Source: an uncultured Oscillospiraceae bacterium (lineage in GTDB: Bacteria > Bacillota > Clostridia > Christensenellales > CAG-138). Taken from it: a DNA stretch of 64,000 bases. A program made the position numbers and the translations under genes. The stretch is taken from positions 1,205 through 65,204 of the forward strand of contig CAYZAW010000005.1 in assembly GCA_964476505.1 (NCBI GenBank), written 5' to 3'. Shown here piece by piece: positions 1 to 64,000 of this stretch. The notes below the pieces were generated by a model. The model was not told where the DNA came from and did no database searches. It saw only the letters and a list, made by a program, of their open reading frames with translations. How positions within the stretch are numbered: the stretch's first letter is position 1; each line of letters starts with the position of its first letter.

Positions 1-3000
1 ACCAGCTTCAGGAAGAACGTGCGGTTGTACAGGCCCGTCAGGCTGTCGTGCTCCGCTTGGAACCGCAGTTTTTTACTTGCCAGAATATCGTCGTTAACAT
101 CCAGAAATGTTAGGATGATCTTGCTTGTAAGGTTCATATCATCCACCCGTTTAAACGCATTCATGGTAAACCAATGCCTTGTTTTTGCGGGCGTTTTCAG
201 CATGATGTCCAGCGTGGCACCGGTATGCGTTCTATCTGTGGCAAGGTCGTGCACCAATACCTGCATGGCCTTTACATCCATAGCATCCGCCACCATGTCC
301 GACATCAATATCTGCCAGAGCGGGCGCTCGTCAAACACGCCGTAAATGTGTTCCGAAATTGCCGGGTCATAGGAAAACAGCCCGCTGACCCAGTCGTATT
401 CCACCACCACCGTGCCCGTATGGGCAAACACGGTGCGGAACTTGGAGCCTTCGCTGCTTTGCGTTTGCAGGTATGTGTTTTGCGCCCGGAGCCGTTCGTT
501 TTCCGCCTTGCTGATGGCAGAAGTAATTCTGATTCGCAGCAGCGCAGAATCGATGGGCGTTAAAATAAAGTCGCTTGCACCCTCACGAAGGGAGTTAACG
601 CAACGCTCCCGTTCCTTGGCATTGCCAAGCGTGATCACCGGAACCGTTTTTATGCCCTCGATTCCCCGCATACGCTCCAAAAAGGCGAGGCTGTCCATAC
701 CGGGGATGTCCATGTTCAGCAGCACAACCGACACGGAGATCCCGTAGCGGCGCAGGCGGGTCATTGCATTCTTCTCATCGGAGCAGGCTTCGATATGATA
801 CTGCTCCGAAAACGCATCGTTTACGGCTTCAACGGTTTCCGGATGATCGTCCACGATCAGTATGTGCCGTTTTTTTGTCATTTCCTTTCTACTGTTTGTG
901 TCGCTCTCCCGGTCGCTTGTAACGGGCTTCATCAACTCGCCGTTAAAGAACGCAAAGGTCTCCCTGCCGTTGGCCTTGGCATGATGCAGTGCCATATCCA
1001 GATTGTGATACAGCGTGATCACATCTTTGCCGTCGTCAGGGAATACGGCGATACCGATGCTTGCAGTGATCTGCACATCTACGCTAAACACCTTGCGAAG
1101 CAGCGACTGTATCTGCGTGGCGCGTTTTTCGATCAGCGTTTGATTGAAAACGTTGTTGATGCACAGTATAAATTCATCTCCGCCAAGCCTGCCTAATAAA
1201 TCGCCCTCCCGCAGCACTGTGCGAAGCGCGTTTGCGATATCTACCAGCGCCTGATCCCCAACGGTGTGCCCAAAATTATCATTGATCTTTTTAAAGCCGT
1301 CGATGTCTATCAACAGCAGCGCATGCCGCTGCCGGGGCTGTTTAACTAAAATGAGATTGCCAAACTGCTCCACAAATGCGGATCTGTTGAGTACGCCGGT
1401 AAGCGGGTCGGCTTCTATTTGTGCTTTTACAGATAGCTCCGCCGTTTTTTCGGCATCAATGTTCTCGTACAGTAAAAACGCATGGATGTCTTTGCTCTCC
1501 GGGTATTTTGTGATCTCCACGGTAACGCGGAGCCATCTGTATTCGCCTTCGGTCACCCGTTCCCGATACTCCATGGAGGCCGTTCGTATCCCGCGATAAT
1601 ATCCGGCAAGCAGATACTCGGAATCCAGCAGTGCTACATATGCCTCGTAATCGTCCAGATGCACAAAGCGCCCTGCATATTCTCTGGTGCGTTCGTTGAA
1701 GGAGATGCTGCCCGGCTTAAAGCAGATGGTAAGCAGCGCGCCCTCCATGCTGTCAAAGGCGGTGCTTTTTGTTAGGTTACAGCGAAACAGCGTGTAGGAT
1801 TCCTGCGGCCTTTGCTCCATGGACTGCTGCCATTTGGTGTAAACAGCCGCCTGTTCGCGCCGCTCCGTAACGTCCTCAAATACAATGATCGCCTGATAAG
1901 GCTTGTTTTTCGCATCATACACAAAGCTTGCCTTCATGCGATACCAGCGGAAGCTGCCGTCCGCATCCTTCAAGGCAGATACGATGGGCTTGATCTCGCC
2001 GTTACAAAGCGATTGGAAGAATGCCCGGTATTCCTCCTCGCACTCCGGCGCTACGAGCCCGGCGCGAATGAATTCCTCCGGCACGTCTAAAACCGTCTCC
2101 CCATACCCATGGCGGGAGGTCAAGGACGAATCACTGTACAGCGTTTTGGTTTTTAAGTCGTAACGGAACAGGTTGATTCCACTTTCCTGTACGGCTATGC
2201 GGTTTTGCTCTTCGCTGATCTGCAGTTGATCTCGCTCCTGCTGCAAATGCCTGTTGGCTTTTCTAAGGGAATAGAAATAAGCGGCAAAGGTGATCACTGC
2301 CGCCAAGAATACCATTCCAAACAGCAGCACGTTGAATAACGACTGCTTTTCTGCCGCCGCGTCTATCAGCTTTGCGGGAATTACGTTTAGCATTACAAGC
2401 CGTTCGCCCGTTGCAGCATAGAATTCCAGCGGAACATACACGGCATAACGCTTTTCTCCGTGTATCCTATAGGTAACGGAACCCGTTTCCCCCGCCGCGA
2501 TCTCGGCCTTGATCATTTCCGGCGTTTTCCCGTTTTCCAGCCGTCCCGGTTCTATTTCGGCATAGATATTGTCTGAGGTGGATAAGTAATTGGGGTTGTC
2601 CGAATCGATGGCGATGTGTCCGTCTTCCCGGCAAATCAGCGCGAACGCTTCTCCCTCGTACATGTTTGGAACCAACAGATCCGCAAGCAGCTGTTTTGTA
2701 TAGCCGCCCTGTACGATGCCGATCACAGTGCCGTCCTTCACGATGGGAACCGCCAGCATAATGATCACACCGTCTCCGTTCTTTGCGTCTGTGATCTTCT
2801 GTACTGCCCAGCTTCCCGCCATAGCCTTTTGAAAATACGCCCGGTCGGATACGTTATAGGCTTTGCCGTCGCTTGCATAGCAAATGCCGTCTGCCATGGC
2901 AAACGTAACGTATTGAAATGCGGACTCGTCCGCAAGCCGGGATAACCGGCGCATTGCAGGTGCAAGCTCGATTTCATCGTATTCTGCCAAACCGATTGCC

Positions 3001-3296
3001 GCCACGTTGAGCGTGTTGATCTGCCCCTCCCATACGGCCTTCAGTGTTGCGGACTGTTCCGTGGCGGAGGCAATTAAGTCTCTATTGGCATCGCTTAACG
3101 CCTGCTTTCTTGATAAACCGTCGCTGATGAAAAGTGCCGCCACTATCAAGAGAACAGAAATAATAGGATTGAGTATCAAATGCAGCATATTGGAGCGATG
3201 ATCCCGATTACGGAAAGAACGCGAAAAAAAGCCAACGGCAGCACCGTCTCTATATGCCTGCGGTAATTCGCGCCTTCGCTCCCTAGCTTTCATCAT
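1..3296 (-). CDS. Multidomain c-di-GMP signalling protein, partial (runs off the left edge): N-terminal TM plus Cache-like extracellular sensor, PAS, GGDEF, REC receiver, PAS, then the start of a second GGDEF
   Basis: Absent from the supplied ORF track because the frame never closes inside the window. Manual reverse-complement translation from ATG 3296 (MMKARERRREL...) stays open to nt 1. Codon phase was checked at three points: GRLGGDEFILC (codons around 1160-1190), KKRHILIVDDHPETVEAV...LLNMDIPGMDS receiver pattern (about 640-880), and AEHDSLTGLYNRTFF (about 1-60), the typical start of a GGDEF fold. The + strand ORFs 19..2163 are antisense shadows. Confidence 0.8.
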   Translation of the reverse strand, partial: MMKARERRRELPQAYRDGAAVGFFSRSFRNRDHRSNMLHLILNPIISVLLIVAALFISDGLSRKQALSDANRDLIASATEQSATLKAVWEGQINTLNVAAIGLAEYDEIELAPAMRRLSRLADESAFQYVTFAMADGICYASDGKAYNVSDRAYFQKAMAGSWAVQKITDAKNGDGVIIMLAVPIVKDGTVIGIVQGGYTKQLLADLLVPNMYEGEAFALICREDGHIAIDSDNPNYLSTSDNIYAEIEPGRLENGKTPEMIKAEIAAGETGSVTYRIHGEKRYAVYVPLEFYAATGERLVMLNVIPAKLIDAAAEKQSLFNVLLFGMVFLAAVITFAAYFYSLRKANRHLQQERDQLQISEEQNRIAVQESGINLFRYDLKTKTLYSDSSLTSRHGYGETVLDVPEEFIRAGLVAPECEEEYRAFFQSLCNGEIKPIVSALKDADGSFRWYRMKASFVYDAKNKPYQAIIVFEDVTERREQAAVYTKWQQSMEQRPQESYTLFRCNLTKSTAFDSMEGALLTICFKPGSISFNERTREYAGRFVHLDDYEAYVALLDSEYLLAGYYRGIRTASMEYRERVTEGEYRWLRVTVEITKYPESKDIHAFLLYENIDAEKTAELSVKAQIEADPLTGVLNRSAFVEQFGNLILVKQPRQRHALLLIDIDGFKKINDNFGHTVGDQALVDIANALRTVLREGDLLGRLGGDEFILCINNVFNQTLIEKRATQIQSLLRKVFSVDVQITASIGIAVFPDDGKDVITLYHNLDMALHHAKANGRETFAFFNGELMKPVTSDRESDTNSRKEMTKKRHILIVDDHPETVEAVNDAFSEQYHIEACSDEKNAMTRLRRYGISVSVVLLNMDIPGMDSLAFLERMRGIEGIKTVPVITLGNAKERERCVNSLREGASDFILTPIDSALLRIRITSAISKAENERLRAQNTYLQTQSSEGSKFRTVFAHTGTVVVEYDWVSGLFSYDPAISEHIYGVFDERPLWQILMSDMVADAMDVKAMQVLVHDLATDRTHTGATLDIMLKTPAKTRHWFTMNAFKRVDDMNLTSKIILTFLDVNDDILASKKLRFQAEHDSLTGLYNRTFFLKL

Positions 3297-3599
3297 TCGC
3301 ACTTTCTATTCTGTGTCATCATAGGATATGCGCCATGGTACGGGAAAACATGAATGGCTTGTATGATTAGACTGTTACTTCTGTATTATATATGTATACC
3401 CCCTTCAACAGTCCCCATAACAGATTTTAACATGTTCTGTACAACATAATCCACATATTCCATATTTTACCAACATTGTAGTAATACATCGACTGGAACC
3501 GTAAATATATCCTGCAAAAAGCATCCCGTTCTCTTGCTTGTTTCATCTGATCGTGCTAGTGTATAAATGTCTTAAATGAGACAGTTTGGAGGAGCGGTC

Positions 3600-4241
3600 A
3601 TGCAGCAGACGGATATCATCGCGTTCATCAGCGCACTGCCGCTGTTTTCCGGGGTGCCGCAGGCATTGCTTGCATGTATCCCGCAAGAGGAAGGCTTCCT
3701 TATAGAAGAGATCGCCCCCGGCTCTTATGTGATGCAATCCGGCGACGCCGTACGGCGGTTGGGCATTGTGTATAACGGTTCTTTGGAGGTGCAAAAGAAC
3801 AACGATCACACGCATATGCTCATCAACATCCTGCATAAGGGCGACTTGACCGGCGCTACCACGCTGTTTTTGCCGGATGCCGCCGCCGCCAACACACTAT
3901 ATACCAAGCAGGGCTGCACCATGCTGTTTTTTACGGAGGCGCTGCTTCAAACACTGATGCGGCAATGCTTTGCCCTTGCGGAAAACTACATCCGCTACCT
4001 GACCGGGCGCGTTCGCTTTTTAGACGGGCGGGTCAAAAGCATTGCCTCCCCCACCGCTGCGGACAAGCTGTACAACCATCTTCTGCAAAACGCACAAAAC
4101 GGCGTGTTTCGCCCTCAAAGCTCCATGACGGCTCTTGCCACTACTCTGTCTCTTAGCCGCGCCTCCCTGTATCGCGCTATGGAGGAATTGAAGGCAGCAG
4201 GGCTCATCCGTCATGAGAAAAAGACCATTGTATTACAATAG
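3600..4241 (+). CDS. Crp/Fnr-family transcriptional regulator
   Basis: ORF 3576..4241. Preferred start is ATG 3600, behind a GGAGGAGC RBS. It has an N-terminal cNMP-binding-like region (LPLFSGVP...) and a C-terminal HTH (LATTLSLSRASLYRAMEELKAAGLI). Confidence 0.75.
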   Translation: MQQTDIIAFISALPLFSGVPQALLACIPQEEGFLIEEIAPGSYVMQSGDAVRRLGIVYNGSLEVQKNNDHTHMLINILHKGDLTGATTLFLPDAAAANTLYTKQGCTMLFFTEALLQTLMRQCFALAENYIRYLTGRVRFLDGRVKSIASPTAADKLYNHLLQNAQNGVFRPQSSMTALATTLSLSRASLYRAMEELKAAGLIRHEKKTIVLQ

Positions 4242-4254
4242 GAGGTAACTTCTT

Positions 4255-5196
4255 ATGAAAAAGATTTTGTCTGTTGTTCTTGCTCTTGTTCTATGTACCT
4301 TTACACTTTTAGGCTGCGCAAAAGCGCCCGAGGAACCCGTGAAGCTGGCAACGCTGAAGGGCCCTACCGGCATGGGCATGGTATCCCTGATGCAAGAAGG
4401 CGAAGCCGGGTACAACGTTACCCTTTCCTCCGCACCGGACGAGGTGACCGCTATGTTGATCTCCGGGGAAGCGGATATTGCCGCTGTGCCGGTCAATTTA
4501 GGGTCGGTGCTGTATAACAAGCTGGATGGAGATGTGCGCATCATTGCCGCCTCTACGCTTGGCGTACTGTATGTGCTTTCTGCCGACAACAGCGTGCAGT
4601 CCGTTTCCGACCTTGCCGGTAAAACCCTGTACGCCACCGGGCAGGCAGCCACGCCGGAGTACATATTGAATTACATACTCCAGCAAAACGGTGTTGCGGA
4701 CAAAGTTACCGTGGAATACAAGGCGGAGCATAGCGAGCTTGCCGCGCTGTTAGCCGCAGGAGACGTGACCCTTGGCATGCTGCCGGAGCCCAACGTGACC
4801 GCCGCCATGGTAAAAAACCCAAGCCTGCATATTGCGCTTGACCTCACGGACGAGTGGAGCAAAATTACCGATGCAAGCATGGTGCAAAGCGCCATCATCT
4901 GCCGTGCTTCTTATTATGAGGCACACAAGGCGCAGGTAGAACAGTTTTTAGCGGACTATGCGGCATCCGTAGCATTTGTAAACGAAAAGCCCGCCGAAGC
5001 TGCCGCACAGATGGAGGCGCTTGGAATCGTGCCTGCTGCCGCCATAGGCGAAAAGGCCATTCCCAACTGCAACATCGTTTGCCTGACCGGGGAAAACATG
5101 AAAGCTTCCGTATCCGCCATGCTGGATGTACTGTATACCGCCAACCCCAAGAGCGTGGGCGGCGCTGTACCTAATGAGGATTTTTATGTGGGCTAG
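4255..5196 (+). CDS. ABC transporter substrate-binding lipoprotein (NMT1/SsuA/TauA-like family)
   Basis: Signal peptide with a lipobox (TLLGCAK). Binding-protein-like sequence, followed directly by a cognate permease and ATPase with overlapping stop/start codons. Confidence 0.7.
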   Translation: MKKILSVVLALVLCTFTLLGCAKAPEEPVKLATLKGPTGMGMVSLMQEGEAGYNVTLSSAPDEVTAMLISGEADIAAVPVNLGSVLYNKLDGDVRIIAASTLGVLYVLSADNSVQSVSDLAGKTLYATGQAATPEYILNYILQQNGVADKVTVEYKAEHSELAALLAAGDVTLGMLPEPNVTAAMVKNPSLHIALDLTDEWSKITDASMVQSAIICRASYYEAHKAQVEQFLADYAASVAFVNEKPAEAAAQMEALGIVPAAAIGEKAIPNCNIVCLTGENMKASVSAMLDVLYTANPKSVGGAVPNEDFYVG

Positions 5197-5929
5197 GCTC
5201 AACAAACCCATACGCATAGGCATTGTACTGCTGTTCTGGCTCTTTGTTTGGCAGGGCGCTGCTTCCATTGTGGCAAGCCCGCTGCTGCTGCCCGGGCCGG
5301 TTGATACGCTTGTAACGCTTTTCCATCTGGCGGGAACGGCGGTATTTTGGAAAACCGTTTGCATGACGCTGCTGCGCGTGGCTGCAGGCTATCTTTTAGG
5401 TGCCGTTATCGGCACTCTCCTTGGGATACTCACTGCCGCCTCGCCCTTTTATCGCGATTTGCTTTCCCCACTTCGCACCGTTATCAAGGCAACGCCGGTT
5501 ACATCGTTCATTATACTGGTGCTGCTGTGGTTAACCGCCTCCGTTACGCCGGTGCTGATCGCCTTTTTGATGGTAGTACCCATGTTCTGGGCAACAACGT
5601 ATCAGGGAATCGTATCCGCCGACGTGCAGCTGTTGGAAATGGCGGAGGTATTTCATCTGGGGCGAAAGAAAACGCTGCGGCACATTTATCTGCCGAGCAT
5701 TCTGCCCCAATACATCGCCGTCAGTACAACGGCTCTGGGGTTTGCGTGGAAGTCCGGCGTAGCGGCGGAGGTGATCGCCTCCCCCGCGCTTTCCATCGGA
5801 CGCAGTTTGATTGAAAGCAAGCTGTATGTGGAAACGCCCGATTTGTTTGCCTGGACGCTGGCGGTCATTCTGCTTTCCGTTCTGTTGGAATGGCTGGTCG
5901 TTCGGCTTTTAGGGAGGGTAAAGGCATGA
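5186..5929 (+). CDS. ABC transporter permease (SsuC/TauC-like, BPD_transp_1)
   Basis: ORF 5126..5929. In-frame ATG 5186 overlaps the stop of the binding-protein gene. Multi-TM protein with an EAA-loop-like region (AAEVIASPALSIGRSL). Confidence 0.75.
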   Translation: MWARLNKPIRIGIVLLFWLFVWQGAASIVASPLLLPGPVDTLVTLFHLAGTAVFWKTVCMTLLRVAAGYLLGAVIGTLLGILTAASPFYRDLLSPLRTVIKATPVTSFIILVLLWLTASVTPVLIAFLMVVPMFWATTYQGIVSADVQLLEMAEVFHLGRKKTLRHIYLPSILPQYIAVSTTALGFAWKSGVAAEVIASPALSIGRSLIESKLYVETPDLFAWTLAVILLSVLLEWLVVRLLGRVKA

Positions 5930-6483
5930 TAGCATTGCGTGATATCACCTGCGGCTACCCGGGTAAACCCGCCGTACTCTCCGGTTTTTCCTGGGATATT
6001 CCAAACAAGGGCTGCGTTGGGATCATCGGCGCGTCAGGCTCCGGCAAAACCACGCTTTTAAAGCTACTCCTAGGGCGTATTGTGCCTGCAAGGGGAACCA
6101 TCAGCGGTTTGCAGGATAAGCGCATATCCGTTGTGTTTCAAGAGGACAGGCTGCTTTGGCATTTATCCGCCGCCGAAAACGTGGCGCTGGTAAACGATGA
6201 AAAAGACCCCCTGCCCCGTCTTTTGGATATGGAGTTAAAGGATGCCGCCAACATGCCCGTTTCCGCCCTGTCCGGCGGTATGCAGCGGCGCGTTGCCATA
6301 GCCCGGGCACTGCATTACGGCGGGGATATCCTGCTGCTAGACGAGCCCTTAAAGGGCTTGGACGACGCATTGAAGGAGCGGCTGATTCCCATTATCAAGG
6401 CGGCGTTTCCCCTCGTGATCGTTGTGCTGCATGAGCGGCACGAAGCCGAAGCCTTTGGCTGTGATACGGTGATCTCGCTGTAA
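5926..6483 (+). CDS. ABC transporter ATP-binding protein (short form)
   Basis: ORF 5890..6483. ATG 5926 forms an ATGA overlap with the permease stop. Walker A GASGSGKTT, signature LSGGMQRR, Walker B ILLLDEP. Confidence 0.85.
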   Translation: MIALRDITCGYPGKPAVLSGFSWDIPNKGCVGIIGASGSGKTTLLKLLLGRIVPARGTISGLQDKRISVVFQEDRLLWHLSAAENVALVNDEKDPLPRLLDMELKDAANMPVSALSGGMQRRVAIARALHYGGDILLLDEPLKGLDDALKERLIPIIKAAFPLVIVVLHERHEAEAFGCDTVISL

Positions 6484-6622
6484 CATACCGGTTATCGCTA
6501 ATTTAAATCATACAACCGACCGCTCCGCTTTTTTTAAGTGGGGCGGTTGCTTTATTTATTGGATATGGTACAGTAATGGATGCGAATAATCGGCATGAAT
6601 TGCAAAGGGGATACATCATCCT

Positions 6623-7693
6623 ATGAAACATCGAGTTCTCAAGCGTACCTTATTCATTATTACGGCTGTGCTGCTGGTTCTTATCATTGCCATAGCGGCG
6701 CTCTTTTGGAACGAGTTGCGTTCGCTTTCCACGCTCAAGCAGTTGGACGATTACGGCATGTTTCAAATGACGTATTACGGCGATTACGGCTTTGACTCGT
6801 TTTTAGAAACAGGCGCAAAAAGCGATTCGGATATAGAAGCCTTCGTGACCCGGCGGCTTTTAAAGGGGCTCCCCATCGACCTTGGGGTAACAGGCGACGG
6901 CTGTACGGCCTTTGCTGTACGCAATGAACGTGGAGAAATGCTGTACGGGCGTAATTTTGATTTTGCCTATGCGCCGTCCTTACAGGTATTTACCGCACCG
7001 GATAACGGCTATGCCTCGGTTTCCACCGTTAACCTTTCCTTTGCCGGGTATGATGAAGCCCATCTGCCGCACGGAATCAGCATCGACAGCTTCTTGACCT
7101 TAGCGGCTCCGTTTCTGCCCTTTGACGGCATGAACGAAAAAGGCGTTGCCATGGCTTTGCTGGCTGTGCCGGAAGCGGACGGCGGTAACGATCCTAAGAA
7201 AGTGACGTTAAACACCACCACCGCCATTCGTTTGGTGTTGGATAAAGCCGCCACGGCAAAGGAAGCCGTAGCTTTACTGGAGCAGTACAATATCTATTTT
7301 TCCGCTGATGTGGATTGTCACTTTTTGATTGCCGATGCCAGCGGTGCTTCACTGCTGGTAGAATACTATGACGGTGCGATGCGGGTAACGGAGGCGGATG
7401 CAGACTATCAAATCGCGTCCAACTTTATTGCCTACAACGGCTTGAACATTGGCGAGGGCTCCTCGGAATTCGACCGTTACGATACGGCAGAGGCGGCCAT
7501 CCTTGGCGGCAACGGCGTGTTGACGGAAACGGACGCGATCTCCCTTTTAGAGGAACTGGGGTGTTATGGTGACGACGGTACAGATAAGCTGCAATGGAGC
7601 GTGCTGTATAACCTTACCACGATGGAAGCACAGTTGTTTGCACACAGAAACACACACAACATTGTCAACAGCGTATTGTCAGTCGCGAAATAA
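6623..7693 (+). CDS. Linear amide C-N hydrolase, choloylglycine hydrolase (Ntn) family, membrane-anchored or secreted
   Basis: N-terminal TM segment, then GDGCTAFAVRNERGEMLYGRNFDF. This matches the Cys nucleophile ... GRNxD pattern of bile-salt-hydrolase / penicillin V acylase relatives. Confidence 0.7.
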   Translation: MKHRVLKRTLFIITAVLLVLIIAIAALFWNELRSLSTLKQLDDYGMFQMTYYGDYGFDSFLETGAKSDSDIEAFVTRRLLKGLPIDLGVTGDGCTAFAVRNERGEMLYGRNFDFAYAPSLQVFTAPDNGYASVSTVNLSFAGYDEAHLPHGISIDSFLTLAAPFLPFDGMNEKGVAMALLAVPEADGGNDPKKVTLNTTTAIRLVLDKAATAKEAVALLEQYNIYFSADVDCHFLIADASGASLLVEYYDGAMRVTEADADYQIASNFIAYNGLNIGEGSSEFDRYDTAEAAILGGNGVLTETDAISLLEELGCYGDDGTDKLQWSVLYNLTTMEAQLFAHRNTHNIVNSVLSVAK

Positions 7694-7723
7694 TAAAAAC
7701 CGTTTATTTTGTACTTTCATGAA

Positions 7724-7758
7724 AAAGCGAGTAAAAGCCTTTGCTTCTTACTCGCTTT
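7724..7758. terminator. Bidirectional intrinsic terminator between convergent genes
   Basis: Perfect stem AAAGCGAGTAA ... TTACTCGCTTT followed by TTGATTTT. It lies between the stop at 7693 (+) and the stop at 7825 (-). Confidence 0.7.
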
Positions 7759-7824
7759 TGATTTTATATCTTGTGATTTACCTGCACCGTTTCACCTGCC
7801 ATGGCAAGCAGTGCGAATGCTCCG

Positions 7825-9054
7825 TTATGCTTTTGCAGCCGCTGCGGGAATCCGTATCCGCTCGATCACCTTGCGGCAGCGTGCGGTGTTGTACAGCACC
7901 GGCACCGGGTACAGCGGGTTGCACTCCTTTAGGGCAAACCCTATCATCTGCGGAATGTCCGCATCCTTGATGAAATCGAACCCGGTGGGGATGTGCATGC
8001 GGGCGTTCATGGCGCGGATCTCCGCAATGAACGCTTTGGCCTTGGCTTCCTCCCTCGCCGCGCCGGAAAGCCCCGCGATATCGTACAGCCGCGCCAGCTT
8101 CGCATTCACTGTTTCGCCGTAATCCTCCAACACATAGGGAAGTATCACCGCGTTTGCTAAGCCGTGCGGCGTGTTATAAAAGCCTCCAAGCGTGTGCGCG
8201 ATGGTATGCACGTTGCCTACCCCCGCCCGTGTAAACGCCCAGCCCGCTTTATAGGAGGCCAATAACAGCGCCTCCCGCGCCTCCATGTCCGCACCGTTTT
8301 CGTATGCGCGTTCCAAATAGCGGAATATTGCCTGCACCGCTTCCTCGGAAAACGCTCTGGTTTCCTTGGTGGTGTAGTGTACGCATAGGTACGCCTCTAC
8401 CGCGTGTGTAAGCGCGTCCATGCCGGTGGTGGAGGTGATATGCTGCGGCAGCCCCAGCGTTAAGGCGGGGTCCAATACCGCATACTTGGGAATCAACGAA
8501 AGATCGTACAAAGCATATTTGTGATGGGTCTCTTTATCCGTTATGACCGCCGCAATGGTGGTTTCTGAGCCCGTTCCGGCAGTGGTGGGCACCGCAATAA
8601 AGGGCGGCAGCTTATGCAGCACCCTTAAAAGCCCGCCCAACTGCTGAATCGTTTTGTTGGGCTTTACAGCCCGTGCGCCCGCGCCCTTTGCAGTATCCAT
8701 GGCGGAGCCGCCGCCGATGGCAACGATACCGTTACACTGCTCCGTTTTGAACAAGGTATACGCCGCCTCCACCGTTTTGGTGGAGGGATTGGCTTCCACC
8801 TCGCTAAACAAGGCGTAGTCCATACCGCTTTGCTCCAGAAGCGCCAGGATTTTAGGCGCAACGCCTGCCTTCATTAAGCCGGGGTCAGTCACAACAAGGG
8901 CTTTTTGCACGCCCATTCCCTTCAGCAGCGCCGGAATGCGGCTAATACTGTTTTGGCCGGAAACCACCTCTGCCTTTCTCCACGGCAGCAGGTGCGCGCC
9001 AGCGCCAAACACCACTTGGAATATGCGATACCATAGCTTCTTCAAAGCCCACAT
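7825..9054 (-). CDS. Iron-containing (group III) alcohol dehydrogenase
   Basis: 409 aa with a GGAGGT RBS. GGGSAMDTAKG and later His-rich metal-site motifs (HAVEAY, HTIAHTLGG) are typical of Fe-ADH. Confidence 0.85.
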   Translation of the reverse strand: MWALKKLWYRIFQVVFGAGAHLLPWRKAEVVSGQNSISRIPALLKGMGVQKALVVTDPGLMKAGVAPKILALLEQSGMDYALFSEVEANPSTKTVEAAYTLFKTEQCNGIVAIGGGSAMDTAKGAGARAVKPNKTIQQLGGLLRVLHKLPPFIAVPTTAGTGSETTIAAVITDKETHHKYALYDLSLIPKYAVLDPALTLGLPQHITSTTGMDALTHAVEAYLCVHYTTKETRAFSEEAVQAIFRYLERAYENGADMEAREALLLASYKAGWAFTRAGVGNVHTIAHTLGGFYNTPHGLANAVILPYVLEDYGETVNAKLARLYDIAGLSGAAREEAKAKAFIAEIRAMNARMHIPTGFDFIKDADIPQMIGFALKECNPLYPVPVLYNTARCRKVIERIRIPAAAAKA

Positions 9055-9075
9055 AACGCTACCTCCACACTTTAT

Positions 9076-9720
9076 TTATGCCTCCGCCATCCACTCCGTC
9101 AGATGCCGGTAAATCGCCGCCGCCAGCTTTTTATGCTCTGCCTCGTCCATATGCTCCTGATCGATCTCGCTTGGTACGGCATACTCCGACGCAGCCATAA
9201 ACCCGCAGCCGTATTTTTGTGCGACCCGCCGGTACACCTCTTTTAATCCCTTGGCGGTTTCAACGGATTCCGCAGAGAATTCCGGATCGAAGCCCGGCAG
9301 ATGCACCTTCTCCCCAAGGAGAATGGGCGATACAATAAATACCCCCGGCGCATCCCCGTTTGGGCCGCAGTGGGAGCGCTGTATCACTTCTACCAGCCGC
9401 TCCACGCAATACGCGATCTGATCCGCCGAAATGGAGTAGAAGGATTTACAGTCGTTGGTGCCAAGCATCAGTACTACAACATCCACCGGCTTTGTTAGTT
9501 CCAGCGCCGCAGGCAGAGCGGTGATTCCGTTCTTCCCCGCCCGTGTCTCGTCCTCGAACACCGTTGTACGGCCAACGTTGCCGTCCTCGATCACGCGGCA
9601 GCCGCTTCCTAAGTATTGCCCCAAAAGGCACGTCCAGCGCTGTTGTTCGCTATACCTGCCGGAGCCGTCCGGCTTGTAGCCGTAGGTATTGGAATCTCCG
9701 TAACACAATATCGTCTTCAT
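9076..9720 (-). CDS. SGNH/GDSL-family hydrolase (arylesterase/lipase-like)
   Basis: N-terminal MKTILCYGDSNTYGY block I, a GTND block, and a C-terminal D..H region. It lies 21 nt upstream of the ADH gene, so the two are probably an operon. Confidence 0.8.
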   Translation of the reverse strand: MKTILCYGDSNTYGYKPDGSGRYSEQQRWTCLLGQYLGSGCRVIEDGNVGRTTVFEDETRAGKNGITALPAALELTKPVDVVVLMLGTNDCKSFYSISADQIAYCVERLVEVIQRSHCGPNGDAPGVFIVSPILLGEKVHLPGFDPEFSAESVETAKGLKEVYRRVAQKYGCGFMAASEYAVPSEIDQEHMDEAEHKKLAAAIYRHLTEWMAEA

Positions 9721-9843
9721 GTTTTACAGTATATCAAACCATATAAGGTTTTTCATCAGAAACATTTTCTAAATGATTGCATTGATTTATCCATCTATTA
9801 CGAACATTCTTGCCATGATATGATTTTAACGTTCCATTTTTCG

Positions 9844-9871
9844 TTGACTTTTTCCTTTGTTACCGTATAAT
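9844..9871 (+). promoter_or_regulatory. Sigma-70/SigA-type promoter for carA
   Basis: TTGACT (9844-9849), a 16-nt spacer, then TATAAT (9866-9871), about 35 nt upstream of the carA start. Confidence 0.6.
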
Positions 9872-9904
9872 AAGTGAGAAGAAACGAAAAAGCGGGGGTA
9901 TTGT

Positions 9905-10975
9905 ATGAAGAAAGCCGCCATTGTACTGTCCAACGGGTCAGTATTTACCGGTTACCGCATTGGCGCGGATTGTGCCGCCGCCGGGGAATTGGTGTTCACC
10001 ACCGGCATGTGCGGCTATATTGAAACCTTGAGCGACCCCAGCTTTTACGGACAGATCGTATTGCAAACCTTCCCGCTCATCGGTAATTACGGGATGATCC
10101 CGGCGGATATGGAAAGCCCCAATAGCGTTGTTTCCGGGTATGTGGTCCGCGAGTTATGCGGCCAGCCGTCCAATTTTCGCTCAAGCGAAACATTGGACGT
10201 TTTTTTGAAGAAAGCGGGCGTGCCCGGCATCTGCGGTGTGGATACCCGCGCCATTACCCGCATCATACGTGAATACGGCGTTATGAACGCCGCCATTGTA
10301 GACGACGCTTCGCAGGCGGACTTGGAGCACCTAAAAGCAATTCAAGTAAAAAACGCCGTAGCTTCCGTCAGCTGCAAGCAGGCGTACCATTCCCCCGCAA
10401 CAGGGGAGGCGCGCTTTACCGTTGCGCTGTTGGACTTTGGCGCAAAAGCAAATATCGTGCGGGAATTAAACCGCCGCGGCTGCAATGTGCATGTGCTGCC
10501 ATACGATACAACGGCAGAAGAAGTACTGTCTCTTAAGCCGGACGGGCTGATGCTTAGCAACGGTCCCGGCGACCCGGCGGAAAACACGCAGGTCATTCAG
10601 GAGATCAAAAAGCTGTTAGGAAAAGTGCCGATGTTTGGCATCTGCTTAGGGCACCAGCTGTTGGCGCTTGCCAACGGCGCTTCCACCTACAAATTGAAAT
10701 ACGGCCACCGGGGCGCTAACCAGCCGGTAAAGGATCTAACAACAGGTCGGGTATACATCACCAGCCAGAACCACGGCTATGCGGTGGACGGCAGCACGCT
10801 TGCCGCCTCGGGCGGGCAGGTGCGCTTTATAAACGCCAACGATCATACCTGCGAGGGGATCGACTATCCCGCGATCCACGCGTTTTCCGTACAGTATCAC
10901 CCGGAAGCTTGCGCGGGGCCCTTGGACTCCGCTTATCTGTTCGACCGCTTTATCAGCATGATGGAGGTGCGGTAA
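9905..10975 (+). CDS. carA: Carbamoyl-phosphate synthase small (glutamine amidotransferase) subunit
   Basis: 356 aa. GATase triad region GICLGHQLL and ...HPE; N-terminal CPSase small-chain domain. It is directly followed by carB. Confidence 0.95.
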   Translation: MKKAAIVLSNGSVFTGYRIGADCAAAGELVFTTGMCGYIETLSDPSFYGQIVLQTFPLIGNYGMIPADMESPNSVVSGYVVRELCGQPSNFRSSETLDVFLKKAGVPGICGVDTRAITRIIREYGVMNAAIVDDASQADLEHLKAIQVKNAVASVSCKQAYHSPATGEARFTVALLDFGAKANIVRELNRRGCNVHVLPYDTTAEEVLSLKPDGLMLSNGPGDPAENTQVIQEIKKLLGKVPMFGICLGHQLLALANGASTYKLKYGHRGANQPVKDLTTGRVYITSQNHGYAVDGSTLAASGGQVRFINANDHTCEGIDYPAIHAFSVQYHPEACAGPLDSAYLFDRFISMMEVR

Positions 10976-10976
10976 C

Positions 10977-13900
10977 ATGCCTTTAGACGAACGTATCAAA
11001 AAAGTATTGATGATAGGCTCCGGTCCCATCGTGATAGGCCAGGCCGCCGAGTTCGATTATGCGGGCGCACAGGCCTGCCGGGTGTTGAAGGATGCGGGCG
11101 TAAACGTGGTGCTGGTAAACTCCAACCCCGCCACCATCATGACGGACAAATCCCTAGCAGATGAGATCTATTTAGAACCTTTAACGGAGCATACCATCCG
11201 CCGCATCATCGAAAAGGAGCGGCCAGACAGCATACTGGCCTCCCTTGGCGGGCAAACGGGGCTCACCATCGCCATGCAGCTTTCCAAGAGCGGATATTTA
11301 GAGAAAATGGGCGTGCGGCTTTTGGGTACCGATGCCGCGGCCATAGATGCTGCCGAAGACAGGCAGCTTTTTAAAGACACTATGGAGCGCATCGGTCAGC
11401 CGGTGATTCCCTCCGCCATTGCAAACGATGTTGTGCACGCTAAGGAGATCGCAAAGGAAATCGGTTACCCGGTGATCATCCGCCCGGCGTTTACCCTTGG
11501 CGGTGCGGGCGGCGGCGTAGCCTATGATGAAGCGGCGCTTGTGAATATCGCACAAAACGGCTTGGATATGTCTCCCATCACGCAGGTACTGGTGGAGCGT
11601 TATATTTTCGGCTGGAAAGAGATCGAATTTGAAGTGATGCGGGATGCGGCGGATAACGTGATCGCCGTGTGCAGCATGGAGAATTTCGACCCTGTTGGCG
11701 TACACACGGGAGACAGCATCGTCATTGCACCTGCGGTAACGCTATCCGATAAAGAATATCAAATGCTTCGAAGCGCGTCGTTGTCCATCATTTCCGCGCT
11801 GGGCATCCAAGGCGGCTGCAACTGCCAGTTCGCCTTGAACCCCGATAGCTTTGAATACGCGGTGATCGAGGTAAACCCCCGCGTTTCCCGCTCCTCCGCG
11901 CTTGCCAGCAAGGCCACCGGCTACCCCATTGCCAAGGTGACCACAAAAATTGCGCTTGGCTACACGCTGGACGAAATAGAAAACGCCGTTACAGGCAAAA
12001 CCTGCGCCTGCTTTGAGCCTACGCTGGATTACGTGGTGGTAAAGCTGCCCCGCTGGCCCTTTGATAAATTCGTACACGCTTCCCGTGCGCTTGGCACGCA
12101 GATGAAGGCCACCGGCGAGGTGATGGCGATTGCCCCGTCCTTTGAGATGGCTCTGTTAAAGGCCGTGCGCGGTGCGGAAATATCGCTGGACACCCTGAAT
12201 CTAAAAGCCCTTGCCGGCTGCGATTACCGGGAAAAGCTGAAGCAGGCAGACGATTTGCGCCTGTTTACGCTGTTTTATGCCCTCAAGCAGGGCGCAACAG
12301 TAGACGAATTGTTCCAACAAACGCGTATCGACCGTTGGTTCTTATATAAATTAGCACATTTGGCGCAATATGAAACCGCCATAACAAATCGTGTGCTGAC
12401 CGAAGAGCAGTATGCAGAGGGCAAGCGCTTAGGCTACACGGATAAGGCTTTGGAGCGTATCAGTAACAATCCCCTTCCCCTCCACCGCGCACCTGTATAC
12501 AAAATGGTGGATACCTGCGGCGCGGAGTTTGCCGCCCAAACGCCCTATTTTTACGCCACCTATGACGACGAGTGCGAGTCTCGCCCCATCGACCGCAGCA
12601 AGAAGGAGCGCATCATCGTGCTGGGCTCGGGGCCTATTCGCATAGGCCAAGGCATTGAGTTCGACTATTCCTCCGTGCATTGCGCCCGCACCCTGCAGGA
12701 GCTGGGCTACGATGTGATTATCGTAAACAACAACCCGGAAACCGTTTCCACGGACTTTGACACCTCCAACCGCCTGTACTTTGAGCCGCTCTGTGAGGAG
12801 GACGTAAAAAGCATCGTTGCCATAGAGCAGCCCATCGGCGTGGTGGTGGCGTTTGGCGGGCAAACCGCCATAAAGCTCACGAAATCGCTCCATGAAGCGG
12901 GCATTCAAATTTTAGGCACCTCGGCGGAAAGCATCGATATGGCGGAGGATCGGGAACGGTTCGACGCGTTACTGGAAAAATTTCACATCCGCCGCCCCAA
13001 GGGCATGGGCGTGGTCACCAAGGAGGAAGCCATCCATGCGGCAAATACGCTGGGTTTCCCCGTGCTGGTACGGCCTTCCTACGTGATTGGCGGGCAGAAC
13101 ATGACCATTGCCTATACGCCGGAGGATGTTGCGCAGTATATGGACTTGATACTGGCGCAAAACATCGAAAACCCCGTGCTGGTGGATCAATACCTGATGG
13201 GCATGGAGCTGGAGGTAGACGTGATTTCCGACGGCGTAGACGTGCTGATTCCCGGCATTATGGAGCATATCGAGCGGGCGGGCGTGCACTCCGGAGACTC
13301 CATTGCCATGTATCCGCCGCAAAACATTACAGATGCCATGCACGACATCATTGTGGACTGCTCCACCAAGCTGGCGCTTGCCATGGGCACCAAGGGGCTC
13401 ATCAATATTCAATACTTGGTGTATGAGGATGAACTGTATGTGATCGAAGTAAACCCGCGAGCGTCCCGCACCATCCCCTATATCAGCAAGGTAACGGGCG
13501 TGCCTATGGTGGCATTGGCAACCAAGATCATGGTAGGCGCAAAGCTGCGGGAGCTGGGCTACGGCACGGGCTTATACCGCACACCGCCGTATATCGCGGT
13601 GAAGGTGCCCGTATTTTCCTTCGAAAAGCTTTCTGACGCAAACTCAGAATTAGGGCCGGAAATGAAATCCACCGGCGAGGTATTGGGCGTTGGTAAAACC
13701 CGGGAGGAAGCCCTGTTCAAAGGACTGCTGGCGGCGGGCTACCGCCTGCCCCGTTCGGTTTACGAGCGCAAGGGCGGGGTGCTTATCAGCGTAACCAAAA
13801 AAAGCAGGTTGGAGATCATCCGCTTGGCAAAAAAGCTGAACGATCTTGGCCTTACGATCTACGCCACCCCCGGCACGGCGGACTCCATTTCCCAGCTTGG

Positions 13901-15014
13901 CATCGACGTGCGCCGGGTAAACCGGCTGTCGGAAGACAATAGCATATTCGACGTACTGGAGTCGGGTGCGATCAACTACATCGTGTTTACCGGCGCTTCC
14001 AAAAAAAGCACCATACAGGACTACACCCGCCTGCACCGCCGCGCCTTACAGCTTGGCGTTGCCTGCTTTACCTCGCTGGATACGGCAAACGCGCTGGCCG
14101 ACATCATTCAAAGCGGCTTCAACGAGGGCAATACGGAGCTCATCGATATCTGCCATATGCGCAAGGAGCGCCAGCGTATTTCCTTCCGCAAAATGCAGGG
14201 CGCAGGCAACGACTGCATCGTGCTGGACAACCGAAACGGCTCCATCACCTGCCCGGAATCCCTTGCGATACTGTTTTGCAACCGGCATTCCGGTATCGGC
14301 TCCGAGGGCGTTGTGTTGATTGAGCGCTCGGACTGCGCCGATGCAAAAATGCGCATGTTCAATCAGGACGGCAGCGAGGGCGGCATGGGCGGCAACAGCA
14401 TCCGTTGCGTGGCGAAGTACCTGTTTGACAACGGCATTGTGGATGGCGACCACCTGACGGTGGAAACCAATAGCGGCATTAAGGAGCTGGACATCAAGCT
14501 GTACGACGGCAAGGTACGCTCGGTGCGGGTAAACATCGGCAAGCCCCGCTTTGCCCCGGCAAGCATCCCCACCACCCTTCCAGGAGAGCGTATACAAAAC
14601 TATCCCCTGACTGTTGCCGGGCAGGAATTCCATATCAACTGCGTATCCTTCGGAAACCCGCACTGCGTGGTGTTCTGCGAACGAATCGACACGCTGGACT
14701 TGGCGTATATCGGCCCGCAGTTTGAAAACGACCTCTCGCTGTTCCCGGAGCGCATCAATACGGAATTTGTGCGGGTGGTCAACCGCAAGACCCTTCGCAT
14801 GCGCGCATGGGAGCGCGGCAACGGCGAAACATGGGCCTGCGGCACGGGCGCTTGTGCTTCCGTTGTAGCGGCGGTGGAAAACGGCTTGTGCGACCGCGAT
14901 ACGGATATCACCGTAAAAATGGTTGGCGGGGATTTGACCGTCCGCTACACAAACGAGGCCGTGTATTTAACCGGCAATACCAGCCTGATATTCGAAGGGG
15001 TCATTGAGTATTAA
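10977..15014 (+). CDS. carB: Carbamoyl-phosphate synthase large subunit, fused in frame to a C-terminal diaminopimelate-epimerase-like (DapF) domain
   Basis: 1345 aa, versus about 1070 for typical CarB. Residues 1 to about 1065 contain two ATP-grasp halves and an MGS-like tail (...TSLDTANALADII). From about nt 14178 the sequence ISFRKMQGAGNDCIVLD ... GGNSIRC ... SFGNPHCVVF ... ERGNGETWACGTGACA is colinear with full-length DapF. No stop or frameshift occurs at the junction. Confidence 0.85.
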   Translation: MPLDERIKKVLMIGSGPIVIGQAAEFDYAGAQACRVLKDAGVNVVLVNSNPATIMTDKSLADEIYLEPLTEHTIRRIIEKERPDSILASLGGQTGLTIAMQLSKSGYLEKMGVRLLGTDAAAIDAAEDRQLFKDTMERIGQPVIPSAIANDVVHAKEIAKEIGYPVIIRPAFTLGGAGGGVAYDEAALVNIAQNGLDMSPITQVLVERYIFGWKEIEFEVMRDAADNVIAVCSMENFDPVGVHTGDSIVIAPAVTLSDKEYQMLRSASLSIISALGIQGGCNCQFALNPDSFEYAVIEVNPRVSRSSALASKATGYPIAKVTTKIALGYTLDEIENAVTGKTCACFEPTLDYVVVKLPRWPFDKFVHASRALGTQMKATGEVMAIAPSFEMALLKAVRGAEISLDTLNLKALAGCDYREKLKQADDLRLFTLFYALKQGATVDELFQQTRIDRWFLYKLAHLAQYETAITNRVLTEEQYAEGKRLGYTDKALERISNNPLPLHRAPVYKMVDTCGAEFAAQTPYFYATYDDECESRPIDRSKKERIIVLGSGPIRIGQGIEFDYSSVHCARTLQELGYDVIIVNNNPETVSTDFDTSNRLYFEPLCEEDVKSIVAIEQPIGVVVAFGGQTAIKLTKSLHEAGIQILGTSAESIDMAEDRERFDALLEKFHIRRPKGMGVVTKEEAIHAANTLGFPVLVRPSYVIGGQNMTIAYTPEDVAQYMDLILAQNIENPVLVDQYLMGMELEVDVISDGVDVLIPGIMEHIERAGVHSGDSIAMYPPQNITDAMHDIIVDCSTKLALAMGTKGLINIQYLVYEDELYVIEVNPRASRTIPYISKVTGVPMVALATKIMVGAKLRELGYGTGLYRTPPYIAVKVPVFSFEKLSDANSELGPEMKSTGEVLGVGKTREEALFKGLLAAGYRLPRSVYERKGGVLISVTKKSRLEIIRLAKKLNDLGLTIYATPGTADSISQLGIDVRRVNRLSEDNSIFDVLESGAINYIVFTGASKKSTIQDYTRLHRRALQLGVACFTSLDTANALADIIQSGFNEGNTELIDICHMRKERQRISFRKMQGAGNDCIVLDNRNGSITCPESLAILFCNRHSGIGSEGVVLIERSDCADAKMRMFNQDGSEGGMGGNSIRCVAKYLFDNGIVDGDHLTVETNSGIKELDIKLYDGKVRSVRVNIGKPRFAPASIPTTLPGERIQNYPLTVAGQEFHINCVSFGNPHCVVFCERIDTLDLAYIGPQFENDLSLFPERINTEFVRVVNRKTLRMRAWERGNGETWACGTGACASVVAAVENGLCDRDTDITVKMVGGDLTVRYTNEAVYLTGNTSLIFEGVIEY

Positions 15015-15022
15015 AGGCGGTT

Positions 15023-15694
15023 CTAGAATTGCAGTTCATGGGCATGCGCGTTTAGCCATGCCCGTTTTTCTTTATAATCCGGTATCACAGTTTGTACGCT
15101 TGCCCAAAATTCACTTTGATGGTTGGGCGCTTTGATATGGCAAAGCTCATGCACCGCTACATAATCGATGATATCCGCAGGCGCCATAATGAGCCGCCAT
15201 GTAAGGTTGATGTTTCCGCTGCGGCTGCAGGAGCCCCAGCGGCCATCGGCGGAGGACAGCTTAACGCTGCGGTAGGTAACGCCGCATAGCGGCGCGTACA
15301 GGTTCAGCCGTTCCGTAAAGAATTCCCGGGCAAGGGCTTTGTACCAGCGCTCCAGCATTGCCTTAACGCGTTCCGGCTCCGCCTGCGGTATCAGCAGCCG
15401 GTCTTCCTCCCAAAGCGGCTTTTTGATGCCGCCGCAGTATGTTAAATACAGCGGTTCTCCAAGCAGGAAAAACCGCTCCCCCTCAAGAAACCTGTGAGGC
15501 GGATAAACTTGGGCTTTTGTTTCCATTTCCGCTGATTTTTGCTTGATCCAAGCCGCTTTATCCATTACCACGGCATCAATATACGCCTTGGGGGTACGAA
15601 GCGGAGCGCGCACCTCCACGCCGCCGTCTGGCAGGATGCGGATGGCAATGGTTTTTCGGCGGCTTCGAATCAATGCATAACGTTGTAATTCCAT
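15023..15694 (-). CDS. YgjP-like M48-family metallopeptidase (DUF45)
   Basis: ORF 15023..15736; likely start is MELQRYALIRSRRKTIAIRI at 15694. It carries the HELCHIKAPNH zinc motif. Confidence 0.75.
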   Translation of the reverse strand: MELQRYALIRSRRKTIAIRILPDGGVEVRAPLRTPKAYIDAVVMDKAAWIKQKSAEMETKAQVYPPHRFLEGERFFLLGEPLYLTYCGGIKKPLWEEDRLLIPQAEPERVKAMLERWYKALAREFFTERLNLYAPLCGVTYRSVKLSSADGRWGSCSRSGNINLTWRLIMAPADIIDYVAVHELCHIKAPNHQSEFWASVQTVIPDYKEKRAWLNAHAHELQF

Positions 15695-15876
15695 AGTGGC
15701 AGTATAGCACGGATCGCAGGCGGTTTCTACGCGCATTCAACGTGTTTCGCCGCTACTTTCCTAATTTTTATCAAATCCGACTTCCATTTTTTGTAGACGC
15801 GGCGCTTGATTTATGCCATAATTTTGTGTGTATCAATATCATATCAAGGCAGCAATGCCGTCAAGGAGAACAACCA

Positions 15877-18282
15877 TTGAGATTGCTTGAGCCGCTTGCG
15901 CTATCCTGCATGAAGCAGTTTCAAACTGATTTTTATGAGCAGCGGAACGTTCAAAAGGTGATTCCGTTGCTGCATCCCGATGTTATCTGGGTATTCAGCA
16001 AAGACCTGACTCTGCACGGCAGCAATGATGTAGCGCGCTTTTTAGAAAGCCGCGCCGCAACCATGCAGGAGTCTTTTACGGTATACCAAACCGCATATAC
16101 CGCCACACAGCTTAGCGATACGGACTGCCAAATTTCCGGCAGCATGACGCTTGTCTACGCTGCCGCAGATTCCTCGGTGGTAACGCCCTTTTCTGTAAGC
16201 GCTCTGTTCCGGCAAACCGGCGATAGCATGCTTTTAGTTTACATGCATGTGTTTACACAAGAACCCCATACAGACGAAGCCCCATTGCAGGAGGCTTCTT
16301 TGCGTTCCGTTGTCAGCAAGCGGGCAGCGGACGTTCGCAAGCTGCGGCGCACTGCCCTGCTCTCTGACGAAGCGGAGTATCATGAAATACTGATGAACAT
16401 GCCCGGCGGGTTGTTCACCTATTCCGCCGAGGAAGACGCGCAGTTCGATTTTATCAATCAAGCCGTTCTGGATATTTTCGGATACACCGAGGAGGAATTC
16501 CGAAAGGTCTACAATAACAAGTTCGATAACATCATCCACCCGGAGGATCGGGACTGGGTGCTGGCCTCCATCAACGAACAAATTCAAGACAGCCCCTACG
16601 ACGAGGTGCGTTACCGCATCATCGACTCCTCCGGCTCCGTGCGGTATGTGCACGATGTAGGCCGCATCATTACAGACGCAAGCGGCAGACGCATGTTCTT
16701 TGTTGTGGTGATAGACATTACCCAGTATGTACTCTCCGAGCGGGCGCTGGCAACCAGCGAAAAGCGGATGCGCGCGATCGTGGAACAATCCAGCGACATC
16801 ATATTTGAGTACGACATCGAAACCGATCACGCCACATTCCACAGCGATTTTGAGCATATATTCGGTCGTATGCCCATCACGGATAACGTGAAAAAGCAGC
16901 TTGTGGCTTCCGACAGCATCGTTCACCCGGATGATATCCCCGCCATTGCCGCGTTTTTTACCAAGCTGCATTCCGGCGACCCCTATGTTGAAACGGAGCT
17001 GCGCATCCATACAGGCGACGGCGCATATCTGTGGTGCCGCGTATCCGCCTCCATCGTGTATGACGACTTTGGCCGTCCCTTTGTAGCCATGGGCAAGATC
17101 GCAGACATCGACAAGCAAAAACGCGAAACGGAAACACTGAAAACCAAAGCCAATACCGACCCCATGACGGGGCTGTACAACAAAACCGTTTCCGCCCAGA
17201 TGCTTTCCGAGTTTATTGCCGGAGAGGGCAAAAAGGGCTGCCACGCCATGTTCATGATAGACGTGGACGACTTTAAATCCGTTAACGACCATCACGGTCA
17301 CTTGTTTGGTGATTCCGTGTTGATCGCCGTGGCGGGCGTTCTTTCCAGAAGCTTCCGCTCCTCGGACATCGTTGGGCGCATCGGCGGAGACGAATTCATG
17401 GCGCTGCAAAAGTATGTAAGCTCCATGGCACAGTTGGAAAAGCGCGCAGAATCCATCCTGCACGCAGTTGGCGCTCTGTTTCCGGAGCTGGAGCAGCCCA
17501 TTCACTGCACCATCGGCATCGCGCTGTACCCCGAACACGGGCAGGATTTGCCCATGCTGTATCACAATGCGGATATCGCCCTGTATCACGCCAAAAACGA
17601 GGGCAAAGCCCGCTACTGTATCTATAACGCCGAGCTTGGCCGCGCCTTTACGGAAAACGATACCCCCATCCCCGTTCACGCGGAGATCGAAGTAGCGGAG
17701 AAAAACCCCGTTGGCAGGCAGTTGATTCAAAACGTGCTGCAAACGCTCATGGAGAAAAAGGATATCCAGCAGGCATTGCAAACCGTTACGGAGCTGTTGG
17801 GAACATATTTTCAGGTGAGCCGCTGTTACTTATATGAGCTCTGTGTTGACAGCGCAACATTAAGCAACCTGTATCAATGGTACGCGGCGGGCGTGGAAAT
17901 CAGCGATCACACCTTAGAAGGCTATACCATTGGAGATTTAAACAGCTACGCCGCCAATTTTGATGAGGACGGGTTCTTCTGCTGTCGCGACGTTCGCACG
18001 TTGCCCGAAAATTATGCCCGTTACAAGGAATCCCTTGGCATGCAATCCATGCTTCAATGCTTGATTCGCAATCACGAAAAGCTTTACGGCTTCCTTGGCT
18101 TTGACCAGCGCAGCGGCTCCCGGCTCTGGACGCAGGAGGATCTGATCGTGGTGCGGTATATTTGCGAAATTCTTGGGGTATTTATTCCCAAGCAGCAAAC
18201 GCCGGAGCAGCTGGATGCTGCCTCCGCGCAGCTGGAAGCCATGATGGCACACCTCAAGCATTTTTCAAAACCGCAGTCGTAA
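15877..18282 (+). CDS. Diguanylate cyclase with an NTF2-like N-terminal domain, two PAS domains, GGDEF and a C-terminal GAF
   Basis: ORF 15742..18282. The best start is TTG 15877, 8 nt after AAGGAG; ATG 15910 is the alternative. Motifs DPMTGLYNK...GRIGGDEFMAL are present, with a GAF-like C-terminus. Confidence 0.8.
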   Translation: MRLLEPLALSCMKQFQTDFYEQRNVQKVIPLLHPDVIWVFSKDLTLHGSNDVARFLESRAATMQESFTVYQTAYTATQLSDTDCQISGSMTLVYAAADSSVVTPFSVSALFRQTGDSMLLVYMHVFTQEPHTDEAPLQEASLRSVVSKRAADVRKLRRTALLSDEAEYHEILMNMPGGLFTYSAEEDAQFDFINQAVLDIFGYTEEEFRKVYNNKFDNIIHPEDRDWVLASINEQIQDSPYDEVRYRIIDSSGSVRYVHDVGRIITDASGRRMFFVVVIDITQYVLSERALATSEKRMRAIVEQSSDIIFEYDIETDHATFHSDFEHIFGRMPITDNVKKQLVASDSIVHPDDIPAIAAFFTKLHSGDPYVETELRIHTGDGAYLWCRVSASIVYDDFGRPFVAMGKIADIDKQKRETETLKTKANTDPMTGLYNKTVSAQMLSEFIAGEGKKGCHAMFMIDVDDFKSVNDHHGHLFGDSVLIAVAGVLSRSFRSSDIVGRIGGDEFMALQKYVSSMAQLEKRAESILHAVGALFPELEQPIHCTIGIALYPEHGQDLPMLYHNADIALYHAKNEGKARYCIYNAELGRAFTENDTPIPVHAEIEVAEKNPVGRQLIQNVLQTLMEKKDIQQALQTVTELLGTYFQVSRCYLYELCVDSATLSNLYQWYAAGVEISDHTLEGYTIGDLNSYAANFDEDGFFCCRDVRTLPENYARYKESLGMQSMLQCLIRNHEKLYGFLGFDQRSGSRLWTQEDLIVVRYICEILGVFIPKQQTPEQLDAASAQLEAMMAHLKHFSKPQS

Positions 18283-18306
18283 CGTCCAATTTTTCGTCTG
18301 TTTTAT

Positions 18307-18336
18307 CCGGCGCAAATCACCATGCGCCGGTTTTTT
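18307..18336 (+). terminator. Intrinsic terminator
   Basis: CCGGCGCA-N8-TGCGCCGG followed by TTTTTT, about 25 nt after the stop at 18282. Confidence 0.75.
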
Positions 18337-18445
18337 ATATGCGTTTTGTAACGGAAAACCTAGATTTCGTCTGCCTTTTAGAATCGGCAGTAACTTCGGT
18401 TCGCATATAACCCTAAAACACATATACTAATTTCTAAAATATACC

Positions 18446-18474
18446 TTGACAGGCGAGGTATCTTGTTGTATCAT
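18446..18474 (+). promoter_or_regulatory. Sigma-70/SigA-type promoter for the padR operon
   Basis: TTGACA (18446-18451), a 17-nt spacer, then TATCAT (18469-18474). Confidence 0.65.
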
Positions 18475-18495
18475 CTATCTCGAAAGTGAACGGAG

Positions 18496-18849
18496 GTGAC
18501 AACATTGTCCATTACATCGGACCTGATACGCGGTCATACGGAAACGATCATACTGGCAGCGCTGGATGCAAGCGACAGCTACGGTTACAAAATCAGCAAG
18601 GCCATACAGGAGATCTCCGAGAACCGATATGAATTAAAAGAAGCGACCCTGTATTCCGCATTTAGGCGGTTGGAGGAATCCGGCTGCATCAACTCCTACT
18701 GGGGAGATGAAAACATCGGGGCGCGCCGCAGGTATTACACCATCACCAGCCAAGGCCGCAGCGCCTTGGAAGCGAAAAAAACCGAGTGGGAAGACGCGAA
18801 AGACATTATTGATAAACTGATTTATACGGAGGGAACTTATCATGACTGA
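18496..18849 (+). CDS. PadR-family transcriptional regulator
   Basis: The winged-helix pattern ILAALDASDSYGYKISKAI...TLYSAFRRLEESG...RRRYYTIT is typical of PadR. The start is non-ATG (GTG 18496 or TTG 18505, after GGAGG). Confidence 0.85.
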   Translation: MTTLSITSDLIRGHTETIILAALDASDSYGYKISKAIQEISENRYELKEATLYSAFRRLEESGCINSYWGDENIGARRRYYTITSQGRSALEAKKTEWEDAKDIIDKLIYTEGTYHD

Positions 18850-19486
18850 TAAACTGCGCGCACATGTGAACCAGCTCTTTACCGACGCGCCTCAATCGCG
18901 GCGCACTGTGGAGTTGAAGGAAGAAATGATCCAGAATTTGACTGACCAGTACAACGACCTTATGGCAGAGGGCAAAAGCCCGGAAGCCGCTTACAACATT
19001 ACCGTTGCCGGTATTGGGGACGTAAGCGAGTTGATCTCCGGCTTAAACGGCGGAGACGACGTTGTACAGCGCGAGATCGTTTTAAAGCGGGAGCAGCAGC
19101 GTGCGCTTCGCACCGCCATCGCCATCGCTCTGTATGTGTTGTGCGTGATCCCCTGCATTCTCATCGGCAATACCGTTGGCGTTTGCCTGATGTTCGTGCT
19201 TGCTGCGATTGCCACCGGGCTCTTGGTTTATAACGGCATTGATCGGCGTTCCGTTCGCAAGGTCACCGGCGACAATGTGGTAGAAGATTTTAAAGCGTGG
19301 TCCGAGGAAAAGGGCGGCAGAAATCAGGCGCTGGACTCCATCCTCAAAGCTGTTTGGGCGCTGACCGTTGCGCTGTACATCATCGTCAGCTTTTTAACCG
19401 GCGCATGGCATATCACTTGGGTGATGTTCGTTCTGTGCGTTGCGGTAAACGCCATTATCCGTGCCTTCTTTGACCTCAAGAAATAA
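18842..19486 (+). CDS. PadR-associated membrane protein (DUF1700-like helical N-terminus plus TM helices)
   Basis: It overlaps the padR stop. The N-terminal LRAHVNQLF...ELKEEMIQNL...AEGKSPEAAY pattern and downstream hydrophobic helices fit the family, as does its conserved position between PadR and DUF4097 genes. Confidence 0.5.
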   Translation: MTDKLRAHVNQLFTDAPQSRRTVELKEEMIQNLTDQYNDLMAEGKSPEAAYNITVAGIGDVSELISGLNGGDDVVQREIVLKREQQRALRTAIAIALYVLCVIPCILIGNTVGVCLMFVLAAIATGLLVYNGIDRRSVRKVTGDNVVEDFKAWSEEKGGRNQALDSILKAVWALTVALYIIVSFLTGAWHITWVMFVLCVAVNAIIRAFFDLKK

Positions 19487-19497
19487 GGAGTTTAACT

Positions 19498-20430
19498 ATG
19501 AAAACATCAGTTATCGTGCGTATCATCATTTGGTCGGCAGTTGCGATCCTGCTGCTGGTCGTTCTCATCATGGGGCTGTCTGGGCGGGTATCCCCCTTCC
19601 GCGGCATCAGCTTCGGCGGCAAAGTGTTCAGCTTCCCCGGCGGCAACAGCGATTATACCGTTGCCAGCAGCGCCTCCGTTGGCGTAGCCGGTATTACCGA
19701 TATCGAAGTGGATTGGGTATCCGGTGCGGTTAAGGTGGTACCATACGACGGCGACGAAATCAAATTCTCGGAGGAGGCACCAGCCTCCATTAAAGAAGAG
19801 GAGCGCATGCGCTACCGCGTTTCCGGCGGCAGCACGCTGAAGATCCATTTCTGTGCCGATAATTACGTTAGCTTCGACAGCCTGAATAAGGTGCTGACGC
19901 TGCAGGTACCAAAGTCCTATGCGGGTGCTTTTGATCTGGATAACGTTTCCTCTCAGGTAGATATCTCCGGGCTGACGCTGACCGATCTTGAAGTAGACTC
20001 CGTATCCGGCAGGATCAATCTGTCCGGCATCTCCGCCACCGAAGCGGACATCTGCACGGTATCCGGCCCTGTGGAAGCAGTTGGCTGCAGCTTTGTACGA
20101 TCCGATGCAGACACCACCAGCGGCAACTTAAAGCTGCGCGGCTCCTTTACCGAGTGCAAGCTCAATTCCGTTTCAGGCGAGCTGCTCTTGGAGTCCAGCA
20201 TTTGCCCTGCCGCCATCGACATGGACACCATCTCCGGCAGGGCCATCATCTCCATCCCGGAGAACGACGGCTTCACCGTAAAGCAGGACAGCGTATCCGG
20301 AGACTTGGATTGTGACTTTGACGTGCAAATGTCGAACAACCGGTTCGTCCACAAAAACGGTGCGGCGGACTTCAGCGTTAATTCCGTGTCCGGCTCCCTC
20401 TCCATCCAGAAGTACGAGCCCGCGGCATAA
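19498..20430 (+). CDS. DUF4097-family beta-repeat protein (LiaG-like putative adhesin), membrane-anchored
   Basis: N-terminal TM segment, then repeated ...S(V/I)SG.(I/L)... beta-strand units (VDSVSGRINL, LNSVSGELLL, MDTISGRAII, QDSVSGDLDC, VNSVSGSLSI). Confidence 0.7.
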   Translation: MKTSVIVRIIIWSAVAILLLVVLIMGLSGRVSPFRGISFGGKVFSFPGGNSDYTVASSASVGVAGITDIEVDWVSGAVKVVPYDGDEIKFSEEAPASIKEEERMRYRVSGGSTLKIHFCADNYVSFDSLNKVLTLQVPKSYAGAFDLDNVSSQVDISGLTLTDLEVDSVSGRINLSGISATEADICTVSGPVEAVGCSFVRSDADTTSGNLKLRGSFTECKLNSVSGELLLESSICPAAIDMDTISGRAIISIPENDGFTVKQDSVSGDLDCDFDVQMSNNRFVHKNGAADFSVNSVSGSLSIQKYEPAA

Positions 20431-20454
20431 CCAAAAACACATTCTCAACATCAC

Positions 20455-20485
20455 AGAGCGCCCGATATACGGACGCTCTTTTTTA
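20455..20485 (+). terminator. Intrinsic terminator
   Basis: AGAGCG-N13-CGCTCT followed by TTTTTT. Confidence 0.55.
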
Positions 20486-20520
20486 TTGCATGCAAATACT
20501 ATTTTTTGCACCTGCGATCA

Positions 20521-21195
20521 CTAAAAAAGCTGAACGGTTTGATAGGTGCCGGATAACAGGTCGATGCAAAGCAGCTTTCCTGCTAGCGTAGATTCGCGCC
20601 CAAGCAGCACCTTTACCGCTTCCGCCGCTTCCACGGAGGCCGCAAGCGCGGGCGTAAAGGACGGATTTCCGGCAACGCTTGCGTCAGCGTCCTCCGGGTA
20701 CAGTATACGCATGGTATCCTCCCCCGGCATGATGACCGATATTTGTGCGCACCAGCCGCCAATAGCGCCGTGTACCAGCGGGATATGCAGCTTGGCACAA
20801 GCTTTCGCTAGTATCCGCCGGGCGGGGATACTGTCCAGCGCGTCGATCACGATATCGTGCCCCAGCAGCAAGCCTTCCGCGTTTTCCGCCGTGATATATG
20901 CTTCCACGGCTTCTGCCGTAACGCCGCTGTTGATCTTTTCAACCCGCGCTTTTGCCGCCAGTGCTTTGCTTGTACCCAGCAGCCCTTCCTCGCAAAGGAG
21001 CTGGCGGTTCAGGTTGGTTTCCTCAAACACGTCGCCGTCTGCTGCCGTGATGCCGCCTATGCCGATGCGCGCCATGAGCTCTATCACATAGCCGCCAATG
21101 CCGCCGCAGCCTGCCACAAACACGCGTTTGCTTTTTAAAATGGCGCATTCTTCTTTCGTTAGCGCACCAAGATTGCGGTCATATCTGTGCTGCAT
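20521..21195 (-). CDS. ThiF/MoeB/HesA-family E1-like adenylyltransferase (short form)
   Basis: Contains the VAGCGGIGGYVIELMARIGIGGIT...D.V...NLNRQ Rossmann/ATP motif. At 224 aa it has no rhodanese extension. Confidence 0.75.
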   Translation of the reverse strand: MQHRYDRNLGALTKEECAILKSKRVFVAGCGGIGGYVIELMARIGIGGITAADGDVFEETNLNRQLLCEEGLLGTSKALAAKARVEKINSGVTAEAVEAYITAENAEGLLLGHDIVIDALDSIPARRILAKACAKLHIPLVHGAIGGWCAQISVIMPGEDTMRILYPEDADASVAGNPSFTPALAASVEAAEAVKVLLGRESTLAGKLLCIDLLSGTYQTVQLF

Positions 21196-21817
21196 CGTTC
21201 TTTTCCCTCCGCGCCCGTACCCAAAGCATCACCAGCCCCACAGCCAAGCCCGCCGTAAAGCTGAACGCATGGATAATGATGGTGGTATAATTGCCGCCGA
21301 CTATATTTGCCGCGATAAAGTATAAAACCAAATATAATACCTGCCAAGGATACCGCCGAACGGGGAATTCTTCGGGGTATCGCAGCCATAGAATCAGTAA
21401 CACCGCAAACAGACCGAACAGCACGATGGACGAGCCCGCCCCATTGGTACACTCGCTGAAGTATCCGTAAAACATTACGCTTGCCAATACGTCGATCAGT
21501 ATGTATACCACCGTAAAGCGGCGCGCGCCGCAGCACTGCTCCAAATAATGGCCAACGCACAGCAGCGCGGCTGTGTTGGAAATCAAATGCAGCCAGCTCC
21601 CATGCAAAAACGAAGCGGTTATCAGCCGATACACCTGTCCGTTCAGTTTTTGAAAGCCGCTGCCCGAAAGCGCACCGTACAGCACATCCTGCCCGATGCA
21701 TAATCCAAGCAGATACACCGCCCAATACACAGCGCATATAACAAGCGACACCTTGTGTGCCCTAAGAAACGCCGCAATGCCTGTTTGTTGTTTGCTTGTG
21801 CCGTTCTCCCGTTCCAT
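21179..21817 (-). CDS. Rhomboid-family intramembrane serine protease
   Basis: ORF 21179..22021. The likely start is MERENG at 21817, behind a GGGGGAG RBS. Motifs FLHGSWLHLISN (HxxxxHxxxN) and a GAGSS serine region are present, in a multi-TM protein. Its 3' end overlaps the thiF-like start by 17 nt. Confidence 0.7.
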   Translation of the reverse strand: MERENGTSKQQTGIAAFLRAHKVSLVICAVYWAVYLLGLCIGQDVLYGALSGSGFQKLNGQVYRLITASFLHGSWLHLISNTAALLCVGHYLEQCCGARRFTVVYILIDVLASVMFYGYFSECTNGAGSSIVLFGLFAVLLILWLRYPEEFPVRRYPWQVLYLVLYFIAANIVGGNYTTIIIHAFSFTAGLAVGLVMLWVRARREKNDAAQI

Positions 21818-22023
21818 GCGCTGCTCCCCCATCCATTTGTGACCATTATACATGATGCAAACCCGTCTGTCCTGCTTTTCCCTTATCCCGCTTGTACAGT
21901 TATTGCATCCGGCATCGTATGAGGCGGCTGAAATGCTAAATAACACATTATCTCTTTGAATTATGCTTTGTTTTAGGTTCGTATGCTTTATAATAAAGAA
22001 AACGGCGTATGGGAGGCACACGC

Positions 22024-22698
22024 ATGCGGTTATTGGTGGCGGAGGATGAACGGGAGCTTTCCGACGCGCTTTGCGTGATATTAAGGCACAATAACTATTC
22101 CGTAGACATGGTGTATAACGGGCAGGACGCGCTGGATTATTTACAGGCGGATAATTACGACGGCGTCGTGCTGGATATTATGATGCCCAAGCTGGACGGG
22201 TTAACGGTGCTTCGCCGCATTCGTGAGCAGGGAAACCCCATTCCGGTTCTGCTGCTGACCGCAAAAGCCGAGATCGATGACCGGGTAACGGGCTTAGACA
22301 GCGGCGCGGACGATTATTTGACCAAGCCCTTCTCCACCAAGGAGCTTTTGGCGCGCATTCGCGCCATGCTCCGCCGTCAGCCGGATGTAACCGGCACGGT
22401 GCTGCACTTTGGCGACATTTCACTCAACCGCTCCACATTTGTGCTGACTTCCAAAAAGGGCTCCTTTTCGCTGGCAAACAAGGAATTTCAAATGCTGGAA
22501 ATGCTGATGGCAAGCCCCGGACAGTATGTTTCCGCAGAGCGTTTTATTGAACGCATATGGGGATACGACACGGAGGTGGAGCCCAACACGGTTTGGGTTT
22601 ACGTTTCTTACCTTAGAAGAAAACTGACGGCTCTTTCTGATACCGTTAAGATCAAGGTATCCCGCAACATCGGGTATGCGCTGGAGGAATGCAAATGA
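22024..22698 (+). CDS. OmpR-family response regulator
   Basis: MRLLVAEDE...LDIMMPKLDG receiver domain plus a C-terminal winged-helix (trans_reg_C) domain. Confidence 0.9.
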   Translation: MRLLVAEDERELSDALCVILRHNNYSVDMVYNGQDALDYLQADNYDGVVLDIMMPKLDGLTVLRRIREQGNPIPVLLLTAKAEIDDRVTGLDSGADDYLTKPFSTKELLARIRAMLRRQPDVTGTVLHFGDISLNRSTFVLTSKKGSFSLANKEFQMLEMLMASPGQYVSAERFIERIWGYDTEVEPNTVWVYVSYLRRKLTALSDTVKIKVSRNIGYALEECK

Positions 22699-23924
22699 TC
22701 GCTCTTTTACGAAAACGCTTTATCATCATCGCCATGTGTTCCGTGCTGGGGGTTCTGGTACTGATTATGGCGGCGCTGAACATCGCGAATTTTATCAGCG
22801 TATCCCACGATGCAGACCATGTGCTGCATTTTCTGGCGGATAACGCCGGTGCATTTCCTAAAACAGATGCTCCCATGCGAAAGCCGGACGGCTTTCGTGG
22901 ATTTACGCCGGAATCCCCTTATGTTACGCGTTTTTTCACCGTTACAGTGGATGAACAGGGCGAAGCATTAGCCGTAAATACGGGGCACATCCGGGCTGTC
23001 ACCTCCGACGATGCCGTATCGCTTGCCAAATCCGTTTGGACCAGTGGCAGCAAGGCTGGGTATCTTGGAGACTACCGCTATCTTGTAAACACCGAGCCGG
23101 AAGAAACAATGGTGTTGTTTTTAGACAACAGCCGGGAGCTTTCTTCCTTCCGTACATTTCTCTCCTTAAGTGCCTGCGTGTCTGCATTTTGCGCACTGGC
23201 GATATTCTTACTGGTTTGGTTTTTGTCGCGGCGCGCCATACGGCCTATTGCGGAAAGCTATGAGAAGCAAAAGCAGTTCATTACCGATGCCGGACACGAA
23301 ATCAAAACCCCGCTGACCGTGATCGAGGCCAATACGGAGGTCATCGAGATGGAGCACGGCAGCAGCAGTTGGACAAGAAGCATCCGCAATCAGGTGGAGC
23401 GCTTAACGGCGCTTACCAACAGCCTGATCACACTTTCCCGCATGGAGGAGGCAAACAACAATATTCAAATGACGGCGTTCTCCTTCTCGGATGCTGTTTT
23501 GGAAACCGCAAACACCTTTGCCGCGCAGGCAAAAACGCAGAATAAAGAGCTGACACTTACGGTGGAGCAGGGCGTTTCTTATACCGGAGATGAGCCTTCT
23601 ATCCGGCGGCTGGTATCCATACTGCTGGATAACGCTTTGAAATACTCGCCCACGCAAAGCAGCATTATCCTTTCCGTAAAAAAGCAGGGAAAAAGCCTGC
23701 TGCTCTCCTGTGAAAATACCGTGACCGAACCGATAGAGCCCGGCAGCCATCCGGAGCTGTTTGAGCGGTTTTATCGGCGAGACGCCTCCCGCAGCAGCGA
23801 AAGCGGCGGATACGGCATCGGATTATCCTTGGCAATGAGCATCGTAAAGCTGCATAAGGGAAAGCTAAGCGCAAAAAGCGAGAACGGAAGCGCACTTACC
23901 GTTCTTGCCGTATTTCCTGTTTAG
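22689..23924 (+). CDS. Sensor histidine kinase (two TM segments, HisKA, HATPase_c)
   Basis: H-box HEIKTPLTVI, N-box LLDNALKYSP, and a G-box region GGYGIGLS. The start overlaps the regulator stop; ATG 22695 is the alternative start. Confidence 0.9.
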   Translation: MQMIALLRKRFIIIAMCSVLGVLVLIMAALNIANFISVSHDADHVLHFLADNAGAFPKTDAPMRKPDGFRGFTPESPYVTRFFTVTVDEQGEALAVNTGHIRAVTSDDAVSLAKSVWTSGSKAGYLGDYRYLVNTEPEETMVLFLDNSRELSSFRTFLSLSACVSAFCALAIFLLVWFLSRRAIRPIAESYEKQKQFITDAGHEIKTPLTVIEANTEVIEMEHGSSSWTRSIRNQVERLTALTNSLITLSRMEEANNNIQMTAFSFSDAVLETANTFAAQAKTQNKELTLTVEQGVSYTGDEPSIRRLVSILLDNALKYSPTQSSIILSVKKQGKSLLLSCENTVTEPIEPGSHPELFERFYRRDASRSSESGGYGIGLSLAMSIVKLHKGKLSAKSENGSALTVLAVFPV

Positions 23925-23969
23925 TTTTGTTTCGTGCTGATTTTCGTGAGCGCACAATGAATGTCGGCG

Positions 23970-24731
23970 TTATCCGTTGAACTGCTCTGCTACGCCCATG
24001 AGGATTTGGCAAACCTCCTTGGTGCGCGCAAAGCCGGCGGATTTGGTCATATCCCGCTGGTTCATATACAGGCGACGGTTCACTTCGATCATTACCGAAA
24101 CCACCCGTCTGTCTTCTCCGTAATACTTCATGGGGGTTATGCTTCCGGCAAAGGGACTGTTCACCCGCACGGTATAGCCCAGCTCCCGCACCTTATTAAC
24201 AAGCGCGTCCCGCAGGGCAGGCGGCGTATGGTACGCGTCCGTACCGATATCAAAATCCGGCATGGAAAGCACGCAGTCCCACTTAAAGGGAATGGTGGAG
24301 TTGAAGGAATGCCCATCTAATATGGTGCATCTGCCGCAGGATTCCAATGCCGCATCCACGGCGGCTGTCAACCGCGCATGGTGCGGATCGTAATACTCCT
24401 TTAGTACATCGTTTCTTAGGTTTTCATCATACTCCCGCAGCTTGCGACCAAGCACGGTACGGGTATACATCAGCCCCATACCGCGCTTTGCCATGGGCTC
24501 CATATCATCGTTACGAAACCGCTCCACATCGCAAGCCAAGCGGCAAATAGGCGATACGACCATCCGCTCCGGCGCGGCAACGCCGTCAAACAGCTCGTCG
24601 CAAAAGGCATCCGTCATGCGGCACATATCCCGCCAAAGCGCCCGGTCGCTGATCAATATGCCTGCTTTGTATTTCTCCGGAATGTATATAGAGCTATGGG
24701 GCACATGCACGATAAAATGCTGTTCGCTCAT
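23970..24731 (-). CDS. N-formylglutamate amidohydrolase (FGase) family protein
   Basis: 253 aa. The N-terminal VHVPHSS...IP and later DGHSF patterns are typical of the FGase family. An ATGA overlap with the upstream ecfT indicates co-transcription. Confidence 0.65.
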   Translation of the reverse strand: MSEQHFIVHVPHSSIYIPEKYKAGILISDRALWRDMCRMTDAFCDELFDGVAAPERMVVSPICRLACDVERFRNDDMEPMAKRGMGLMYTRTVLGRKLREYDENLRNDVLKEYYDPHHARLTAAVDAALESCGRCTILDGHSFNSTIPFKWDCVLSMPDFDIGTDAYHTPPALRDALVNKVRELGYTVRVNSPFAGSITPMKYYGEDRRVVSVMIEVNRRLYMNQRDMTKSAGFARTKEVCQILMGVAEQFNG

Positions 24732-25618
24732 TTAACTAAAAGCTCTCCTGTAAACTGATTGATCCATGGGCACCAGTATTCGTAGGGGGGCTGGTGCAGG
24801 TTACGGCAGTACACGATGTAAAAAATGATTACGCAAACCACGGCGATGATGCAGCCGCGCACCACCCAATCCGCCTTGGCAGGCGGATGCTCCGAATACC
24901 ATGTGCGTTTTTTGTGCTTGCCGAAGCCGCGAAGATCCATACTGTTTGCAATGTTATCGACCTTGCCGAAGGACGTGATGATCAAAGGCACCAGCAAAAG
25001 CACATACTGCTTGATCTTTTTTCCGAGAGAAACGCGCTTGCCATCCAACTCCACCCCGCGCATTTGCAGAGAATTCTTAATGTCGGTAAAATCACGCGCC
25101 ACATCCGGTATGGTACGGAATGCCAGAGAAATGATATTGCACACCTTATAGGGCAGACCAATTCGGTTGAAGCCCGCGGCAATTTCGCTGGGGGTAATGG
25201 ATAGCACAAAGAATATGGCAACCGCAAAGCTGCACAGGCGCTTAAAGAACATTGCGCCCGCATACCAAAGCAGTTCTTTTGTTAGATACAGGCTGTCCGA
25301 AAAACGCACCAGCAGCGTTTCATGGCTTCCCACATAGGTAAGGGCGGAGTCGCTTGCCACTAAAAACAGCATGGTGCTGCCGATGATGCCGGCTGTTACG
25401 GTTAAAAAGCCCAACATAAACAGAATAGGCTTCCAATTTGGCTTCATGGAGATCACGCCGGCAATGCATAAGAGCAGCATGGGCAGCATCACACGCACGT
25501 CAAAGGTCATGATGATATAGACCGTCATGGTGATAAAGATTAGCGTTTTTGTTAGCCCGTTCAATTTGTGGATAAATGTGTTGCCTGGCGCGTAGCTGAT
25601 GATAAAACGATTATTCAA
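24728..25618 (-). CDS. ecfT: ECF transporter transmembrane (T) component, CbiQ/EcfT family
   Basis: 296-aa polytopic protein with the conserved coupling-helix region (AFRTIPDVARDFTDIKNSLQMRG). It overlaps the ATPase gene by 8 nt. Confidence 0.8.
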   Translation of the reverse strand: MNNRFIISYAPGNTFIHKLNGLTKTLIFITMTVYIIMTFDVRVMLPMLLLCIAGVISMKPNWKPILFMLGFLTVTAGIIGSTMLFLVASDSALTYVGSHETLLVRFSDSLYLTKELLWYAGAMFFKRLCSFAVAIFFVLSITPSEIAAGFNRIGLPYKVCNIISLAFRTIPDVARDFTDIKNSLQMRGVELDGKRVSLGKKIKQYVLLLVPLIITSFGKVDNIANSMDLRGFGKHKKRTWYSEHPPAKADWVVRGCIIAVVCVIIFYIVYCRNLHQPPYEYWCPWINQFTGELLVK

Positions 25619-27338
25619 CCGGTCTCACCATCCTTTCGTAACGGATGAAATGCTCAATAAACCCTTCCGGCGGCAGCTCCAGCTTGCGAGCCAGCGTGTA
25701 CAGGGAGGTCTGCTTAAGGTTGGCGCGCTTGATGATCTCGTCGTTGCTAAGCACGGAGAACACGCTGTCGTCCGCGATCAGCTCTCCGTCCGCAAACACG
25801 ATGGCGCGGTCGGTATTCTCGATCGCAAGATGCATATCATGCGTAATGAAAATGATGGTTTTTCCGTACTCGCAGTTAAGCTTGTTGATGAACCGGATAA
25901 TATCCGTATAATGCTTGTAATCCTGCCCGGCGGTGGGCTCGTCCAGTATGATGACCTCCGGCTCCAGCGCCATGATGCTGGCAATGGTCACGCGCTTTTT
26001 CTGCCCGTAGCTAACGGCATCCACCGGCCAGTTGCGCATTTTATACAGCTCGCAGGTGGTCAAAACATCCTTCACCCGGGTGTTGATTTCCTCCTGCGGC
26101 AGCTTTCGAAGGGAAAGAGCCAGCTCCACCTCCGCCTTGATGGTGTCCTTCACCAGCATTTGGTTTGGGTTTTGCATCACATACCCCACCCGCTCGCCAA
26201 TCTCCTTGATGGTGAGGTTCATGTAATCGCTGCCGTCTATATAGATCGCGCCCTTTCTGGGGCGGCTGATACCCGTGATAAGACGCGCCAGCGTGGATTT
26301 GCCCGCGCCGTTTTTTCCTACCACGGCAATGCGTTCCCCCTTGCGAATGGAAAGCGATACGTTACGAAGCACATCCTCTTCCATATAAGCAAAGGATACG
26401 TTTTCCACGCGGAGGGCTTCCTCGCCAAGGTTGGCGTCAATCTCGTTGGTAGGCTGCTCGTAAAAGGCCTTGAGCTTTGTTTTATCGTCCTCGGTGAGCG
26501 CCAGATTTTCAATATCGCAAAGCGTGGGTTTATCCGTTAAGGTACAGCCCGCGTATTTCATTGCCGTTACATACAGCGGTTCGCGAATGCCGTGCTGTTT
26601 TAATAACGGCCCGGTCAACAGCTCGTTTGGCGTTGTGTCCGCAACGATTCTGCCGTCGCTCATCAGTATAATGCGGTCGATATGCCGGTACAGCACATCC
26701 TCCAGCCGATGCTCCACGATCACCACCGTGCTGTTATTGCGTTTTTGTATGCTGTCGATCAGATCGATGGTGGTCACGCCCATTTGCGGGTCGAGCGCCG
26801 CAAGGGGTTCGTCGAATATCAATATGTTCGCGTCGTTGATCATGACCCCCGCGAGCGATACCTTTTGCTTTTGCCCGCCGGAAAGGTCAAAGGGCAGCGC
26901 CGTTAGGAATTTTTGCATTTCCACAACGGTGGCGCAGTCCAGTACGCGTTTTAGCATTTCCGCCCTAGGCACCATGTCGTTTTCCATGGCAAAGGCAATA
27001 TCCTCCCCCACGGAAAGGCCAACGAACTGCGCGTCGGAATCCTGCAAAACCGTTCCCACGTCTTTACTGAGTTTAAAAATAGAAAGCTGTTTTGTATCCT
27101 TGCCGCATACCGTGCAGCTTCCCTTTGTGGTACCGTGATAGGAAAAGGGTATCAATCCGTTGATGCAGCTTGCAAGCGTGCTTTTACCGCTGCCGGAGGG
27201 GCCTAGGATCAGTATTTTTTCGCCCTCGTAAACCGTCAAATTGATATCGTGCAATGTGAATTCGTTCTGAACCTTGTATTTGAATGAGAAGTCCTTAAAT
27301 TCGATTACGGGCTTTTTCATATGTACGGCTCCGTTCAT
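25611..27338 (-). CDS. ECF transporter fused double ATPase (EcfA-EcfA')
   Basis: Two complete ABC cassettes are present: GPSGSGKST/LSGGQKQK/ILIFDEP and GKNGAGKST/SYGQKKR/VIILDEP. The start may instead be ATG 27320 (MKKPVIEF), after GGAG. Confidence 0.9.
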   Translation of the reverse strand: MNGAVHMKKPVIEFKDFSFKYKVQNEFTLHDINLTVYEGEKILILGPSGSGKSTLASCINGLIPFSYHGTTKGSCTVCGKDTKQLSIFKLSKDVGTVLQDSDAQFVGLSVGEDIAFAMENDMVPRAEMLKRVLDCATVVEMQKFLTALPFDLSGGQKQKVSLAGVMINDANILIFDEPLAALDPQMGVTTIDLIDSIQKRNNSTVVIVEHRLEDVLYRHIDRIILMSDGRIVADTTPNELLTGPLLKQHGIREPLYVTAMKYAGCTLTDKPTLCDIENLALTEDDKTKLKAFYEQPTNEIDANLGEEALRVENVSFAYMEEDVLRNVSLSIRKGERIAVVGKNGAGKSTLARLITGISRPRKGAIYIDGSDYMNLTIKEIGERVGYVMQNPNQMLVKDTIKAEVELALSLRKLPQEEINTRVKDVLTTCELYKMRNWPVDAVSYGQKKRVTIASIMALEPEVIILDEPTAGQDYKHYTDIIRFINKLNCEYGKTIIFITHDMHLAIENTDRAIVFADGELIADDSVFSVLSNDEIIKRANLKQTSLYTLARKLELPPEGFIEHFIRYERMVRPVE

Positions 27339-27393
27339 AAAAATGACCAGTCGCGCTGGAAGCTGCGCCTTTTAAAGCGCTTAATAACAAAAG

Positions 27394-27419
27394 TCGGGGC
27401 GGAGCCTGCTCCGCCCCGA
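27394..27419 (-). terminator. Hairpin (possible partial terminator or attenuator) between the ECF S gene and the ATPase gene
   Basis: TCGGGGCGGAG-CCTG-CTCCGCCCCGA. On the minus strand it is followed by CTTTTGTTATT. Confidence 0.5.
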
Positions 27420-27442
27420 ACGAGGGTCGCGCGCGTTGTTGA

Positions 27443-28039
27443 TTACTCTTCTTCCTGTAAATTGCTGCGCTTCTTATAACGGGAGGCCAAGAGGAACAGC
27501 ACGGGGATGCCTACAATGATCAGCACCGCACAGTTGGAAATGCCGGATGCCAGAGACTGTAAGAACGTGAGCTCCAGATCGGCAGAGTAGAACAGGCTGG
27601 TCATGACCGGGGTGATGATGCCAAAGGCCAAAGCGTTGCCCACGATGCAGCAGGCCGCGTAGATCAGCGCATGCCACCATTTGAACACGCCGTCGGTAAT
27701 GCGTGCGCCGTAAATGGGCAGTAAGCCTACGAACAGCCCCAGGAAGCCGTTGCCAACAGTCCAGTCGAACCAGAAGCCCCAGCCGCCGATCAAGTCTGCC
27801 AAGAAGTTACCGATCAAAAGCGTTACCATGGCGGGAAGCGGCCCAAAGAGCGCGCCCACAATGACGGGAACGATCATGGCGCTGGTGAGGTAGGTATTGG
27901 TGAAAACAGGGATGCCGCCGTAGACCATCAGTACGCCGAACAAGGCGGCACCGATAGCGATGGCAACGATGGTTCTTGTGCTCCAAGTACCCAGCAGCAG
28001 CTTACCAAAGCCTTTCTTTTCGAGAGAGTTGCTTTCCAT
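27443..28039 (-). CDS. ECF transporter substrate-specific (S) component, substrate unknown
   Basis: 198 aa with about 6 TM helices, small size and genomic linkage to ecfA/ecfT. I cannot assign it to a named S-component family by eye. Confidence 0.65.
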   Translation of the reverse strand: MESNSLEKKGFGKLLLGTWSTRTIVAIAIGAALFGVLMVYGGIPVFTNTYLTSAMIVPVIVGALFGPLPAMVTLLIGNFLADLIGGWGFWFDWTVGNGFLGLFVGLLPIYGARITDGVFKWWHALIYAACCIVGNALAFGIITPVMTSLFYSADLELTFLQSLASGISNCAVLIIVGIPVLFLLASRYKKRSNLQEEE

Positions 28040-28158
28040 GAATGGTTACCTCCGTACATATGATTTAGTATTGCGGCGAAGGAATAAATCCCTCACTGTT
28101 AAATAATACAACAGTTATCCAGATTTTTCTACCCCGATATAACTACTATCATAAGAAA

Positions 28159-28998
28159 TTACAGCTTGCGAAACGCGATATGCCAGTGGGTACCGGTGCC
28201 AATGCTGTACGCCCGAGCGAAATTGCCCTGATTGATGGCAACGCCCATGCGCCCTAAGGAGTTGACATAGGTCAGCGGCTCGCCGATTCTTACATCCGCA
28301 AAGGAATGTCCGTAGCTGATGCGGTTATGGTACACAGGCATGGAGCCGTTTGTTATCTTCAACTCCACCTCCTCGCCGTAGCCCACGCCAAGGGTAAAGA
28401 ATTCTTCCTTGGTGATATTCGTCCAAAGGCTTCCGAAGCAGCCGTCAAGTATATCCACACAACCGGTCACGAGCCCGTCGCTTACCGTGACCTTGCCTAT
28501 CTCCACCTCAACGATATCTTCCACCGCAAGCTCGGGCCCAATATCCTCAAAGGCCGCCACGCCGGACGCCAGCTTGGCTCCCGTAAAGGCGTATACGTCC
28601 CGTCCGTGGAAGGTATAGCTGTATTCCGTGTTCTTCCTGCGGTGCTTGGCTTCGTCGATCTCGCGCACGGCGTTGATTCCCACAAAGCGCTTTAAATGGG
28701 TAAGCGTGCCGTTATCAGGAGTCACGATATAATGCCCCATGTTGGTTCGCGCCACAACGCTTTTTCGGTTGCTGCCAACGCCCGGGTCCACCACGGACAC
28801 GAATACCGTACCCTCCGGCCAGTACTCTACGGACTGGAACAGCCGGTAACTGGCTTCAAAGATGTCGTAAGGCGTAATGTCGTGGGTCAGGTTAAACAGC
28901 TTTAGCGTTTCGTCAATACTCAACGCTACGCCCTGCATGGCGGAAACCGCGCCGTCTGTTAAACCAAAATCGCTTTGCAGTATCAGTATTTTGTTCAT
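28159..28998 (-). CDS. SAM hydroxide adenosyltransferase / SAM hydrolase family protein (DUF62), copy 1
   Basis: ILQSDFGLTDGAVSAMQGV..., VSVVDPGVGSNRK and YIVTPDNGTLTH are hallmark DUF62 (fluorinase/chlorinase-related) motifs. Confidence 0.85.
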   Translation of the reverse strand: MNKILILQSDFGLTDGAVSAMQGVALSIDETLKLFNLTHDITPYDIFEASYRLFQSVEYWPEGTVFVSVVDPGVGSNRKSVVARTNMGHYIVTPDNGTLTHLKRFVGINAVREIDEAKHRRKNTEYSYTFHGRDVYAFTGAKLASGVAAFEDIGPELAVEDIVEVEIGKVTVSDGLVTGCVDILDGCFGSLWTNITKEEFFTLGVGYGEEVELKITNGSMPVYHNRISYGHSFADVRIGEPLTYVNSLGRMGVAINQGNFARAYSIGTGTHWHIAFRKL

Positions 28999-29010
28999 AT
29001 CGCGCCTCCG

Positions 29011-29841
29011 TTAGTTGGTGATGGTAATTTGCCAGTCCGGCCCGAACGAGAGACCAAGCTTTTTCATGGCGTTGTCCTCCCGCAGAGCGAAGCCTATGCG
29101 TTGCAGCTCGTTGATGTACAACACCGGCATACCCTGCGCCGCCTCGCCAAAGGTGCTGCAAAGTCGCACCGTATCAGAAAAGACCGTTTGTTCCCCATGG
29201 GTTACGGCAACATGCACGTTTTGCCCCGCCGCCATGCCTGCCTGCCCCAACATATCTGCCGGAATGCTGCTCCACAGGTTGCCAAAGTTGGGGTCGGCAA
29301 TTTCAAAAATGCCGCTGAGCCTGCCGGGCGCCGCTTCCGCGCCGGGAATGGGGTGTTTAACGATAGTTTGCACCGCATACGCCGGGCCTACCCCCGCATA
29401 GTCGATCACGCCTGCCGCCAGCCGCGCCGCCGTATAAGCAAACACGTCCCGCCCGTGAAACACGCTGCTGCCGGTTTGAAGCTTATTCACCCGTTCGTCG
29501 ATCTCACGCACCTCGGCAATGCCGTGATACGCTGCCGCGTGGGTAAGTGTTCCGTTATCCGGTGTCACGATGTAATACTCGTCTGCTGTTTTGGCAACGC
29601 AGGCCTTGCGGGAGGTACCCACGCCCGGGTCTACCACAGAAACGAATATGGTACCCACAGGCCAAAAGCGCATGGTTTGATACAGCCGGTACGAGGCGCT
29701 CCATGTATCAAAATGCGGCAGCTCATGCGTGCCGGTAATGATCTCCAGCGCAGCGTCAACGCTTTTTACCACGCCGTACATGGCGCATACAGCACCCTCC
29801 TGATAGGTAAAATCGCTTTGAAATACAAGCAGTGGCTTCAT
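29011..29841 (-). CDS. SAM hydroxide adenosyltransferase / SAM hydrolase family protein (DUF62), copy 2 (divergent tandem paralogue)
   Basis: Carries LVFQSDFTYQEGAVCAMYGV..., VSVVDPGVGTSRK and YIVTPDNGTLTH. It lies 12 nt upstream of copy 1. Confidence 0.85.
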   Translation of the reverse strand: MKPLLVFQSDFTYQEGAVCAMYGVVKSVDAALEIITGTHELPHFDTWSASYRLYQTMRFWPVGTIFVSVVDPGVGTSRKACVAKTADEYYIVTPDNGTLTHAAAYHGIAEVREIDERVNKLQTGSSVFHGRDVFAYTAARLAAGVIDYAGVGPAYAVQTIVKHPIPGAEAAPGRLSGIFEIADPNFGNLWSSIPADMLGQAGMAAGQNVHVAVTHGEQTVFSDTVRLCSTFGEAAQGMPVLYINELQRIGFALREDNAMKKLGLSFGPDWQITITN

Positions 29842-29973
29842 ATTGCCCTCCGTCTTTTCAATAGGAATTATATAGTAGTTTTCCTTGTATTACAATATTT
29901 TACTTACGTGCCAACAAAACCGCCCCATGCAGGAAATGCGCCATCTTTTGGCGTACAATATAAAGGAGCTTTC

Positions 29974-30684
29974 ATGCGTGATTTACGCAAGCGCTATGCT
30001 CATGCAAAGGAGAACGCCATGCGGGTGCACAGGATTTATCACAGCGGATTTTTGTTGGAAACCGAAAAAAGCTATTATCTGTTTGACTATTACAAGGGCG
30101 CTCTGCCGGCCCTTTCCCCCGAAAAGCCCATCGTGGTGTTTTCCAGCCATGCGCATCAGGATCATTTTAACCCGGAGGTATTCCGTCTGCTGCGGCAGGC
30201 GGGTATGCGAGAGGTGTTTGCGGTGCTGGCAAAAGACATTCCCGAAAAAAAGCATCCGGCAAGCGTGCCCGTTCTAAAGGTATATGCCAACAAGCAATAT
30301 ACACTGCCCCACGGCGAGCCCTTGGAAACGCTGCTTTCCACAGACAGCGGCGTTGCATATATCCTAACCACCCCCAAAGGCGTTGTGTACCATGCTGGGG
30401 ATCTTAATGACTGGACGTGGGACGGCGAAAGTGAGCAAAGCAACCGGAACATGCGCGGACGCTACCGCCATGAGATCGATTTGATTCGCGGGCGCAGCTT
30501 TGACATTGCCTTTGTGCCCCTCGACCCTCGGCAGGAAGCCCATTATGCAGACGGCATGCTGTACTTTCTTTCCACGGTATCCGCAAAGCAAGTCTACCCC
30601 ATGCATTATTGGGAGCAGACCGCCGTGGTACAGCGGTTCCTCGCGGAGTATCCACAGTATCAAGACAGTATCGTGATCCCCTAA
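29974..30684 (+). CDS. MBL-fold metallo-hydrolase
   Basis: This is the C-terminal third of the 569-aa track ORF 28975..30684. The real start is probably ATG 29974, after AAAGGAG. It contains a SSHAHQDHF metal-binding motif. The upstream two-thirds of the track ORF is antisense to the DUF62 copy 2 gene. Confidence 0.7.
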   Translation: MRDLRKRYAHAKENAMRVHRIYHSGFLLETEKSYYLFDYYKGALPALSPEKPIVVFSSHAHQDHFNPEVFRLLRQAGMREVFAVLAKDIPEKKHPASVPVLKVYANKQYTLPHGEPLETLLSTDSGVAYILTTPKGVVYHAGDLNDWTWDGESEQSNRNMRGRYRHEIDLIRGRSFDIAFVPLDPRQEAHYADGMLYFLSTVSAKQVYPMHYWEQTAVVQRFLAEYPQYQDSIVIP

Positions 30685-31613
30685 AGCACAGGCTGTTCCC
30701 GCTCCTTGCGGTAAAATGACCGCACAAATTCTATAAACTGCCGAACCGCCGGAGTGCCCGGCAAAGCGGAGGATTGCTCCTTTACATACAGCAGGTATAG
30801 TTCCCGCGTAGCCGCCGCGTTATCCGGCAGGGCAAATTGCAGCAGGCGCTTTTCCGCCACAAAGTTCTGCACAGCCTTTTCCGAAACAATGGAAACGCCC
30901 AAGCCCCCTGCTACTAAATTCTTGATCGATTCCTGATCGTTTACCCGGGCGGCCACCGTGATATCCTCCTCCCGAACGGTATGCAGCGCCAAGTACCGGT
31001 CTGCGCTTTTCTGGCTACCGCTCCCCTTTTCGCGTAAGATCATGGGTTCCCGTAGCAGCGCGTCCAGCGGCGTTACCGCTTCTTTTTGCATGGCAAGAAA
31101 GCGCTCGTTTACCGGGGTAATCAGCACCATTCTGTCTCGGTAAAAGGGCTCGCAGGCCAATAGCTCGTCCTGATACTCCATGCCGATCATGCCAATATCG
31201 AACAGACCGCTTCGCATGCCGTCTATCACGCCTGCGCTGTCGCTTTGGTGCACGGTAAAATACGTGTCCGGGTGCAGCTTGCCGTATTTGGGCAGCACCT
31301 CCGGCAGGATATATGCGGAAGGAATGGTGGACGCGCCCAGATGAATCAGGTTTTTTGTTTCGTCCGCCCAGCGCCTTAACAGCTTGCTTTCCAGCTCCAG
31401 CATGTGCGCGGCGCAGGTGTACAACTCCCAGCCCTTGGGGGTAATCTCGATATTTTTTGTGTCTCGTAGGATCAATCTGGTATGCAGCTCCTCCTCCAAA
31501 GCGCGGATATGCGCGCTGACAGTGGGCTGCGAGGTATAGGTCGCTTCCGCCGCCTTGGTAAAGCTTTTTTGCTCCACCACGGCTGCAAAGGAGCGCAGCT
31601 GCTTCAATTCCAT
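30681..31613 (-). CDS. LysR-family transcriptional regulator (selenium-cluster associated)
   Basis: N-terminal HTH MELKQLRSFAAVVEQKSFTKAAEATYTSQPTVSAHIRALEEEL plus a LysR substrate-binding domain. Confidence 0.9.
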   Translation of the reverse strand: MELKQLRSFAAVVEQKSFTKAAEATYTSQPTVSAHIRALEEELHTRLILRDTKNIEITPKGWELYTCAAHMLELESKLLRRWADETKNLIHLGASTIPSAYILPEVLPKYGKLHPDTYFTVHQSDSAGVIDGMRSGLFDIGMIGMEYQDELLACEPFYRDRMVLITPVNERFLAMQKEAVTPLDALLREPMILREKGSGSQKSADRYLALHTVREEDITVAARVNDQESIKNLVAGGLGVSIVSEKAVQNFVAEKRLLQFALPDNAAATRELYLLYVKEQSSALPGTPAVRQFIEFVRSFYRKEREQPVL

Positions 31614-31617
31614 GTTG

Positions 31618-32781
31618 CTACCTCCCGCATGTCAGCGCGGCAAGCGCGGTTAGCGCCGTATCCACTTCTTCTTGTGTGTTCCACCAGCCAAAGGAGAACC
31701 GAATCGTGCCTGTGGGGTAGGTGCCCAGCGTTTTATGGGCGGCAGGCGCACAATGCAGCCCAACGCGGGTCATAACACCGTAGGCTTCATCCAACCGGTA
31801 GGCAACGTCCGCAACGTCCTGCCCGCATGTTGTAAGCGATACTACGCCTATTCGTCCATCACCGTTGGGTCTTCCGCAAACAGTGATGCGCCCGTCCTTT
31901 GCCATTGGGTCAAGACCTGCTAAAAAGCGTTCCGTAAGCAGGCGTTCGTGGGCACAGATGCGGTCTATGCCAGTATCCCGCAAAAATCCCAGCGATGCAT
32001 GCAGGCCCACAATACCCGGTAAATTCATGGTGCCCGGTTCAAACCTGTCCGGCATAAAGGCAGGCACATCCTCCCTGTGGCTGATGCTTCCTGTGCCGCC
32101 GGACAGCAACGGTTCTATTTTTTCTATCATATCCTCCTGCAAAATAAACCCGCCGATCCCCTGCGGCCCTAGCAACCCCTTATGCCCGGTAAACGCCAGC
32201 GCGTCGATATGCATTTGTTCCATATCGATGGGGCAAACGCCCGCCGTTTGGGCGCTGTCCACAATAAAGCGCAGGCCGTTCCTTTGGCAAAACGCGCCCA
32301 TTTCCAAAACGGGCAGCAGCGTTCCGCAAACATTGCTGGCGTGGGTCATAACAACTGCCTTGGTGTTTTTTTGCAGCAGCGGCAGCGCGTCCTCCACGCG
32401 CAGGCTGCCGTCCTCTCCGCAGGGAATACGGGATACGGATATGCCGTGCTTTTCCAGCTGCCCCAACGGACGCATCACCGCGTTATGCTCCATGGAGGTT
32501 GTGATCACGTGATCGCCCGGCTGTAAAAAGCCCTTGAGTATCACATTTAGGCTCTCCGTTACGTTTTTTGTAAACGCCACGCATTTTATTGCCGGGCCGT
32601 GGAACAACTCCGTTAGCATCTGCCGGGTTTCATACACGGTTTCTTCCACGCGGTATGCGTTTTTATATCCGCCCCGCTGGATGTTGCAACCAAGCTGCGT
32701 CATATATGCATACACCGCCTCCGCTACCGCCGGCGGTTTGGGAAATGATGTGCTTCCGTTATCAAAATAAATAGCTTTCAT
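31618..32781 (-). CDS. Class V aminotransferase-fold cysteine desulfurase / selenocysteine lyase-like protein
   Basis: PLP-lysine context FTGHKGLLGPQG, catalytic Cys loop GLHCAPAAHKTLG, and location in the selD cluster. Confidence 0.8.
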   Translation of the reverse strand: MKAIYFDNGSTSFPKPPAVAEAVYAYMTQLGCNIQRGGYKNAYRVEETVYETRQMLTELFHGPAIKCVAFTKNVTESLNVILKGFLQPGDHVITTSMEHNAVMRPLGQLEKHGISVSRIPCGEDGSLRVEDALPLLQKNTKAVVMTHASNVCGTLLPVLEMGAFCQRNGLRFIVDSAQTAGVCPIDMEQMHIDALAFTGHKGLLGPQGIGGFILQEDMIEKIEPLLSGGTGSISHREDVPAFMPDRFEPGTMNLPGIVGLHASLGFLRDTGIDRICAHERLLTERFLAGLDPMAKDGRITVCGRPNGDGRIGVVSLTTCGQDVADVAYRLDEAYGVMTRVGLHCAPAAHKTLGTYPTGTIRFSFGWWNTQEEVDTALTALAALTCGR

Positions 32782-32927
32782 GGATTAGCTCCTTCCTGTT
32801 ACTATGATTATAGCAGTATTTATTTGTATTTTAAATAAGTGATGTAAATATATCGATAAATACGATTGGCATACCGCGCGCCTGCAATGCTATGATGCTT
32901 GTATCCACGATAAGGAGTTGTTGTATT

Positions 32928-34016
32928 ATGAAGCAAAAGAAGGAACTCACCGGTATTGTGATTGCCGGGCTGGTCATCGGCGTGATATCCTCCCTGCTGG
33001 TATTGTTTGGTAACCCGCAAAACATGGGCTTTTGTATAGCCTGCTTCCTCAGAGATACCGCAGGCGCACTGGGGCTGCATGAAGCCGCCGCCGTGCAGTA
33101 TGTACGCCCGGAGATCATCGGCTTGGTGCTTGGCAGCTTTATCATGGCGCTGGTAAAAAAAGAATTCGCCCCGCGCGGCGGCAGCGCCCCTGTTACCAGG
33201 TTCGTACTGGGCTTTTGCGTGATGATCGGCTGCCTGATGTTCTTAGGCTGCCCCTTCCGTATGATTTTACGTCTTGCGGGCGGCGACCTGAACGCGCTAT
33301 TGGGCCTTGCCGGGTTCGTTGGCGGTATCCTTGCAGGCGTATTCTTCCTGAACAAGGGATACTCCCTGCAGCGCACCTATCGCCTGCCCCCGCTGGAAGG
33401 CGCTGCCTTCCCCGTGATGCAGGTGTGTCTGCTGTTGGTGCTGATAGCTTCCCCTGTGCTTTTGCACTTTACCGAAGCGGGCGGCGGCCCCGGTGCAAAG
33501 CATGCCGCCGTTCTCATCAGCCTTGCGGCGGGCTTGATCGTGGGAGCGCTTGCGCAGCGTACCCGTCTTTGCATGGTAGGCGGTATTCGCGATTTGGTAT
33601 TGTTTAAGGAATACAAGCTGCTTTTAGGCTTCATTGCCATACTCGTTAGCGCCCTGGTGTGCAACCTTGCGCTTTCCGGCATCACGGGCGTAAGCTATTT
33701 CAAGCTTTCCTTTGCGGAGCAGCCCGTTGCACATACGGACGGGCTCTGGAACTTCCTCGGCATGCTGTTGGTAGGCTTTGGCTGTGTGCTCTTAGGCGGC
33801 TGCCCGCTTCGGCAGCTGGTACTTGCCGGCGAGGGTAATTCCGACAGTGCCATTACCGTTCTGGGCCTCATCGCCGGTGCGGCGTTTGCGCATAACTTTG
33901 GCCTTGCCTCCAGCGCCAAAGGGCCTACGGATGCGGGCAAGCTCGCCGTGCTTTTAGGCATTGCCATCGTTGCGATCATCGCCTGCTGCAATACGTTTAA
34001 GAAAAACAAAGCGTAA
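32928..34016 (+). CDS. yedE: YedE-family putative selenium/sulfur-compound transporter
   Basis: ORF 32892..34016; the start MKQKKELTG at 32928 follows AAGGAG. It is a polytopic protein with two conserved Cys-containing loops (GFCIACF, LGGCPLRQL), typical of YedE/YeeE. Confidence 0.8.
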   Translation: MKQKKELTGIVIAGLVIGVISSLLVLFGNPQNMGFCIACFLRDTAGALGLHEAAAVQYVRPEIIGLVLGSFIMALVKKEFAPRGGSAPVTRFVLGFCVMIGCLMFLGCPFRMILRLAGGDLNALLGLAGFVGGILAGVFFLNKGYSLQRTYRLPPLEGAAFPVMQVCLLLVLIASPVLLHFTEAGGGPGAKHAAVLISLAAGLIVGALAQRTRLCMVGGIRDLVLFKEYKLLLGFIAILVSALVCNLALSGITGVSYFKLSFAEQPVAHTDGLWNFLGMLLVGFGCVLLGGCPLRQLVLAGEGNSDSAITVLGLIAGAAFAHNFGLASSAKGPTDAGKLAVLLGIAIVAIIACCNTFKKNKA

Positions 34017-34044
34017 TTGTTATAGGGCTCCGCCCCAAACCCCG

Positions 34045-34152
34045 GTAGGGGATACATCCCCTACGACCCCATTTACCGCCCATAATTATGGGCGGTTGGA
34101 AGGGTTTCCAAGGGGCAATGCCCCTTGGTAGGGGTATGGGGACAACGTCCCC
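34045..34152 (+). repeat. Cluster of four consecutive GC-rich stem-loops in the yedE-yedF intergenic region
   Basis: The four are 34045-34064 GTAGGGGA-TACA-TCCCCTAC; 34076-34095 CCGCCCATAATTATGGGCGG; 34108-34128 CCAAGGGGC-AAT-GCCCCTTGG; and 34138-34152 GGGGAC-AAC-GTCCCC. GGTAGGGG occurs twice. Confidence 0.7.
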
Positions 34153-34196
34153 ATCGTTCAAATATTACTTTTAATATAGGAGTAAAGGAGAAAACT

Positions 34197-34403
34197 ATGA
34201 ATCAGCTGGATGCAAGAGGGCTGTCCTGCCCGGAACCCGTGGTCATGATTCGCCATGCCATGCAGACGAAAGAAGCCCAATATGCTATGATAGTAGACAA
34301 CGTGACCGCCAAGGAAAACGTAACGCGCTACGCGGAGCATCAGGGGTATCAGGTAAGCGTTGCAGAGCAGGACGGAGAGTTTACGCTGACCATCACGAAA
34401 TAA
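34197..34403 (+). CDS. yedF: TusA/SirA/YedF-like sulfur(selenium)transferase
   Basis: ORF 34125..34403; the real start is ATG 34197, after AAAGGAG. It carries the active-site CPEP motif (LDARGLSCPEPVV). Confidence 0.8.
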   Translation: MNQLDARGLSCPEPVVMIRHAMQTKEAQYAMIVDNVTAKENVTRYAEHQGYQVSVAEQDGEFTLTITK

Positions 34404-34410
34404 GGAGCAT

Positions 34411-34656
34411 ATGGAATACATCGCCACATTCTACTCGCACTTTGGCGCAATCGAATATCACCGGCTTTGCGTTGAGAACAGCTGGCCGTCAAAAATCATG
34501 CCCGTGCCGCGAAGCTTGAGCAGCAGCTGTGGCAGCTGTGTGCGCTACGAGGGTGATACGCTTTGCCCGGCGGATACTGTGCCGGAGGCTGTGGAGCAGA
34601 TCGTACAGGTAACGGCAGACGGGTATTTACCTCTGTACCGGGCGAAGAATGCATAA
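34411..34656 (+). CDS. DUF3343-family protein (putative Se/S carrier-like)
   Basis: An 81-aa protein in the conserved position between the yedF-like gene and selD, with the MEYIATFYSHFGAIEYHRL...P.P N-terminal pattern of DUF3343. Confidence 0.6.
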   Translation: MEYIATFYSHFGAIEYHRLCVENSWPSKIMPVPRSLSSSCGSCVRYEGDTLCPADTVPEAVEQIVQVTADGYLPLYRAKNA

Positions 34657-34667
34657 GGAGGCGGACG

Positions 34668-35705
34668 ATGGAAACAGACGTAAAACTGACCAAGCTGGCT
34701 AAATGCGCGGGCTGCGGCGCTAAGGTAGGCGCAGGCACGCTTGCAAAAATGCTGGAAGGGTTTCAAACGCACACCGACCCGCGTCTGATCGTAGGCTACG
34801 ACAAAAGTGACGATGCCAGTGTGTATGTGATAAACGACAGCACCGCTCTTGTGCAAACCACGGATTTCTTCCCGCCTATTGTGGACGATCCCTTTATGTA
34901 CGGGCAGATCGCCGCGGCAAACGCCATGAGCGACGTATACGCCATGGGCGGCGAACCCAAGCTGGCGTTAAATATCATGTGCATGCCGGAAAGCATGCCG
35001 CAGGAAGCCGTGCGGGAGATATTGCGCGGCGGATATGATAAAGCCTATGAAGCGGGCGCTATCATCACCGGTGGGCACACCATACAGGGTGCCGAGCCCA
35101 TTTACGGGCTTGCGGTGTCCGGCTTTGTACACCCGAAAAAGGTGTTGACCAACAGCGGCGCAAAGCCGGGAGACGTACTGCTGTTAACAAAGCCCCTTGG
35201 CATTGGGATACTCACCACCGCGCATAAAGCGGGGATGGCCGAGGATGCCGTCATGACCCGTATATTTACGCAAATGACGGCGCTCAACAAAACCGCCCGG
35301 GATATCATGGTACGGTACCCTGTGCACAGCTGTACGGACGTGACCGGCTTTTCCCTGCTAGGCCACAGCTTTGAAATGGCGCAGGGAAGCGGCTGTACCA
35401 TCCACATTACGGCGGATACGGTGCCCTATCACCCGGAGGCCTACGAGCTTGCGGAAATGGGCTTTGTCCCGGCTGGCGCGTACCGCAACCGCAGCTTTAC
35501 GGAATGCGGCACAAAAGCCGCGCCCAACGTTACCCGCGCCATGCAGGATATTTTATACGACCCCCAAACCAGCGGCGGCTTACTGATCGCCCTGCCGGAA
35601 AGCGTTGCCTCCGCCTGCCTCAAGGAATTACAAGAGGCATTGCCGCAGGCAGCACAGGTAGGCTTTGTGACCGCCCGCGAGGATTGCGTGCTTTCGTTGG
35701 AATAA
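34668..35705 (+). CDS. selD: Selenide, water dikinase (selenophosphate synthetase), Cys form
   Basis: ORF 34563..35705; the start is METDVKLTKL at 34668, after AAGGAGG. It has the N-terminal glycine-rich catalytic loop KCAGCGAKVG and an AIR-synthase-like fold (DDASVY, GGHTI). There is no in-frame TGA. Confidence 0.9.
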   Translation: METDVKLTKLAKCAGCGAKVGAGTLAKMLEGFQTHTDPRLIVGYDKSDDASVYVINDSTALVQTTDFFPPIVDDPFMYGQIAAANAMSDVYAMGGEPKLALNIMCMPESMPQEAVREILRGGYDKAYEAGAIITGGHTIQGAEPIYGLAVSGFVHPKKVLTNSGAKPGDVLLLTKPLGIGILTTAHKAGMAEDAVMTRIFTQMTALNKTARDIMVRYPVHSCTDVTGFSLLGHSFEMAQGSGCTIHITADTVPYHPEAYELAEMGFVPAGAYRNRSFTECGTKAAPNVTRAMQDILYDPQTSGGLLIALPESVASACLKELQEALPQAAQVGFVTAREDCVLSLE

Positions 35706-35725
35706 ACAAACGGTTCCCACATAAA

Positions 35726-35753
35726 ATGCCCCGCTGATTTTCTCAGCAGGGCA
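35726..35753. terminator. Bidirectional terminator hairpin between selD and the convergent flavin-reductase-like gene
   Basis: ATGCCCCGCTGA-TTTTC-TCAGCAGGGCAT (one mismatch), followed by TGTTTGTTTTTG. Confidence 0.65.
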
Positions 35754-35768
35754 TTGTTTGTTTTTGTG

Positions 35769-36290
35769 TTAACTGCGGTACGCCGCGAGTATCTCCGCAA
35801 AGTACACGGTATGCGGGTCGCCGTTATCGCCGTTTTCATTGTCCATGTTGTAGAATCTGCTTCTGCACGCCTCGTCCAGCTCCGGCAAGTGCCCGTCCAT
35901 TTCCAGCTTTAATAAGGTTTTGCACTCAAACTGAATGGCGCACCCGGCGATTCCGTCTACACCGCCGGTTTTGCTTGGAAGCACCTGCATATGCAGTGAC
36001 GTGCGCTTATTAACGTCTCTTCCCGATTTGCTGCCGCAAAACGCCAATTCCTGCTTCATTGTTCCTTCCGCCGGAACCGACACGGTAAACCGCCCGTTTT
36101 CGATCAATTCATGGGAATAGCGGCTTTGCCGCACAAACACGGTGCATACGGGCTTGTTCCAAAGCCTGCCCCACTGACACCAGCCGATGGTCATGGGGTT
36201 CGCCTCGCTGCCCGTTACCAAAAACGCGCCGCCTTGTTCCATTTGTTTTGCCGCCGCCTCGATCAGCGTTTCGTACGGTTGGTTTTCCAT
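35769..36290 (-). CDS. Flavin reductase-like (FMN-binding split-barrel) family protein
   Basis: ORF 35769..36362. The start MENQPYE at 36290 follows GGAGGA, which avoids overlap with the upstream peptidase gene. The sequence pattern resembles flavin reductase domain proteins. Confidence 0.55.
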   Translation of the reverse strand: MENQPYETLIEAAAKQMEQGGAFLVTGSEANPMTIGWCQWGRLWNKPVCTVFVRQSRYSHELIENGRFTVSVPAEGTMKQELAFCGSKSGRDVNKRTSLHMQVLPSKTGGVDGIAGCAIQFECKTLLKLEMDGHLPELDEACRSRFYNMDNENGDNGDPHTVYFAEILAAYRS

Positions 36291-36300
36291 GTATTCCTCC

Positions 36301-37587
36301 TTACTGGGCGTCTGCCCCCGCATCCTGCGCATCGCCTTCTCCTTCCGTTTGCTGTACAGCATCCTCCCGTTCGTCCGCCTGCGCGCGAACCTCGTCTAGC
36401 GCCGCCCAAAGCTGCGCATCGTCGTCCTGATTGATTTCCTCTACCGCCATATTTTTCATATCGTCGGATAGATCGATGTCGATATCCGGCTGCACGCCCG
36501 TACCCTCCACGCTGTTTCCCTTAGGCGTTAAATAGGCGGCGGTCGTCAGCTTTACCCAGCCCTTGTTGGATTGCAGCTGCATGGTGGTTTGCACAACACC
36601 CTTGCCGAAGGTGGTGACCCCCACGATCAAACCCGCCTCGTTCTCCTGTATGGCCGCTGCTACGATCTCGCTGGCGGAGGCGGAATGCTCGTTGACCAAT
36701 ATCGCCATGGGTACGCTTACGCATTTTACATCGGAATTGTAGACCTTTTCCGTTCCGTCCTTAGACACGATGGTAACGATTTTGCCCTCGCCCAGCAGCA
36801 GGTCTGCAACCGCGGCGGCACTTTCCAGTTCACCGCCCGGATTGTTCCTGATATCCACTACCAGGCAGCGCATGCCGCGATCCGTTAGATCCCGCAGCGC
36901 CTCCGCAAATTCCTCCACGCTGGCGCTTGTAAACATATCCAGCCGAATATAGCCGGTGCGCTGGTTGAACAGCTTATGATCCACCCGGGAGATGATGCCC
37001 TTTTGCCGCAGCATCTTCACCTGTATAGGTGTTTCCCCCCGCAGCACGCTCACCGTGACCTCGGTATCCGTATCGCCCTCCAAAAGCCTGTTGATATCAG
37101 AAAGAGAAAGGCCGGAAAGGGGCTCACCCTCTACGGCCACAATCATGTCCCCTACTTTGATACCGGCAGTTTCTGCAGAACTGCCGCTGTATACCTTGAG
37201 TACCGTAGCTCCTCCGCCGTCCTCCGGCTGACCTATCATCATACCCACGCCGCTGTACTTGCCGTCCAGCTCACGAAGGTAATCCAAGTATTCTTCTTCC
37301 GTGTAATACTGGGCATAAGGATCGCCGGAGGCCTCCAGCATTCCCTTGAGCGCGCCTGTCAAAAGGTCATCCTCGGTAACGCTCTGGGCGTACTGATCCT
37401 CTTGTATTTTCTCCGATAATTCCTCCAATGGCGCCATTTTGATCAGCGACTGATACTCCTCGTTGGAAATCACCACCCGATCCCCCCGCTGGCTGTTCAC
37501 CACGCGCAGGGTAACGCCTACGGCAATGCCCGCCGTAATGATCACGGCGGCTAAAAAATATAGTATTGTCCTGACCGAGGACTTCAT
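36301..37587 (-). CDS. S41-family C-terminal processing peptidase (N-terminal TM anchor, PDZ, acidic C-terminal tail)
   Basis: PDZ segment (GDMIVAVEGEPL), S41 catalytic regions (HSASASEIVAAA ... TFGKGVVQT) and a tail rich in D/E/Q/A. Confidence 0.85.
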   Translation of the reverse strand: MKSSVRTILYFLAAVIITAGIAVGVTLRVVNSQRGDRVVISNEEYQSLIKMAPLEELSEKIQEDQYAQSVTEDDLLTGALKGMLEASGDPYAQYYTEEEYLDYLRELDGKYSGVGMMIGQPEDGGGATVLKVYSGSSAETAGIKVGDMIVAVEGEPLSGLSLSDINRLLEGDTDTEVTVSVLRGETPIQVKMLRQKGIISRVDHKLFNQRTGYIRLDMFTSASVEEFAEALRDLTDRGMRCLVVDIRNNPGGELESAAAVADLLLGEGKIVTIVSKDGTEKVYNSDVKCVSVPMAILVNEHSASASEIVAAAIQENEAGLIVGVTTFGKGVVQTTMQLQSNKGWVKLTTAAYLTPKGNSVEGTGVQPDIDIDLSDDMKNMAVEEINQDDDAQLWAALDEVRAQADEREDAVQQTEGEGDAQDAGADAQ

Positions 37588-37743
37588 ACATTACCTCCAA
37601 CACAGGCTGCGCACCATCAGCGCACCCGCATAACACAAAGTCAATTTTACCAGCTTTCGCACAACACGTCAAATGCGCATGGTGTGGAATCCTCTCATCC
37701 TATGGCGCAACACTGATTATATGATTTGTTTTAGGAAAAACGG

Positions 37744-37771
37744 TTGACATCCTTCGCATATCTCTTATAAT
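37744..37771 (+). promoter_or_regulatory. Sigma-70/SigA-type promoter
   Basis: TTGACA (37744-37749), a 16-nt spacer, then a perfect TATAAT (37766-37771). Confidence 0.7.
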
Positions 37772-37823
37772 AGAGCCTAACGTATGCATTGCATACATGT
37801 ATACAATCTTTATGGAGGGCATT

Positions 37824-39209
37824 ATGAGCAAGATCGTATTCAACGGGCGCAACAACCTGCTGCAGGAGAATTACTACAAATATACCGTACAGGATGTTGC
37901 GGAGCCAAACCTGTTCCCGGAGATGTTCGATTATGAGCAGATCCCAAAAGTCGCGTTCAACAACCGGGTCGTGCCCATGAATATGCCCAACGAAATTTGG
38001 ATCACGGATACCACGTTTCGAGACGGGCAGCAGTCCCGCGCGCCCTTTACGCCGGAGCAGATCACCACGCTGTTTCGCATGCTCAACCGGCTTGGCGGGC
38101 CTAGAGGGCTTATTCGCCAAAGCGAATTTTTCGTGTATTCCGAAACAGACCGCAAGGCACTGTTGCAATGTATGTCCATGGGGTTCGCCTTTCCGGAGGT
38201 GACGGCATGGATCAGAGCCACGGAGAACGACTTTGAACTGATTCGGCAGATCGGCGTAAAAGAGACCGGCATTTTAGTCAGCTGCTCGGATTATCATATC
38301 TTTAATAAGATGAAGCTGACCCGTATGCAGGCGTTGGAAAAATACTTGAATGTGGTGCGCATGGCGCTGGATCGCGGCATTCGCCCCCGCTGCCATTTTG
38401 AGGATATCACCCGGGCAGACTTTTACGGCTTTGTGGTGCCCTTTGCTTATGCGCTGAATCAACTGTCCGAGGAAAGCGGCATCCCCATCAAAATCCGCTG
38501 CTGCGACACCATGGGCTTGGGCGTTTCCTACCCGGGCGTATCGCTGCCCCGCAGTGTGCCCGGCATTATTTACGGCCTGAGCCAGTACGCCAATATCCCC
38601 AGCGACATGATCGAATGGCACGGGCATAACGATTTTTACAAGGTCGTGACCAACGCCGCCTCCGCATGGCTGTACGGCGCGTCGGGCGTGAACTGCTCGC
38701 TTCTTGGCATTGGGGAGCGCACGGGAAACTGCCCGCTGGAGGCCATGGTCATGGAATACTGTGCGCTTCGCGGTACGACCGACGGTATGGATCTTTCCGT
38801 GCTGACGGAGATCGCCGAGTATTTTGAAAAGGAGATCGGCTATGCCATTCCCCCGCGTACGCCCTTTATGGGGCGCGACTTTAACGTGACCCACGCGGGT
38901 ATCCACGCGGATGGGCTGTTGAAGGATGAACGCATCTACAACATTTTTGATACCGGTAAAATACTGAACCGCCCGGTAGCGGTGCGGGTAGACGCACACA
39001 GCGGCTTGGCTGGCGTTGCCCACTGGCTCAACAGTCACTTTGGCTTCACCGGCGAGCAGGCGTTAAAAAAGAGCGACGCCTGCGTTGCTACGATCAAAGC
39101 GCGTATCGACGACATCTATGCCGGCGGGCGCGTTACCACCATGAGCGACGAAGAGCTGACCGCACTTGCAAACGAGCTTGCTCCGGAGTTGTTTGCCGCC
39201 GGGAAATAG
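37824..39209 (+). CDS. HMGL-like aldolase of the homocitrate / 2-isopropylmalate synthase family (Re-citrate-synthase-like)
   Basis: ORF 37797..39209; the start MSKIVFNG at 37824 follows GGAGGG. It has DTTFRDGQQ and HGHNDF metal/substrate motifs. The size and lack of a LeuA regulatory domain resemble clostridial Re-citrate synthase, but that subfamily assignment is inference. Confidence 0.65.
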   Translation: MSKIVFNGRNNLLQENYYKYTVQDVAEPNLFPEMFDYEQIPKVAFNNRVVPMNMPNEIWITDTTFRDGQQSRAPFTPEQITTLFRMLNRLGGPRGLIRQSEFFVYSETDRKALLQCMSMGFAFPEVTAWIRATENDFELIRQIGVKETGILVSCSDYHIFNKMKLTRMQALEKYLNVVRMALDRGIRPRCHFEDITRADFYGFVVPFAYALNQLSEESGIPIKIRCCDTMGLGVSYPGVSLPRSVPGIIYGLSQYANIPSDMIEWHGHNDFYKVVTNAASAWLYGASGVNCSLLGIGERTGNCPLEAMVMEYCALRGTTDGMDLSVLTEIAEYFEKEIGYAIPPRTPFMGRDFNVTHAGIHADGLLKDERIYNIFDTGKILNRPVAVRVDAHSGLAGVAHWLNSHFGFTGEQALKKSDACVATIKARIDDIYAGGRVTTMSDEELTALANELAPELFAAGK

Positions 39210-39334
39210 GCTAAGCGCATGAAAACATGTATTTCCTGCAAACTTGCGCTTTTACCCTTGCCCCCCGAACAGGTTTAAGAGTATAATACTCTTAAACAAC
39301 GGCGCTGTGCGCCGCAAAAAAGGAGGGACTTCCC

Positions 39335-39745
39335 TTGATACGCGTGATTTTTGGCGAACGTGGCGCCGGTAAAACCAAGCAGATCATCAGCATGGCAAAC
39401 GAGGCCGTGAAGGATGCCAAGGGCAGCATCGTATTTATTGACGATGACAACCAATACATGTTCGATCTGAAGCATGAGGTGCGTTTTGTAGACGCTTCCG
39501 AGTTTGAGATCGACGGACCGAAAATGTTTTATGGCTTTTTGTGCGGAATCGCCGCGCAGGATTTTGATCTGGAATACATTTTCATCGACGGCTTCCTGAA
39601 GATCGTGCATCATGATCTGGATACGCTGCAGGGTCTCTTTGAACACTTAAACATGTTTTCCGAGAAGTGCGGCTTAAAAATCGTTATCAGTGTCAGCGGT
39701 GATCCGGAAAAGCTGCCCGAGTTTATCAAGCAGTATGAGGCGTAA
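39335..39745 (+). CDS. Small P-loop NTPase-like protein of unknown function
   Basis: 136 aa, TTG start after AAAGGAGGG. Walker A FGERGAGKT and a Walker-B-like IVFIDDD are present. Confidence 0.5.
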   Translation: MIRVIFGERGAGKTKQIISMANEAVKDAKGSIVFIDDDNQYMFDLKHEVRFVDASEFEIDGPKMFYGFLCGIAAQDFDLEYIFIDGFLKIVHHDLDTLQGLFEHLNMFSEKCGLKIVISVSGDPEKLPEFIKQYEA

Positions 39746-39834
39746 GGCTGCGGAATCATAGCGTTTATTTGATATGCAAAGGCGCGCCTGTGGGTGCGCC
39801 TTTAATAAACAATTTACACACGGAGGATCATTTC

Positions 39835-41307
39835 ATGCGATATTTCAGCACCCGCGGCGGGAACAGCGTTACTGCCGCAGAAGCTATCGTGCGCGGCATC
39901 AGCCCTTCCGGCGGATTGTATGTGCCGGAAGCATATCCAAGGCTGGATGTGGAAACACTGGTTCCCTTTGCGGATAATTATCAACGCATTGCAGCCGCGG
40001 TCATGCAGCCGTATCTGTGCGAGGCCTCCCCTGAAGCGCTAAACGGCATGATCGGCCAAGCTTACGGCAGCCGGTTCGACTGCGCCGCCGTGACCCCCGT
40101 TGTTTCGTTAACGCAAAACGAAAGCGTGCTGGAGCTTTGGCATGGGCCAACGCTGGCCTTTAAGGATATCGCACTGCAAATGCTGCCGCATTTAATGACC
40201 TACGCCGTAAATGAAACCGGCGAAAGCCGCAAGGTATATATCTTGGTCGCCACCTCGGGCGATACGGGCAAGGCTGCGCTGGAGGGCTTTCGGGATGTGC
40301 CGGGCACCATGGTGCAGGTGTTTTATCCGGAGGGCGGCGTAAGCCGCGCTCAGCGCCTGCAAATGGCAACACAAGAAGGAAATAACGTGCATGTTTGCGC
40401 GGTCAGGGGCAATTTTGACGACGCGCAGACGGCGGTAAAACAAATATTTGGCAGCGCCGAAGAAAATGCCAAGGTGGAAGAACGCGGCTGCCGCCTGTCC
40501 TCTGCCAACTCCATCAACTTCGGGCGGCTGCTGCCGCAGATCACCTATTACTTTGCGGCGTACGCAAGGCTTCGCGCAAACGGTACGATAAAAGCAGGCG
40601 AGAAAATCAATTTCTGCGTGCCCACCGGCAATTTCGGCGACATCCTTGCAGGGTATTACGCGCAGCAGATGGGGCTTCCCGTACACCGGTTCCTCTGCGC
40701 CTCCAACCGCAACAACGTACTGACGGATTTCTTCCAAAAAGGGGGATACGACAGCAGGCGGCCGTTCTATAAGAGCATGTCTTGCTCCATCGATATCCTT
40801 GTTTCCTCTAATCTGGAACGCCTGTTGTTCGATATTGCAGACCGCGACTCGAATACTGTACAGGGCTGGATGCGGGCGCTGTCTGGCGAGCAGCATTACT
40901 CCATCAGCCCCGCGCTTCGCGAGGTGTTGGAGCGTTCCTTCTGGGCTTCCTGGTGCTCGGAGGAGGATACGCTTGCCACCGTTAAGGCCGTATTTACACA
41001 AAACGGCTATCTAATGGACCCCCATACGGCGGTAGCGCAGACCGCATACCGGCGGTACGCTGCCGAAACGGGAGATGCTACCCATACGGTGGTGCTTTCC
41101 ACCGCCAGCCCCTTTAAATTCTCCAGCGATGTGCTTCGCGCCTTTGAAGCACCCACGGCGGACGATTTTGAAAACGCCAGACGGTTATCCCAGCTTTCCG
41201 GCCTGCCGGTTCCCGCAAGCATTGCGGGGTTGGAGCAAAAGCCCATCCTGCATGATGCGGTATGCGACCTTTCGGATATGCCAAAACGCGTGTTGGAGGT
41301 CATATGA
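39835..41307 (+). CDS. thrC: Threonine synthase (long form)
   Basis: ORF 39769..41307; the start is MRYFSTRGG at 39835. It has the PLP-lysine motif TLAFKDIALQ and a glycine-rich SSGNTG-like region (ATSGDTGKAA). Confidence 0.9.
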   Translation: MRYFSTRGGNSVTAAEAIVRGISPSGGLYVPEAYPRLDVETLVPFADNYQRIAAAVMQPYLCEASPEALNGMIGQAYGSRFDCAAVTPVVSLTQNESVLELWHGPTLAFKDIALQMLPHLMTYAVNETGESRKVYILVATSGDTGKAALEGFRDVPGTMVQVFYPEGGVSRAQRLQMATQEGNNVHVCAVRGNFDDAQTAVKQIFGSAEENAKVEERGCRLSSANSINFGRLLPQITYYFAAYARLRANGTIKAGEKINFCVPTGNFGDILAGYYAQQMGLPVHRFLCASNRNNVLTDFFQKGGYDSRRPFYKSMSCSIDILVSSNLERLLFDIADRDSNTVQGWMRALSGEQHYSISPALREVLERSFWASWCSEEDTLATVKAVFTQNGYLMDPHTAVAQTAYRRYAAETGDATHTVVLSTASPFKFSSDVLRAFEAPTADDFENARRLSQLSGLPVPASIAGLEQKPILHDAVCDLSDMPKRVLEVI

Positions 41308-42128
41308 TTCGCGTTGCCCTGTGCCAGCTTCTGGTAACGGAAAACAAAGCGGATAATTTAGCCCGGGCACGGCAGCAGCTTTTACGCGCCGCAGACGCGG
41401 GCGCGTCTATGGCGATATTGCCGGAGATGTTTTCCATCGCCTATCGGGCAGAGCTGTTTGCACCTAATGCAGACGACCTGCCCGCAGGCGACAGCTTTAT
41501 GCTGTTAAGCGAAACCGCCCGTGAAACGGGCATGACGGTTATCGGCGGCTCCGTGCCGGAGCGCGAGGGCAAGCATGTGTATAACACCTGTGCCTGCTAC
41601 GGGTCGGACGGCAGCTTGCTGGGCAAATACCGCAAGGCGCATTTGTTCGACGTGAACGTACCGGGCAAATTTCGTTTTTTTGAATCCGAAGCCATCGACC
41701 CGGGGCAAAACCTGCCGCTGATTTTGCACAACGCGCCGGTCAAAACCGGCGTGGGTATCTGCTTTGATATCCGCTTTCCGGAGTGGGGGCGCTATATCAT
41801 GGAAGCCGGTGCGGATCTGTACGCCCTGCCTGCCGCCTTTGCGCGAAATACCGGCCCCCGGCATTGGGAGCTTTTGCTCCGCTCCCGGGCGCTGGACAAT
41901 CAACTGTTCGTAGCGGGGGTCGCACCCGCCCAAACGCCCCATTCTTACGGGCATTCCATACTGGCAACGCCGGACGGCAGGGTACAGTTCGACTGCGGTG
42001 AAAGCGAAGGCGTTTTCGTTGTGCCGTTGGATATGGCGCTTTTACAGGAAATGCGAGCCAGCATTCCGGTCAAGGAAAGACGGAGAACCGATTTGTATCA
42101 CATCCAATATCCGTTAAACGAAGAATAA
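41304..42128 (+). CDS. Carbon-nitrogen hydrolase family protein (nitrilase / omega-amidase-like)
   Basis: ORF 41262..42128; ATG 41304 forms an ATGA overlap with the thrC stop. The E-K-C triad contexts are ILPEMF, YRKAHLF and GVGICFDIRFPE. Confidence 0.85.
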   Translation: MIRVALCQLLVTENKADNLARARQQLLRAADAGASMAILPEMFSIAYRAELFAPNADDLPAGDSFMLLSETARETGMTVIGGSVPEREGKHVYNTCACYGSDGSLLGKYRKAHLFDVNVPGKFRFFESEAIDPGQNLPLILHNAPVKTGVGICFDIRFPEWGRYIMEAGADLYALPAAFARNTGPRHWELLLRSRALDNQLFVAGVAPAQTPHSYGHSILATPDGRVQFDCGESEGVFVVPLDMALLQEMRASIPVKERRRTDLYHIQYPLNEE

Positions 42129-42131
42129 CGC

Positions 42132-42776
42132 ATGGAGCAAAAGAACGAACAACAACCGGAGCGCATCCCAAAGCGCGTGCTATACATCGGCGCGGCGGTT
42201 TTGCTGTGCGCCGTGATTTATGTGTTCGTTGGCATCACCAGTCAGGAACATGCGGCGGTTCCGGCTGCCGCGCAAACCGCCCTCCCCACCCAAACGCCGT
42301 CAACGCCGGTGCCTACCCTTATTCCCTTGGGAAAGACGCTCCCCGTTGTGCTGGATGAGTTAAACGCCCTCGGTATTACCATAACCGAGGTAAACAAAGA
42401 GGCAGGTATATACACCGCAGCGGCGAAAGACTACGCACCCGTAACGCTGATCTTCTCCTTTGAATATCGGTTCGTAACGGCATTTTCTATGCAATTTGAG
42501 CCCTTTGCCGTACAGGAGGACAGCCTGCTTGAGGAAGCGCTTGCAAAGGAGGATGCAGTCCTTCGCTATGAGCACTTGAAGCTGCTGCTTCCGGCGCTGA
42601 TCGACGCAGTTGATCTAAAGGCACGCTTGGACTATGCCGCCAAGCTAAAATGGGTGGAGCTTGCACAATCCGCGCTAACCTCGGGCGAAGCCCAGTCCGA
42701 CAAGCTGGAGGGCTGCGTGTTTTCCGCCTTTCCCTTGACCAGCGGCGAAACGCTGGTTTCGGTATCCTTCTCATGA
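42132..42776 (+). CDS. Hypothetical membrane-anchored protein
   Basis: A single N-terminal TM helix followed by a Pro/Thr-rich linker. No recognisable motif. Confidence 0.4.
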   Translation: MEQKNEQQPERIPKRVLYIGAAVLLCAVIYVFVGITSQEHAAVPAAAQTALPTQTPSTPVPTLIPLGKTLPVVLDELNALGITITEVNKEAGIYTAAAKDYAPVTLIFSFEYRFVTAFSMQFEPFAVQEDSLLEEALAKEDAVLRYEHLKLLLPALIDAVDLKARLDYAAKLKWVELAQSALTSGEAQSDKLEGCVFSAFPLTSGETLVSVSFS

Positions 42777-44629
42777 CGGACGCTGTTGCTTTTCACAAAC
42801 GGCCGCTTCTGGCAGCCGCCTTAGGGCTTCTGACCGGTTTGCTTGTTGGCAGCCGGATGGAAGCCGTTTATTGTTACGTGACCGCCGGCCTCCTCCTAGT
42901 TGTATGCGTTTGTCTGTTTTTTCTGAAGCGCTTTCGTTTACTGCCCTTACTGCTGCTGGCAGTTGTTGGGCTTTTTCGGATTCATGCAGCCATCCCCGCG
43001 TATGAATCCCTGCCGGCTTACGGCGTTGGCGTGCAGGGCACCGTATCTGACGCGCCGGTTCATCAAAGCGGACGCTGGAAGCTTCGTCTTCGCAACGTTA
43101 CCTTAGACGGCACAGCGCTAAAGGGCGACCTTCTTCTCACGCTGTCCGCCGATGATACCGACATCACGCCGCAGTACGGCGATCGAATTGCGCTGACCGC
43201 CGCTGTGTATCCTTTGACCCGCGCCGTAAACGAGGGCAGTTTTGACACTTACGAGTATTATTTAGGTCGTGGCATTGCTGCAACAGCGTATTCTAGCGAC
43301 GCGGACACCCGGCTGCGCCCGGGAACACCTGACATATACGGTGCGCTGCTGTCTTTTCGCAGCCGTATGAAAAGCGCAGTGTATGCGCTTTTAGGCAGCG
43401 ACTATGGCCCGCTTGGGGTAGGGATGCTCTTAGGAGATACCGGCGATATTGACGAGGATGTGTTACAGGACTTTCGCGACGGCGGAATCGCCCATCTGCT
43501 GGCGGTGTCCGGCCTGCATGTAACGCTGCTTTGCGGCGCTTTGTATCTGCTGCTAAAACGTGCCCCGTGGAAAACAAGGTTGTTTGCCATACTCGGGTTT
43601 CTGCTGCTGTACTGCGTGCTAACGGGGTTCGCCCCCTCTGCTATACGCGCGTCTGTTATGTCCGGCTGCCTGTTTCTGTCGCAGGGCGTTCTTAGGCGTT
43701 ACGATCCGCCGTCCTCCTTGGCGCTGGCTTTCATCGTATTAACGCTTTGGAATCCATTCCTGCTGTTCTCTCCGTCCCTGCAACTCTCCTTTGGCGCGGT
43801 AGGCGGCTTGCTATTGCTATCGCCCCTCATCACCCAATGCCTGCAAAAGCTGCCAAACATCCTGCGGGAGGGGCTTTGCGCGTCCTGCGCCGCACAGCTT
43901 GGCATATTGCCCTTTACGGCGACCAAGTTCCACCGGTTCTCCCTGTTTGGCGTATTTATTAACCTGCTGGTGATTCCGTTGGCGGCATTGGTGCTGCTGC
44001 CGTTGATACTCGCCTTGCTGCTGTACTTGGTCTCCCCCGCCCTTGCCATGCCTGTTGGGCAGATCGCAAGGGTAACGCTGGTTTTGATCAGAAGCGCCGC
44101 CAGCCTTTCCGCACGCTTTGGCACGATTGCGCTTCCCGCCTTTTCCCTTGGCGCAACGGCGCTTTATGCAGCCGCCTGCGTATTTTGCTCGCCGCTTTGC
44201 CTGCTGCAAGCCCGGTATAAAGCATTTCTATCTGTTCTTTGCCTGCTGCTTTCGGTTTTGCTGGTACTGCTGCCTGTCGCGCTTCGGCCTTCGGAATACA
44301 TCAGCGTACTGTCCGTAGAAGAAGGGTACGCCATCCATATACACACCGCAAACGAAGATACGCTGTTGACCGATGGCAACCCTTCCGCCGAATACGCCGC
44401 TTTGCGCTACGCAGAAGCCTTGTGCCTTACCTACGATACGCATACGGTCAGCCGGGAGCCGCAGGCGCTGGTAGAATTGGGAAACACGGCTGTTCGCGTT
44501 ATGGAAAATCTGGTGCAGGTAAACGGCGTTGTTTACAGTTTGAAAGACAACGGACGCATACGCGTCAGCCTGCGGCAGGGGTCGCCATTCGTGAGCGCGT
44601 ATGCTATACTGAATGAAAGAGTTAACTGA
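42773..44629 (+). CDS. comEC: ComEC/Rec2-family DNA internalisation channel protein (C-terminal MBL nuclease domain degenerate or absent)
   Basis: ORF 42650..44629; ATG 42773 forms an ATGA overlap. It has a DUF4131-like N-terminus and the Competence-domain hallmark GIAHLLAVSGLHV. The C-terminal ~110 aa lack an HxHxDH motif. Confidence 0.8.
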   Translation: MTDAVAFHKRPLLAAALGLLTGLLVGSRMEAVYCYVTAGLLLVVCVCLFFLKRFRLLPLLLLAVVGLFRIHAAIPAYESLPAYGVGVQGTVSDAPVHQSGRWKLRLRNVTLDGTALKGDLLLTLSADDTDITPQYGDRIALTAAVYPLTRAVNEGSFDTYEYYLGRGIAATAYSSDADTRLRPGTPDIYGALLSFRSRMKSAVYALLGSDYGPLGVGMLLGDTGDIDEDVLQDFRDGGIAHLLAVSGLHVTLLCGALYLLLKRAPWKTRLFAILGFLLLYCVLTGFAPSAIRASVMSGCLFLSQGVLRRYDPPSSLALAFIVLTLWNPFLLFSPSLQLSFGAVGGLLLLSPLITQCLQKLPNILREGLCASCAAQLGILPFTATKFHRFSLFGVFINLLVIPLAALVLLPLILALLLYLVSPALAMPVGQIARVTLVLIRSAASLSARFGTIALPAFSLGATALYAAACVFCSPLCLLQARYKAFLSVLCLLLSVLLVLLPVALRPSEYISVLSVEEGYAIHIHTANEDTLLTDGNPSAEYAALRYAEALCLTYDTHTVSREPQALVELGNTAVRVMENLVQVNGVVYSLKDNGRIRVSLRQGSPFVSAYAILNERVN

Positions 44630-44641
44630 TTGGGAGACGCT

Positions 44642-45640
44642 ATGGAATACGCCCGTTTTTTTGCATTGATCAAGCAAAATGCGCTTTGCGGCGCCTATTT
44701 GCTGCATGGCACGGAGGAATACATCAAGGCCATTGCCATAACGCAGTTGATCGACACCATCCCCGAGGCAGCACGGGAATTGAATGCGCAAACGTTGACT
44801 GCTCCGGACGCTTCGCAGGTGATCTCCGCCTGCGAAACGCTGCCGTTTTTTGCTGACCGGCGCGTTGTGATCGTGAAGGAATGCCAAACAGCGGAGCTGG
44901 CAAAGCTGAAGGAGTATATCCCCGCCGTGCCACCAAGCACCGTACTGGTGCTGTATCACCGAGGCGAGTTTGCCAACGCGCAGAGCGCCGTGTTGAAATA
45001 CCTTACCAAAGAAGACCGGGTGATCAAGTGTGATCCGCTGCTAGAGGACGAAGCCGTGCGCTGGGTATTAACGCAGGCACAGCGCATGTCGCTTTTAATA
45101 GAGCCCGCCGTAGCTCGGCACTTGGTGGTGCTTTCAGGCACTGACATCAGCACCCTGTATAACGAGCTGCAAAAGCTCAGCAGCGGCGTGGAGCCTGGAA
45201 TGCCGGTCACCTCGGCGCTATTGCAGGCGGTTGTATCCCCCAACATCGAGTACAAAATGTTCAATATGCTAAACAGCTTTTTGGTGGGGAAAAAGAGCGA
45301 CGGGCTTCGCGCCATGCGGCAGATCGTAAAGGAAAGCCCCAAGGACATCAGCGCCATGATCGGCTTTTTTACCAATCAGTTCCGCCAGCTTTACTTAGCC
45401 AAGCAGCTGTTAAACACCAAATGCCAAGAGCAGGACGCCGTAAAGCGCATGGGAGGCAACCCGTATGCCGCCTCCAAAGCATTGCAAAATGCCAAGCGAT
45501 TGTCTAACGAACAGATATCCGCAGGCTTGCATGCCTTTTGCGGCGCAGGCATACAGTTCAAAACCGGCGCGGCAACAGACATTCAAGCGCTGGAGCTGGC
45601 AGTTCATGCCGCTTTTCCTAATAAGCGCGCCGCTATGTAA
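44642..45640 (+). CDS. holA: DNA polymerase III delta subunit
   Basis: About 332 aa with the N-terminal YLLHGTEEY pattern. It sits in the conserved position immediately downstream of comEC. Confidence 0.8.
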   Translation: MEYARFFALIKQNALCGAYLLHGTEEYIKAIAITQLIDTIPEAARELNAQTLTAPDASQVISACETLPFFADRRVVIVKECQTAELAKLKEYIPAVPPSTVLVLYHRGEFANAQSAVLKYLTKEDRVIKCDPLLEDEAVRWVLTQAQRMSLLIEPAVARHLVVLSGTDISTLYNELQKLSSGVEPGMPVTSALLQAVVSPNIEYKMFNMLNSFLVGKKSDGLRAMRQIVKESPKDISAMIGFFTNQFRQLYLAKQLLNTKCQEQDAVKRMGGNPYAASKALQNAKRLSNEQISAGLHAFCGAGIQFKTGAATDIQALELAVHAAFPNKRAAM

Positions 45641-45899
45641 GCAGGCGCAGCAATTCCTCCATCCGCTTCCTTTGCGCTTCATCCATCATAGGAAGAAGCG
45701 TTTTTTTTATTGTTTCTATACGCGCCGCATCCAACCGGCCTGCCGCCCGTTCATTGTTGACCATGCCCTGCAGGGTGCTGATCAGCTCCCCCTCGCTTTT
45801 CCCCGCGTATTGATTTACCACCTGTTCCACGTTCTTTGCAGCGTCTCCCATGTCCGGCGCGGGCGTGTTGATCTTATCGTTTTGAAAGAAATTTTGCAT
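45633..45899 (-). CDS. Small hypothetical protein
   Basis: ORF 45633..45956; the start MQNFFQND at 45899 follows GGGGGAT. No recognisable motif. Confidence 0.4.
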   Translation of the reverse strand: MQNFFQNDKINTPAPDMGDAAKNVEQVVNQYAGKSEGELISTLQGMVNNERAAGRLDAARIETIKKTLLPMMDEAQRKRMEELLRLLT

Positions 45900-46002
45900 A
45901 CTATCCCCCTGTTGCGTTTTTATAATACTATGCTGGAGGCATCCGCTTCTGTTCACATCGTATGCGGCAATGCATAGTATAGCAATATCGGGAGGTAGCA
46001 GT

Positions 46003-46410
46003 ATGCCACGTTTTTCTCCGCAAGCGCCGCCAGACGGGCAGCCATCCTATCCGCCGGCTATGATACAGCAGCCCTGCGGCGGTTGGAAAACGCCCTCGGC
46101 AGCCATTGCCTTGGGGCAGCATATTCAGCGCGAATGCGGCATGCAGGGATTGCGCCGGTACATCTGCGCTATGACGGAATTCTTAAGCTTTGATGAATGT
46201 ACACAGCTGGCAAAGGCGTTTGGCCTTTCCCCGGATATCTGCCGCCCGGAGCCGCCGCCGCCACCCCCGCCTCCGCCACCTGAGCCGCCCAGCAGTAACA
46301 ATCAGATGCAAATGCTGCAAATGATGATGCAGTTGATGGGCTCCGGCGGCGGTGGAAGCTCCAATGCCTTAGCGCCGCTGCTGCTTTCCCAGCTGATGGG
46401 CGGAAAATAA
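46003..46410 (+). CDS. Hypothetical Pro/Gln/Met-rich low-complexity protein
   Basis: ORF 45970..46410; the start MPRFSPQ at 46003 follows GGGAGG. It contains the PEPPPPPPPPPPEPP tract and a QMQMLQMMMQLMGSGGGG tail. Confidence 0.45.
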   Translation: MPRFSPQAPPDGQPSYPPAMIQQPCGGWKTPSAAIALGQHIQRECGMQGLRRYICAMTEFLSFDECTQLAKAFGLSPDICRPEPPPPPPPPPPEPPSSNNQMQMLQMMMQLMGSGGGGSSNALAPLLLSQLMGGK

Positions 46411-46415
46411 AAAAG

Positions 46416-46447
46416 CGTCCGTAGGGTTTTACCCTTGCGGACGTTTT
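46416..46447. terminator. Bidirectional terminator hairpin
   Basis: CGTCCGTAGGGT-TTT-ACCCTTGCGGACG followed by TTTT, between convergent stops at 46410 (+) and 46464 (-). Confidence 0.65.
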
Positions 46448-46463
46448 CTATTTCTATACGCTG

Positions 46464-47234
46464 TTACCCCATATAGGATTGATCCTCGGACAGCATCAGC
46501 ACAGGAACATTACCGCTGGCCGGCCTTACCACGTTTACATCCGCGCCGGGGGCGTATACGATGCAGTTTCGCTGATCCTGCTTCAGTTTTTCCATATAAG
46601 CCTGCTGCTCTTCCTCCGTCATAGGGCCGGGGCGCTGCCCCTCGGGGAATATGGTAATGAATTTCAATGCATATGCATCACAGCCAACAAAATTCCGTTC
46701 ATAGGGATCAAACAGAATAAAGTAGTCGCGGCCGATCTGGCTCATAATACCCGAGCGCGTATACATCATCTGCGTTCCAACTAAAAATTCGCAAACCACA
46801 TAACGGCCCAGAAGATTTGCCAGCCGTTCCTGCAGGGTGCGCGCCTGATTATCGATAATGTACTGCTCCATATTGCTCATGCGCCGCTGCAGCTCGTTAA
46901 CGTTTTCCGGAGAAGTGATACCGGTTCCCTCCCGCGTGAGGATGCTGGCTCCTTGCGGCATGGATGCGTCCTGCCACATGTCACCGCTCTGCTGCATGCC
47001 GCCTGTTTGCTGCATGCCACCTGTTTGCTGCATGCCGCCTGTTTGCTGCATGCCACCTGTTTGCGCCATACCACCTTGCGGTGATGAAGCATTCCATCGG
47101 GACGTTACGCCGCCGCCCTGCCGCATCGCGTTTTCCCATTGTTGCATGGAGTTATACCCCTGCGGCCAACCGTCCTCCTGCATCGTCATATTTCCCGGCT
47201 GTGGCATGCTGTCAATGTTTAAAAATTGCTCCAT
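46464..47234 (-). CDS. gerQ: GerQ-like spore coat protein (Q/G/M-rich repeat N-terminus plus a GerQ-type C-terminal domain)
   Basis: The C-terminal block LLGRYVVCEFLVGTQMMYTRSGIMSQIGRDYFILFDP...LKFITIF parallels the B. subtilis GerQ core (...F.G.I...GRDHIIISDP...YLDYITF). The N-terminus is Gln-rich, as in GerQ. It is adjacent to a cwlJ-family gene. Confidence 0.6.
   Translation of the reverse strand: MEQFLNIDSMPQPGNMTMQEDGWPQGYNSMQQWENAMRQGGGVTSRWNASSPQGGMAQTGGMQQTGGMQQTGGMQQTGGMQQSGDMWQDASMPQGASILTREGTGITSPENVNELQRRMSNMEQYIIDNQARTLQERLANLLGRYVVCEFLVGTQMMYTRSGIMSQIGRDYFILFDPYERNFVGCDAYALKFITIFPEGQRPGPMTEEEQQAYMEKLKQDQRNCIVYAPGADVNVVRPASGNVPVLMLSEDQSYMG
46991..47080 (-). repeat. Tandem 18-bp coding repeat (4 near-perfect copies plus 1 degenerate) inside gerQ-like
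   Basis: GCTGCATGCC(G/A)CCTGTTT repeats at 46991, 47009, 47027 and 47045. It encodes (TGGMQQ)n: ...GGMAQTGGMQQTGGMQQTGGMQQTGGMQQSGDM. Confidence 0.9.
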
Positions 47235-47260
47235 CTGGAACCTCCTGTCTTTTCACTACA

Positions 47261-47632
47261 TTATGTTTCCGCATAGGCGGAAGTGGGCGCATAAAAGCAA
47301 TGATCGCCTATGCGCGCAGCGGCATAGCCTACCCGGCTTGGAAAATTGGTGGGGCATTGGCTGGAATAAGGGTTAAAAAACCAAAGCGCTTCTCCGGCAT
47401 CCCGAATGCGATTCCCGGCAATGGCCCAATCCGCAATATCATAATGAATCTGCTCCGGACGCATGTTATAGATGTTTTGCCCGTTGTTGTCATCCATGGC
47501 GCATTCAAATTGATACTGCTGATAAATGATGTTGCGTATGCTGCCGCTGCCAACGCGGGCATACTCGCCTTCATTTGTATTGACGCGGTTCATCACCACT
47601 CCCGCGACAGCCTTCATCCCGTTATCCCCTTC
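47261..47632 (-). pseudogene. cwlJ: cwlJ/sleB-family cell-wall hydrolase, 3' segment (about 120 codons) of a gene split by the inserted element
   Basis: Track ORF 47261..47617 (MKAVAGVVMNRVNTNEGEY...HCFYAPT) matches the Hydrolase_2 (SleB/CwlJ) catalytic domain minus its first ~24 residues. The frame is open upstream through ...EGDNG to the junction core at 47625-47632. There is no RBS or start appropriate for a full domain. Confidence 0.85.
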
Positions 47633-47660
47633 ATGATACGCAATAAAGGCAAACTGTTGG

Positions 47661-49238
47661 TTAATACAAAATCACATCAATACTATGGTCGTTTACGATA
47701 ACGTGTTGAATGAGGGAACGGGCGATTTTCTGTTTGGTCTTCATATCAAAATCATTAAATTGCTCAATAATCGTCTCAATGCTTACCCCGCAATTCATAT
47801 TCTTCTTTCGCTCATTATCAGCGTTGTATAATGCGCCCAATTCCTTATGCTTTTGCTCTATTGAACGCGTGTATTCGTCAAGGCGTTTTCTCAATGCGCC
47901 AATACTTGAATCCAAGCCACTCTCACGAGCAATTTCAATTTCATCTAATAAGTTGGAGCAACGGTTGTCCAATCGTGCAATCTCGTTCTTTATTTCAATC
48001 GCACGCTGGTTTTCCTGCTTATCGGTACTTGTTGCTTCTATGCACCGCAGTTCATTGAGACGATACATCATCTTGTTATATACAAAGCACTCGATTTCTT
48101 CAAGCTGCCAAGCATGTTCACGTCCTGTACAAACATGTTTCTTGCGTCCATAGCAGTTTACATAATTACGACCTCGATTGTTATTAACAACCGTAAGGCC
48201 ATATCCACATTTCCCGCACCGCATAAGGCCGCTTAACCATGAATGCGTTCCGCTTCTGTCGCATTTAACTTGTTTGTTATTGTCTAATTTATACTGGCAA
48301 GCCAACCATACCTGCGAATCGACTATACCTTCGTGCGGTGCAAGCGTAACAAATGCATTTGAAATATTCGCAAATGTTTTTCCGTTCTTCTTTTTTACAT
48401 AATTGTATTCTTCCAGCTCTTTCTTGGTTCGTTCAATGTTTTTTGCATAGATGTAACAGCCGTTCGTCCCCGCATAACAGCTAATATCATCGTTCATTGT
48501 TGCACCCTTACCGTTTAAATACTGATAAACCATAGCATCTGCTTTCACATAGCAAGGATGCCGCAGCAGTCTTGCAAGGCCGGGACCGTCAAAGTTATAT
48601 CCGCGCATCGTCTTAATACCCATTTCGGTGAGTTTTACCGTCAATTTCCCCAGAGATACGTTGGTCGTGGCATATTCATGATAAATAAACTTGATAGTAT
48701 CTCGTTTTGATTCATCCACTTGATAAGCGGCGGTTTTCTTGCCATGTAGTTGAATATCAACCTTGTTATACCCAAATGGCGCATAACCGCCAAGATAGAA
48801 GCCCTTTTCCGCGCGGCTAAAAAAGTTATCTGCAACTCTCTCGGCAATCGTGTTTCTCTCCATTTGTGCAAATACCATGGCTATCATTATCATTGCCTCG
48901 CCCATTGACGTTCTGGTATCGAATTTTTCGCTACACGAAATAAACTGTACATTGTGGCTCTTCATAAGCTCCCATGTATTGCAGAAATCAAGTAGATTTC
49001 TACTTATTCGGTCAAGTCTATAGACGATAATCGTCGAAATCTGGTCATTCCTGATATCATCTAAAAGCCGTTGAAATTCTGGTCGTCCAACAGCATTCTT
49101 ACCGCTTCGGCTTTCTTGATAGACTATCACACTGTCCTGCTCGGATATCTGTTGGCGGCATAACGATATCTGGTCTTCAATAGACAAGCTATCCTTTTTT
49201 TCTATGGATTGACGCGCATAAATAGCGCATTTTTTCAT
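47661..49238 (-). CDS. Large serine recombinase (resolvase catalytic domain, recombinase domain, zinc ribbon, coiled-coil)
   Basis: ORF 47661..49283; the start MKKCAIYARQS at 49238 follows GAGGTG. It has the catalytic Ser context AIYARQSIEKKDSLSIEDQ, then VYRLDRISRN, a zinc-ribbon C..C...C pattern (LMRCGKCGYGL...CYGRKKHVCTG), and a long C-terminal helical region. No frameshift or premature stop. Confidence 0.9.
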   Translation of the reverse strand: MKKCAIYARQSIEKKDSLSIEDQISLCRQQISEQDSVIVYQESRSGKNAVGRPEFQRLLDDIRNDQISTIIVYRLDRISRNLLDFCNTWELMKSHNVQFISCSEKFDTRTSMGEAMIMIAMVFAQMERNTIAERVADNFFSRAEKGFYLGGYAPFGYNKVDIQLHGKKTAAYQVDESKRDTIKFIYHEYATTNVSLGKLTVKLTEMGIKTMRGYNFDGPGLARLLRHPCYVKADAMVYQYLNGKGATMNDDISCYAGTNGCYIYAKNIERTKKELEEYNYVKKKNGKTFANISNAFVTLAPHEGIVDSQVWLACQYKLDNNKQVKCDRSGTHSWLSGLMRCGKCGYGLTVVNNNRGRNYVNCYGRKKHVCTGREHAWQLEEIECFVYNKMMYRLNELRCIEATSTDKQENQRAIEIKNEIARLDNRCSNLLDEIEIARESGLDSSIGALRKRLDEYTRSIEQKHKELGALYNADNERKKNMNCGVSIETIIEQFNDFDMKTKQKIARSLIQHVIVNDHSIDVILY

Positions 49239-49290
49239 TGGTATATCACCTCTTAAATAACTTAATGGATGAGACGCTATCAATGAGCCT

Positions 49291-49488
49291 CTACGGTAAC
49301 CGGTCTTGACAATGCTTAATAACCGAAGTAGCTATTTGCTTATTGAGCCTTGCACGTTCATTGTCGGTCATTGCCGTCTCAAATACATTGTCGCTGACTT
49401 TTTTACATTTCACCGGCGGATAGCCTTTAATCATGATGTTATACTCATCATTTGTAGAGTCGTATGACATTACCATTTTATAACGCAC
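49291..49488 (-). CDS. Small hypothetical protein immediately upstream of the recombinase gene
   Basis: A 65-aa ORF (or 61 aa from MVMSYDS), 52 nt upstream of and co-oriented with the recombinase. No recognisable motif. Confidence 0.35.
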   Translation of the reverse strand: MRYKMVMSYDSTNDEYNIMIKGYPPVKCKKVSDNVFETAMTDNERARLNKQIATSVIKHCQDRLP

Positions 49489-49800
49489 CGCCTATCCGTT
49501 ATAAATATGGAGCCATACTTTGGCTTATTACTGCTGCAAAGTATCCTTGAAACGCATGCAGATGCAAACTGCCGGATACTGGCTGCAGTTGTGCATGCGA
49601 CGCTAAATCGACAGTCGCTTACGATATAAAGAGTACTATCTGCGAATTGAACGCAAGGGATATGATAATCAACATGATTATTACTTGATACAATACAAGG
49701 TCTACTGAACGCAATAGCAGTGAAAATATGCAAACCATAATACGCTTTCGGGTAACTAATACGTTAATTATCTGAAAGCGCTATTCGTCTACGCGAAATA

Positions 49801-51585
49801 TTGAAAATGCTTACCCTGTGTGATACAATATATGCTATATTTATGGCAATTACTCAAATTGATCATTATTCTGTTTACAGTCATATCACGAACACAAAAA
49901 CGGCGTATCCACGATGGTTAGAGAGAACGGGAGAAAACGCAGTAATGATTAAAGACTTAGAGCGCGGCAATATGTTGTTGGAAAGCATACAGACGCTGAA
50001 CGAGGCCGCTATACACTTATATGAAATGATGTTGGATGAAAGCGATGAAACGATGGAGTTTGCGCAGGAAATAAGGCAACTCATCGTTAGCATGCAAGAG
50101 TCGTTTGATGCATTGTACGCAGAGGAAAACGCCCTTATGGGGCAGCTTATTAACAAGAATGCGCTGTATTCGTTGGACAATTTAATGCGTTATGCTAAAA
50201 CCGATTCTAAGGCCGCCTGCCATAAGTTGCAGTTTGAGTTTCTTCCGCTCACCGCCGAGCTTTATGTTGATCTATATTTCTGGGGCTTCTGCTATCCGGA
50301 CAAGGATAAGATGTGGAACTATTACCGCACGGAAATGAACGAGTTGTGCCCTCTGCCAGTCCCTGAAAACGGCGAGTACAAGTATGATGTTTCTGTGGTG
50401 ATCATTGCATACAACAAGCTAGAATATACAAAAAAGTGCATCAAGTACTTTCAAGAATTCTTCCCACATGAACTGAATTATGAGTTGATACTTTACAATA
50501 ACGGCTCCAATGACGGCACAAAAGAGTTCTTTGAAACTCTTCACCCCAATAAGCAGATCGATCTGCTGCGCAACACGAAGAGCTGGTCGATATTGAGCCG
50601 TGTGGCAGAAGGGAAATACATACTTACCGTTGCAAACGACGTGTTAATACTGCCAAATGCCATCCAGAATCTTATAAAATGTATTGAAAGCGATGAGAGT
50701 ATATGCTGCGTTATGCCAGCATCGCCTAATGTTGCAAATTACGAATCCATACCTGCTTCCTATCGGGACGAAGCAGAAATGATAGAATTTGCGCAGAAAA
50801 ACAATGTGGCCGATTCTTCCCGCTGGGAACAGCGAGCGAGACTTAATCCGCCGCTTTTGTTAGCACGGAGCGATTCTTCGGCGGTGCATACACTCTGCAC
50901 ATATCATTATCCGTTCATGCCGGACAGATTTCTTGCATTTACCGACGATGCCATGAGCTTAGTTGCACGAAGAAGCAAACAAAAGTGTATTTTGGCGAAA
51001 GATGCATACATACACCATTTTGGAAGTGTAACAGTTAGCGATGTATTTTATAATGCAAGAAACGATATGTCGGAGTTTTACTCAAAAGGCCGCAATGGTT
51101 TTTTGCGTATTTTTGATATCGACCCTTGGAGTGTGGGTTTCTGCTACGACGCTGAACTGGTTTTTTCCCTAATGTACGATCTCAAACAGCCAACGAACAT
51201 ACTGGGCGTGAACTGTGGTATGGGCGATACAATGCTAAAAATCAAGGCAATGCTTGGCAGTTGCTGCCATAATACGAATGTTGGATTATATAACATAACG
51301 GACAATCTTTCTTACAAAGACGATCTAGCCGGGCTTTCTGACAATTTTGCGTTCATTGCCGAATGGGAACAGGTTGAAAATACGTTCAATGGTGTCAAAT
51401 TCTCCTATATTGTCATTGAGGATGTAACCGAAGGCGCAGCGTCAGAGAAAACGCTGAAAATGCTGTTTGCGAAGCTAATAGCAGGCGGCGTGATGGCTGT
51501 AAAACATCCAAATACAGTGTTTGTGGACGATCGGTGTAACAAAACAGACAAAACGGAGCACTGGCGGAAATTCTATAAAAGCTGA
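49801..51585 (+). CDS. Multidomain glycosyltransferase (helical N-terminal region, GT2 domain, C-terminal methyltransferase-like domain)
   Basis: GT2 signature VSVVIIAYNKLEYTKKCI...NNGSNDGT... and DD/DxD-like TVANDV. The C-terminal segment ILGVNCGMGD... resembles class I SAM-MTase motif I. The start is uncertain; ATG 49945 (MIKDLERG) is the alternative. Confidence 0.65.
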   Translation: MKMLTLCDTIYAIFMAITQIDHYSVYSHITNTKTAYPRWLERTGENAVMIKDLERGNMLLESIQTLNEAAIHLYEMMLDESDETMEFAQEIRQLIVSMQESFDALYAEENALMGQLINKNALYSLDNLMRYAKTDSKAACHKLQFEFLPLTAELYVDLYFWGFCYPDKDKMWNYYRTEMNELCPLPVPENGEYKYDVSVVIIAYNKLEYTKKCIKYFQEFFPHELNYELILYNNGSNDGTKEFFETLHPNKQIDLLRNTKSWSILSRVAEGKYILTVANDVLILPNAIQNLIKCIESDESICCVMPASPNVANYESIPASYRDEAEMIEFAQKNNVADSSRWEQRARLNPPLLLARSDSSAVHTLCTYHYPFMPDRFLAFTDDAMSLVARRSKQKCILAKDAYIHHFGSVTVSDVFYNARNDMSEFYSKGRNGFLRIFDIDPWSVGFCYDAELVFSLMYDLKQPTNILGVNCGMGDTMLKIKAMLGSCCHNTNVGLYNITDNLSYKDDLAGLSDNFAFIAEWEQVENTFNGVKFSYIVIEDVTEGAASEKTLKMLFAKLIAGGVMAVKHPNTVFVDDRCNKTDKTEHWRKFYKS

Positions 51586-51600
51586 TAAGGGGGTAGTCGC

Positions 51601-52374
51601 TTGAAGGTTGTAATTCTTGCTGGAGGCTATGGTACGCGCATCAGCGAAGAAAGTCAATTACGGCCAAAGCCTATGATCGAAGTCGGTGAACAGCCGATTC
51701 TTTGGCATATCATGAAGCTGTATTCCCATTATGGGCATAATGAATTTATTATTTGTGCCGGGTATAAACAGCACATGATCAAAGAGTATTTTGCGGATTA
51801 TTATCTACATCGTTCGGACATTACATTCGATTTTACACAGGACAATGCTATGACGATCCATAACAATGTGGCGGAGCCTTGGCGTGTTACCGTTGTGGAT
51901 ACAGGGTTGGACACCATGACGGGCGGTCGTGTGAAGCGCGTACAAAAGTATATTGGAGACGAACCATTCCTTTTAACTTATGGCGATGGCGTATCCAATG
52001 TGAATATCAATGCTTTGGTGGATTACCATAAAAAAAGCAAGAAAATTGCGACACTTACAGCCATCCAACCGGGAGGCCGCTTTGGCGTATTGGACATTGA
52101 CGCAGATAATATAATTAAAAACTTTGCAGAAAAGTCCAAGGAGGACGGCGGGTGGATCAACGGTGGATTTATGGCATTGGAGCCTTCTATATTTCGGTAT
52201 ATCGAAGGAGATACAACCATACTGGAGCGTAAGCCGCTAGAAACGCTTGCCCAAGAAAACCAACTTAACGCGTTCTTACATGATGGCTTCTGGCAATGCA
52301 TGGATACGTTACGGGATAAAGAGCTTTTAGAACGGCTTTGGAAAAGCGGCGAAGCACCGTGGAAGGCGTGGTAA
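51601..52374 (+). CDS. rfbF: Glucose-1-phosphate cytidylyltransferase
   Basis: MKVVILAGGYGTRISEES..RPKPMIEVGEQPILWHIMKLYS...FIICAGYK is near-canonical RfbF. TTG start after AAGGGGG. Confidence 0.9.
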   Translation: MKVVILAGGYGTRISEESQLRPKPMIEVGEQPILWHIMKLYSHYGHNEFIICAGYKQHMIKEYFADYYLHRSDITFDFTQDNAMTIHNNVAEPWRVTVVDTGLDTMTGGRVKRVQKYIGDEPFLLTYGDGVSNVNINALVDYHKKSKKIATLTAIQPGGRFGVLDIDADNIIKNFAEKSKEDGGWINGGFMALEPSIFRYIEGDTTILERKPLETLAQENQLNAFLHDGFWQCMDTLRDKELLERLWKSGEAPWKAW

Positions 52375-53466
52375 ATGATTGATTTAGAATTTTATAAACA
52401 TAAGCGGGTGTTTATTACCGGGCATACGGGCTTTAAAGGCGCATGGATGTGTGCGGTATTGCTGCAACTGGGAGCGGAAGTATCAGGGTACGCCTTAACA
52501 CCGCCTACCAACCCCAGCCTATACGCGTTAACGGGAATACAAAACAATATGAACTCCGTTTTAGGAGATGTGCGTGATTTCGATGCGCTGGCTGTTGCAA
52601 TGTGTGCTGCGCAGCCTGAGATCGTTATTCATATGGCGGCGCAGCCAATTGTACGGGAGGGTTATCGCGATCCCGTAGGAACATATGCAGTGAATGTAAT
52701 GGGTACCGTACATGTGTTCGAGGCGGCGCGCCGCTGCGGCACTGTTCGCCTGATTATAAATGTTACAACAGACAAGGTCTATGAGAACAATGCGGACATC
52801 ATGTATACGAACGGCTATTGTGAAACGGACCGGCTCAATGGCTATGACCCGTATTCCAATAGCAAATCATGTTCTGAACTGGTTACGGAATGCTACCGGC
52901 ACCTGTTGGTAAATAGTGATGATGGGCAAGCGAGTATCTCGGTTTCTTCCTGTCGCGCAGGAAATGTTATTGGCGGAGGGGATTTTGCGAAAGACCGGAT
53001 AATTCCGGATTGTGTACGGGCAATGAAAGAAGGTCGGCGCATCACGGTTCGCAATCCTTACTCTATTCGTCCATATCAGCATGTTCTGGAGCCGGTGTTC
53101 GCTTATTTAATCATTGCACAAAAACAGTTTGCTGATACGCGGTATGCGGGTGCATATAACATTGGCCCAAACGATTGCGATTGCATCACAACAGGCATGC
53201 TAGCGGACTTGTTTTGCGCGGCGTGGGGCTCTAACGCAGCTTGGGAGAACGTTGCTGAGAAAAACGCACCTCACGAAGCGGCATTCCTGAAGCTGGATTG
53301 CTCAAAAGCGAAAAGCATACTGGGCTGGGAGCCGGTATGGCATATAGAAACAGCAGTACAAAAAACAGTAGAGCTGGCGAAGGTATGGCTTGCAGGAGAA
53401 GACATGGCACAAGCAATGGAGGGGCAAATCCTGGAGTATATTAAGGATTGCCAATCATTGATATAA
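52375..53466 (+). CDS. rfbG: CDP-glucose 4,6-dehydratase
   Basis: FYKHKRVFITGHTGFKGAWM...GYAL.PPT.PSL N-terminus, a YSNSK catalytic motif, 363 aa. Confidence 0.9.
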   Translation: MIDLEFYKHKRVFITGHTGFKGAWMCAVLLQLGAEVSGYALTPPTNPSLYALTGIQNNMNSVLGDVRDFDALAVAMCAAQPEIVIHMAAQPIVREGYRDPVGTYAVNVMGTVHVFEAARRCGTVRLIINVTTDKVYENNADIMYTNGYCETDRLNGYDPYSNSKSCSELVTECYRHLLVNSDDGQASISVSSCRAGNVIGGGDFAKDRIIPDCVRAMKEGRRITVRNPYSIRPYQHVLEPVFAYLIIAQKQFADTRYAGAYNIGPNDCDCITTGMLADLFCAAWGSNAAWENVAEKNAPHEAAFLKLDCSKAKSILGWEPVWHIETAVQKTVELAKVWLAGEDMAQAMEGQILEYIKDCQSLI

Positions 53467-53494
53467 TTGCTGAGGCGTACTAGGGAGAAGGAAT

Positions 53495-54727
53495 ATGAAG
53501 AATATGCATTGCCGCAGCTGCGGGCAAACATTGGAGCATGTTTTTGTGGATTTGGGGATGTCTCCTCTTTCCAACTGTTACTTATCGGCGAATCAGCTTG
53601 AAAACGGGGAGAAATTTTATCCTTTAAAGGCATATGTGTGCGACAAGTGTTATTTGGTTCAGCTGGGCGAATACGAATCACCGGAGACAATTTTCAGCGA
53701 TTATGCGTATCTTGCTTCCTATTCGAACAGCTGGCTCTTGCATTGTGAGCATTATGTAAACATGATCACTCAGAAGCTAAAGCTTTCCACAGAATCCAAG
53801 GTGATCGAAATCGCCAGTAATGACGGATATTTGCTGCAATACTTTGTACAGCGTAAAATCCCCTGCCTAGGCATCGAGCCTGCGGCGAATGCAGCAGCCG
53901 TTGCAAGGGAAAAAGGGGTAGCAACCGTAACGGCTTTTTTTGGCACCGATTTAGCCAAAAAGCTAAAATCAGAAGGAGAGCAAGCTGACCTTCTTTTAGG
54001 CAACAATGTACTGGCGCACGTTCCGGCAATCAACGATTTTGTGGCGGGAATGAAGATTCTACTCAAACCATCCGGCGTAATTACAATGGAATTCCCACAT
54101 TTGCTGAATTTAATACGTTATAATCAGTTTGATACCATTTATCATGAGCATTTCTCATATCTTTCTTTTTCAACGGTATCACGGGTATTCGCCGCCAACG
54201 GACTTCGCTTGTTCGATGTTGAAAAGCTGCAAACCCACGGGGGGTCACTTCGTATCTATGCTACGCATGCGGAAAACAACGACTACCCTGAAACAGACGA
54301 GGCCAAAGCACTGTACGCGCAGGAGGAGGCGTTTGGCTTAAATGGGCTAACGGCATATCATTCCTATTTTAAAAAGGTACAAGCGACAAAACGCAGTATT
54401 TTATCCTTCTTGATTCAAGCAAAAAACGAAGGAAAACGAATTGTCGGATACGGTGCGCCCGCAAAGGGGAATACACTGCTAAACTATTGCGGCGTTCGGG
54501 ACGATTTTATCGATTTTACCGTCGACAGAAGCCCTTTGAAGTATGGAAAGTATTTACCGGGTACGCATATCGCTGTACGGCCTGTTGAAGCAATATGCCA
54601 GGAAAAACCGGACTATCTTGTGATATTGCCGTGGAACTTGAAGGATGAGATCATGGAGCAGTGCGCCTATATCCGAAATTGGGGCGGAAAATTCGTTACG
54701 TTGATACCGGAAGTGGAAGTATTATGA
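53495..54727 (+). CDS. NDP-hexose C-methyltransferase family protein (Zn-ribbon, class I MTase, C-methyltransferase C-terminal domain)
   Basis: It has an N-terminal CRSCG...CDKC zinc ribbon, FSDYAYLASYSNSW, and an IEIASNDGYLL SAM motif. The architecture resembles TylCIII-like sugar C-methyltransferases. Confidence 0.75.
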   Translation: MKNMHCRSCGQTLEHVFVDLGMSPLSNCYLSANQLENGEKFYPLKAYVCDKCYLVQLGEYESPETIFSDYAYLASYSNSWLLHCEHYVNMITQKLKLSTESKVIEIASNDGYLLQYFVQRKIPCLGIEPAANAAAVAREKGVATVTAFFGTDLAKKLKSEGEQADLLLGNNVLAHVPAINDFVAGMKILLKPSGVITMEFPHLLNLIRYNQFDTIYHEHFSYLSFSTVSRVFAANGLRLFDVEKLQTHGGSLRIYATHAENNDYPETDEAKALYAQEEAFGLNGLTAYHSYFKKVQATKRSILSFLIQAKNEGKRIVGYGAPAKGNTLLNYCGVRDDFIDFTVDRSPLKYGKYLPGTHIAVRPVEAICQEKPDYLVILPWNLKDEIMEQCAYIRNWGGKFVTLIPEVEVL

Positions 54728-55260
54728 TATTTACACCAACAAAATTTGACGGTACATTTTTACTTACGCAGCAACGTATGGAGGATGAGCGGGGGTTCTT
54801 TGCGCGTACGTTCTGCGCCGAAGAATTTCGGGAGCGAGGGCTTTACGAACACTTTGTTCAGTGCAGCATTTCTCACAACAAAGCAAAGGGAACCCTGCGC
54901 GGGATGCACTTTCAGTCACATCCCTATGAAGAAGTGAAGTTGGTTGCATGTATACGGGGCGGTATATTTGACGTGATCGTGGATCTGCGCAAGGATTCCT
55001 CTACATATTTATTATGGGAAGGCTTCGAACTCACGCCGGAAAACGGCAGAATGCTATATATTCCCCAAGGGTTTGCCCATGGGTTTCTTACGCTGTCGGA
55101 TGAAAGCGATGTATATTATCAAATGTCTGTCCCATACCATAAAGAATGTGCCACAGGGATCAGCTATCAGAACAAACGGGTCGGTATTCACTGGCCGGTA
55201 TCGGGCGAATTGGTTATATCAACGGCAGACCGCGAACGAGACAAGGAGTATTTGCCATGA
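54724..55260 (+). CDS. RmlC-like cupin NDP-4-keto-6-deoxyhexose 3,5-epimerase family protein
   Basis: ORF 54661..55260; ATG 54724 forms an ATGA overlap. The RmlC pattern ERGFFARTF...TLRGMHFQ...E.KLV.C..G.IFDV.VDLR is present. Confidence 0.85.
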   Translation: MIFTPTKFDGTFLLTQQRMEDERGFFARTFCAEEFRERGLYEHFVQCSISHNKAKGTLRGMHFQSHPYEEVKLVACIRGGIFDVIVDLRKDSSTYLLWEGFELTPENGRMLYIPQGFAHGFLTLSDESDVYYQMSVPYHKECATGISYQNKRVGIHWPVSGELVISTADRERDKEYLP

Positions 55261-56150
55261 ATAAGGTGCTGCTTACTGGCGCGAACGGCTTTATTGGGCG
55301 GTATTGCGTGAACGCCTTTCTTGATGCCGGCTTTGATGTATATGCAGCATGCCATAGTGATATGGCCGGCTTGCCGCAAAACGCGCATTGTTTTCTATGG
55401 GATATTAAAAATACGCAGGAAGTCATTAAACTGATGTCCGCAATAAGGCCATCGCATCTTGTGCATTTGGCATGGTATGTTGAACCAGACACCTATGTAC
55501 ATGCGGATGAAAATATCGACTGGCTGCAATACAGTATGTTTTTAATAAAGGCATTTGTTCAATCTGGAGGCAAGCGGTTGGTAACGGTTGGCACGTGCTT
55601 TGAGTATGATTTGAATCATAGCGTGTTTCAGGAGAACAGCACGCCGTTAATGAGCAATTCTCTGTATGCCACAGCAAAAACTAGCCTGTTTCGGCTTTCT
55701 TCGGTCTATTGCCATAATCATGGTGTAGAATACGCTCATGCGCGGCCATTCTATCTGTTTGGCATCGGAGAAAACGAAAAACGCGTGATTCCGCATATTA
55801 TATCAAGCCTGCTGCAGAGGCAACAAGTACAGGTTTCGCATGGAGAACAAGTTCGGGATTATTTATATGTTGCAGATGTGGCATCTGCACTCGCGGCAGT
55901 TTCTGCTTCAGAGATATCAGGCGCTGTAAACATTGGATCCGGCATAGGAGTGCAGCTGAAGGAATTGTTTTTGATGATCGAACGAGCAACCGGTTGTACG
56001 GGGCTGGTGCAGTTGGGAGCAATCCCGACTAAGCCAAATGAAGCACCGGTAATTATAGCGGACAACAGACGCTTGCTGTGTGAAACAAACTGGCGGCAGA
56101 AGTACAGCTTGGAAGCCGGTCTTCAAGAGACGATAGCGGCTATGCAATGA
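55257..56150 (+). CDS. NAD(P)-dependent sugar epimerase/reductase (SDR family)
   Basis: ORF 55146..56150; ATG 55257 overlaps the preceding stop. It has a VLLTGANGFIGR Rossmann motif and a YATAK catalytic Y-x3-K. Confidence 0.8.
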   Translation: MNKVLLTGANGFIGRYCVNAFLDAGFDVYAACHSDMAGLPQNAHCFLWDIKNTQEVIKLMSAIRPSHLVHLAWYVEPDTYVHADENIDWLQYSMFLIKAFVQSGGKRLVTVGTCFEYDLNHSVFQENSTPLMSNSLYATAKTSLFRLSSVYCHNHGVEYAHARPFYLFGIGENEKRVIPHIISSLLQRQQVQVSHGEQVRDYLYVADVASALAAVSASEISGAVNIGSGIGVQLKELFLMIERATGCTGLVQLGAIPTKPNEAPVIIADNRRLLCETNWRQKYSLEAGLQETIAAMQ

Positions 56151-56205
56151 ATTGGCTGGCCAGGTTTGCTTATTAACTACTGAATATGATATAAGGAGAA
56201 TAATT

Positions 56206-56940
56206 ATGGATCAAAACACAGCGTTTAGAATGGAACGTACCGCTGCGGCAGAGCAAATGGCGCAGGACGAAAAGTTGAATGCGCTTTCACTCGAGTGGAT
56301 GCAGCGGGCAGAGAAACACAAGTATTGCTATAATTATACATGGATGGGCCGTCCGATCATCAAGTTTCCTAATGATATCGTATTGGCGCAAGAAATCATT
56401 TGGGAGGTAAAGCCCGATCTGATTATTGAAACCGGTATTGCCCATGGCGGTAGCATCATCTTTTCCGCTTCTATGCTGGAACTTTTAGGAGGAAACGGCG
56501 AAGTGGCGGCTGTGGACATTGACATTCGTTCTCATAATCGGAAGGCAATTGAGGAACATCCAATGGCAAAACGCATTAGGATGTGGGAAGGCTCCTCCAC
56601 GGATGAAAAAATCGCCAATGAGATTCGAGCGTTGGCGCATAGTAAGAAGAGCGTTATGGTTTTTTTGGATTCGCTACACACGCACGATCATGTTTTGCGC
56701 GAGATGGAGATTTACGGGCCAATGGTAACCGTAGGCTCCTTTATGGTGGTTATGGATACCTGCATTGAAGCATTTCCGGCAGGCACTTATCAGGACAGGC
56801 CTTGGGATGTAGGAAACAATCCGATGACTGCAGCGAAAGCCTATTTAAAGGATCATAACGAATTTATAGTGGATAATGATTGTTGTAATAAGCTTTGTAT
56901 TACGGAAGCTTTTAGCGGATATTTAAGGAAGGTTCGTTAA
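56206..56940 (+). CDS. CmcI / cephalosporin-hydroxylase-family methyltransferase (sugar O-methyltransferase-like)
   Basis: ORF 56152..56940; ATG 56206 follows AAGGAG. YNYTWMGRPIIKFPNDI...KPDLIIETGIAHGGS is typical of the CmcI family. Confidence 0.75.
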   Translation: MDQNTAFRMERTAAAEQMAQDEKLNALSLEWMQRAEKHKYCYNYTWMGRPIIKFPNDIVLAQEIIWEVKPDLIIETGIAHGGSIIFSASMLELLGGNGEVAAVDIDIRSHNRKAIEEHPMAKRIRMWEGSSTDEKIANEIRALAHSKKSVMVFLDSLHTHDHVLREMEIYGPMVTVGSFMVVMDTCIEAFPAGTYQDRPWDVGNNPMTAAKAYLKDHNEFIVDNDCCNKLCITEAFSGYLRKVR

Positions 56941-57039
56941 ATACGCACTCCCTATGGCGGCTTGCGTAAAAGCGGAGTGCCGGGAGAATGACATACCGTA
57001 TCTGGTTTAAGTGGATAAGTAGGAGTGGTTATTATCTTT

Positions 57040-57260
57040 GCAGCTTTCTAAAAGCAACGCCATGCAGCAGCACCGCAAGAAGGTCGTGGAACATCCCTTC
57101 GGAACTATCAAGTGGCATGACGTAGCATACTATTCTTTGCCGTGGTAAGGAAATGGTCAGTGCCGAAGCTCCACTGAGCTTCACGGCATATAATCTCCGG
57201 CGGGCAATCAATACGGTAGGCACAAAAGCGTTTTTACTGTATCTCTATGCCCAAAAACGG
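57040..57260 (+). pseudogene. Remnant of an IS (IS1182/IS5-like) transposase C-terminus, frameshifted
   Basis: One frame gives ...QQHRKKVVEHPFGTIKWHDVAYYSLPW*. After a 1-nt shift the sequence continues as (G)KEMVSAEAPLSFTAYNLRRAINTVGTKAFL. The VEHPFGxIK ... AYNLRRAIN pattern is the conserved C-terminal end of DDE transposases of this group. The roughly 400 upstream codons are missing. Confidence 0.6.
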
Positions 57261-57336
57261 AGCAAAACGAAAAAATGCGGAGCTGCAAATCTAAAAAGAT
57301 GGATAAATTGGAGTAGAGTTCTGAGCAGAAAAGTAC

Positions 57337-57363
57337 AGCGACGGCAAAACCGTCGCTCTTTTT
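57337..57363 (+). terminator. Intrinsic terminator
   Basis: AGCGACGG-CAAAA-CCGTCGCT followed by CTTTTT. Confidence 0.65.
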
Positions 57364-57416
57364 GATACAAAAATGTCGAGAAACTCCCTAATTTAGGAAG
57401 CTTCCGGACAGGGTGT

Positions 57417-57493
57417 GGTGGAGATAAGGGGACTCGAACCCCTGACTTCTGCATTGCGAACGCAGCGCTCTACCAAGGTGGTACGCATCCCCT
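57417..57493 (-). tRNA. tRNA-Ala(CGC)-like sequence with a defective D-arm (probable pseudo-tRNA)
   Basis: The 77-nt sequence is GGGGATG CGTACCACCTTGGTAGAGCG CTGCG TTCGCAA TGCAG AAGTC AGGGG TTCGAGT CCCCT TATCTCC A CCA. The acceptor stem pairs and includes G3:U70. The anticodon arm (CGC) and T-arm are canonical and CCA is encoded. Where GCTC should pair with GAGC in the D-stem, the sequence reads TACC(A). Confidence 0.5.
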
Positions 57494-57585
57494 GCCCTTT
57501 TTACTCCCCCAGATTTTTTCTGAGGGAGTTTCTTAATGCCAAGGCAACGTACTACACGCTCTTTATGTTGTGTTCCATTATTGCG

Positions 57586-57650
57586 TCTCCTTCGCCACCC
57601 GCTTCGCATTGGATCAAGCGCGCCAAAAGCTCTCTGTCTGAAAAGGGCAT
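57586..57650 (-). pseudogene. cwlJ: cwlJ/sleB-family cell-wall hydrolase, 5' segment (22 codons) of the split gene
   Basis: GAGGAG RBS, then ATG at 57650. The sequence MPFSDRELLARLIQCEAGGEGD matches the conserved N-terminal helix of SleB/CwlJ (LLAR.I..EA.GE). The frame then enters the element and ends after 10 unrelated codons (AIMEHNIKSV*) at 57552. Confidence 0.85.
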
Positions 57651-57667
57651 GCTGCTCCTCCTGCCTG

Positions 57668-58408
57668 CTACGCCGTGCGTACATACTGCCGCGCCGCATA
57701 GCCTGTTGTTCCGTTTGCGCGAACCACATACCAATTTCCCGTTCGCCCTAAAATTGTTAAAGCCGCGCCGTTAGGCAGCTGGGTCAATACAACAGAGTCC
57801 GTACTGGGGCGGCTGCGGATATTCAGCCCGCCGCCTGCTGTCGCCACCGTGCCGCGCTGGGGCGCCAGCGGCTCTACAAACGGAATCCCGAAATACTCCG
57901 TAAGCGACCTTGCGATGTTTCTGGCGATCTCCGGCAGATTGTTTACGATCCAGTTGGCATCCTGCGGATTGTCGTGATATGCAAGCTCAATAAACACCGC
58001 CGGCGCGCGTGTTTGCCGCACCTCCCCGATGCGGGTGGTGGAAAGGGTGCGTACCCGCTGGGGCAGCGGATATATCTGCTGCAAATTTCTTGCGATGATT
58101 CCCGCCGCTCGTTCCCCGCTCACGCTGTTAGGCGCATAGTAGATATCCGTGCCGCGCACCTGCCCGGAAAGCGCGTCCGGCGCAGCGTTGGAATGCAGCG
58201 CCAGATGCAGGTCGTAATTACCGCTGTTAGACGCGCGTATGGACGATACCGCCGTCATATCCTTGGTATTACGCGTATATTGAATCCCGCTGGCCACCAG
58301 ATACGGAATAAGTTCATCCGCAAGAAGATTCATATAATACTCTTCACTGCCGCCAATGGTATAGGGATTCCCTTCCTGTGTAGATGGGCTGAGGTAAATA
58401 ACCGGCAT
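57668..58408 (-). CDS. N-acetylmuramoyl-L-alanine amidase (Amidase_3) with a C-terminal SH3-like domain
   Basis: ORF 57668..58591; the start MPVIYLSPSTQ at 58408 follows GGAGGG. It has HLALHSNA and FIELAYHDN zinc/catalytic contexts, and a C-terminal LNIRSRPSTDS...GNWYVV SH3_3 pattern. It lies 17 nt upstream of the cwlJ 5' segment. Confidence 0.8.
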   Translation of the reverse strand: MPVIYLSPSTQEGNPYTIGGSEEYYMNLLADELIPYLVASGIQYTRNTKDMTAVSSIRASNSGNYDLHLALHSNAAPDALSGQVRGTDIYYAPNSVSGERAAGIIARNLQQIYPLPQRVRTLSTTRIGEVRQTRAPAVFIELAYHDNPQDANWIVNNLPEIARNIARSLTEYFGIPFVEPLAPQRGTVATAGGGLNIRSRPSTDSVVLTQLPNGAALTILGRTGNWYVVRANGTTGYAARQYVRTA

Positions 58409-58591
58409 TTTGATCCCTCCAATTCGCCTTTTCATTTCACTATATGCCGCAAGGCTTGTTTCTGCGAAACGATACCGAAGGCTCGCCTGCCAAACTGCGG
58501 GATTCTTAGCGCTCCTTCGGGATGCGCCGCGCATAGTTGCCGCATTGTTGGGAAAAAGTAAGGGCAACGTTAGTTTAGGAGGTTCGGTCAT

Positions 58592-59614
58592 ATGAACTTT
58601 ATCGACACCAATTCGTTTACCCGGCAGCAGCTTCTGGACATCGCCCAGCTTTCCATGACGCTCAAGCGCTGTATCAAAGCGGAGCTATACCCGCCCTTGT
58701 TGGAGAAAAAAAGCCTCGGCATGATATTTCAGCAATCCTCCACGCGCACTCGCGTCGCCTTTGAAACCGCCATGCACCAGTTGGGCGGGCACGCCCAGTA
58801 TCTGGCACCCGGGCAAATCCAGTTGGGCGGGCACGAAACCATTGAGGATACCGCCCGGGTGCTGTCCCGCATGGTGGATATCCTGATGGCGCGGGTGGAA
58901 CGCCACGAAAGCGTATATGCGCTGGCGGAAAACGCCACCATCCCCGTTATCAATGGCATGTCGGACTATAACCATCCCACGCAGGAGATGGGCGACCTTA
59001 TCACCATGCTGGAGCATTTGCCGGAAGGCAAACGGTTGGAGGACTGCAAGGTCACCTTTGTAGGCGACGCCACGCAGGTTTGTGCCTCGCTGTTGTTCAT
59101 CGCCACAAAAATGGGCATGCGCTTTGCGCAGTTTGGCCCCGAAGGCTACCAGCTTAAGGATTCCCACAGAAAGATCGCGGACGATAACTGCACGACCTCC
59201 GGCGGAAGCTTTTTGATCACGGATAACGCAGAAGAAGCGTTGGATGGCGCGGATTTTGTATATACAGACGTTTGGTACGGCTTGTACGAGGCAGAGCTTT
59301 CCGAGGAGGAACGGCACCGGATATTCATGCCGAAATATCAGGTTAGCGAAGCGCTGATGGGCCTTGCAGCACCTCACGCCAAATTCATGCACTGCCTGCC
59401 CGCTACCCGGGGCGAGGAGGTAACCAACGAGGTGATGGACGGCCCCGCCTCCATTATTTTCGATCAGGCAGAAAACCGCTTGACCGCCATGCGGGGCATT
59501 TTGGTTTACCTGCTGTATCAAAATAAAAAGCCGGAAAACAAGGACGCGCAGGCCGAGGAAATGCAAAAGCTGCAAGCACAGCTGGAGTCCTTATTCCCCA
59601 ACGCGCATATATAG
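58592..59614 (+). CDS. ptcA: Putrescine carbamoyltransferase
   Basis: It is near-colinear, by recollection, with Enterococcus faecalis PTCase ([60 protein letters not shown]; [12 protein letters not shown]). It sits within an agmatine deiminase operon. Confidence 0.9.
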
Positions 59615-59626
59615 TAACTGCCTGCT

Positions 59627-61003
59627 ATGGAAAAGAAACAGAAAAAATTCAAGCTGTTCGACGCGGTGCTGGCGGTCATCTGCATCGTGTTCGTTGCGGA
59701 GGCCGCCGCACCGGTTGCCGCCATCGGCAATTCCCAATACTTCTGGTGGCTGTTTCTCATCATTACTTTCCTTTTGCCCTACGGCTTGATCGCGGCGGAG
59801 CTTGGCACCGCTTATGACGACGAGGGCGGTCTGTACGATTGGGTAAAGCGCGCCTTTGGAGATCGCTGGGGGGCGCGGGTGTCTTGGTATTACTGGCTGA
59901 ACTTCCCCCTATGGATGGCGTCGCTGGCGGTCATGTTCCCGGAGATCATCGGCATTATCACGGGCAGTGAACTGGGCGTGTTCCCGTCGCTTATCATTGA
60001 GCTGGCGTTCATCTGGATCGTGGTAGCCATTAGCTTTTTCCATGTGAGCGAAAGCAAATGGATACTGAACCTCTCCGCGTTTATCAAGGTGGCGCTGGCG
60101 CTGACATTGGGAGGCTTGGGTATTTACACGGCAGCCACCCGCGGCGTTGCGAACCCGCATACGCTGGAGTCGCTTTTGCCCTCGCTGGATCTTAGGTCGC
60201 TCTCCTTCATCTCCGTGATCCTATTCAACTTTATGGGGTTTGAGGTGGTCACCTCCTTTGCGGAGGACATGCCCAATCCTAAGAAGCAGATTCCCTCCGC
60301 CATTATCGCGGGCGGTATCGCGATCGCGGCGATCTATATTTTCTCTGCGTTCGGTATCGGCGTTGCCATCCCCACGGAGGAGATCAGCACCTCCAGCGGT
60401 TTGATCGACAGCATGCAGCTGTTGTCCGGGCAGGAAAGCGGGCCGTTTATTACGATCGTGGCGCTGCTGTTTTTGATCACGCTGTTTGGCAACATGATCA
60501 GCTGGTCGTACGGTGTCAATTACGTTGCGTGGTATGCGGCAAAGAACAACGACATGCCAAAGTTCTTCCAGCGCTCCAGTAAAAAGGAAATGCCTGCGGG
60601 CGCGGCACTGATGAACGGCTTTGTGGCATCTGCACTGGTGATCGTTGCCCCGTTTTTACCCAGTCAAGACCTGTTCTGGAGCTTTTTTGCGCTGAACATC
60701 GTAAACCTACTTATGAGCTACCTGCCGGTGTTCCCCGCGTTTTTGCGTCTGCGCAAGCTGGATGCCGACCGGGAACGACCCTTTACGGTAAGCGGCGGCA
60801 AGGGCTTCATCAACCTGTTGGCATATGTGCCCATGGTGTTGTTAATTATTTCCATAATATTCCTGTGTGTTCCGTTCAGCTTCGATACGGAGGAGCTACA
60901 GGAAAAGCTGCCCCTGCTGTGCGGCGTTCTCATTTCCATACTGTTGGGTGAGCTGGTTGCATCCGCAGGCGAAAAACGAAAAATCAAAGAAAAAGTGAGG
61001 TAA
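59627..61003 (+). CDS. aguD: APC-family agmatine:putrescine antiporter
   Basis: A 458-aa, roughly 12-TM APC-type permease located between ptcA and aguA. Confidence 0.75.
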
Positions 61004-61007
61004 CAAT

Positions 61008-62141
61008 ATGAATCGATTGCTGACAACTCCCAAGCAGGACGGCTACCGTATGCCCGGAGAATTTGAGCCACACCAAGGCTGCTTTATTCTGTGGCCGGAG
61101 CGCACGGATAACTGGCGGTTAGGCGCAAAGCCCGCCCAGAAATCCTTTGTGGAGGTGGCGGAAGCCATTGCAAAATTCGAGCCGGTAACCGTTGGCGTTT
61201 CCGCTGCGCAGTATGACAACGCGCGGCACTGGCTGTCCCCGCAGATTCGCGTGCTGGAAATCTCCTATAACGATTCTTGGGTACGGGACTGCGGCCCGAC
61301 TTTTGTGACCAACGGCACCACGCTTCGGGGTGTGGACTGGCGTTTCAACGCTTGGGGCGGCCTGATGGACGGGCTGTACTTCCCTTGGGATATGGACGAT
61401 AAGGTGGCGGAAAAGCTTTGCGACCTAGAGCGGGTGGATTGTTACCATCTGGACGATTTTATACTGGAGGGCGGTTCCATTCATACCGACGGAGACGGTA
61501 CGGTATTCTCTACGGAGGAATGCCTTTTATCCGAAGGCCGCAACCCCGGCTTCTGCCGCCACCGCATTGAGGACATGCTGCGGGAATACTTGGGGGTGGA
61601 CTGCGTGATCTGGCTGCCCCGAGGCATTTACAATGACGAAACCAACGGCCATGTAGATAATATCATGCAGGTGGTGGAGCCGGGGCATGTGCTGTTGGCT
61701 TGGACGGACGACGAAAACGACCCCCAGCATGAGATTTGCCGGGAGGCGTATGATATTTTAAGCGCCGCGGTAGATGCCAAAGGCAGAAGCTTAGAAATCA
61801 CCAAGCTGTACCTGCCGGAAAACGTTTTGATCACCGAGGAGGAAAGCGGCGGCGTAGATGTGATAGAAGGAACGCTCCCCCGTATGCCCGGCGACCGGCT
61901 GGCTGCCTCTTATGCGAATTTCTATTTGGCGGGAAACGGTAAGAAAAAAGGCGTTGTGTATCCCATGTTCCACGACCCGCACGATGAAAAAGCGCGCGAA
62001 ACGCTGGAAAGCGTGTTTCCCGACAGAGAGGTGGTTGGCGTATACGCACGGGAGATACTGCTTGGCGGCGGCAATATCCACTGCATCACTCAGCAGATGC
62101 CGGCAGTTGCCGCGCCGGAGGAATGCACATGTCACGAGTGA
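61008..62141 (+). CDS. aguA: Agmatine deiminase
   Basis: PGEFEPH...[19 protein letters not shown] and the C-terminal [11 protein letters not shown] catalytic Cys motif. Confidence 0.9.
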
Positions 62142-63061
62142 CCATTGCTCTTGGGGGAAACGCCTTGGGAGATACCCCCAAAGAGCAACAGGAGCGCCTG
62201 CGCCGCGCCGCGCCATCCTTTGCCTCGCTGGCGCGGCACGGGCATACGCTGCTTATTGCCCACGGAAACGGCCCGCAGGTAGGCATGCTGCAGCTTGCCT
62301 TTGACACCGCCTCCGCGCATACAGATCGCGTACCTGCCATGCCGCTTCCGGAATGCACCGCCATGAGCCAAGGCTACATCGGCTACCACATTCAAAACAG
62401 CCTGCATAACGCCTTTCGGGAAGCCGGGCTGGATACGCCCGTGGCCTCGATCATCACGCAGGTGGTGGTAGACCGCGCCGATCCCGCATTTCTGCATCCC
62501 ACCAAGCCCATCGGCAGTTTTTATATGGAGGCGGCTGCCGAGGCCATTATGCGGGAAAACCCGCAATGGACGTTTCGGGAGGACGCAGGGCGTGGCTGGC
62601 GGCGTGTGGTGCCGTCGCCGCTTCCGGTGAAGATCGCGGAAATCAAAAGCATCCGCCGCCTTTTAGATTGCGGCACCGCCGTGATCGCCTGCGGCGGCGG
62701 CGGTATTCCCGTTTGCCAGCAGGAAAACGCAACGTATCACGCGGTATCCGCCGTGATCGATAAGGATTTTGCGGCAGCCGCCATGGCGGAAGCCGTTCAT
62801 GCGGATCTGCTGGTGATATTGACTGCCGTGCCCCACGCATACCTGCATTACGGCACGCCCCAGCAGACAGCCATAGCAGGCATGAGCGTGGAGGAAGCCG
62901 AGCGGTATATAGGCGACGGCGCGTTTGCCGCCGGTTCCATGCTGCCGAAGGTGCAGGCCGCTGTGGCCTTTGCCAAAACCGGGCGGCGGGCGGTGATTGC
63001 CGCATTGGACGATGTGGAAGCTGCGCTTACCGGAAATGCCGGTACCATGATCTGTCCATAG
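62129..63061 (+). CDS. aguC: Carbamate kinase
   Basis: ORF 62123..63061; ATG 62129 is 6 nt after GGAGGA. Motifs [21 protein letters not shown] and CGGGGIPV are present. Confidence 0.9.
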
Positions 63062-63070
63062 AGGTGTTGT

Positions 63071-63793
63071 ATGCTCGTATTGTTTGTGCGTGCGATCATA
63101 CTCTATATTGTTGTGTTCGTTGTGATCCGTATGACGGGCAAGCGGCAGATCAGCGACCTGCAACCCTTCGATTTGGTCATTACGCTGCTCATCGCGGATC
63201 TTGCCACCGACCCCATTGCAGATACGAGCATTCCGCTGGTATACGGTGTATTGCCAATTCTAGCCATGTTCCTCATCCAGCGGCTGGTGGCATACCTGTC
63301 CCTCAAAAGCGCCGGGATACACAATATCCTATCCGGTAAGCCCATACTGGTGATCGTGAATGGGGTAATGCAGGAGGATGAAATGCGAAAAAACTGTTAT
63401 ACCATCAACGACCTTTTGGAGCAGCTGCGGGCAAAGGATACCTTTGATATCAGCGAGGTCGCTTATGCCATCGTGGAAACGGACGGTTCCTTATCCGTGC
63501 TGAAAAAGGACGCTGCGCAGACTCCCACAAAAAGCGACCTGCATTTGAAAACGAACCCGGCACAGCCTTGCCATACCTTGATACTGGACGGAAAAACGCA
63601 GCTGCCCGCGCTTGATGAATGCGGGCATACGGAGCGCTGGCTGCAACAGCAGCTTCTGCGGGTGGGACAAACGGAGGTCAAGCATGTGTTTTATGCAAGC
63701 CTTGCGCCAAACGGGCAGTTATATTTGCAGCCTCGTATGAAACAAAACGGCGGAAAAGCGGAGTCTTATCACATACAGACGGGAGCGAAGTAG
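63071..63793 (+). CDS. DUF421 (YetF-like) membrane protein
   Basis: It has an N-terminal TM region with R.TGKRQISDLQPFDLVITLLIADLA, and a C-terminal DUF421 domain. Confidence 0.75.
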   Translation: MLVLFVRAIILYIVVFVVIRMTGKRQISDLQPFDLVITLLIADLATDPIADTSIPLVYGVLPILAMFLIQRLVAYLSLKSAGIHNILSGKPILVIVNGVMQEDEMRKNCYTINDLLEQLRAKDTFDISEVAYAIVETDGSLSVLKKDAAQTPTKSDLHLKTNPAQPCHTLILDGKTQLPALDECGHTERWLQQQLLRVGQTEVKHVFYASLAPNGQLYLQPRMKQNGGKAESYHIQTGAK

Positions 63794-63794
63794 C

Positions 63795-64000
63795 ATGGCA
63801 AGACGTATCGCTACCGTTTGCATCGTGCTACTGCTGCTGTTTTTATTCATCGTGCCGTCAATGTCCCTAAAGCGCGCCTGCTTGGCGCTTCGGACGGATG
63901 CAAAGGGAACGCTTGCTGCCGTGTTCCGCGAGGATTGGGATGACGCGACCGCGCTTTTAACGCATGCCAATGATTTGTTTTTTAGCTACCGGGACGGTAT
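63795..64000 (+). CDS. DUF4363-like small membrane-anchored protein, partial (runs off the right edge)
   Basis: ATG 63795 is open to the window end (MARRIATVCIVLLLLFLFIV...EDWDDATALLTHANDLF). It is not in the ORF track because there is no stop. DUF421 and DUF4363 commonly occur as a pair. Confidence 0.45.
   Translation, partial: MARRIATVCIVLLLLFLFIVPSMSLKRACLALRTDAKGTLAAVFREDWDDATALLTHANDLFFSYRDG

What the first reader, a model, noticed from the sequence alone, without database searches (positions are those of the whole stretch)
14178..15014. CarB is fused in frame to a full-length DapF-like domain whose first catalytic cysteine is glycine
The carB ORF continues without a stop from the MGS-like allosteric tail (...GNTELIDICHM) into about 278 residues colinear with diaminopimelate epimerase: FRKMQGAGND..., SFGNPHCVVF, ERGNGETWACGTGACA.

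In E. coli and B. subtilis DapF (from memory) the first catalytic thiol lies in ...(Q/N)CGNG(A/L)RC.... Here the aligned segment is SEGGMGGNSIRC, with GGC at 14388-14390 where TGC is expected. The second catalytic Cys (TGC at 14838-14840, in ACGTG) is retained.

Two-base epimerases that lose one Cys are known in the related proline-racemase family to become dehydratases or other enzymes. The domain may therefore be a pseudo-enzyme, a regulatory module on CPSase, or a one-base enzyme with new chemistry. I know of no described CarB-DapF fusion, but I cannot search for one.
Basis: partly seen in the sequence, partly recalled or inferred. Interest (0 to 1): 0.6.

Follow-up and report, generated by a model that had tools for sequence, protein, structure and literature searches.

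The report
CarB fused to retired DapF domain
This bacterium's only carbamoyl-phosphate synthetase large subunit carries, fused to its tail, a strongly conserved diaminopimelate-epimerase domain that has lost one of its two catalytic cysteines; a separate normal epimerase does that job, so the fused domain probably now serves the synthetase as a ligand-binding or structural part.

Summary
ORF 10977-15014 encodes a complete CarB (residues 1-1046), a roughly 20-residue linker, and a full DapF domain (1068-1345). There is no stop or frameshift. Contigs from three independent metagenome studies match it exactly, and a metatranscriptome contig spans the junction. The first catalytic Cys column is Gly1138 (GGC 14388-14390); the second Cys (1288) is kept.

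The fusion is not unique. It occurs in 72 of 301 sampled genomes of the order and in thousands of protein clusters.

- **Where the fused domain is the only DapF (30 genomes):** 25 keep both Cys. At least 23 of those encode DapL, often just downstream.
- **Where a stand-alone DapF also exists (41 genomes):** 36 have lost a Cys, mostly to Ala, Gly or Ser. All 40 stand-alone copies checked keep both.
- **Exceptions:** four of the five use Ddh, which bypasses DapF.

This genome has DapL plus a canonical stand-alone dapF.

The one-Cys domain is not decaying. dN/dS is about 0.06, its rate relative to CarB equals that of the two-Cys clade, and 38 of 43 DapF-invariant columns are retained.

Best reading: a retired epimerase kept as a ligand-binding or structural module of CPSase. 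I found no published description, and the function is untested.

The parts
9844..9871 (+). Promoter-like site (TTGACT-16-TATAAT, 11 of 12) upstream of carA
   Evidence: Consensus scan only. The region holds no Rfam leader element.
9905..10975 (+). carA, the CPSase small (glutaminase) subunit; it ends 1 nt before carB
   Evidence: Pfam CPSase_sm_chain 160 bits and GATase 166 bits; ORF.
10977..15014 (+). Single ORF, 1345 aa: carB fused in frame to a DapF-derived domain. It is the only carB in the genome.
   Evidence: tblastn of the CarB part finds one locus in G000. The junction is identical in three independent assemblies.
10977..14114 (+). Complete CarB part (residues 1-1046): two ATP-grasp halves, oligomerisation domain and MGS-like allosteric domain
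   Evidence: NF003671 1432 bits (cut-off 599) over model positions 1-1048 of 1058; TIGR01369 1397 bits; Pfam D1, D2, D3 and MGS.
14115..14177 (+). Linker (residues 1047-1067, ...GFNEGNTELIDICHMRKERQR)
   Evidence: It lies between the CarB and DapF model matches. AlphaFold pLDDT is 53-57 over residues about 1045-1064, with confident domains on both sides. I saw no well-spaced ribosome-binding site before the internal ATGs at 14157 and 14193 (read).
14178..15011 (+). DapF-derived domain (residues 1068-1345), clade II of the fusion family
   Evidence: TIGR00652 256-261 bits. Phmmer E 4e-64 to 2otn. The model superposes on ligand-bound DapF 9mro with target TM 0.91 and rmsd 1.7 A. It sits in a 26-row Ala/Gly clade with 98% support.
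14388..14390 (+). GGC = Gly1138, in the column of the first catalytic Cys (Cys73 of H. influenzae / E. coli DapF)
   Evidence: This column is Cys in 71 of 71 working DapFs sampled and Ala, Gly or Ser in 135 of 135 clade II sequences.
14838..14840 (+). TGC = Cys1288, the retained second catalytic Cys (Cys217 equivalent) in ACGTGACA
   Evidence: It is Cys in 114 of 115 close homologues.
14214..14216 (+). TGC = Cys1080 in GNDC, where working DapFs have Tyr or Phe (71 of 71)
   Evidence: This is a second departure next to the Asn11-equivalent motif.
14304..14306 (+). GAG = Glu1110 in GIGSEG, where working DapFs have Asp (71 of 71)
   Evidence: This column is relaxed across clade II (Asp in only 56%).

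Best explanation
Shown:
- The gene encodes the genome's only CPSase large subunit, fused through a short flexible linker to a complete DapF fold.
- It belongs to an old fusion family of Clostridia.
- In one branch of that family the fused domain keeps both catalytic cysteines and is the only DapF in the genome. Those genomes encode DapL, often immediately downstream, so the domain there is almost certainly the working diaminopimelate (DAP) epimerase.
- The window's gene belongs to another branch (clade II), in which the first thiol is always Ala or Gly. Nearly every sampled genome of this branch, including this one, has a separate two-cysteine dapF.
- The clade II domain is under strong purifying selection and keeps the second thiol and the polar pocket residues that I recall (from the literature, not checked here) as holding the far end of DAP. 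The few relaxed columns lie at or next to Cys73 and in two N-terminal motifs.

Inferred:
- The domain is a retired epimerase. It can no longer carry out the two-base proton swap at a useful rate.
- It is kept because CPSase now depends on it. The most likely role is a clamshell module that still closes on DAP or a close analogue and passes that signal, or its dimer contact, to the adjacent allosteric domain of CarB.
- A purely structural role is the next most likely.

Neither ligand binding nor any effect on CPSase has been tested.
For: 1. Architecture and reality of the gene.

2. Family-wide cysteine loss: the Cys73 column is Ala (94) or Gly (27) in the 121 sequences tallied (120 homologues plus this ORF), while Cys217 is kept.

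3. Genome survey (301 genomes of the order, 72 with the fusion):
 - Fused domain is the sole DapF match: 25 with both Cys, 5 degenerate.
 - Fused domain plus a stand-alone DapF: 5 with both Cys, 36 degenerate.
 - Raw Fisher odds ratio 36, p = 1e-9.
 - All 40 stand-alone copies checked have both Cys.
 - Four of the five exceptions encode Ddh (394-457 bits) and lack DapL, so they need no epimerase.
 - 23 of the 25 two-Cys sole-DapF genomes encode DapL, and in about 15 it lies within 5 kb downstream on the same strand. The same holds in named Ruminococcus loci.

4. This genome has DapL (595 bits), no Ddh, and a canonical stand-alone dapF (279.7 bits, EMCGNG and ACGTG).

5. Selective constraint on the one-Cys domain:
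 - The ratio of DapF-part to CarB-part divergence is 1.33 in clade II against 1.32 in the two-Cys clade.
 - The fused domain has diverged less than the stand-alone DapF across the same genome pairs (0.44 against 0.56).
 - dN/dS is 0.06-0.07 where dS is unsaturated.
 - 38 of 43 columns that are at least 97% conserved in working DapFs stay at least 90% conserved. The five relaxed ones are Cys73, its neighbour, two positions in the KMxGxGND motif, and the Asp of GIGxDG.

6. Structure: both domains are confident (mean pLDDT 89). The DapF part matches ligand-bound DapF (target TM 0.91), and the linker is low-confidence.

7. Precedent for a non-catalytic role of the DapF fold: E. coli DapF binds and activates RppH whether it is a dimer or the inactive monomeric Y268A mutant. 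The C73A/C217A double mutant shows no detectable epimerase activity (PMC6061791).
Against: - No biochemical data exist for any member.
- The association with a second DapF rests on only about six independent losses on the tree. Phylogenetically independent contrasts are too few for significance.
- The near-invariance of Cys1288 and of the whole ACGTGACA motif is more than a passive binding module obviously needs. It would also fit residual or new catalysis.
- AlphaFold gives no confident fixed interface between the allosteric domain and the DapF domain (pTM 0.71, linker pLDDT about 55). A signal path is therefore not supported structurally.
- One genome (G294, Ser at the Cys73 column) has DapL, no Ddh and no second DapF, which hints that a Ser variant may still work. 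That genome is 91% complete.
- There is no evident metabolic reason why CPSase should sense DAP.
- The rate comparison used the 120 sequences most similar to the query, which biases it towards conserved members. avoids that bias, but the stand-alone DapFs there are not all orthologous.
Confidence: 0.55

Rival explanations
1. The domain is a purely structural or assembly element. After the fusion, CPSase folding or oligomerisation came to depend on the DapF domain, for example through the DapF dimer contact. The domain therefore cannot be lost even though it binds nothing useful and catalyses nothing.
For: - DapF is a tight dimer through a C-terminal Tyr (PMC6061791). The equivalent column is Tyr or Phe in nearly all sequences sampled, in every group.
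- In one lineage (family code f8, genus g21) the pocket itself erodes: Gly-Asn becomes Ala-Asn, Arg becomes Lys, Asn becomes Tyr, and there are deletions. That domain evolves 1.38 times faster than the stand-alone DapF, yet the reading frame stays open.
Against: Outside that lineage the polar pocket residues (Asn1129, Asn1140, Asn1227, Asn1261, Glu1279, Arg1280, Cys1288, Gly1289, Thr1290) are kept in 110-115 of 115 close homologues, at a dN/dS of about 0.06. A scaffold role alone does not explain this. No rigid interface to CarB is predicted.
Confidence: 0.2
2. The domain is a new one-base enzyme. Using only the Cys217-equivalent thiol, it catalyses a different reaction on DAP or an analogue, such as stereospecific alpha-proton exchange, an elimination, or another isomerisation. 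This would parallel one-Cys members of the proline-racemase superfamily.
For: - The second thiol and its helix motif are nearly invariant.
- Only small residues (Ala, Gly, Ser) replace Cys73, which leaves room for water.
- Several residues are conserved specifically in clade II: Asn1085, Cys1092, Glu1116, Arg1266, Asn1269, Asn1282.
- One-thiol relatives with new chemistry exist, and 3-hydroxyproline dehydratases appear among the fold matches.
Against: - The DAP pocket is otherwise unchanged, and DAP has no beta leaving group.
- The Pro_racemase model scores below its cut-off (19.8 against 27 bits).
- Other lineages lost the other cysteine instead (Cys217 to Ser or Tyr in G045, G246 and G103). 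That looks like loss of function rather than a directed change.
- No partner genes in the window suggest a new pathway.
Confidence: 0.15
3. The domain is still a working, if slower, DAP epimerase. Water or another residue replaces the missing thiol, giving the cell a second, CPSase-linked source of meso-DAP.
For: - Strong purifying selection and an intact pocket.
- One DapL-dependent genome with Ser at the Cys73 column has no other DapF match (G294).
- E. coli lacking dapF still grows (PMC13759103), so low epimerase activity can suffice.
Against: - The thiol column is Cys in 71 of 71 DapFs that must work, and in every stand-alone copy checked.
- Cysteine loss is found almost only where a second DapF or Ddh makes the activity unnecessary: 40 of 41 cases.
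- Gly or Ala cannot act as a general acid or base.
- The columns next to Cys73 are relaxed too.
Confidence: 0.08
4. The fusion is a sequencing or assembly artefact, or two separately translated proteins (carB with a missed stop, dapF with its own start).
For: An ATG (14157) lies in the linker just before the DapF domain.
Against: - The sequence is identical in three independent assemblies, and a transcript contig crosses the junction.
- Thousands of homologues have the same continuous frame.
- There is no stop in frame.
- I saw no well-spaced ribosome-binding site before either internal ATG (read), and no promoter-like site lies within the fused ORF.
Confidence: 0.02

Closest known systems
Canonical diaminopimelate epimerase DapF (TIGR00652 / PF01678; solved structures 2otn, 9mro, 3ejx, 1gqz, 4ijz)
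   Same: Full-length two-lobe fold, 34-41% identity to solved DapFs, and model target TM 0.84-0.91. It keeps the second catalytic Cys, the GNPH, NxEF, ERG and CGTG motifs, and the aromatic residue at the dimer contact.
   Different: The first catalytic Cys is Gly. Tyr/Phe becomes Cys in the GND(Y/F) motif, and Asp becomes Glu in GIGxDG. The domain is covalently attached to CarB. It is not the genome's only DapF; a canonical copy shares just 39% identity with it.
Two-cysteine CarB-DapF fusions of Clostridia (clade I; e.g. Saccharofermentans sp., Ruminococcus sp., Ruminococcaceae bacterium AM07-15); annotated only as 'carbamoyl-phosphate synthase large subunit'
   Same: Same architecture, same short linker, and one group on the tree (support 85, not starred). 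The rate of the DapF part relative to the CarB part is the same.
   Different: Clade I keeps both thiols, is usually the sole DapF of a DapL-route genome, and often lies just upstream of dapL. The window's clade II has Ala or Gly at Cys73, coexists with a stand-alone dapF, and has lost the linkage to dapL.
Bacterial CarAB carbamoyl-phosphate synthetase (E. coli CarB; NF003671, TIGR01369)
   Same: A complete large subunit with an adjacent carA. All domains are present, including the MGS-like allosteric domain.
   Different: About 300 extra C-terminal residues hang directly on the allosteric domain. Known CPSase effectors (UMP, IMP, ornithine; from established knowledge) bind within that allosteric domain, and no DapF-type module is described.
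E. coli DapF as a non-catalytic activator of RppH (PMC6061791)
   Same: The DapF fold serves another enzyme by protein contact: the monomeric Y268A mutant, which has no detectable epimerase activity, stimulates RppH as well as the wild type does.
   Different: That DapF is a free, fully active enzyme that moonlights. Here the domain is fused and has lost a catalytic residue, and the partner would be CPSase.
One-cysteine members of the proline-racemase / DapF-fold superfamily (trans-3-hydroxy-L-proline dehydratase, e.g. 6r76, 4k7g; PhzF)
   Same: The same pseudo-symmetric fold, with one of the two general-base positions replaced.
   Different: Identity is only 10-16%, and the Pro_racemase and PhzF models score below cut-off. 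Those enzymes have remodelled pockets and substrates with a leaving group, whereas here the DAP pocket is unchanged.

Membership tests
DapF, diaminopimelate epimerase (TIGR00652 / PF01678) | Sequence match above the curated cut-off over the full model | tested here: met
   TIGR00652 scores 256-261 bits against a cut-off of 114.65, over model positions 1-268 of 270. PF01678 scores 176-182 bits in two stretches.
DapF, diaminopimelate epimerase (TIGR00652 / PF01678) | Two-lobe DapF fold | tested here: met
   AlphaFold model with mean pLDDT 89. Foldseek target TM is 0.91 with rmsd 1.7 A to 9mro, and 0.84-0.89 to 2otn, 3ejx and 1gqz.
DapF, diaminopimelate epimerase (TIGR00652 / PF01678) | First catalytic thiol (Cys73) | tested here: not met
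   Gly1138 in alignments to four solved DapFs (no gap near the motif) and in multiple alignments. The column is Cys in 71 of 71 working DapFs sampled.
DapF, diaminopimelate epimerase (TIGR00652 / PF01678) | Second catalytic thiol (Cys217) in the CGTG motif | tested here: met
   Cys1288 in ACGTGACA.
DapF, diaminopimelate epimerase (TIGR00652 / PF01678) | Conserved substrate-pocket residues (Asn of GND, Asn of FNxDG, Gly-Asn after Cys73, Asn of GNPH, Asn of NxEF, Glu-Arg of ERG, Gly-Thr after Cys217). Their roles are taken from the literature from memory. | tested here: met
   All are present in the window's sequence. Across clade II, 38 of 43 near-invariant DapF columns are retained. Own departures are Cys1080 and Glu1110.
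DapF, diaminopimelate epimerase (TIGR00652 / PF01678) | LL-DAP to meso-DAP epimerase activity | not testable with these tools
   Indirect evidence only. Cysteine loss occurs almost only where a second DapF or Ddh exists. An E. coli C73A/C217A double mutant is inactive (PMC6061791). No single-mutant data were read here.
CarB, carbamoyl-phosphate synthase large subunit (NF003671 / TIGR01369) | Full-length match with both ATP-grasp halves, the oligomerisation domain and the MGS-like allosteric domain | tested here: met
   NF003671 scores 1432 bits (cut-off 599) and TIGR01369 1397 bits (cut-off 1027). Pfam finds D1 x2, D2 x2, D3 and MGS.
CarB, carbamoyl-phosphate synthase large subunit (NF003671 / TIGR01369) | Adjacent carA partner, and sole copy in the genome | tested here: met
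   carA lies at 9905-10975 and ends 1 nt before carB. tblastn finds a single carB locus in the 92%-complete genome.
CarB-DapF fusion family, Cys73-less clade II | CarB plus DapF in one frame, Ala or Gly at the Cys73 column, and placement inside the clade on a tree | tested here: met
   The window's domain lies in a 26-row set (20 Ala, 4 Gly, 2 Ser/Ser) with 98% SH-aLRT support. Its closest 120 homologues are all Ala or Gly.
Proline-racemase-like one-Cys enzymes (PF05544) / PhzF (PF02567) | Sequence match above the curated cut-off | tested here: not met
   PF05544 scores 19.8 bits and PF02567 scores 19.3 bits, both against a cut-off of 27. Structural matches show only 10-16% identity.

The most novel reading that the evidence does not exclude
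The Cys73-less DapF module is a built-in diaminopimelate sensor of carbamoyl-phosphate synthetase. Its clamshell would close on LL- or meso-DAP, held by the intact distal pocket and the remaining thiol. Through the short linker or its dimer contact, it would alter the neighbouring allosteric domain. This would tie supply of the pyrimidine and arginine precursor to the peptidoglycan and lysine precursor pool. It would be a new allosteric input to a textbook enzyme, created by retiring a fused enzyme.
Probability: 0.25. Interest if true: 0.75.

Novelty: new variant of a known kind. Interest (0 to 1): 0.55.

Why it matters
CPSase is a central, heavily studied allosteric enzyme, and DapF is an antibacterial target with a textbook two-thiol mechanism. 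Here a large group of gut, rumen and digester Clostridia carries the two as one protein.

The family appears to record the whole path from working fused enzyme, through a redundant copy, to a one-thiol domain that is still strongly selected. That makes it a clean natural system for asking how a pseudoenzyme domain is retained and what it does for its host enzyme.

There is also a practical point for annotation. These proteins are labelled only 'carbamoyl-phosphate synthase large subunit', so pathway tools may miss the real DapF in two-Cys genomes. They may also wrongly credit DapF activity to the one-Cys ones.

Tried and rejected
- **Assembly error or missed stop:** rejected. Three independent assemblies are identical, and a transcript contig spans the junction.
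- **Separate translation of the DapF part:** I saw no well-spaced ribosome-binding site before the ATGs at 14157 or 14193, and there is no internal promoter or terminator at the junction.
- **RNA leader or riboswitch upstream of carA:** no Rfam match in 9000-16000, even at E = 1.
- **Catalytic Cys offset by an indel:** rejected. The alignments have no gap near the motif, and the column is consistent in every multiple alignment.
- **Phylogenetically corrected test of 'Cys loss goes with a second DapF':** attempted with independent pairs. Only 3-6 usable pairs exist, so no significance is possible. The direction is right.
- **Possible in-frame TGA (selenocysteine?) in a relative's stand-alone dapF (G012):** it is simply the stop codon at the end of the match.
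- **First frame-picking script:** it chose long antisense open frames in GC-rich genomes and gave nonsense residues. It was redone by alignment score.
- **Literature:** three full-text searches or reads found no description of a CarB-DapF fusion.
- **Fixed domain interface:** the AlphaFold model of residues 935-1345 gave two confident domains but a low-confidence linker and pTM 0.71, so no interface can be claimed.
Full report
**1. The observation**

The window has one uninterrupted ORF at 10977..15014 (+), 1345 aa.
- NCBIfam places a complete CarB on residues 1-1046: NF003671 at 1432 bits (cut-off 599) and TIGR01369 at 1397 bits.
- It places a complete DapF on residues 1068-1343: TIGR00652 at 256 bits (cut-off 114.65).
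- Pfam agrees, finding CPSase_L_D1/D2/D3, MGS and DAP_epimerase.

Phmmer alignments to solved DapFs (2otn, 9mro, 3ejx, 5ha4) have no gap near the first catalytic motif. They put Gly1138 (GGC 14388-14390) opposite the first catalytic cysteine. Cys1288 (TGC 14838-14840) lies opposite the second.

The junction is not an assembly error. Contigs from three unrelated studies (anaerobic digester, bioreactor, wastewater) match 13900-14500 with no difference and no gap. One metatranscriptome contig (13939-14189) crosses the junction, and another covers the GGC codon.

**2. Surroundings**

- carA (9905-10975) ends one base before carB. A good sigma-70-like site lies at 9844-9871.
- The flanks are unrelated: a Fe-ADH and a GDSL hydrolase upstream on the other strand, a convergent YgjP-like metallopeptidase, and a PAS-GGDEF-GAF protein downstream.
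- There is no Rfam element.
- The fused gene is the only carB in the 92%-complete genome. It must therefore supply carbamoyl phosphate for all needs.
- The genome also has a canonical stand-alone dapF on another contig: 279 aa, 279.7 bits, with EMCGNG and ACGTG, and 39% identical to the fused domain.
- It has a DapL aminotransferase (595 bits) and no Ddh. It therefore runs the DapL route, which needs an epimerase, and it has an ordinary one.

**3. The fusion is a large family**

A search with the DapF region, restricted to proteins of CarB-plus size, gave 5705 hits. The best 120 carry the same CarB-plus-DapF domains. Nearly all are about 1335-1350 aa and a few are cut short. They come from Oscillospiraceae, Ruminococcaceae, Acutalibacteraceae, Peptococcaceae and unnamed Clostridia. 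Where they are named at all, the name is 'carbamoyl-phosphate synthase large subunit'.

In the 121 sequences tallied (those 120 plus this ORF), the first-Cys column is Ala (94) or Gly (27), and the second Cys is kept in all but one.

Named relatives:
- Ala or Gly type: Ca. Alloscillospira gallinarum, Ca. Gallimonas intestinalis, Christensenella.
- Two-Cys type: Saccharofermentans, Ruminococcus spp., Ruminococcaceae bacterium AM07-15.

**4. Genome-level test**

I searched 301 genomes of the window's order with TIGR00652. I then fetched every fused DapF domain (72 genomes) and 40 stand-alone copies.

| Situation | Both Cys kept | A Cys lost |
|---|---|---|
| Fused domain is the only DapF match (30 genomes) | 25 | 5 |
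| A stand-alone DapF is also present (41 countable genomes, this one among them) | 5 | 36 |

- The losses are mostly at the Cys73 column, to Ala, Gly or Ser.
- Every one of the 40 stand-alone copies has both cysteines.
- The raw association is strong: odds ratio 36, p = 1e-9.
- Four of the five exceptions (G096, G045, G246, G103) encode meso-DAP dehydrogenase (394-457 bits) and lack DapL. They need no epimerase.
- The fifth (G294) has Ser at the thiol column, DapL and no Ddh. Either a gene is missing from a 91%-complete genome, or the Ser variant retains enough activity.
- Conversely, 23 of the 25 two-Cys sole-DapF genomes encode DapL. In about 15 of them it lies within 5 kb downstream on the same strand, and in two it is only about 350 nt away.
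- The same adjacency appears in named Ruminococcus loci and next to many stand-alone dapF genes. It appears next to no Ala/Gly-type fusion.

This suggests that the fusion arose when carB read through into the dapF of a dapF-dapL unit. It also suggests that the two-Cys form is a real bifunctional enzyme.

**5. How many losses**

- On a maximum-likelihood tree of 112 domains, the fused domains form essentially one group (support 85).
- The window's domain sits in a 26-row Ala/Gly clade (98%). A separate Ser/Ala clade has 99% support.
- At least four further scattered losses occur, some at Cys217 instead.
- The minimum is six changes of state.
- With so few events, independent-pair tests cannot reach significance, though the direction is consistent. 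The association is therefore suggestive, not proven.

**6. The one-Cys domain is not decaying**

- The ratio of DapF-part to CarB-part divergence is 1.33 in the Ala/Gly clade and 1.32 in the two-Cys clade.
- That clade II sample is biased towards sequences like the query. In the unbiased genome sample, the fused domain has diverged less than the working stand-alone DapF of the same genome pairs: 0.44 against 0.56.
- Where synonymous sites are not saturated, dN/dS is 0.06-0.07, against 0.10-0.19 for the stand-alone gene.
- Of 43 columns at least 97% conserved in 71 working DapFs, 38 stay at least 90% conserved in 135 clade II sequences.
- The five that relax are Cys73 itself, its neighbour Met, Gly and Asn in KMxGxGND, and the Asp of GIGxDG. 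They all lie in the N-terminal part of the domain, at or before Cys73.
- The window's own sequence shares this pattern (Glu1110) and adds Cys1080 for the invariant Tyr/Phe.
- The Cys217 half (Asn of GNPH, Asn of NxEF, Glu-Arg, Cys-Gly-Thr) is nearly invariant: 110-115 of 115 close homologues.
- One lineage (f8/g21) is the exception. There the pocket erodes, deletions appear, and the domain evolves 1.38 times faster than the stand-alone DapF, yet the frame stays open.

**7. Structure**

An AlphaFold model of residues 935-1345 has mean pLDDT 89.2. It shows two confident domains joined by a low-confidence stretch (about residues 1045-1064). At pTM 0.71, no fixed orientation can be claimed. The DapF part superposes best on ligand-bound, closed DapFs: 9mro with target TM 0.91 and rmsd 1.7 A, and 3ejx with 0.87-0.89.

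**8. Interpretation**

Shown:
- A real, transcribed, conserved CarB-DapF fusion.
- A clade-wide loss of one thiol.
- A canonical DapF elsewhere in the genome.
- Strong purifying selection with an intact distal pocket and second thiol.

Inferred:
- The domain no longer works as the cell's epimerase. The evidence is that loss appears almost only where the activity is dispensable, and that Gly or Ala cannot act as a base.
- It is kept for a role in CPSase, most likely one that still needs the pocket.

I rank the readings as follows.

| Reading | Confidence |
|---|---|
| Retired epimerase kept as a ligand-binding or otherwise selected accessory module of CPSase | about 0.55 |
| — of which a true DAP sensor | about 0.25 |
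| Structural or assembly role only | about 0.2 |
| New one-base enzyme | about 0.15 |
| Residual epimerase | about 0.08 |
| Artefact or separate translation | about 0.02 |

E. coli DapF activating RppH, with its inactive monomeric Y268A mutant doing so equally well, is a precedent for the fold acting as a protein partner (PMC6061791).

**9. Comparison and novelty**

As a DapF the domain passes the sequence, fold, pocket and second-thiol tests and fails the first-thiol test. It should therefore not be annotated as a diaminopimelate epimerase. As a CarB the protein passes every test.

I found no paper describing the fusion. Earlier notes of this scan describe the same fusion in other genomes and reach similar readings.

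New here:
- the order-wide count linking Cys loss to a second DapF or Ddh;
- the dapL adjacency of the two-Cys form;
- the constraint measurements.

It is a new variant of known kinds, a pseudoenzyme domain on CPSase. It is of moderate to good interest, and its function is still to be tested at the bench.

Noticed in passing
G242:C3:46212-47387 and G149:C11:34133-35308 (dapL) next to the fused genes at G242:C3:47732-51900 and G149:C11:35655-39800; also L146, L148, L151: In two-cysteine fusions, dapL lies directly downstream of carB::dapF, about 350 nt away in two genomes and within 5 kb in about 15 of 23. This suggests the fusion arose by read-through of carB into a dapF-dapL unit. No Ala/Gly-type fusion showed this.
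   Followed up: partly
L064-L072 (fused domains of family code f8, genus g21: G070, G151, G274, G289, G229, G042, G007, G116): In this lineage the fused domain is eroding further. Gly-Asn becomes Ala-Asn, CGTG becomes CGTA, there are deletions down to 257 aa, and TIGR00652 scores only 164-225 bits. It evolves 1.38 times faster than the stand-alone DapF, yet the frame stays open. This may be a later stage of the same process.
   Followed up: partly
G187:C14:36655-37487 (L073): The DapF part of this relative's fused gene is split over two frames, with 5 stops in the best single-frame translation. The genome has a stand-alone dapF. This is either a pseudogenised fusion or an assembly error.
   Followed up: no
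G294:C31:9180-9998 (L029): This fused domain has Ser at the Cys73 column and is the only DapF match in a genome that has DapL and no Ddh. Either a DapF gene is missing from the 91%-complete genome, or a Ser variant still epimerises.
   Followed up: partly
G024, G279, G281, G215, G266, G159, G295, G191, G206, G175 (family codes f24, f29, f9): These genomes carry two stand-alone DapF-family genes and no fusion. The second copy scores lower (217-243 bits). I did not check whether it keeps both cysteines or what it does.
   Followed up: no
window 13939-14189 and 14310-14460: Metatranscriptome contigs (run X18) match these stretches exactly, so the gene is expressed in at least one environmental sample. 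The organism recurs in anaerobic digester, bioreactor, wastewater and landfill metagenomes.
   Followed up: partly
window 16234-17781 (-), and 11298-14663 (-): Long antisense open frames (up to 515 aa) lie opposite the GGDEF gene and opposite carB. They have no family support and are probably a by-product of GC-rich coding sequence. The same effect misled my first frame-picking script on relatives.
   Followed up: no

Follow-up and report, generated by a model that had tools for sequence, protein, structure and literature searches.

DUF62 enzymes cleave SAM to adenosine and methionine. Members of the family differ in epimer preference, and what they do physiologically is a matter of open debate (10.1101/2025.08.29.672840; PMC12120602). 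Among transporters, MtsTUV/MtsABC (TCDB 3.A.1.29), MtaTUV (3.A.1.33) and HtsTUV (3.A.1.31) have been predicted to be group I ECF systems belonging to the methionine regulon (PMC3654945, PMC4239095, PMC3228920). The window analyzed here, a 64,000-nucleotide stretch of DNA from an uncultured Oscillospiraceae bacterium, contains an operon in which two DUF62 genes lie together with ECF transporter genes and the gene for an FGase-family amidohydrolase. This conserved operon joins two orphans, the widespread DUF62 family, whose role is disputed (PMC12120602), and an ECF S component family for which cargo has only been predicted, and it merges the questions of DUF62 role and S component cargo into one set of questions on binding, uptake and hydrolysis. 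On balance, we favor the reading that the operon is an import-and-cleave module that scavenges methionine and adenosine from SAM-type compounds, the identity of the cargo being deduced from the partner genes only.

The operon consists of six genes on the minus strand, in the order DUF62a (29011..29841, 276 aa), DUF62b (28159..28998, 279 aa), the S component (27443..28039, 198 aa), the fused EcfA-A' ATPase (EcfAA'; 25611..27338, 575 aa), EcfT (24728..25618, 296 aa) and the amidohydrolase (23970..24731, 253 aa). This order, with a hairpin between the S component and EcfAA', had been proposed in a sequence-only reading and was confirmed by the open reading frames and by Pfam and NCBIfam assignments (PF01887 with PF20257 twice, PF07155/NF010182, two PF00005 domains with PF12558, PF02361 and PF05013). 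The coordinates also agree with the gaps of 12 nt between DUF62a and DUF62b and 119 nt between DUF62b and the S gene, and with the overlaps of 8 nt between EcfAA' and EcfT and 4 nt (ATGA) between EcfT and the amidohydrolase, that it had given. It had further pointed to a gene for an MBL-fold hydrolase (29995-30684; weak PF13483 match, 30 bits), which is indeed divergent, but which has no homolog in any related locus and does not appear to be part of the system.

Upstream of DUF62a, a sigma-70-like promoter candidate (TTGTAA-17-TATAAT, 29867..29895, minus strand) has 10 of 12 matches and is weak, since such sites occur in this region as often as expected by chance. The 119 nt that separate DUF62b from the S gene (28040..28158, minus strand) contain a weak promoter-like site (28131-28103) and matched no known RNA family in Rfam. 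Directly 3' of the S gene is the terminator-like hairpin (27394..27419, minus strand), rich in G+C and followed by a T tract. As claimed previously, it is well formed, with 11 pairs, 9 of them G-C, over 27419-27394 and then CTTTTGTTAT. A hairpin of different sequence occupies the same position in related loci L014, L019, L023, L024, L026, L028-L031, L036, L045, L046 and L071, and the element probably lowers transcription of the EcfAA'-EcfT-FGase part relative to the DUF62a-DUF62b-S part. Metatranscriptome contigs identical to the window, low in depth and possibly including carried-over DNA, contain parts of each of the six genes. They span the DUF62a/DUF62b junction and the hairpin, with one contig (27576-28081) extending 42 nt into the DUF62b/S spacer and another (27252-27620) running through the post-S hairpin.

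The private S-A-A-T transporter proposed from the sequence is borne out as a gene set, since the S component, the fused EcfAA' and EcfT are encoded in one operon. An S fold, two ATPase domains and EcfT/CbiQ in a single operon correspond to the gene content of group I (dedicated) ECF systems. The S component is a divergent subtype of PF07155/NF010182 (PRK13661) with an AxxxA motif at residue 28, and its AlphaFold2 (AF2) model (pLDDT 89.7) gave ECF S components as all of the top 24 Foldseek matches. EcfAA' (TIGR04520, 428 bits) has two PF00005 domains, PF12558 and a DUF3744 linker. Its Walker A (residues 46 and 341) and Walker B motifs are each present twice, and the signature motif reads LSGGQ at residue 152 but VSYGQ at residue 442. 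The transmembrane coupling component EcfT, a member of the CbiQ family, contains the xRx motifs FRT (residue 167) and MRG (residue 186).

A survey of gene neighborhoods showed that DUF62 and the ECF genes stay linked much more often than chance would allow. The S protein led to 80 species-level loci, and in 67 of them DUF62 genes lie in the same-strand cluster, in one to four copies. The remaining 13 comprise 10 loci cut by contig ends and 3 without DUF62, and one of these three genomes (L014) carries a DUF62a-DUF62b pair on another contig. In an even sample of 300 Clostridia, 11 genomes contained both DUF62 and the S family, 1 contained DUF62 only and 2 contained the S family only (Fisher p 2.5e-17); the corresponding numbers for 250 evenly sampled Bacilli were 12 (11 adjacent), 2 and 6 (Fisher p 1.7e-14). 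Where the two co-occur in these samples they are nearly always adjacent, and in six checked genomes every DUF62 copy lies within the cluster. Dozens of anaerobic species have this package. No further gene family recurs in the flanks of related loci, indicating that the module is self-contained. The S family extends beyond its partnership with DUF62, since its core, highest-scoring form is encoded without DUF62 in six Bacilli and two Clostridia genomes.

The absence of a recognizable riboswitch in the leaders, remarked upon in the sequence-only reading, held in a permissive Rfam scan of 23000-32000. The leader of the window operon has no S-box (RF00162) and is not homologous to the S-box leaders of its relatives. 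Five Oscillospiraceae operons with the gene order of the window (L019, L024, L026, L028 and L029) are controlled by a SAM-I riboswitch (77-81 bits) directly upstream of DUF62a, with a terminator platform in L024, L026 and L029. The riboswitch is limited to these five of about 90 related loci and is reduced to a decayed remnant in L025. The 61 loci scanned with Rfam contained no T-box or other known leader. In the window genome, the single S-box is at metK. With metK and a short MetH in its genome, the organism is not auxotrophic for SAM and not obviously so for methionine. The SAM-I riboswitches of the five sister operons point to the acquisition of methionine/SAM rather than to mere catabolism. 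The earlier proposal, import and catabolism of SAM or of an adenosyl- or amide-containing metabolite, is partly supported. Since the package recurs, sometimes under a SAM riboswitch, methionine scavenging from imported SAM-like compounds is probable.

We infer what is imported, which way the flux runs, what the amidohydrolase does and how DUF62a and DUF62b divide the labor. The group I ECF transporter would import a scarce SAM-type compound, which may be SAM, the inactive (R,S) epimer of SAM, a closely related adenosyl-sulfonium derivative, or more than one of these. In the cytoplasm, both DUF62 hydrolases would use water to replace the thioether amino acid at C5', leaving adenosine and either methionine or one of its derivatives. 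The amidohydrolase, an FGase in this operon and an M20 dipeptidase elsewhere, may strip an acyl or peptidyl group, either off the imported compound itself or off the product that contains methionine, for a predicted net yield of methionine and adenosine, and the post-S hairpin would probably set expression of DUF62a-DUF62b-S above that of EcfAA'-EcfT-FGase. Alternatively, SAM may be imported intact as a cofactor, with DUF62 only proofreading the pool: environmental SAM accumulates the (R,S) epimer, which is useless and inhibitory and would be destroyed. This reading overlaps with the scavenging model, from which it departs solely in what becomes of (S,S)-SAM. It would fit the typical use of ECF systems as high-affinity cofactor importers, the preference of characterized DUF62 enzymes for (R,S)-SAM (10.1101/2025.08.29.672840; PMC12120602), and repression by a SAM riboswitch, which suits a SAM-supply operon. 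Nonetheless, we regard it as unlikely, since the presence of metK in all carriers checked speaks against dependence on imported SAM, and proofreading requires neither several diverged paralogs (up to four) nor an amidohydrolase.

DUF62a and DUF62b are the only two DUF62 genes in the window genome. Both proteins contain SAM_HAT_N (PF01887, 154 and 166 bits) and SAM_HAT_C (PF20257, 55 and 73 bits), and the nearest solved structures are 2ZBU, 7CCG, SalL and PH0463. Neither reached an equivalog-level match to the characterized (R)-SAM hydrolases in NCBIfam, scoring 123 and 145 bits against NF058624 (cut-off 350) and 72 and 124 bits against NF053629 (cut-off 470). The Asp-Arg-His triad, which activates water, defines the hydrolases and is missing from halogenases (PMC10491745), is kept as Asp71/Arg78/His129 in DUF62a and Asp71/Arg78/His131 in DUF62b. 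Conservation of Asp and Arg is at least 90% in both clades; for His it is at least 90% among b-clade proteins and 60-90% among those of the a clade. The copies had been described as diverged with shared QSDF, VVDPGVG and TPDNG motifs; these motifs are found in both, at 41% identity between the proteins. QSDF and FG(N/S)LW, which from the fluorinase structures we take to be adenosine-binding motifs, are also kept in both paralogs. DUF62b has the canonical C-terminal motif (NSL at residue 246, INQG at residue 255). In DUF62a, NEL... replaces NS...INQG, a loss that characterizes the a clade. The two clades, which differ at this motif, are each monophyletic across operon types.

The divergence had been taken to suggest a heteromer or two substrates. 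Some operons have a single DUF62 gene, which belongs to the a clade (Treponema L020 and L027), the b clade (L012, L097 and L100) or another clade; this favors two specificities over an obligate heteromer. DUF62a and DUF62b most likely differ in specificity at the amino-acid end or the sulfonium center, and probably do not constitute one obligate heteromer. An obligate heterotrimer whose active sites lie at the a/b interfaces would be in keeping with the adjacency of the two genes and their co-inheritance in about 40 species, with the degraded C-terminal motif of the a clade, which would follow if activity persisted at only some of the interfaces, and with the fluorinase and PH0463 structures, in which the active sites reportedly lie between subunits. 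The DUF62 family does form trimers (PMC12120602). The single-gene operons, the full triad in both copies and the variation in copy number from 1 to 4 nevertheless make such an enzyme quite unlikely.

The amidohydrolase linkage noted in the sequence proved to be a recurrent third partnership. The slot after EcfT is filled in 49 of the 67 DUF62-containing loci, either by an FGase (in the closest clade) or by a PepV/Sapep M20 dipeptidase, and never by both. Judged by sequence, the window FGase (PF05013, 155 bits) is not a HutG ortholog, scoring 67 bits against TIGR02017 (cut-off 278.75), and hutU is absent from the window genome and from four of five FGase-type relatives, which leaves no histidine-utilization context. 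SAM has no amide bond, and thus SAM alone does not explain the amidohydrolase. This enzyme might instead cleave a non-adenosyl cargo, such as an N-acyl-methionine, a methionine dipeptide or a similar methionine derivative, with DUF62 performing co-regulated housekeeping repair of endogenous (R,S)-SAM. S-box control suits any methionine source, the amidohydrolase is frequent in these loci, and streptococcal methionine ABC-transporter operons also have an M20 hydrolase gene. However, housekeeping repair leaves unexplained both the near-confinement of DUF62 to transporter-containing genomes in Clostridia and Bacilli and its adjacency to the transporter. Furthermore, at least 18 loci contain DUF62 without an amidohydrolase, making DUF62 the more constant partner. 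We regard this alternative as very unlikely.

The S component matches PF07155 (103 bits), a family that also includes PdxU and PdxU2 (PMC9997740), and NF010182, "ECF-type riboflavin transporter substrate-binding protein" (129.6 bits, cut-off 99). The sequence-only reading would have been refuted by an S component from a family whose cargo is known and unrelated; membership of such a family is not credible here. A profile of the S family gave only a marginal match to solved RibU (3P5N; E 0.11) and no match to PdxU2/HmpT, while the fold of the AF2 model is approximately equidistant from FolT, RibU, BioY, ThiT, PdxU2 and PanT (14-22% identity, Foldseek). Import of riboflavin or, as for other PF07155 members, vitamin B6 beside unrelated enzymes is therefore extremely improbable despite these family matches, given also that no FMN riboswitch (RF00050) was found at the window operon or the related operons searched with Rfam, that genome G549 has a separate FMN-riboswitch-controlled PF12822 (RibU-type) S gene adjoining its DUF62-ECF operon, and that the statistical tie of the S family is to DUF62. 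The "riboflavin" label is unsupported, and the database name of this S family is probably wrong.

PRK13661/PF07155-type dedicated ECF systems are currently auto-annotated as riboflavin transporters. We know of no SAM uptake outside obligate intracellular bacteria. We tentatively raise the possibility that these systems represent the first SAM-family uptake of free-living bacteria, that DUF62 of Firmicutes and spirochaetes works in catabolic salvage, with SAM epimers or derivatives taken up from outside as substrates, rather than in repair of endogenous (R,S)-SAM, and that the mutually exclusive FGase/M20 slot implies a natural amide-linked SAM or methionine conjugate, undescribed as a nutrient. 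If the cargo is indeed of the SAM type, gut, rumen and digester anaerobes would have an additional methionine- and SAM-scavenging route.

In the accessible literature, which excludes the primary 2009 and 2004 comparative-genomics papers, we found no description of the tie to DUF62 or of the FGase/M20 slot. By description, the Mts, Mta and Hts modules resemble the window operon in having a dedicated S component, a duplicated ATPase and a T component in one operon, and a cargo that is at most predicted. Some of their members are regulated by methionine or SAM, as with the MetJ boxes of mtsABC in Vibrionales, and five relatives of the window operon have an S-box. HutG (PDB 2Q7S; TIGR02017) shares the PF05013 fold over the full length of the window FGase, which differs in falling below the equivalog cut-off, in the lack of urocanase in its genome and in its location inside an ECF operon, where an M20 dipeptidase takes its place in other lineages. 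The characterized DUF62 enzymes (PH0463, MJ1651, SaDUF62/StDUF62 of Salinispora, SaciSAMH and HvSAMH) likewise have PF01887 with PF20257, the triad, QSDF and FG(N/S)LW. They are single genes interpreted as acting in endogenous (R,S)-SAM repair, whereas the window proteins are two anciently diverged paralogs tied to an importer and score far below the equivalog cut-offs. Finally, the queuosine salvage system QueK-QrtT-QueL of Clostridioides difficile (PMC11477304) also combines an ECF S gene with cytoplasmic enzymes that dismantle an imported nucleoside, and it is regulated by a riboswitch responsive to the end product. It has another cargo and other enzymes, and QrtT operates on a shared ECF core, whereas the window system has its own EcfAA' and EcfT.

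ORF calling in the window reproduced exactly the six minus-strand genes at 23970-29841, with the spacings and overlaps reported in the sequence-only reading, and the hairpin with a T tract 3' of the S gene was confirmed. The operon runs DUF62a, DUF62b, ECF S component, fused EcfAA', EcfT and an FGase-family amidohydrolase (a-b-S-AA'-T-FGase). Pfam/NCBIfam searches assigned the first two proteins to SAM_HAT_N plus SAM_HAT_C (DUF62), the S component to PF07155/NF010182, the ATPase to a fused double ABC protein with a DUF3744 linker, EcfT to the CbiQ type and the FGase-family protein to PF05013 over its full length. The signature of the second ATPase domain of EcfAA' (25611-27338, residue 442) is VSYGQ rather than LSGGQ, the first domain being canonical, which suggests from sequence that one nucleotide site is degenerate. 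No further DUF62 genes were found elsewhere in the window's genome (2.2 Mb, 117 contigs), whose closest named relatives are uncultured Oscillospiraceae. DNA near-identical to the window is present in metagenomes from anaerobic digesters, bioreactors and wastewater. Low-depth metatranscriptome contigs with 100% identity to the window, for which DNA carry-over is possible, cover pieces of all six genes and run across the a/b junction as well as the hairpin after S. The MBL-fold hydrolase, LysR and two-component genes were rejected as parts of the system, since they do not recur in relatives. A 569-aa ORF on the plus strand (28975-30684), antisense through DUF62a, is an artifact of extending the MBL-fold gene upstream of its real start near 29995; 17 loci have comparable shadow ORFs antisense to DUF62b.

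The sequence-only reading had made its proposal depend on the linkage of DUF62 to the transporter being conserved in other genomes, and the linkage is conserved by two independent measures. A scan based on the S protein, with one genome per species, yielded 80 loci, annotated with the window's proteins, from Oscillospiraceae, Lachnospiraceae, Erysipelotrichaceae, Treponema and other spirochaetes, and the cultured Thermoclostridium caenicola (DSM 19027, locus L042). In 67 of these loci, S-AA'-T shares a same-strand cluster with between one and four DUF62 genes; ten are interrupted by a contig end, and DUF62 is missing with full flanks in only three. One of the three is L014, from the nearest relative, whose a-b pair lies on a separate contig, next to the two-component genes that are also found beside the window operon. 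This arrangement is a rearrangement with its break between DUF62b and S. The a-b pair of this relative (L108, G556:C8, 4318-8176) is 3' of, and on the same strand as, the genes for the response regulator and the histidine kinase, with S-AA'-T-FGase on the other contig (L014). Downstream of the latter genes are a NiCo riboswitch (L014:14548-14651, 76 bits) and a match to PYLIS_3, the mttB pyrrolysine insertion element (L014:18328-18427, 50 bits). Clustering of all flanking ORFs revealed no other recurrent gene family, and thus the DUF62-ECF module is self-contained.

The second measure used even whole-genome samples, independent of the S-protein scan. Among 300 Clostridia, 12 genomes have PF01887 and 13 have a match to NF010182 that passes its cut-off; both occur in 11, with the genes adjacent in all 11 (Fisher p = 2.5e-17 for co-occurrence). 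The corresponding figures for 250 Bacilli are 14 and 18 genomes, both families in 12 and adjacency in 11 of the 12 (p = 1.7e-14). Given this co-occurrence and adjacency in both samples, DUF62 in Clostridia and Bacilli is essentially an accessory of this ECF transporter. The reverse dependence is looser: S-AA'-T occurs without DUF62 in eight genomes, in each case with the core form of the S family, the one that scores highest. Genes neighboring the S-only loci (including those of genomes G097 and G095) were uninformative.

Five Oscillospiraceae operons with exactly the gene order of the window (L019, L024, L026, L028 and L029) carry a SAM-I riboswitch (S-box; 77-81 bits, Rfam) directly upstream of DUF62a, with a clear terminator 3' of the aptamer in L024, L026 and L029. 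SAM-repressed expression, as predicted from the S-box, assigns the operon of these five species to the regulon that supplies methionine and SAM. Searched across 100 sources (1.48 Mb in total), a covariance model of these aptamers found only the five operon aptamers, the metK leader of the window's genome and a remnant in L025, a locus closely related to L019 and L028, which both carry the riboswitch. The remnant (L025:940-1069; 22 bits, E 0.002) is just upstream of DUF62a and is possibly a decaying riboswitch. A separate search of six more loci added only L103, itself a training sequence, where a SAM-I riboswitch (5898-5996, 64 bits) lies directly 3' of a lone DUF62b at a contig end of genome G378. 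The S-AA'-T genes of G378 are on a separate 4-kb contig, and no overlap between the two contigs was found that would place the S-box before S-AA'-T.

The window operon itself was described from sequence as having no recognizable riboswitch in either leader, and a permissive Rfam scan of 23000-32000 together with the S-box covariance model bore this out. No homology was seen between its leader and the S-box leaders of relatives, and the single SAM-I riboswitch of its genome precedes metK (G000:C98:1119-2490). Rfam scans of 61 loci found no T-box or other known leader. FGase-type operons, along with some of the others, have the strong hairpin and T run right after S at a conserved position but not with a conserved sequence, as would be expected if partial termination kept a-b-S transcripts above those of AA'-T-FGase. 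The S-AA' spacers of L023, L024, L026, L030 and L031 contain, besides the terminator-like hairpin, a second long one (GGCATAAAAGA...TTTTATGCC), which matches no Rfam family and has no counterpart in the window.

The NCBIfam name of the S family is riboflavin transporter component, and the window protein scores above its cut-off. Within the limits of sequence data, riboflavin or B6 as cargo is nevertheless rejected. Rfam detected no FMN riboswitch at these DUF62-ECF operons, phmmer found no solved structure matching the S component, and the S-family profile reached RibU at only E 0.11. A confident AF2 model of the S component lies at roughly the same distance from FolT, RibU, BioY, ThiT, PdxU2 and PanT. 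Two tryptophans of the S component, W90 and W93, are invariant. In one member of the Bacilli (G549, L101:2213-2940), an FMN riboswitch controls a 178-aa RibU-type (PF12822) S gene that is separate from, and convergent with, the adjoining DUF62-ECF operon. PF07155 is heterogeneous, since it also includes PdxU and PdxU2 (PMC9997740). With the riboflavin label unsupported by riboswitch, profile or fold, the S component is no convincing member of a family with a known unrelated cargo, an assignment that would have told against the import reading.

DUF62a and DUF62b of the window share 41% identity. When 142 DUF62 proteins, drawn from all loci, were placed in a tree, first and second copies fell into two separate clades, each across all operon types, indicating that the duplication is old; extra clades occur where operons hold three or four copies. 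Five loci (L035, L036, L037, L045 and L046) have four tandem DUF62 genes 3' of EcfT, the last of them just half as long, roughly (about 160 aa covered in tblastn). The divergence from which the sequence-only reading suggested a heteromer or two substrates is genuine; an obligate heteromer is disfavored by single-copy operons, which are a-type only in L020 and L027 and b-type only in L012, L097 and L100. Both clades retain the Asp-Arg-His triad that tells hydrolases from halogenases (PMC10491745). QSDF, TPDNG and FG(N/S)LW are likewise retained in both. The C-terminal NS...AINQG family motif is present in the b clade, and the a clade has NEL without INQG, as well as two changes close to the N terminus, D15E and G12T. 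From fluorinase structures, we take QSDF and FG(N/S)LW to contact adenosine and the Ser of NS to contact the methionine carboxylate, and by this analogy the a copy probably takes a substrate that differs at the amino-acid end. A division of a and b by sulfonium configuration is also possible, since preference for SAM epimers differs within the family (PMC12120602).

FGase homologs follow EcfT in the closest clade of the window (L014-L031, including two Treponema loci). The same slot is occupied in 36 other loci by a PepV/Sapep-type M20 dipeptidase; the two never occur together in one locus, and 18 DUF62-containing loci have neither. Filling of one slot by two unrelated metallo-amidohydrolase families suggests a real amide-cleaving step in the module, one not accounted for by SAM itself. 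Identity of the FGase with HutG was rejected: it scores 67 bits against an equivalog cut-off of 278.75, and urocanase (hutU) is missing both in the window's genome and in four of the five FGase-type relatives examined.

In the mechanism we propose, the ECF module would import a scarce SAM-type compound, the DUF62 enzymes would split it into adenosine and methionine or a methionine derivative, and the amidohydrolase would take off an acyl or peptidyl group, for a net gain of methionine and adenosine. Such a mechanism would explain why the genomic link is exclusive, why an S-box controls some of the operons and why the catalytic residues are kept. SAM auxotrophy was rejected, metK being present in all 14 genomes checked. 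Loss of methionine synthase is not supported either: MetE is absent from the window's genome, although a short form of MetH (about 800 aa; C9:11308-13656) is present. With metK and the short MetH in this organism, the module would serve scavenging, not obligatory supply.

Taken together, DUF62-ECF is a real, widely conserved module, predicted to import and cleave, and the window copy is its FGase variant without a riboswitch. A full-text literature search, with Rodionov 2009 and 2004 outside its coverage, revealed no publication that links DUF62 to ECF transporters. By description, not by sequence, the module is like MtsTUV (mtsABC), dedicated ECF modules of the methionine regulon, MtaTUV, a predicted methylthioadenosine system, and HtsTUV, of unknown cargo (PMC3654945, PMC4239095, PMC3228920); no experimentally shown substrate for any of the three was found in literature other than their defining papers. 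The general kind, an ECF importer with cytoplasmic salvage enzymes, is already known. The module opens two questions to direct test, the contested role of DUF62 and what an orphan ECF family carries. Conceptually, its closest characterized analog is the riboswitch-controlled QueK-QrtT-QueL operon for queuosine salvage (PMC11477304).

Follow-up and report, generated by a model that had tools for sequence, protein, structure and literature searches.

The window, by which is meant the whole stretch of 64,000 nucleotides that was analysed, carries a cwlJ-type gene lying on the minus strand in two fragments, separated by an insert with its own large serine recombinase (LSR; Table 1). The 5' fragment begins at an ATG at 57650, with GGAGG 9 nt upstream, and opens MPFSDRELLARLIQCEAGGEGD; beyond this its frame reads AIMEHNIKSV and then stops, the unexcised frame continuing into the element and terminating at 57552. 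The 3' fragment contains an ORF running from 47617 to 47261 (MKAVAG...AYAET), upstream of which the frame is open through EGDNG. Removal of 47633..57593 (9,961 bp) in silico, the deletion proposed in the initial annotation, yields an in-frame 142-codon Hydrolase_2 ORF as predicted, and the comparison of its product with Pfam PF07486, suggested there as a check, covers profile positions 1-100 of 100 (E=1.8e-22).

The rebuilt protein consists of a single Hydrolase_2 domain, with PF07486 spanning residues 19-133 of the 142 aa. It has the make-up of a CwlJ, namely one Hydrolase_2 domain and a length of about 140 aa without the N-terminal peptidoglycan-binding domain of SleB; against the SleB equivalog TIGR02869 it scores 46 bits, the cut-off being 236.5, and the match is confined to the C-terminal domain of that model. 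The insertion point falls between codons 19-21 of this CwlJ-type gene, where the target codons encode EAGGEG, the family's most conserved motif. When the protein is aligned, weakly but colinearly, with the catalytic domain of SleB (4F55; E=0.026), the conserved Glu falls in the 5' fragment. Because the gene is severed just after this presumed catalytic glutamate, neither fragment can be active. Every 3' fragment among the carriers compared is free of stops and frameshifts, and in three insertion-carrying species dN in this fragment is 0.015-0.066 as against a pS of 0.5-0.95. By these measures the 3' fragments are unbroken and strongly constrained by purifying selection in all the carriers that were examined.

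Table 1. Features of the split gene, the inserted element and their neighbours
Feature	Position	Strand	Remarks
Amidase_3 + SH3 gene	57668..58408	-	ends 18 nt before cwlJ ATG
cwlJ-type gene, 5' fragment	57586..57650	-	codons 1-21; presumed catalytic Glu16 in CEAGGEG
attL core GAAGGAGA	57586..57593	-	overlap of empty-site alignment blocks; reconstructed-attP symmetry
P' arm inverted repeat ACGCAATAA of reconstructed attP	57578..57586	-	read from sequence
tRNA-Ala(CGC)-like remnant	57416..57492	-	fold; sub-threshold Rfam match
Cargo operon, seven genes, CDP-sugar type	49801..56940	+	Pfam, NCBIfam, gene calls on identical contig L170
Cargo operon promoter, sigma-70-like TTGAAA-17-(TG)TACAAT	49801..49829	+	promoter scan
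GT2 glycosyltransferase	49945..51585	+	
Glucose-1-P cytidylyltransferase	51601..52374	+	
CDP-glucose 4,6-dehydratase	52375..53466	+	
C-methyltransferase	53495..54727	+	
3,5-epimerase	54724..55260	+	
NAD epimerase/reductase	55257..56150	+	
RMNT_CmcI O-methyltransferase	56206..56940	+	
Small ORF upstream of LSR	49291..49476	-	61 aa from ATG; 65 aa from GTG at 49488
LSR, 525 aa	47661..49238	-	Resolvase + Recombinase + Zn_ribbon_recom
P arm inverted repeat TTATTGCGT of reconstructed attP	47638..47646	-	read from sequence
attR core GAAGGGGA	47625..47632	-	empty-site alignment
cwlJ-type gene, 3' fragment	47261..47632	-	codons 20-142 and stop
Q-rich gene in GerQ position, 256 aa	46464..47234	-	downstream of cwlJ 3' fragment

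The gap between the amidase gene and the cwlJ ATG is so short that the two probably share a transcription unit. On the other side, the position of the Q-rich gene recalls Bacillus, where cwlJ heads a cwlJ-gerQ operon (PMC12331253), and its synteny with the split gene is kept in other species (BLASTP, E=8e-9 for L004 and E=3e-8 for L082). The Q-rich protein matches neither Spore_GerQ nor any other Pfam or NCBIfam model; it compares with a GerQ sequence at E=0.004 only, and a homologue search with its C-terminal domain returned a single, unnamed match. Exact look-ups of the two flanking proteins found no record of either.

The integrated element and its attachment sites

The element has a GC content of 40-47%, as against 53-58% in its flanks, and by this contrast it is foreign to the host chromosome. 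Its LSR is intact, as first described, with a stop 28 nt from the junction on the attR side, and it combines the domains of a phage-type serine integrase (PF00239, E=3.5e-33; PF07508; PF13408), matching the phrog_95 integrase at E=4.5e-90. All of the approximately 130 residues that are invariant in an 11-member clade alignment are kept, including the YARQS catalytic serine motif. Directly upstream lies a small ORF, homologues of which occupy the same position in 7 of 8 related LSR lineages (L166, L003, L004, L167, L006/L169 and L082). The small protein has no match in Pfam or PHROG and resembles no known directionality factor in sequence or fold, and neither PDB nor BFVD contains a significant structural match to its AlphaFold model (pLDDT 83); it may act as the recombination directionality factor or as an accessory protein.

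At the two ends of the element the P' arm is the perfect reverse complement of the P arm, with a 12-nt spacer between them and GA at its centre. The reconstructed attP, GCCTTTATTGCGT-ATCAT-GA-AGGAG-ACGCAATAATGG, accordingly has arms that form a perfect inverted repeat of 9 bp with GA at the midpoint, and GAAGG is the core common to the att sites, in the layout of a serine integrase. The proposed crossover dinucleotide, GA at 57593-57592 in attL, falls within the GGC-GAA-GGG (Gly-Glu-Gly) codons. The insert is an integrative element that entered the cwlJ-type gene by attP x attB recombination through its own LSR.

The sugar-pathway assignments of the cargo operon include NCBIfam matches TIGR02623 (411 bits) and TIGR02622 (428 bits), both of which exceed their cut-offs; the operon has a vegetative-type promoter and is probably surface-glycan cargo expressed in growth. 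Phage structural domains are absent from every ORF of the insert, as the initial annotation had held; the element, whose gene content is limited to sugar-pathway functions, the LSR and the small ORF, does not qualify as an SPbeta-like prophage, and its DNA has no match in phage and plasmid collections. A repressor-like gene is also absent, and the element is nonetheless stably present, and identical, in seven runs.

Near the attL end, the tRNA-Ala-like remnant retains its acceptor, anticodon and T arms and a CCA end, and has a broken D stem. A functional tRNA was rejected here, since ARAGORN found none and Rfam returned only tmRNA/tRNA-like ends at 29.6 bits (gathering score 47); the sequence is treated as a relic with no part in the mechanism. 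A transposase relic suspected at 57153..57365 was likewise set aside, having no Pfam support.

The empty site and a recombinase clade with one target

The rebuilt 142-aa protein is 100% identical to P0001, the product of a natural intact gene on ENA contig ERZ15185968 NODE_147813. The empty-site contig (L001) aligns to the window in two blocks, 57828..57586 and 47632..46674, which share an 8-bp overlap corresponding to the core GAAGG[G/A]GA; the core position aside, the roughly 1.2 kb so aligned differ at a single site. Seven sequencing runs independently reproduce the attR junction (99.8-100% identity), and over attR and most of the element the window is matched at 100% by a contig of 10,411 bp. 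Occupied and empty sites come from different samples, and the single empty-site contig may for that reason represent a strain without the element. Exact look-up of the LSR recovered the element in integrated form only and no attP circle. In JGI metagenomes the P arm, which would match attP or attR, had 0 matches, and the 13 matches to the B arm were discarded as chance similarities in unrelated GC-rich DNA.

Relatives of the LSR were counted if they had at least 44% identity to it and a readable flank. All eight other lineages so defined (L166, L002, L003, L004/L005, L167, L006, L169, which is near-identical to L006, and L082), at 44-59% identity, occupy the cwlJ-like Gly-Glu-Gly codons; none of some 150 LSR loci of more remote relationship uses this site. 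In L082 both cwlJ halves are visible, 10.4 kb apart. The LSR of the window belongs to a clade whose members, where flanks are readable, are all dedicated to one cwlJ site. Most cwlJ-site relatives sit on SPbeta-like prophages, with phage structural, replication and lysis genes in L003, L004 and L167 and SPbeta-family genes such as YomW, YomX_C, YonD_N, NrdD and dUTPase. One related phage was caught both integrated (L167) and as the free attP form (L168), the attP of which follows the plan reconstructed here, with an inverted repeat of 14 bp that has the GA of TGAAGG at its centre. Two lineages are instead non-phage elements of about 10 kb with an intact LSR, and the cargo of such non-viral islands varies, one having a CDP-sugar pathway and another cobalamin and iron-uptake genes. 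That SPbeta-like phages and non-viral islands share one recombination unit supports the view that these units are exchangeable modules. No GenBank phage exceeded 40% identity in searches with the LSR protein, and a scan of IMG/VR with the clade alignment gave matches of 39% identity at most, with no cwlJ insertion among them.

Proposed excision in sporulation and its alternatives

The structural claims are strengthened by the natural empty site, the palindromic attP and the confinement of the LSR clade to the same codons. The initial annotation went further and read the locus as a developmental switch; of this the split, the precise rebuild, the intact LSR and the likeness to skin and SPbeta have held up. 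The small-ORF/LSR region of the window has no convincing sigma-E or sigma-K promoter, its best sigma-E match of 10/15 being at chance level and reached by 51% of random windows. In five relatives, by contrast, the sigma-E consensus is matched at 13-14/15 directly upstream of the small ORF, a score found in only 0.5-2.5% of random 150-nt windows from the same loci; the consensus derives from Bacillus, and its transfer to Oscillospiraceae is uncertain. A sigma-E-type site of 12/15 at 49855 is not significant, as 26 such sites occur within the window, and the sigma-K pattern AC-N16-17-CATAnnnTA has no match near the LSR or upstream of the cwlJ operon. Sigma-E-like boxes also precede the start codons of the cwlJ homologues in L082 and L006, which is suggestive only.

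By analogy with known systems, we lean towards mother-cell-specific excision that rebuilds cwlJ in sporulation. The sporulating mother cell would turn on the recombinase and the small upstream protein, as in skin/sigK, SPbeta/spsM and gin/gerE, and these would recombine attL x attR such that the element leaves as a circle. The intact cwlJ would then be expressed and CwlJ deposited in the spore, while the forespore chromosome would retain the element, which would thereby pass through spores. The 1998 work of Ishikawa et al. is said to have placed Bacillus cwlJ under sigma-E control in the mother cell; mother-cell expression in the lineage of the window is extrapolated from Bacillus, and a role of the rebuilt protein in Ca-DPA-triggered cortex lysis at germination is predicted. 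Small non-phage intervening elements are known to persist through selection for reconstitution (PMC6957869; PMC5595907).

A less likely account, yet one to be taken seriously, is plain site-specific integration, in which the GGEG codons are simply a conserved DNA target, carriers are cwlJ knock-outs for which other cortex-lytic enzymes compensate, and excision is sporadic or linked to transfer, with no developmental role. The encoding of EAGGEG by the target suits this account, as do the lack of a detectable sporulation promoter in the element of the window, the mostly ordinary-looking SPbeta-like prophages among its relatives, one of which exists in free attP form, and the origin of occupied and empty sites in separate samples. 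A knock-out could moreover be tolerated, CwlJ and SleB being partially redundant in Bacillus (PMC13393411). The standing of such an insertional knockout is reduced, however, by the 3' fragments of all carriers examined, which are intact and under strong purifying selection, by the retention of an intact LSR in the two lineages of non-phage elements and by the sigma-E-like promoters of the five relatives; in addition, all experimentally examined mother-cell-gene elements of this type are excised in sporulation (PMC4191935, PMC5595907, PMC10747680).

That the element is instead a fixed, dead remnant, unable to excise from a gene heading for decay, is quite improbable. Phage and transfer genes are indeed absent, the tRNA-like relic suggests a mosaic, partly decayed island and the exact element was found only integrated, but the LSR is full length with all clade-invariant residues, the att arms still give a perfectly palindromic attP, both halves are 100% identical in protein to the intact allele and the empty site occurs in essentially the same strain background (one SNP per ~1.2 kb). 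A chimeric contig joining unrelated DNA inside cwlJ might be suspected from the sharp GC shift at both junctions and the probable source of the window, a metagenome-assembled genome. The chance of such an artefact is close to nil given that attR was assembled independently in seven runs, that the 10,411-bp contig is identical across it and most of the element, that the two ends have a core in common and together give back both an attB known from nature and an attP that is palindromic, and that eight other lineages show the same architecture.

Beyond developmental excision itself, a doubtful extension may be entertained, in which the small ORF with a promoter of sigma-E type, the LSR and the cwlJ-specific att site form a portable sporulation switch, passed in gut Clostridia between SPbeta-like phages and islands of non-viral cargo. 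Here it would have been domesticated: the sugar island would be expressed while the cells grow and shed from the chromosome of the mother cell when they sporulate, and when or how often excision occurs would determine whether a given spore obtains CwlJ; if this were true, germination responsiveness would be heterogeneous from spore to spore.

Relation to known intervening elements

The genes known to be intervened are regulators or act in spore assembly (sigK, gerE, spoVFB, spoVR, spsM and yabG), and the cases are mostly from Bacillus, plus a few clostridial pathogens. In line with the novelty first supposed, none of the papers in the library searched connects cwlJ or sleB with such an element or with a serine recombinase; through the present case the list of targets would gain a gene for a germination enzyme, and the range of hosts would widen to Oscillospiraceae-like gut Clostridia that are uncultured or poorly studied. 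If excision is developmental, mobile-element biology would be tied to spore germination in gut commensals. The LSR family numbers nine or more members, and with its defined, conserved attB and two or more attP sequences it could also serve in practice as a source of orthogonal serine integrases.

Among the closest parallels is skin in sigK (SpoIVCA and Skr in B. subtilis, CD1231 and CD1234 in C. difficile), a non-infectious LSR element whose precise excision rebuilds a split sporulation gene. The skr gene lies directly upstream of spoIVCA (PMC6957869), just as the small ORF lies upstream of the LSR here. Unlike sigK, which encodes a sigma factor, the present target encodes a germination-specific cortex-lytic enzyme; the LSR is distant, no characterised phage or element LSR exceeding 40% identity to it, a sugar operon stands in place of the prophage remnants that skin carries as cargo, and developmental excision is only proposed. 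SPbeta in spsM (SprA/SprB) resembles those relatives whose LSRs are on prophages with SPbeta genes within a sporulation-related gene, in the order att, small ORF, LSR, att and with a candidate sporulation promoter before the small ORF. It differs in attB (spsM as against the GGEG codons of cwlJ) and in host (Bacillus as against Clostridia), and the element of the window is without any phage genes, which were either lost or never present.

The gin element in gerE of B. cereus ATCC 10987 (GirC and GirX) is likewise a non-phage element in a small gene, with a serine recombinase and non-viral cargo (PMC5595907), but at 28.6 kb with three recombinases it contrasts with the 10 kb and single recombinase described here, and both target gene and cargo differ. 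Finally, yin in yabG of C. botulinum and vfbin and vrin in spoVFB and spoVR share a mother-cell sporulation gene of a spore former as target and a conserved attB within its coding sequence (PMC10747680; PMC4191935). These elements are prophage-like, and yin occurs in one strain only, whereas the LSR clade of the window spans multiple species and both phage and non-phage elements.

A cwlJ-type gene in two pieces

The initial annotation described a cwlJ/sleB-family gene split into two minus-strand pieces, and the reading frames bear this out. An ATG at 57650, with GGAGG ahead of it, opens MPFSDRELLARLIQCEAGGEGD, after which the frame runs through ten unrelated codons to a stop, while the 3' ORF ending at 47261 reads MKAVAGVVMNRV...AYAET in a frame open upstream through EGDNG. 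In-silico deletion of the 9,961-bp insert (47633..57593) joins the pieces in frame, as had been predicted, into a 142-codon ORF. In one of the proposed checks, the joined product covers the whole Pfam Hydrolase_2 profile (PF07486, E=1.8e-22). An uninterrupted allele is present on a 1,194-bp ENA metagenome contig (ERZ15185968). Along its entire length, the joined protein matches at 100% identity the 142-aa product of that intact gene (P0001), and the window's two halves together encode exactly the intact-allele protein. The contig aligns to the window as two blocks that overlap by 8 bp, GAAGG[G/A]GA, with one mismatch outside this core. Near-identical flanks around an uninterrupted gene imply that the same strain background exists without the insert, attB being ...GGTGGC-GA-AGGGGATAAC....

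The reconstituted protein has a single domain and reaches 46 bits with the SleB equivalog model, short of its cut-off of 236.5, which makes it CwlJ-type by architecture; its closest named homologues are from Dysosmobacter, at about 73% identity. The host is probably a gut anaerobe akin to Oscillospiraceae. Its alignment with the SleB catalytic domain 4F55 is colinear but weak (E=0.026) and places E16 opposite the Glu conserved in the ...ES/A.GE motif. The catalytic glutamate is common to SleB and CwlJ (PMC12331253). E16, putatively that residue, lies in the 5' fragment, so that insertion would part it from the remainder of the fold.

The cwlJ ATG lies 18 nt past an Amidase_3-SH3 gene, and the two are therefore probably co-transcribed. 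Downstream, in the GerQ position, is a Q-rich 256-aa gene, whose C-terminal domain is conserved beside cwlJ in two related loci, L004 (E=8e-9) and L082 (E=3e-8). No GerQ model matches this gene, and its sole link to GerQ is an E value of 0.004 against an approximate GerQ query sequence. Within the gene lies a tandem MQQTGG x4 repeat, and inside this repeat, at window 47035, five independent short-read assemblies end. Sigma-E-like boxes precede the cwlJ start codon in L082 (TCACCAT-N13-CATACAAT) and in a further related locus, L006 (ACATAAA-N15-CATATATT), and hint that cwlJ may be a mother-cell gene in these Clostridia.

Coordinates of features in the window and in related loci
Feature	Sequence	Position	Strand
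Insert	window	47633..57593	
cwlJ 5' fragment	window	57586..57650	-
cwlJ 3' fragment	window	47261..47632	-
attL	window	57586..57593	
attR	window	47625..47632	
Empty-site contig, alignment blocks	window	57828..57586; 47632..46674	
Large serine recombinase (LSR)	window	47661..49238	-
Cargo operon	window	49801..56940	+
tRNA-Ala(CGC)-like sequence	window	57416..57492	-
MQQTGG repeat	window	46950..47100	-
Element	L082	1174..11585	
Sigma-E-like box before cwlJ	L082	11700..11760	-
Sigma-E-like box before cwlJ	L006	11690..11730	-
Element	L006, L169	1..11600 each	
Small resolvase gene	L166	657..1160	
Free attP form	L168	11555..18544	

A recombinase clade and its attachment sites

The LSR is, as annotated, an intact 525-aa protein whose stop lies 28 nt from the junction, and it has Resolvase, Recombinase and Zn-ribbon domains. 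Apart from the window's exact sequence, which is also on record, the nearest LSRs from homology searching are 44-59% identical to the window's LSR and derive from MAGs of Oscillospiraceae and other Clostridia. Flanks were read for all reachable members of this class: L166 (59%), L003 (57%), L002 (55%), L167 (54%), L004/L005 (53%), the near-identical pair L006 and L169 (53%) and L082 (44%). Every flank read contains an adjoining cwlJ-like gene truncated at identical codons, ...GG-E|G..., with junction sequences TGAAGGGGAAGAC, GCGAGGGTGAC, GCGAAGGGCCGG, GTGAAGGCCAGG and AGAAGGGGATAA; in L082 both halves lie within the locus, 10.4 kb apart. Beside more distant LSRs (40% identity or less) a split cwlJ occurs in 0 of about 150 loci, and among characterised GenBank phages no LSR exceeds 40% identity to the window's. 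The LSR converges on an adjoining 5' cwlJ fragment in L006, L169 and L082 and adjoins the 3' fragment at the other loci. Thus, its position relative to attP varies among sub-lineages, whereas the host site is constant.

The window's attB reads ...GGTGGCGAAGGGGATAACGGG... and the predicted attP ...TTTATTGCGTATCATGAAGGAGACGCAATAATGG.... Joining the element ends gives the latter as GCCTTTATTGCGT-ATCAT-GA-AGGAG-ACGCAATAATGG, with a perfect 9-bp inverted repeat (TTATTGCGT / ACGCAATAA) and a 12-nt spacer centred on GA, inside the 5-bp core common to attL and attR. The cores differ at one position, 3' of GA, where attL has A and both attR and attB have G, as crossover at GA predicts. One related LSR, P0124, is present as an identical protein in two contexts: in L167, the integrated form, it adjoins the cwlJ 3' fragment, while in L168 the same P arm runs into TGTCCTTTCATTTC-GTTGCGT-GA-AGGTAAT-GAAATGAAAGGACA, with a perfect 14-bp inverted repeat that again has its centre at a GA, that of TGAAGG. 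As a natural attP form, L168 validates the attP architecture inferred for the window. Taken as a whole, the structure is almost certainly an LSR-mediated, site-specific and fully reversible insertion in a cwlJ-type gene, at an attB common to the whole recombinase clade.

The free form in L168 belongs to an SPbeta-like phage, and a 2,221-aa RHS/YD-shell toxin-like gene starts ~300 nt past its attP. A CwlJ-like protein on another ENA contig (P0002, 230 aa) has an internal tandem duplication with its joint, …AIAG|GEGENGMK…, exactly at the GGEG att core, which could be aberrant recombination at the att site or an assembly artefact.

SPbeta-family and large-phage genes, including YomW, YomX_C, YonD_N, NrdD, dUTPase, DNA polymerase III alpha, ClpP and PhoH, are found in L003, L004/L005, L167 and L168. 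The ~10.4-kb L082 element is without phage genes, resembles its host in GC and carries cobD, cobQ, an aminotransferase, a radical-SAM gene, a feoAB fusion and a GNAT acetyltransferase. As phage genes occur in some relatives and in neither the L082 element nor that of the window, one recombination unit serves both phages and non-viral islands. The L006/L169 element (>11.6 kb; GC 48-58% vs 60-63% in the host) includes in its cargo a Spo0A_C-domain response regulator, a UvrD/PcrA helicase, TrkAH and PhoU/PHO4 genes, unusual cargo for DNA that may be lost from the mother cell's chromosome.

Cargo and partner reading frame

The insert has a GC content of 40-47%, against 53-58% in the flanks. It holds no phage structural genes, in agreement with the initial annotation, whose statements about the sequence were correct in every case, and its DNA has zero matches in phage and plasmid collections. 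A seven-gene operon encodes, in order, a GT2 glycosyltransferase, glucose-1-phosphate cytidylyltransferase, CDP-glucose 4,6-dehydratase, a C-methyltransferase, a 3,5-epimerase, an NAD-dependent epimerase/reductase and an RMNT_CmcI O-methyltransferase. Together, the genes encode a complete pathway that leads from CDP-glucose to a 6-deoxy hexose with C- and O-methylation, along with the GT2 glycosyltransferase, and a sigma-70-like promoter heads the operon. The operon recurs at 99.96% identity in a second sample (ERZ4239965, L171 1-45), where the DNA upstream of the -35 box (TTGACA vs TTGAAA in the window) differs, so the cassette exists in a second context too. A 77-nt tRNA-Ala(CGC)-like sequence lies ~95 nt from attL, with acceptor stem (G3:U70), anticodon arm, T arm and CCA end intact and the D stem broken; ARAGORN makes no call there, and Rfam gives only tmRNA/tRNA-like ends, below threshold. 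It may be what is left of the att site of an island that targeted a tRNA gene.

The LSR is immediately preceded, on the minus strand, by a small ORF of 61-65 aa. Small ORFs of 61-84 aa occupy this place in the window, L166, L003, L004, L167, L006/L169 and L082, and have the common pattern [IL]KGY.P..C ... ER..(L)N..L[VA]S; in L002 an IS200-type transposase gene stands there instead. The family has zero matches in Pfam and PHROG, and fold searches with an AlphaFold model of pLDDT 83, which consists of four strands and two helices, gave nothing significant. In skin, skr, the directionality factor gene, abuts spoIVCA (PMC6957869). The likeness in position makes the small ORF a candidate recombination directionality factor. 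In L166, the closest relative, an extra small resolvase gene (167 aa) lies upstream of the ORF-LSR pair.

Sigma-E sites were scored with the consensus ZHATAXX-N14-CATACAHT, which comes from the Bacillus literature and may not be that of Oscillospiraceae. Best matches just upstream of the small ORF score 13-14/15 on this Bacillus consensus in L003 (TCATAAA-N14-CATATAAT), L004 and L167 (both TCATAAT-N14-CATAAATT), L006 (GCATATC-N14-CATAAAAT) and L166 (GCATCAT-N14-CATATACT), values reached by only 0.5-2.5% of random 150-nt windows from the same loci. The window's own element reaches 10/15, the chance level (51% of random windows); a site at 49855 scores 12/15, which is not significant, and L082 has no good match at N14. 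Regulatory support thus extends to the family but not to the window's element.

Proposed developmental excision and its alternatives

The likeliest reading, held with moderate confidence, is that the element acts as skin, SPbeta and gin do: the mother cell would express the LSR together with its partner ORF, excision there would rebuild cwlJ, and the forespore would keep the element. This reading draws on such behaviour in all tested elements of that kind, on the sigma-E-like promoters ahead of the small ORF in relatives, on purifying selection on the gene halves, on the intact LSR kept in non-phage elements of two lineages, and on stable presence of an element in which no repressor gene is found. 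As to selection, the cwlJ 3' fragments are free of stops and frameshifts at all loci. In L002, L004 and L167, three species with related prophages in cwlJ and 66-78% nucleotide identity in the flanking hemN, the 3' fragment has dN 0.015-0.066 and pS 0.5-0.95, the lowest dN in the neighbourhood, and the LSRs have diverged about as much as host genes. This pattern fits long-term retention of a gene that would still be in use, and would also arise where the majority of cells in each species are uninfected.

The main alternative is ordinary integration: the element would have entered a conserved motif in a gene that is partly dispensable, a possible but distinctly less probable account. The occupied junction comes from seven samples and the empty site from one, all different (the contigs were retrieved by exact protein look-up), so the empty site is indistinguishable from that of a strain the element never entered. 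A dead remnant, for which the insertion would be fixed, is improbable beside an intact LSR. That the arrangement is an assembly artefact is highly improbable: the attR junction was assembled at 99.8-100% identity in seven independent runs (SRR10769912, SRR8925738, SRR8925741, SRR22315503, SRR29243442, SRR5891501 and ERZ28614528), and SRR10769912 yielded a 10,411-bp contig that matches window 47035..57445 at 100% identity.

The mechanism is of a kind already known. In the library searched, from which Abe et al. (2013) was absent, no paper tied an intervening element or a serine recombinase to cwlJ or sleB; the interrupted targets in its reviews and primary papers are sigK, spoVFB, spoVR, spsM, gerE, kamA, spoVK and yabG. 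Set against these systems, the target gene, the host lineage and the sugar cargo are new, and so is the finding that a whole LSR clade, accompanied by a conserved partner ORF, is dedicated to this site.
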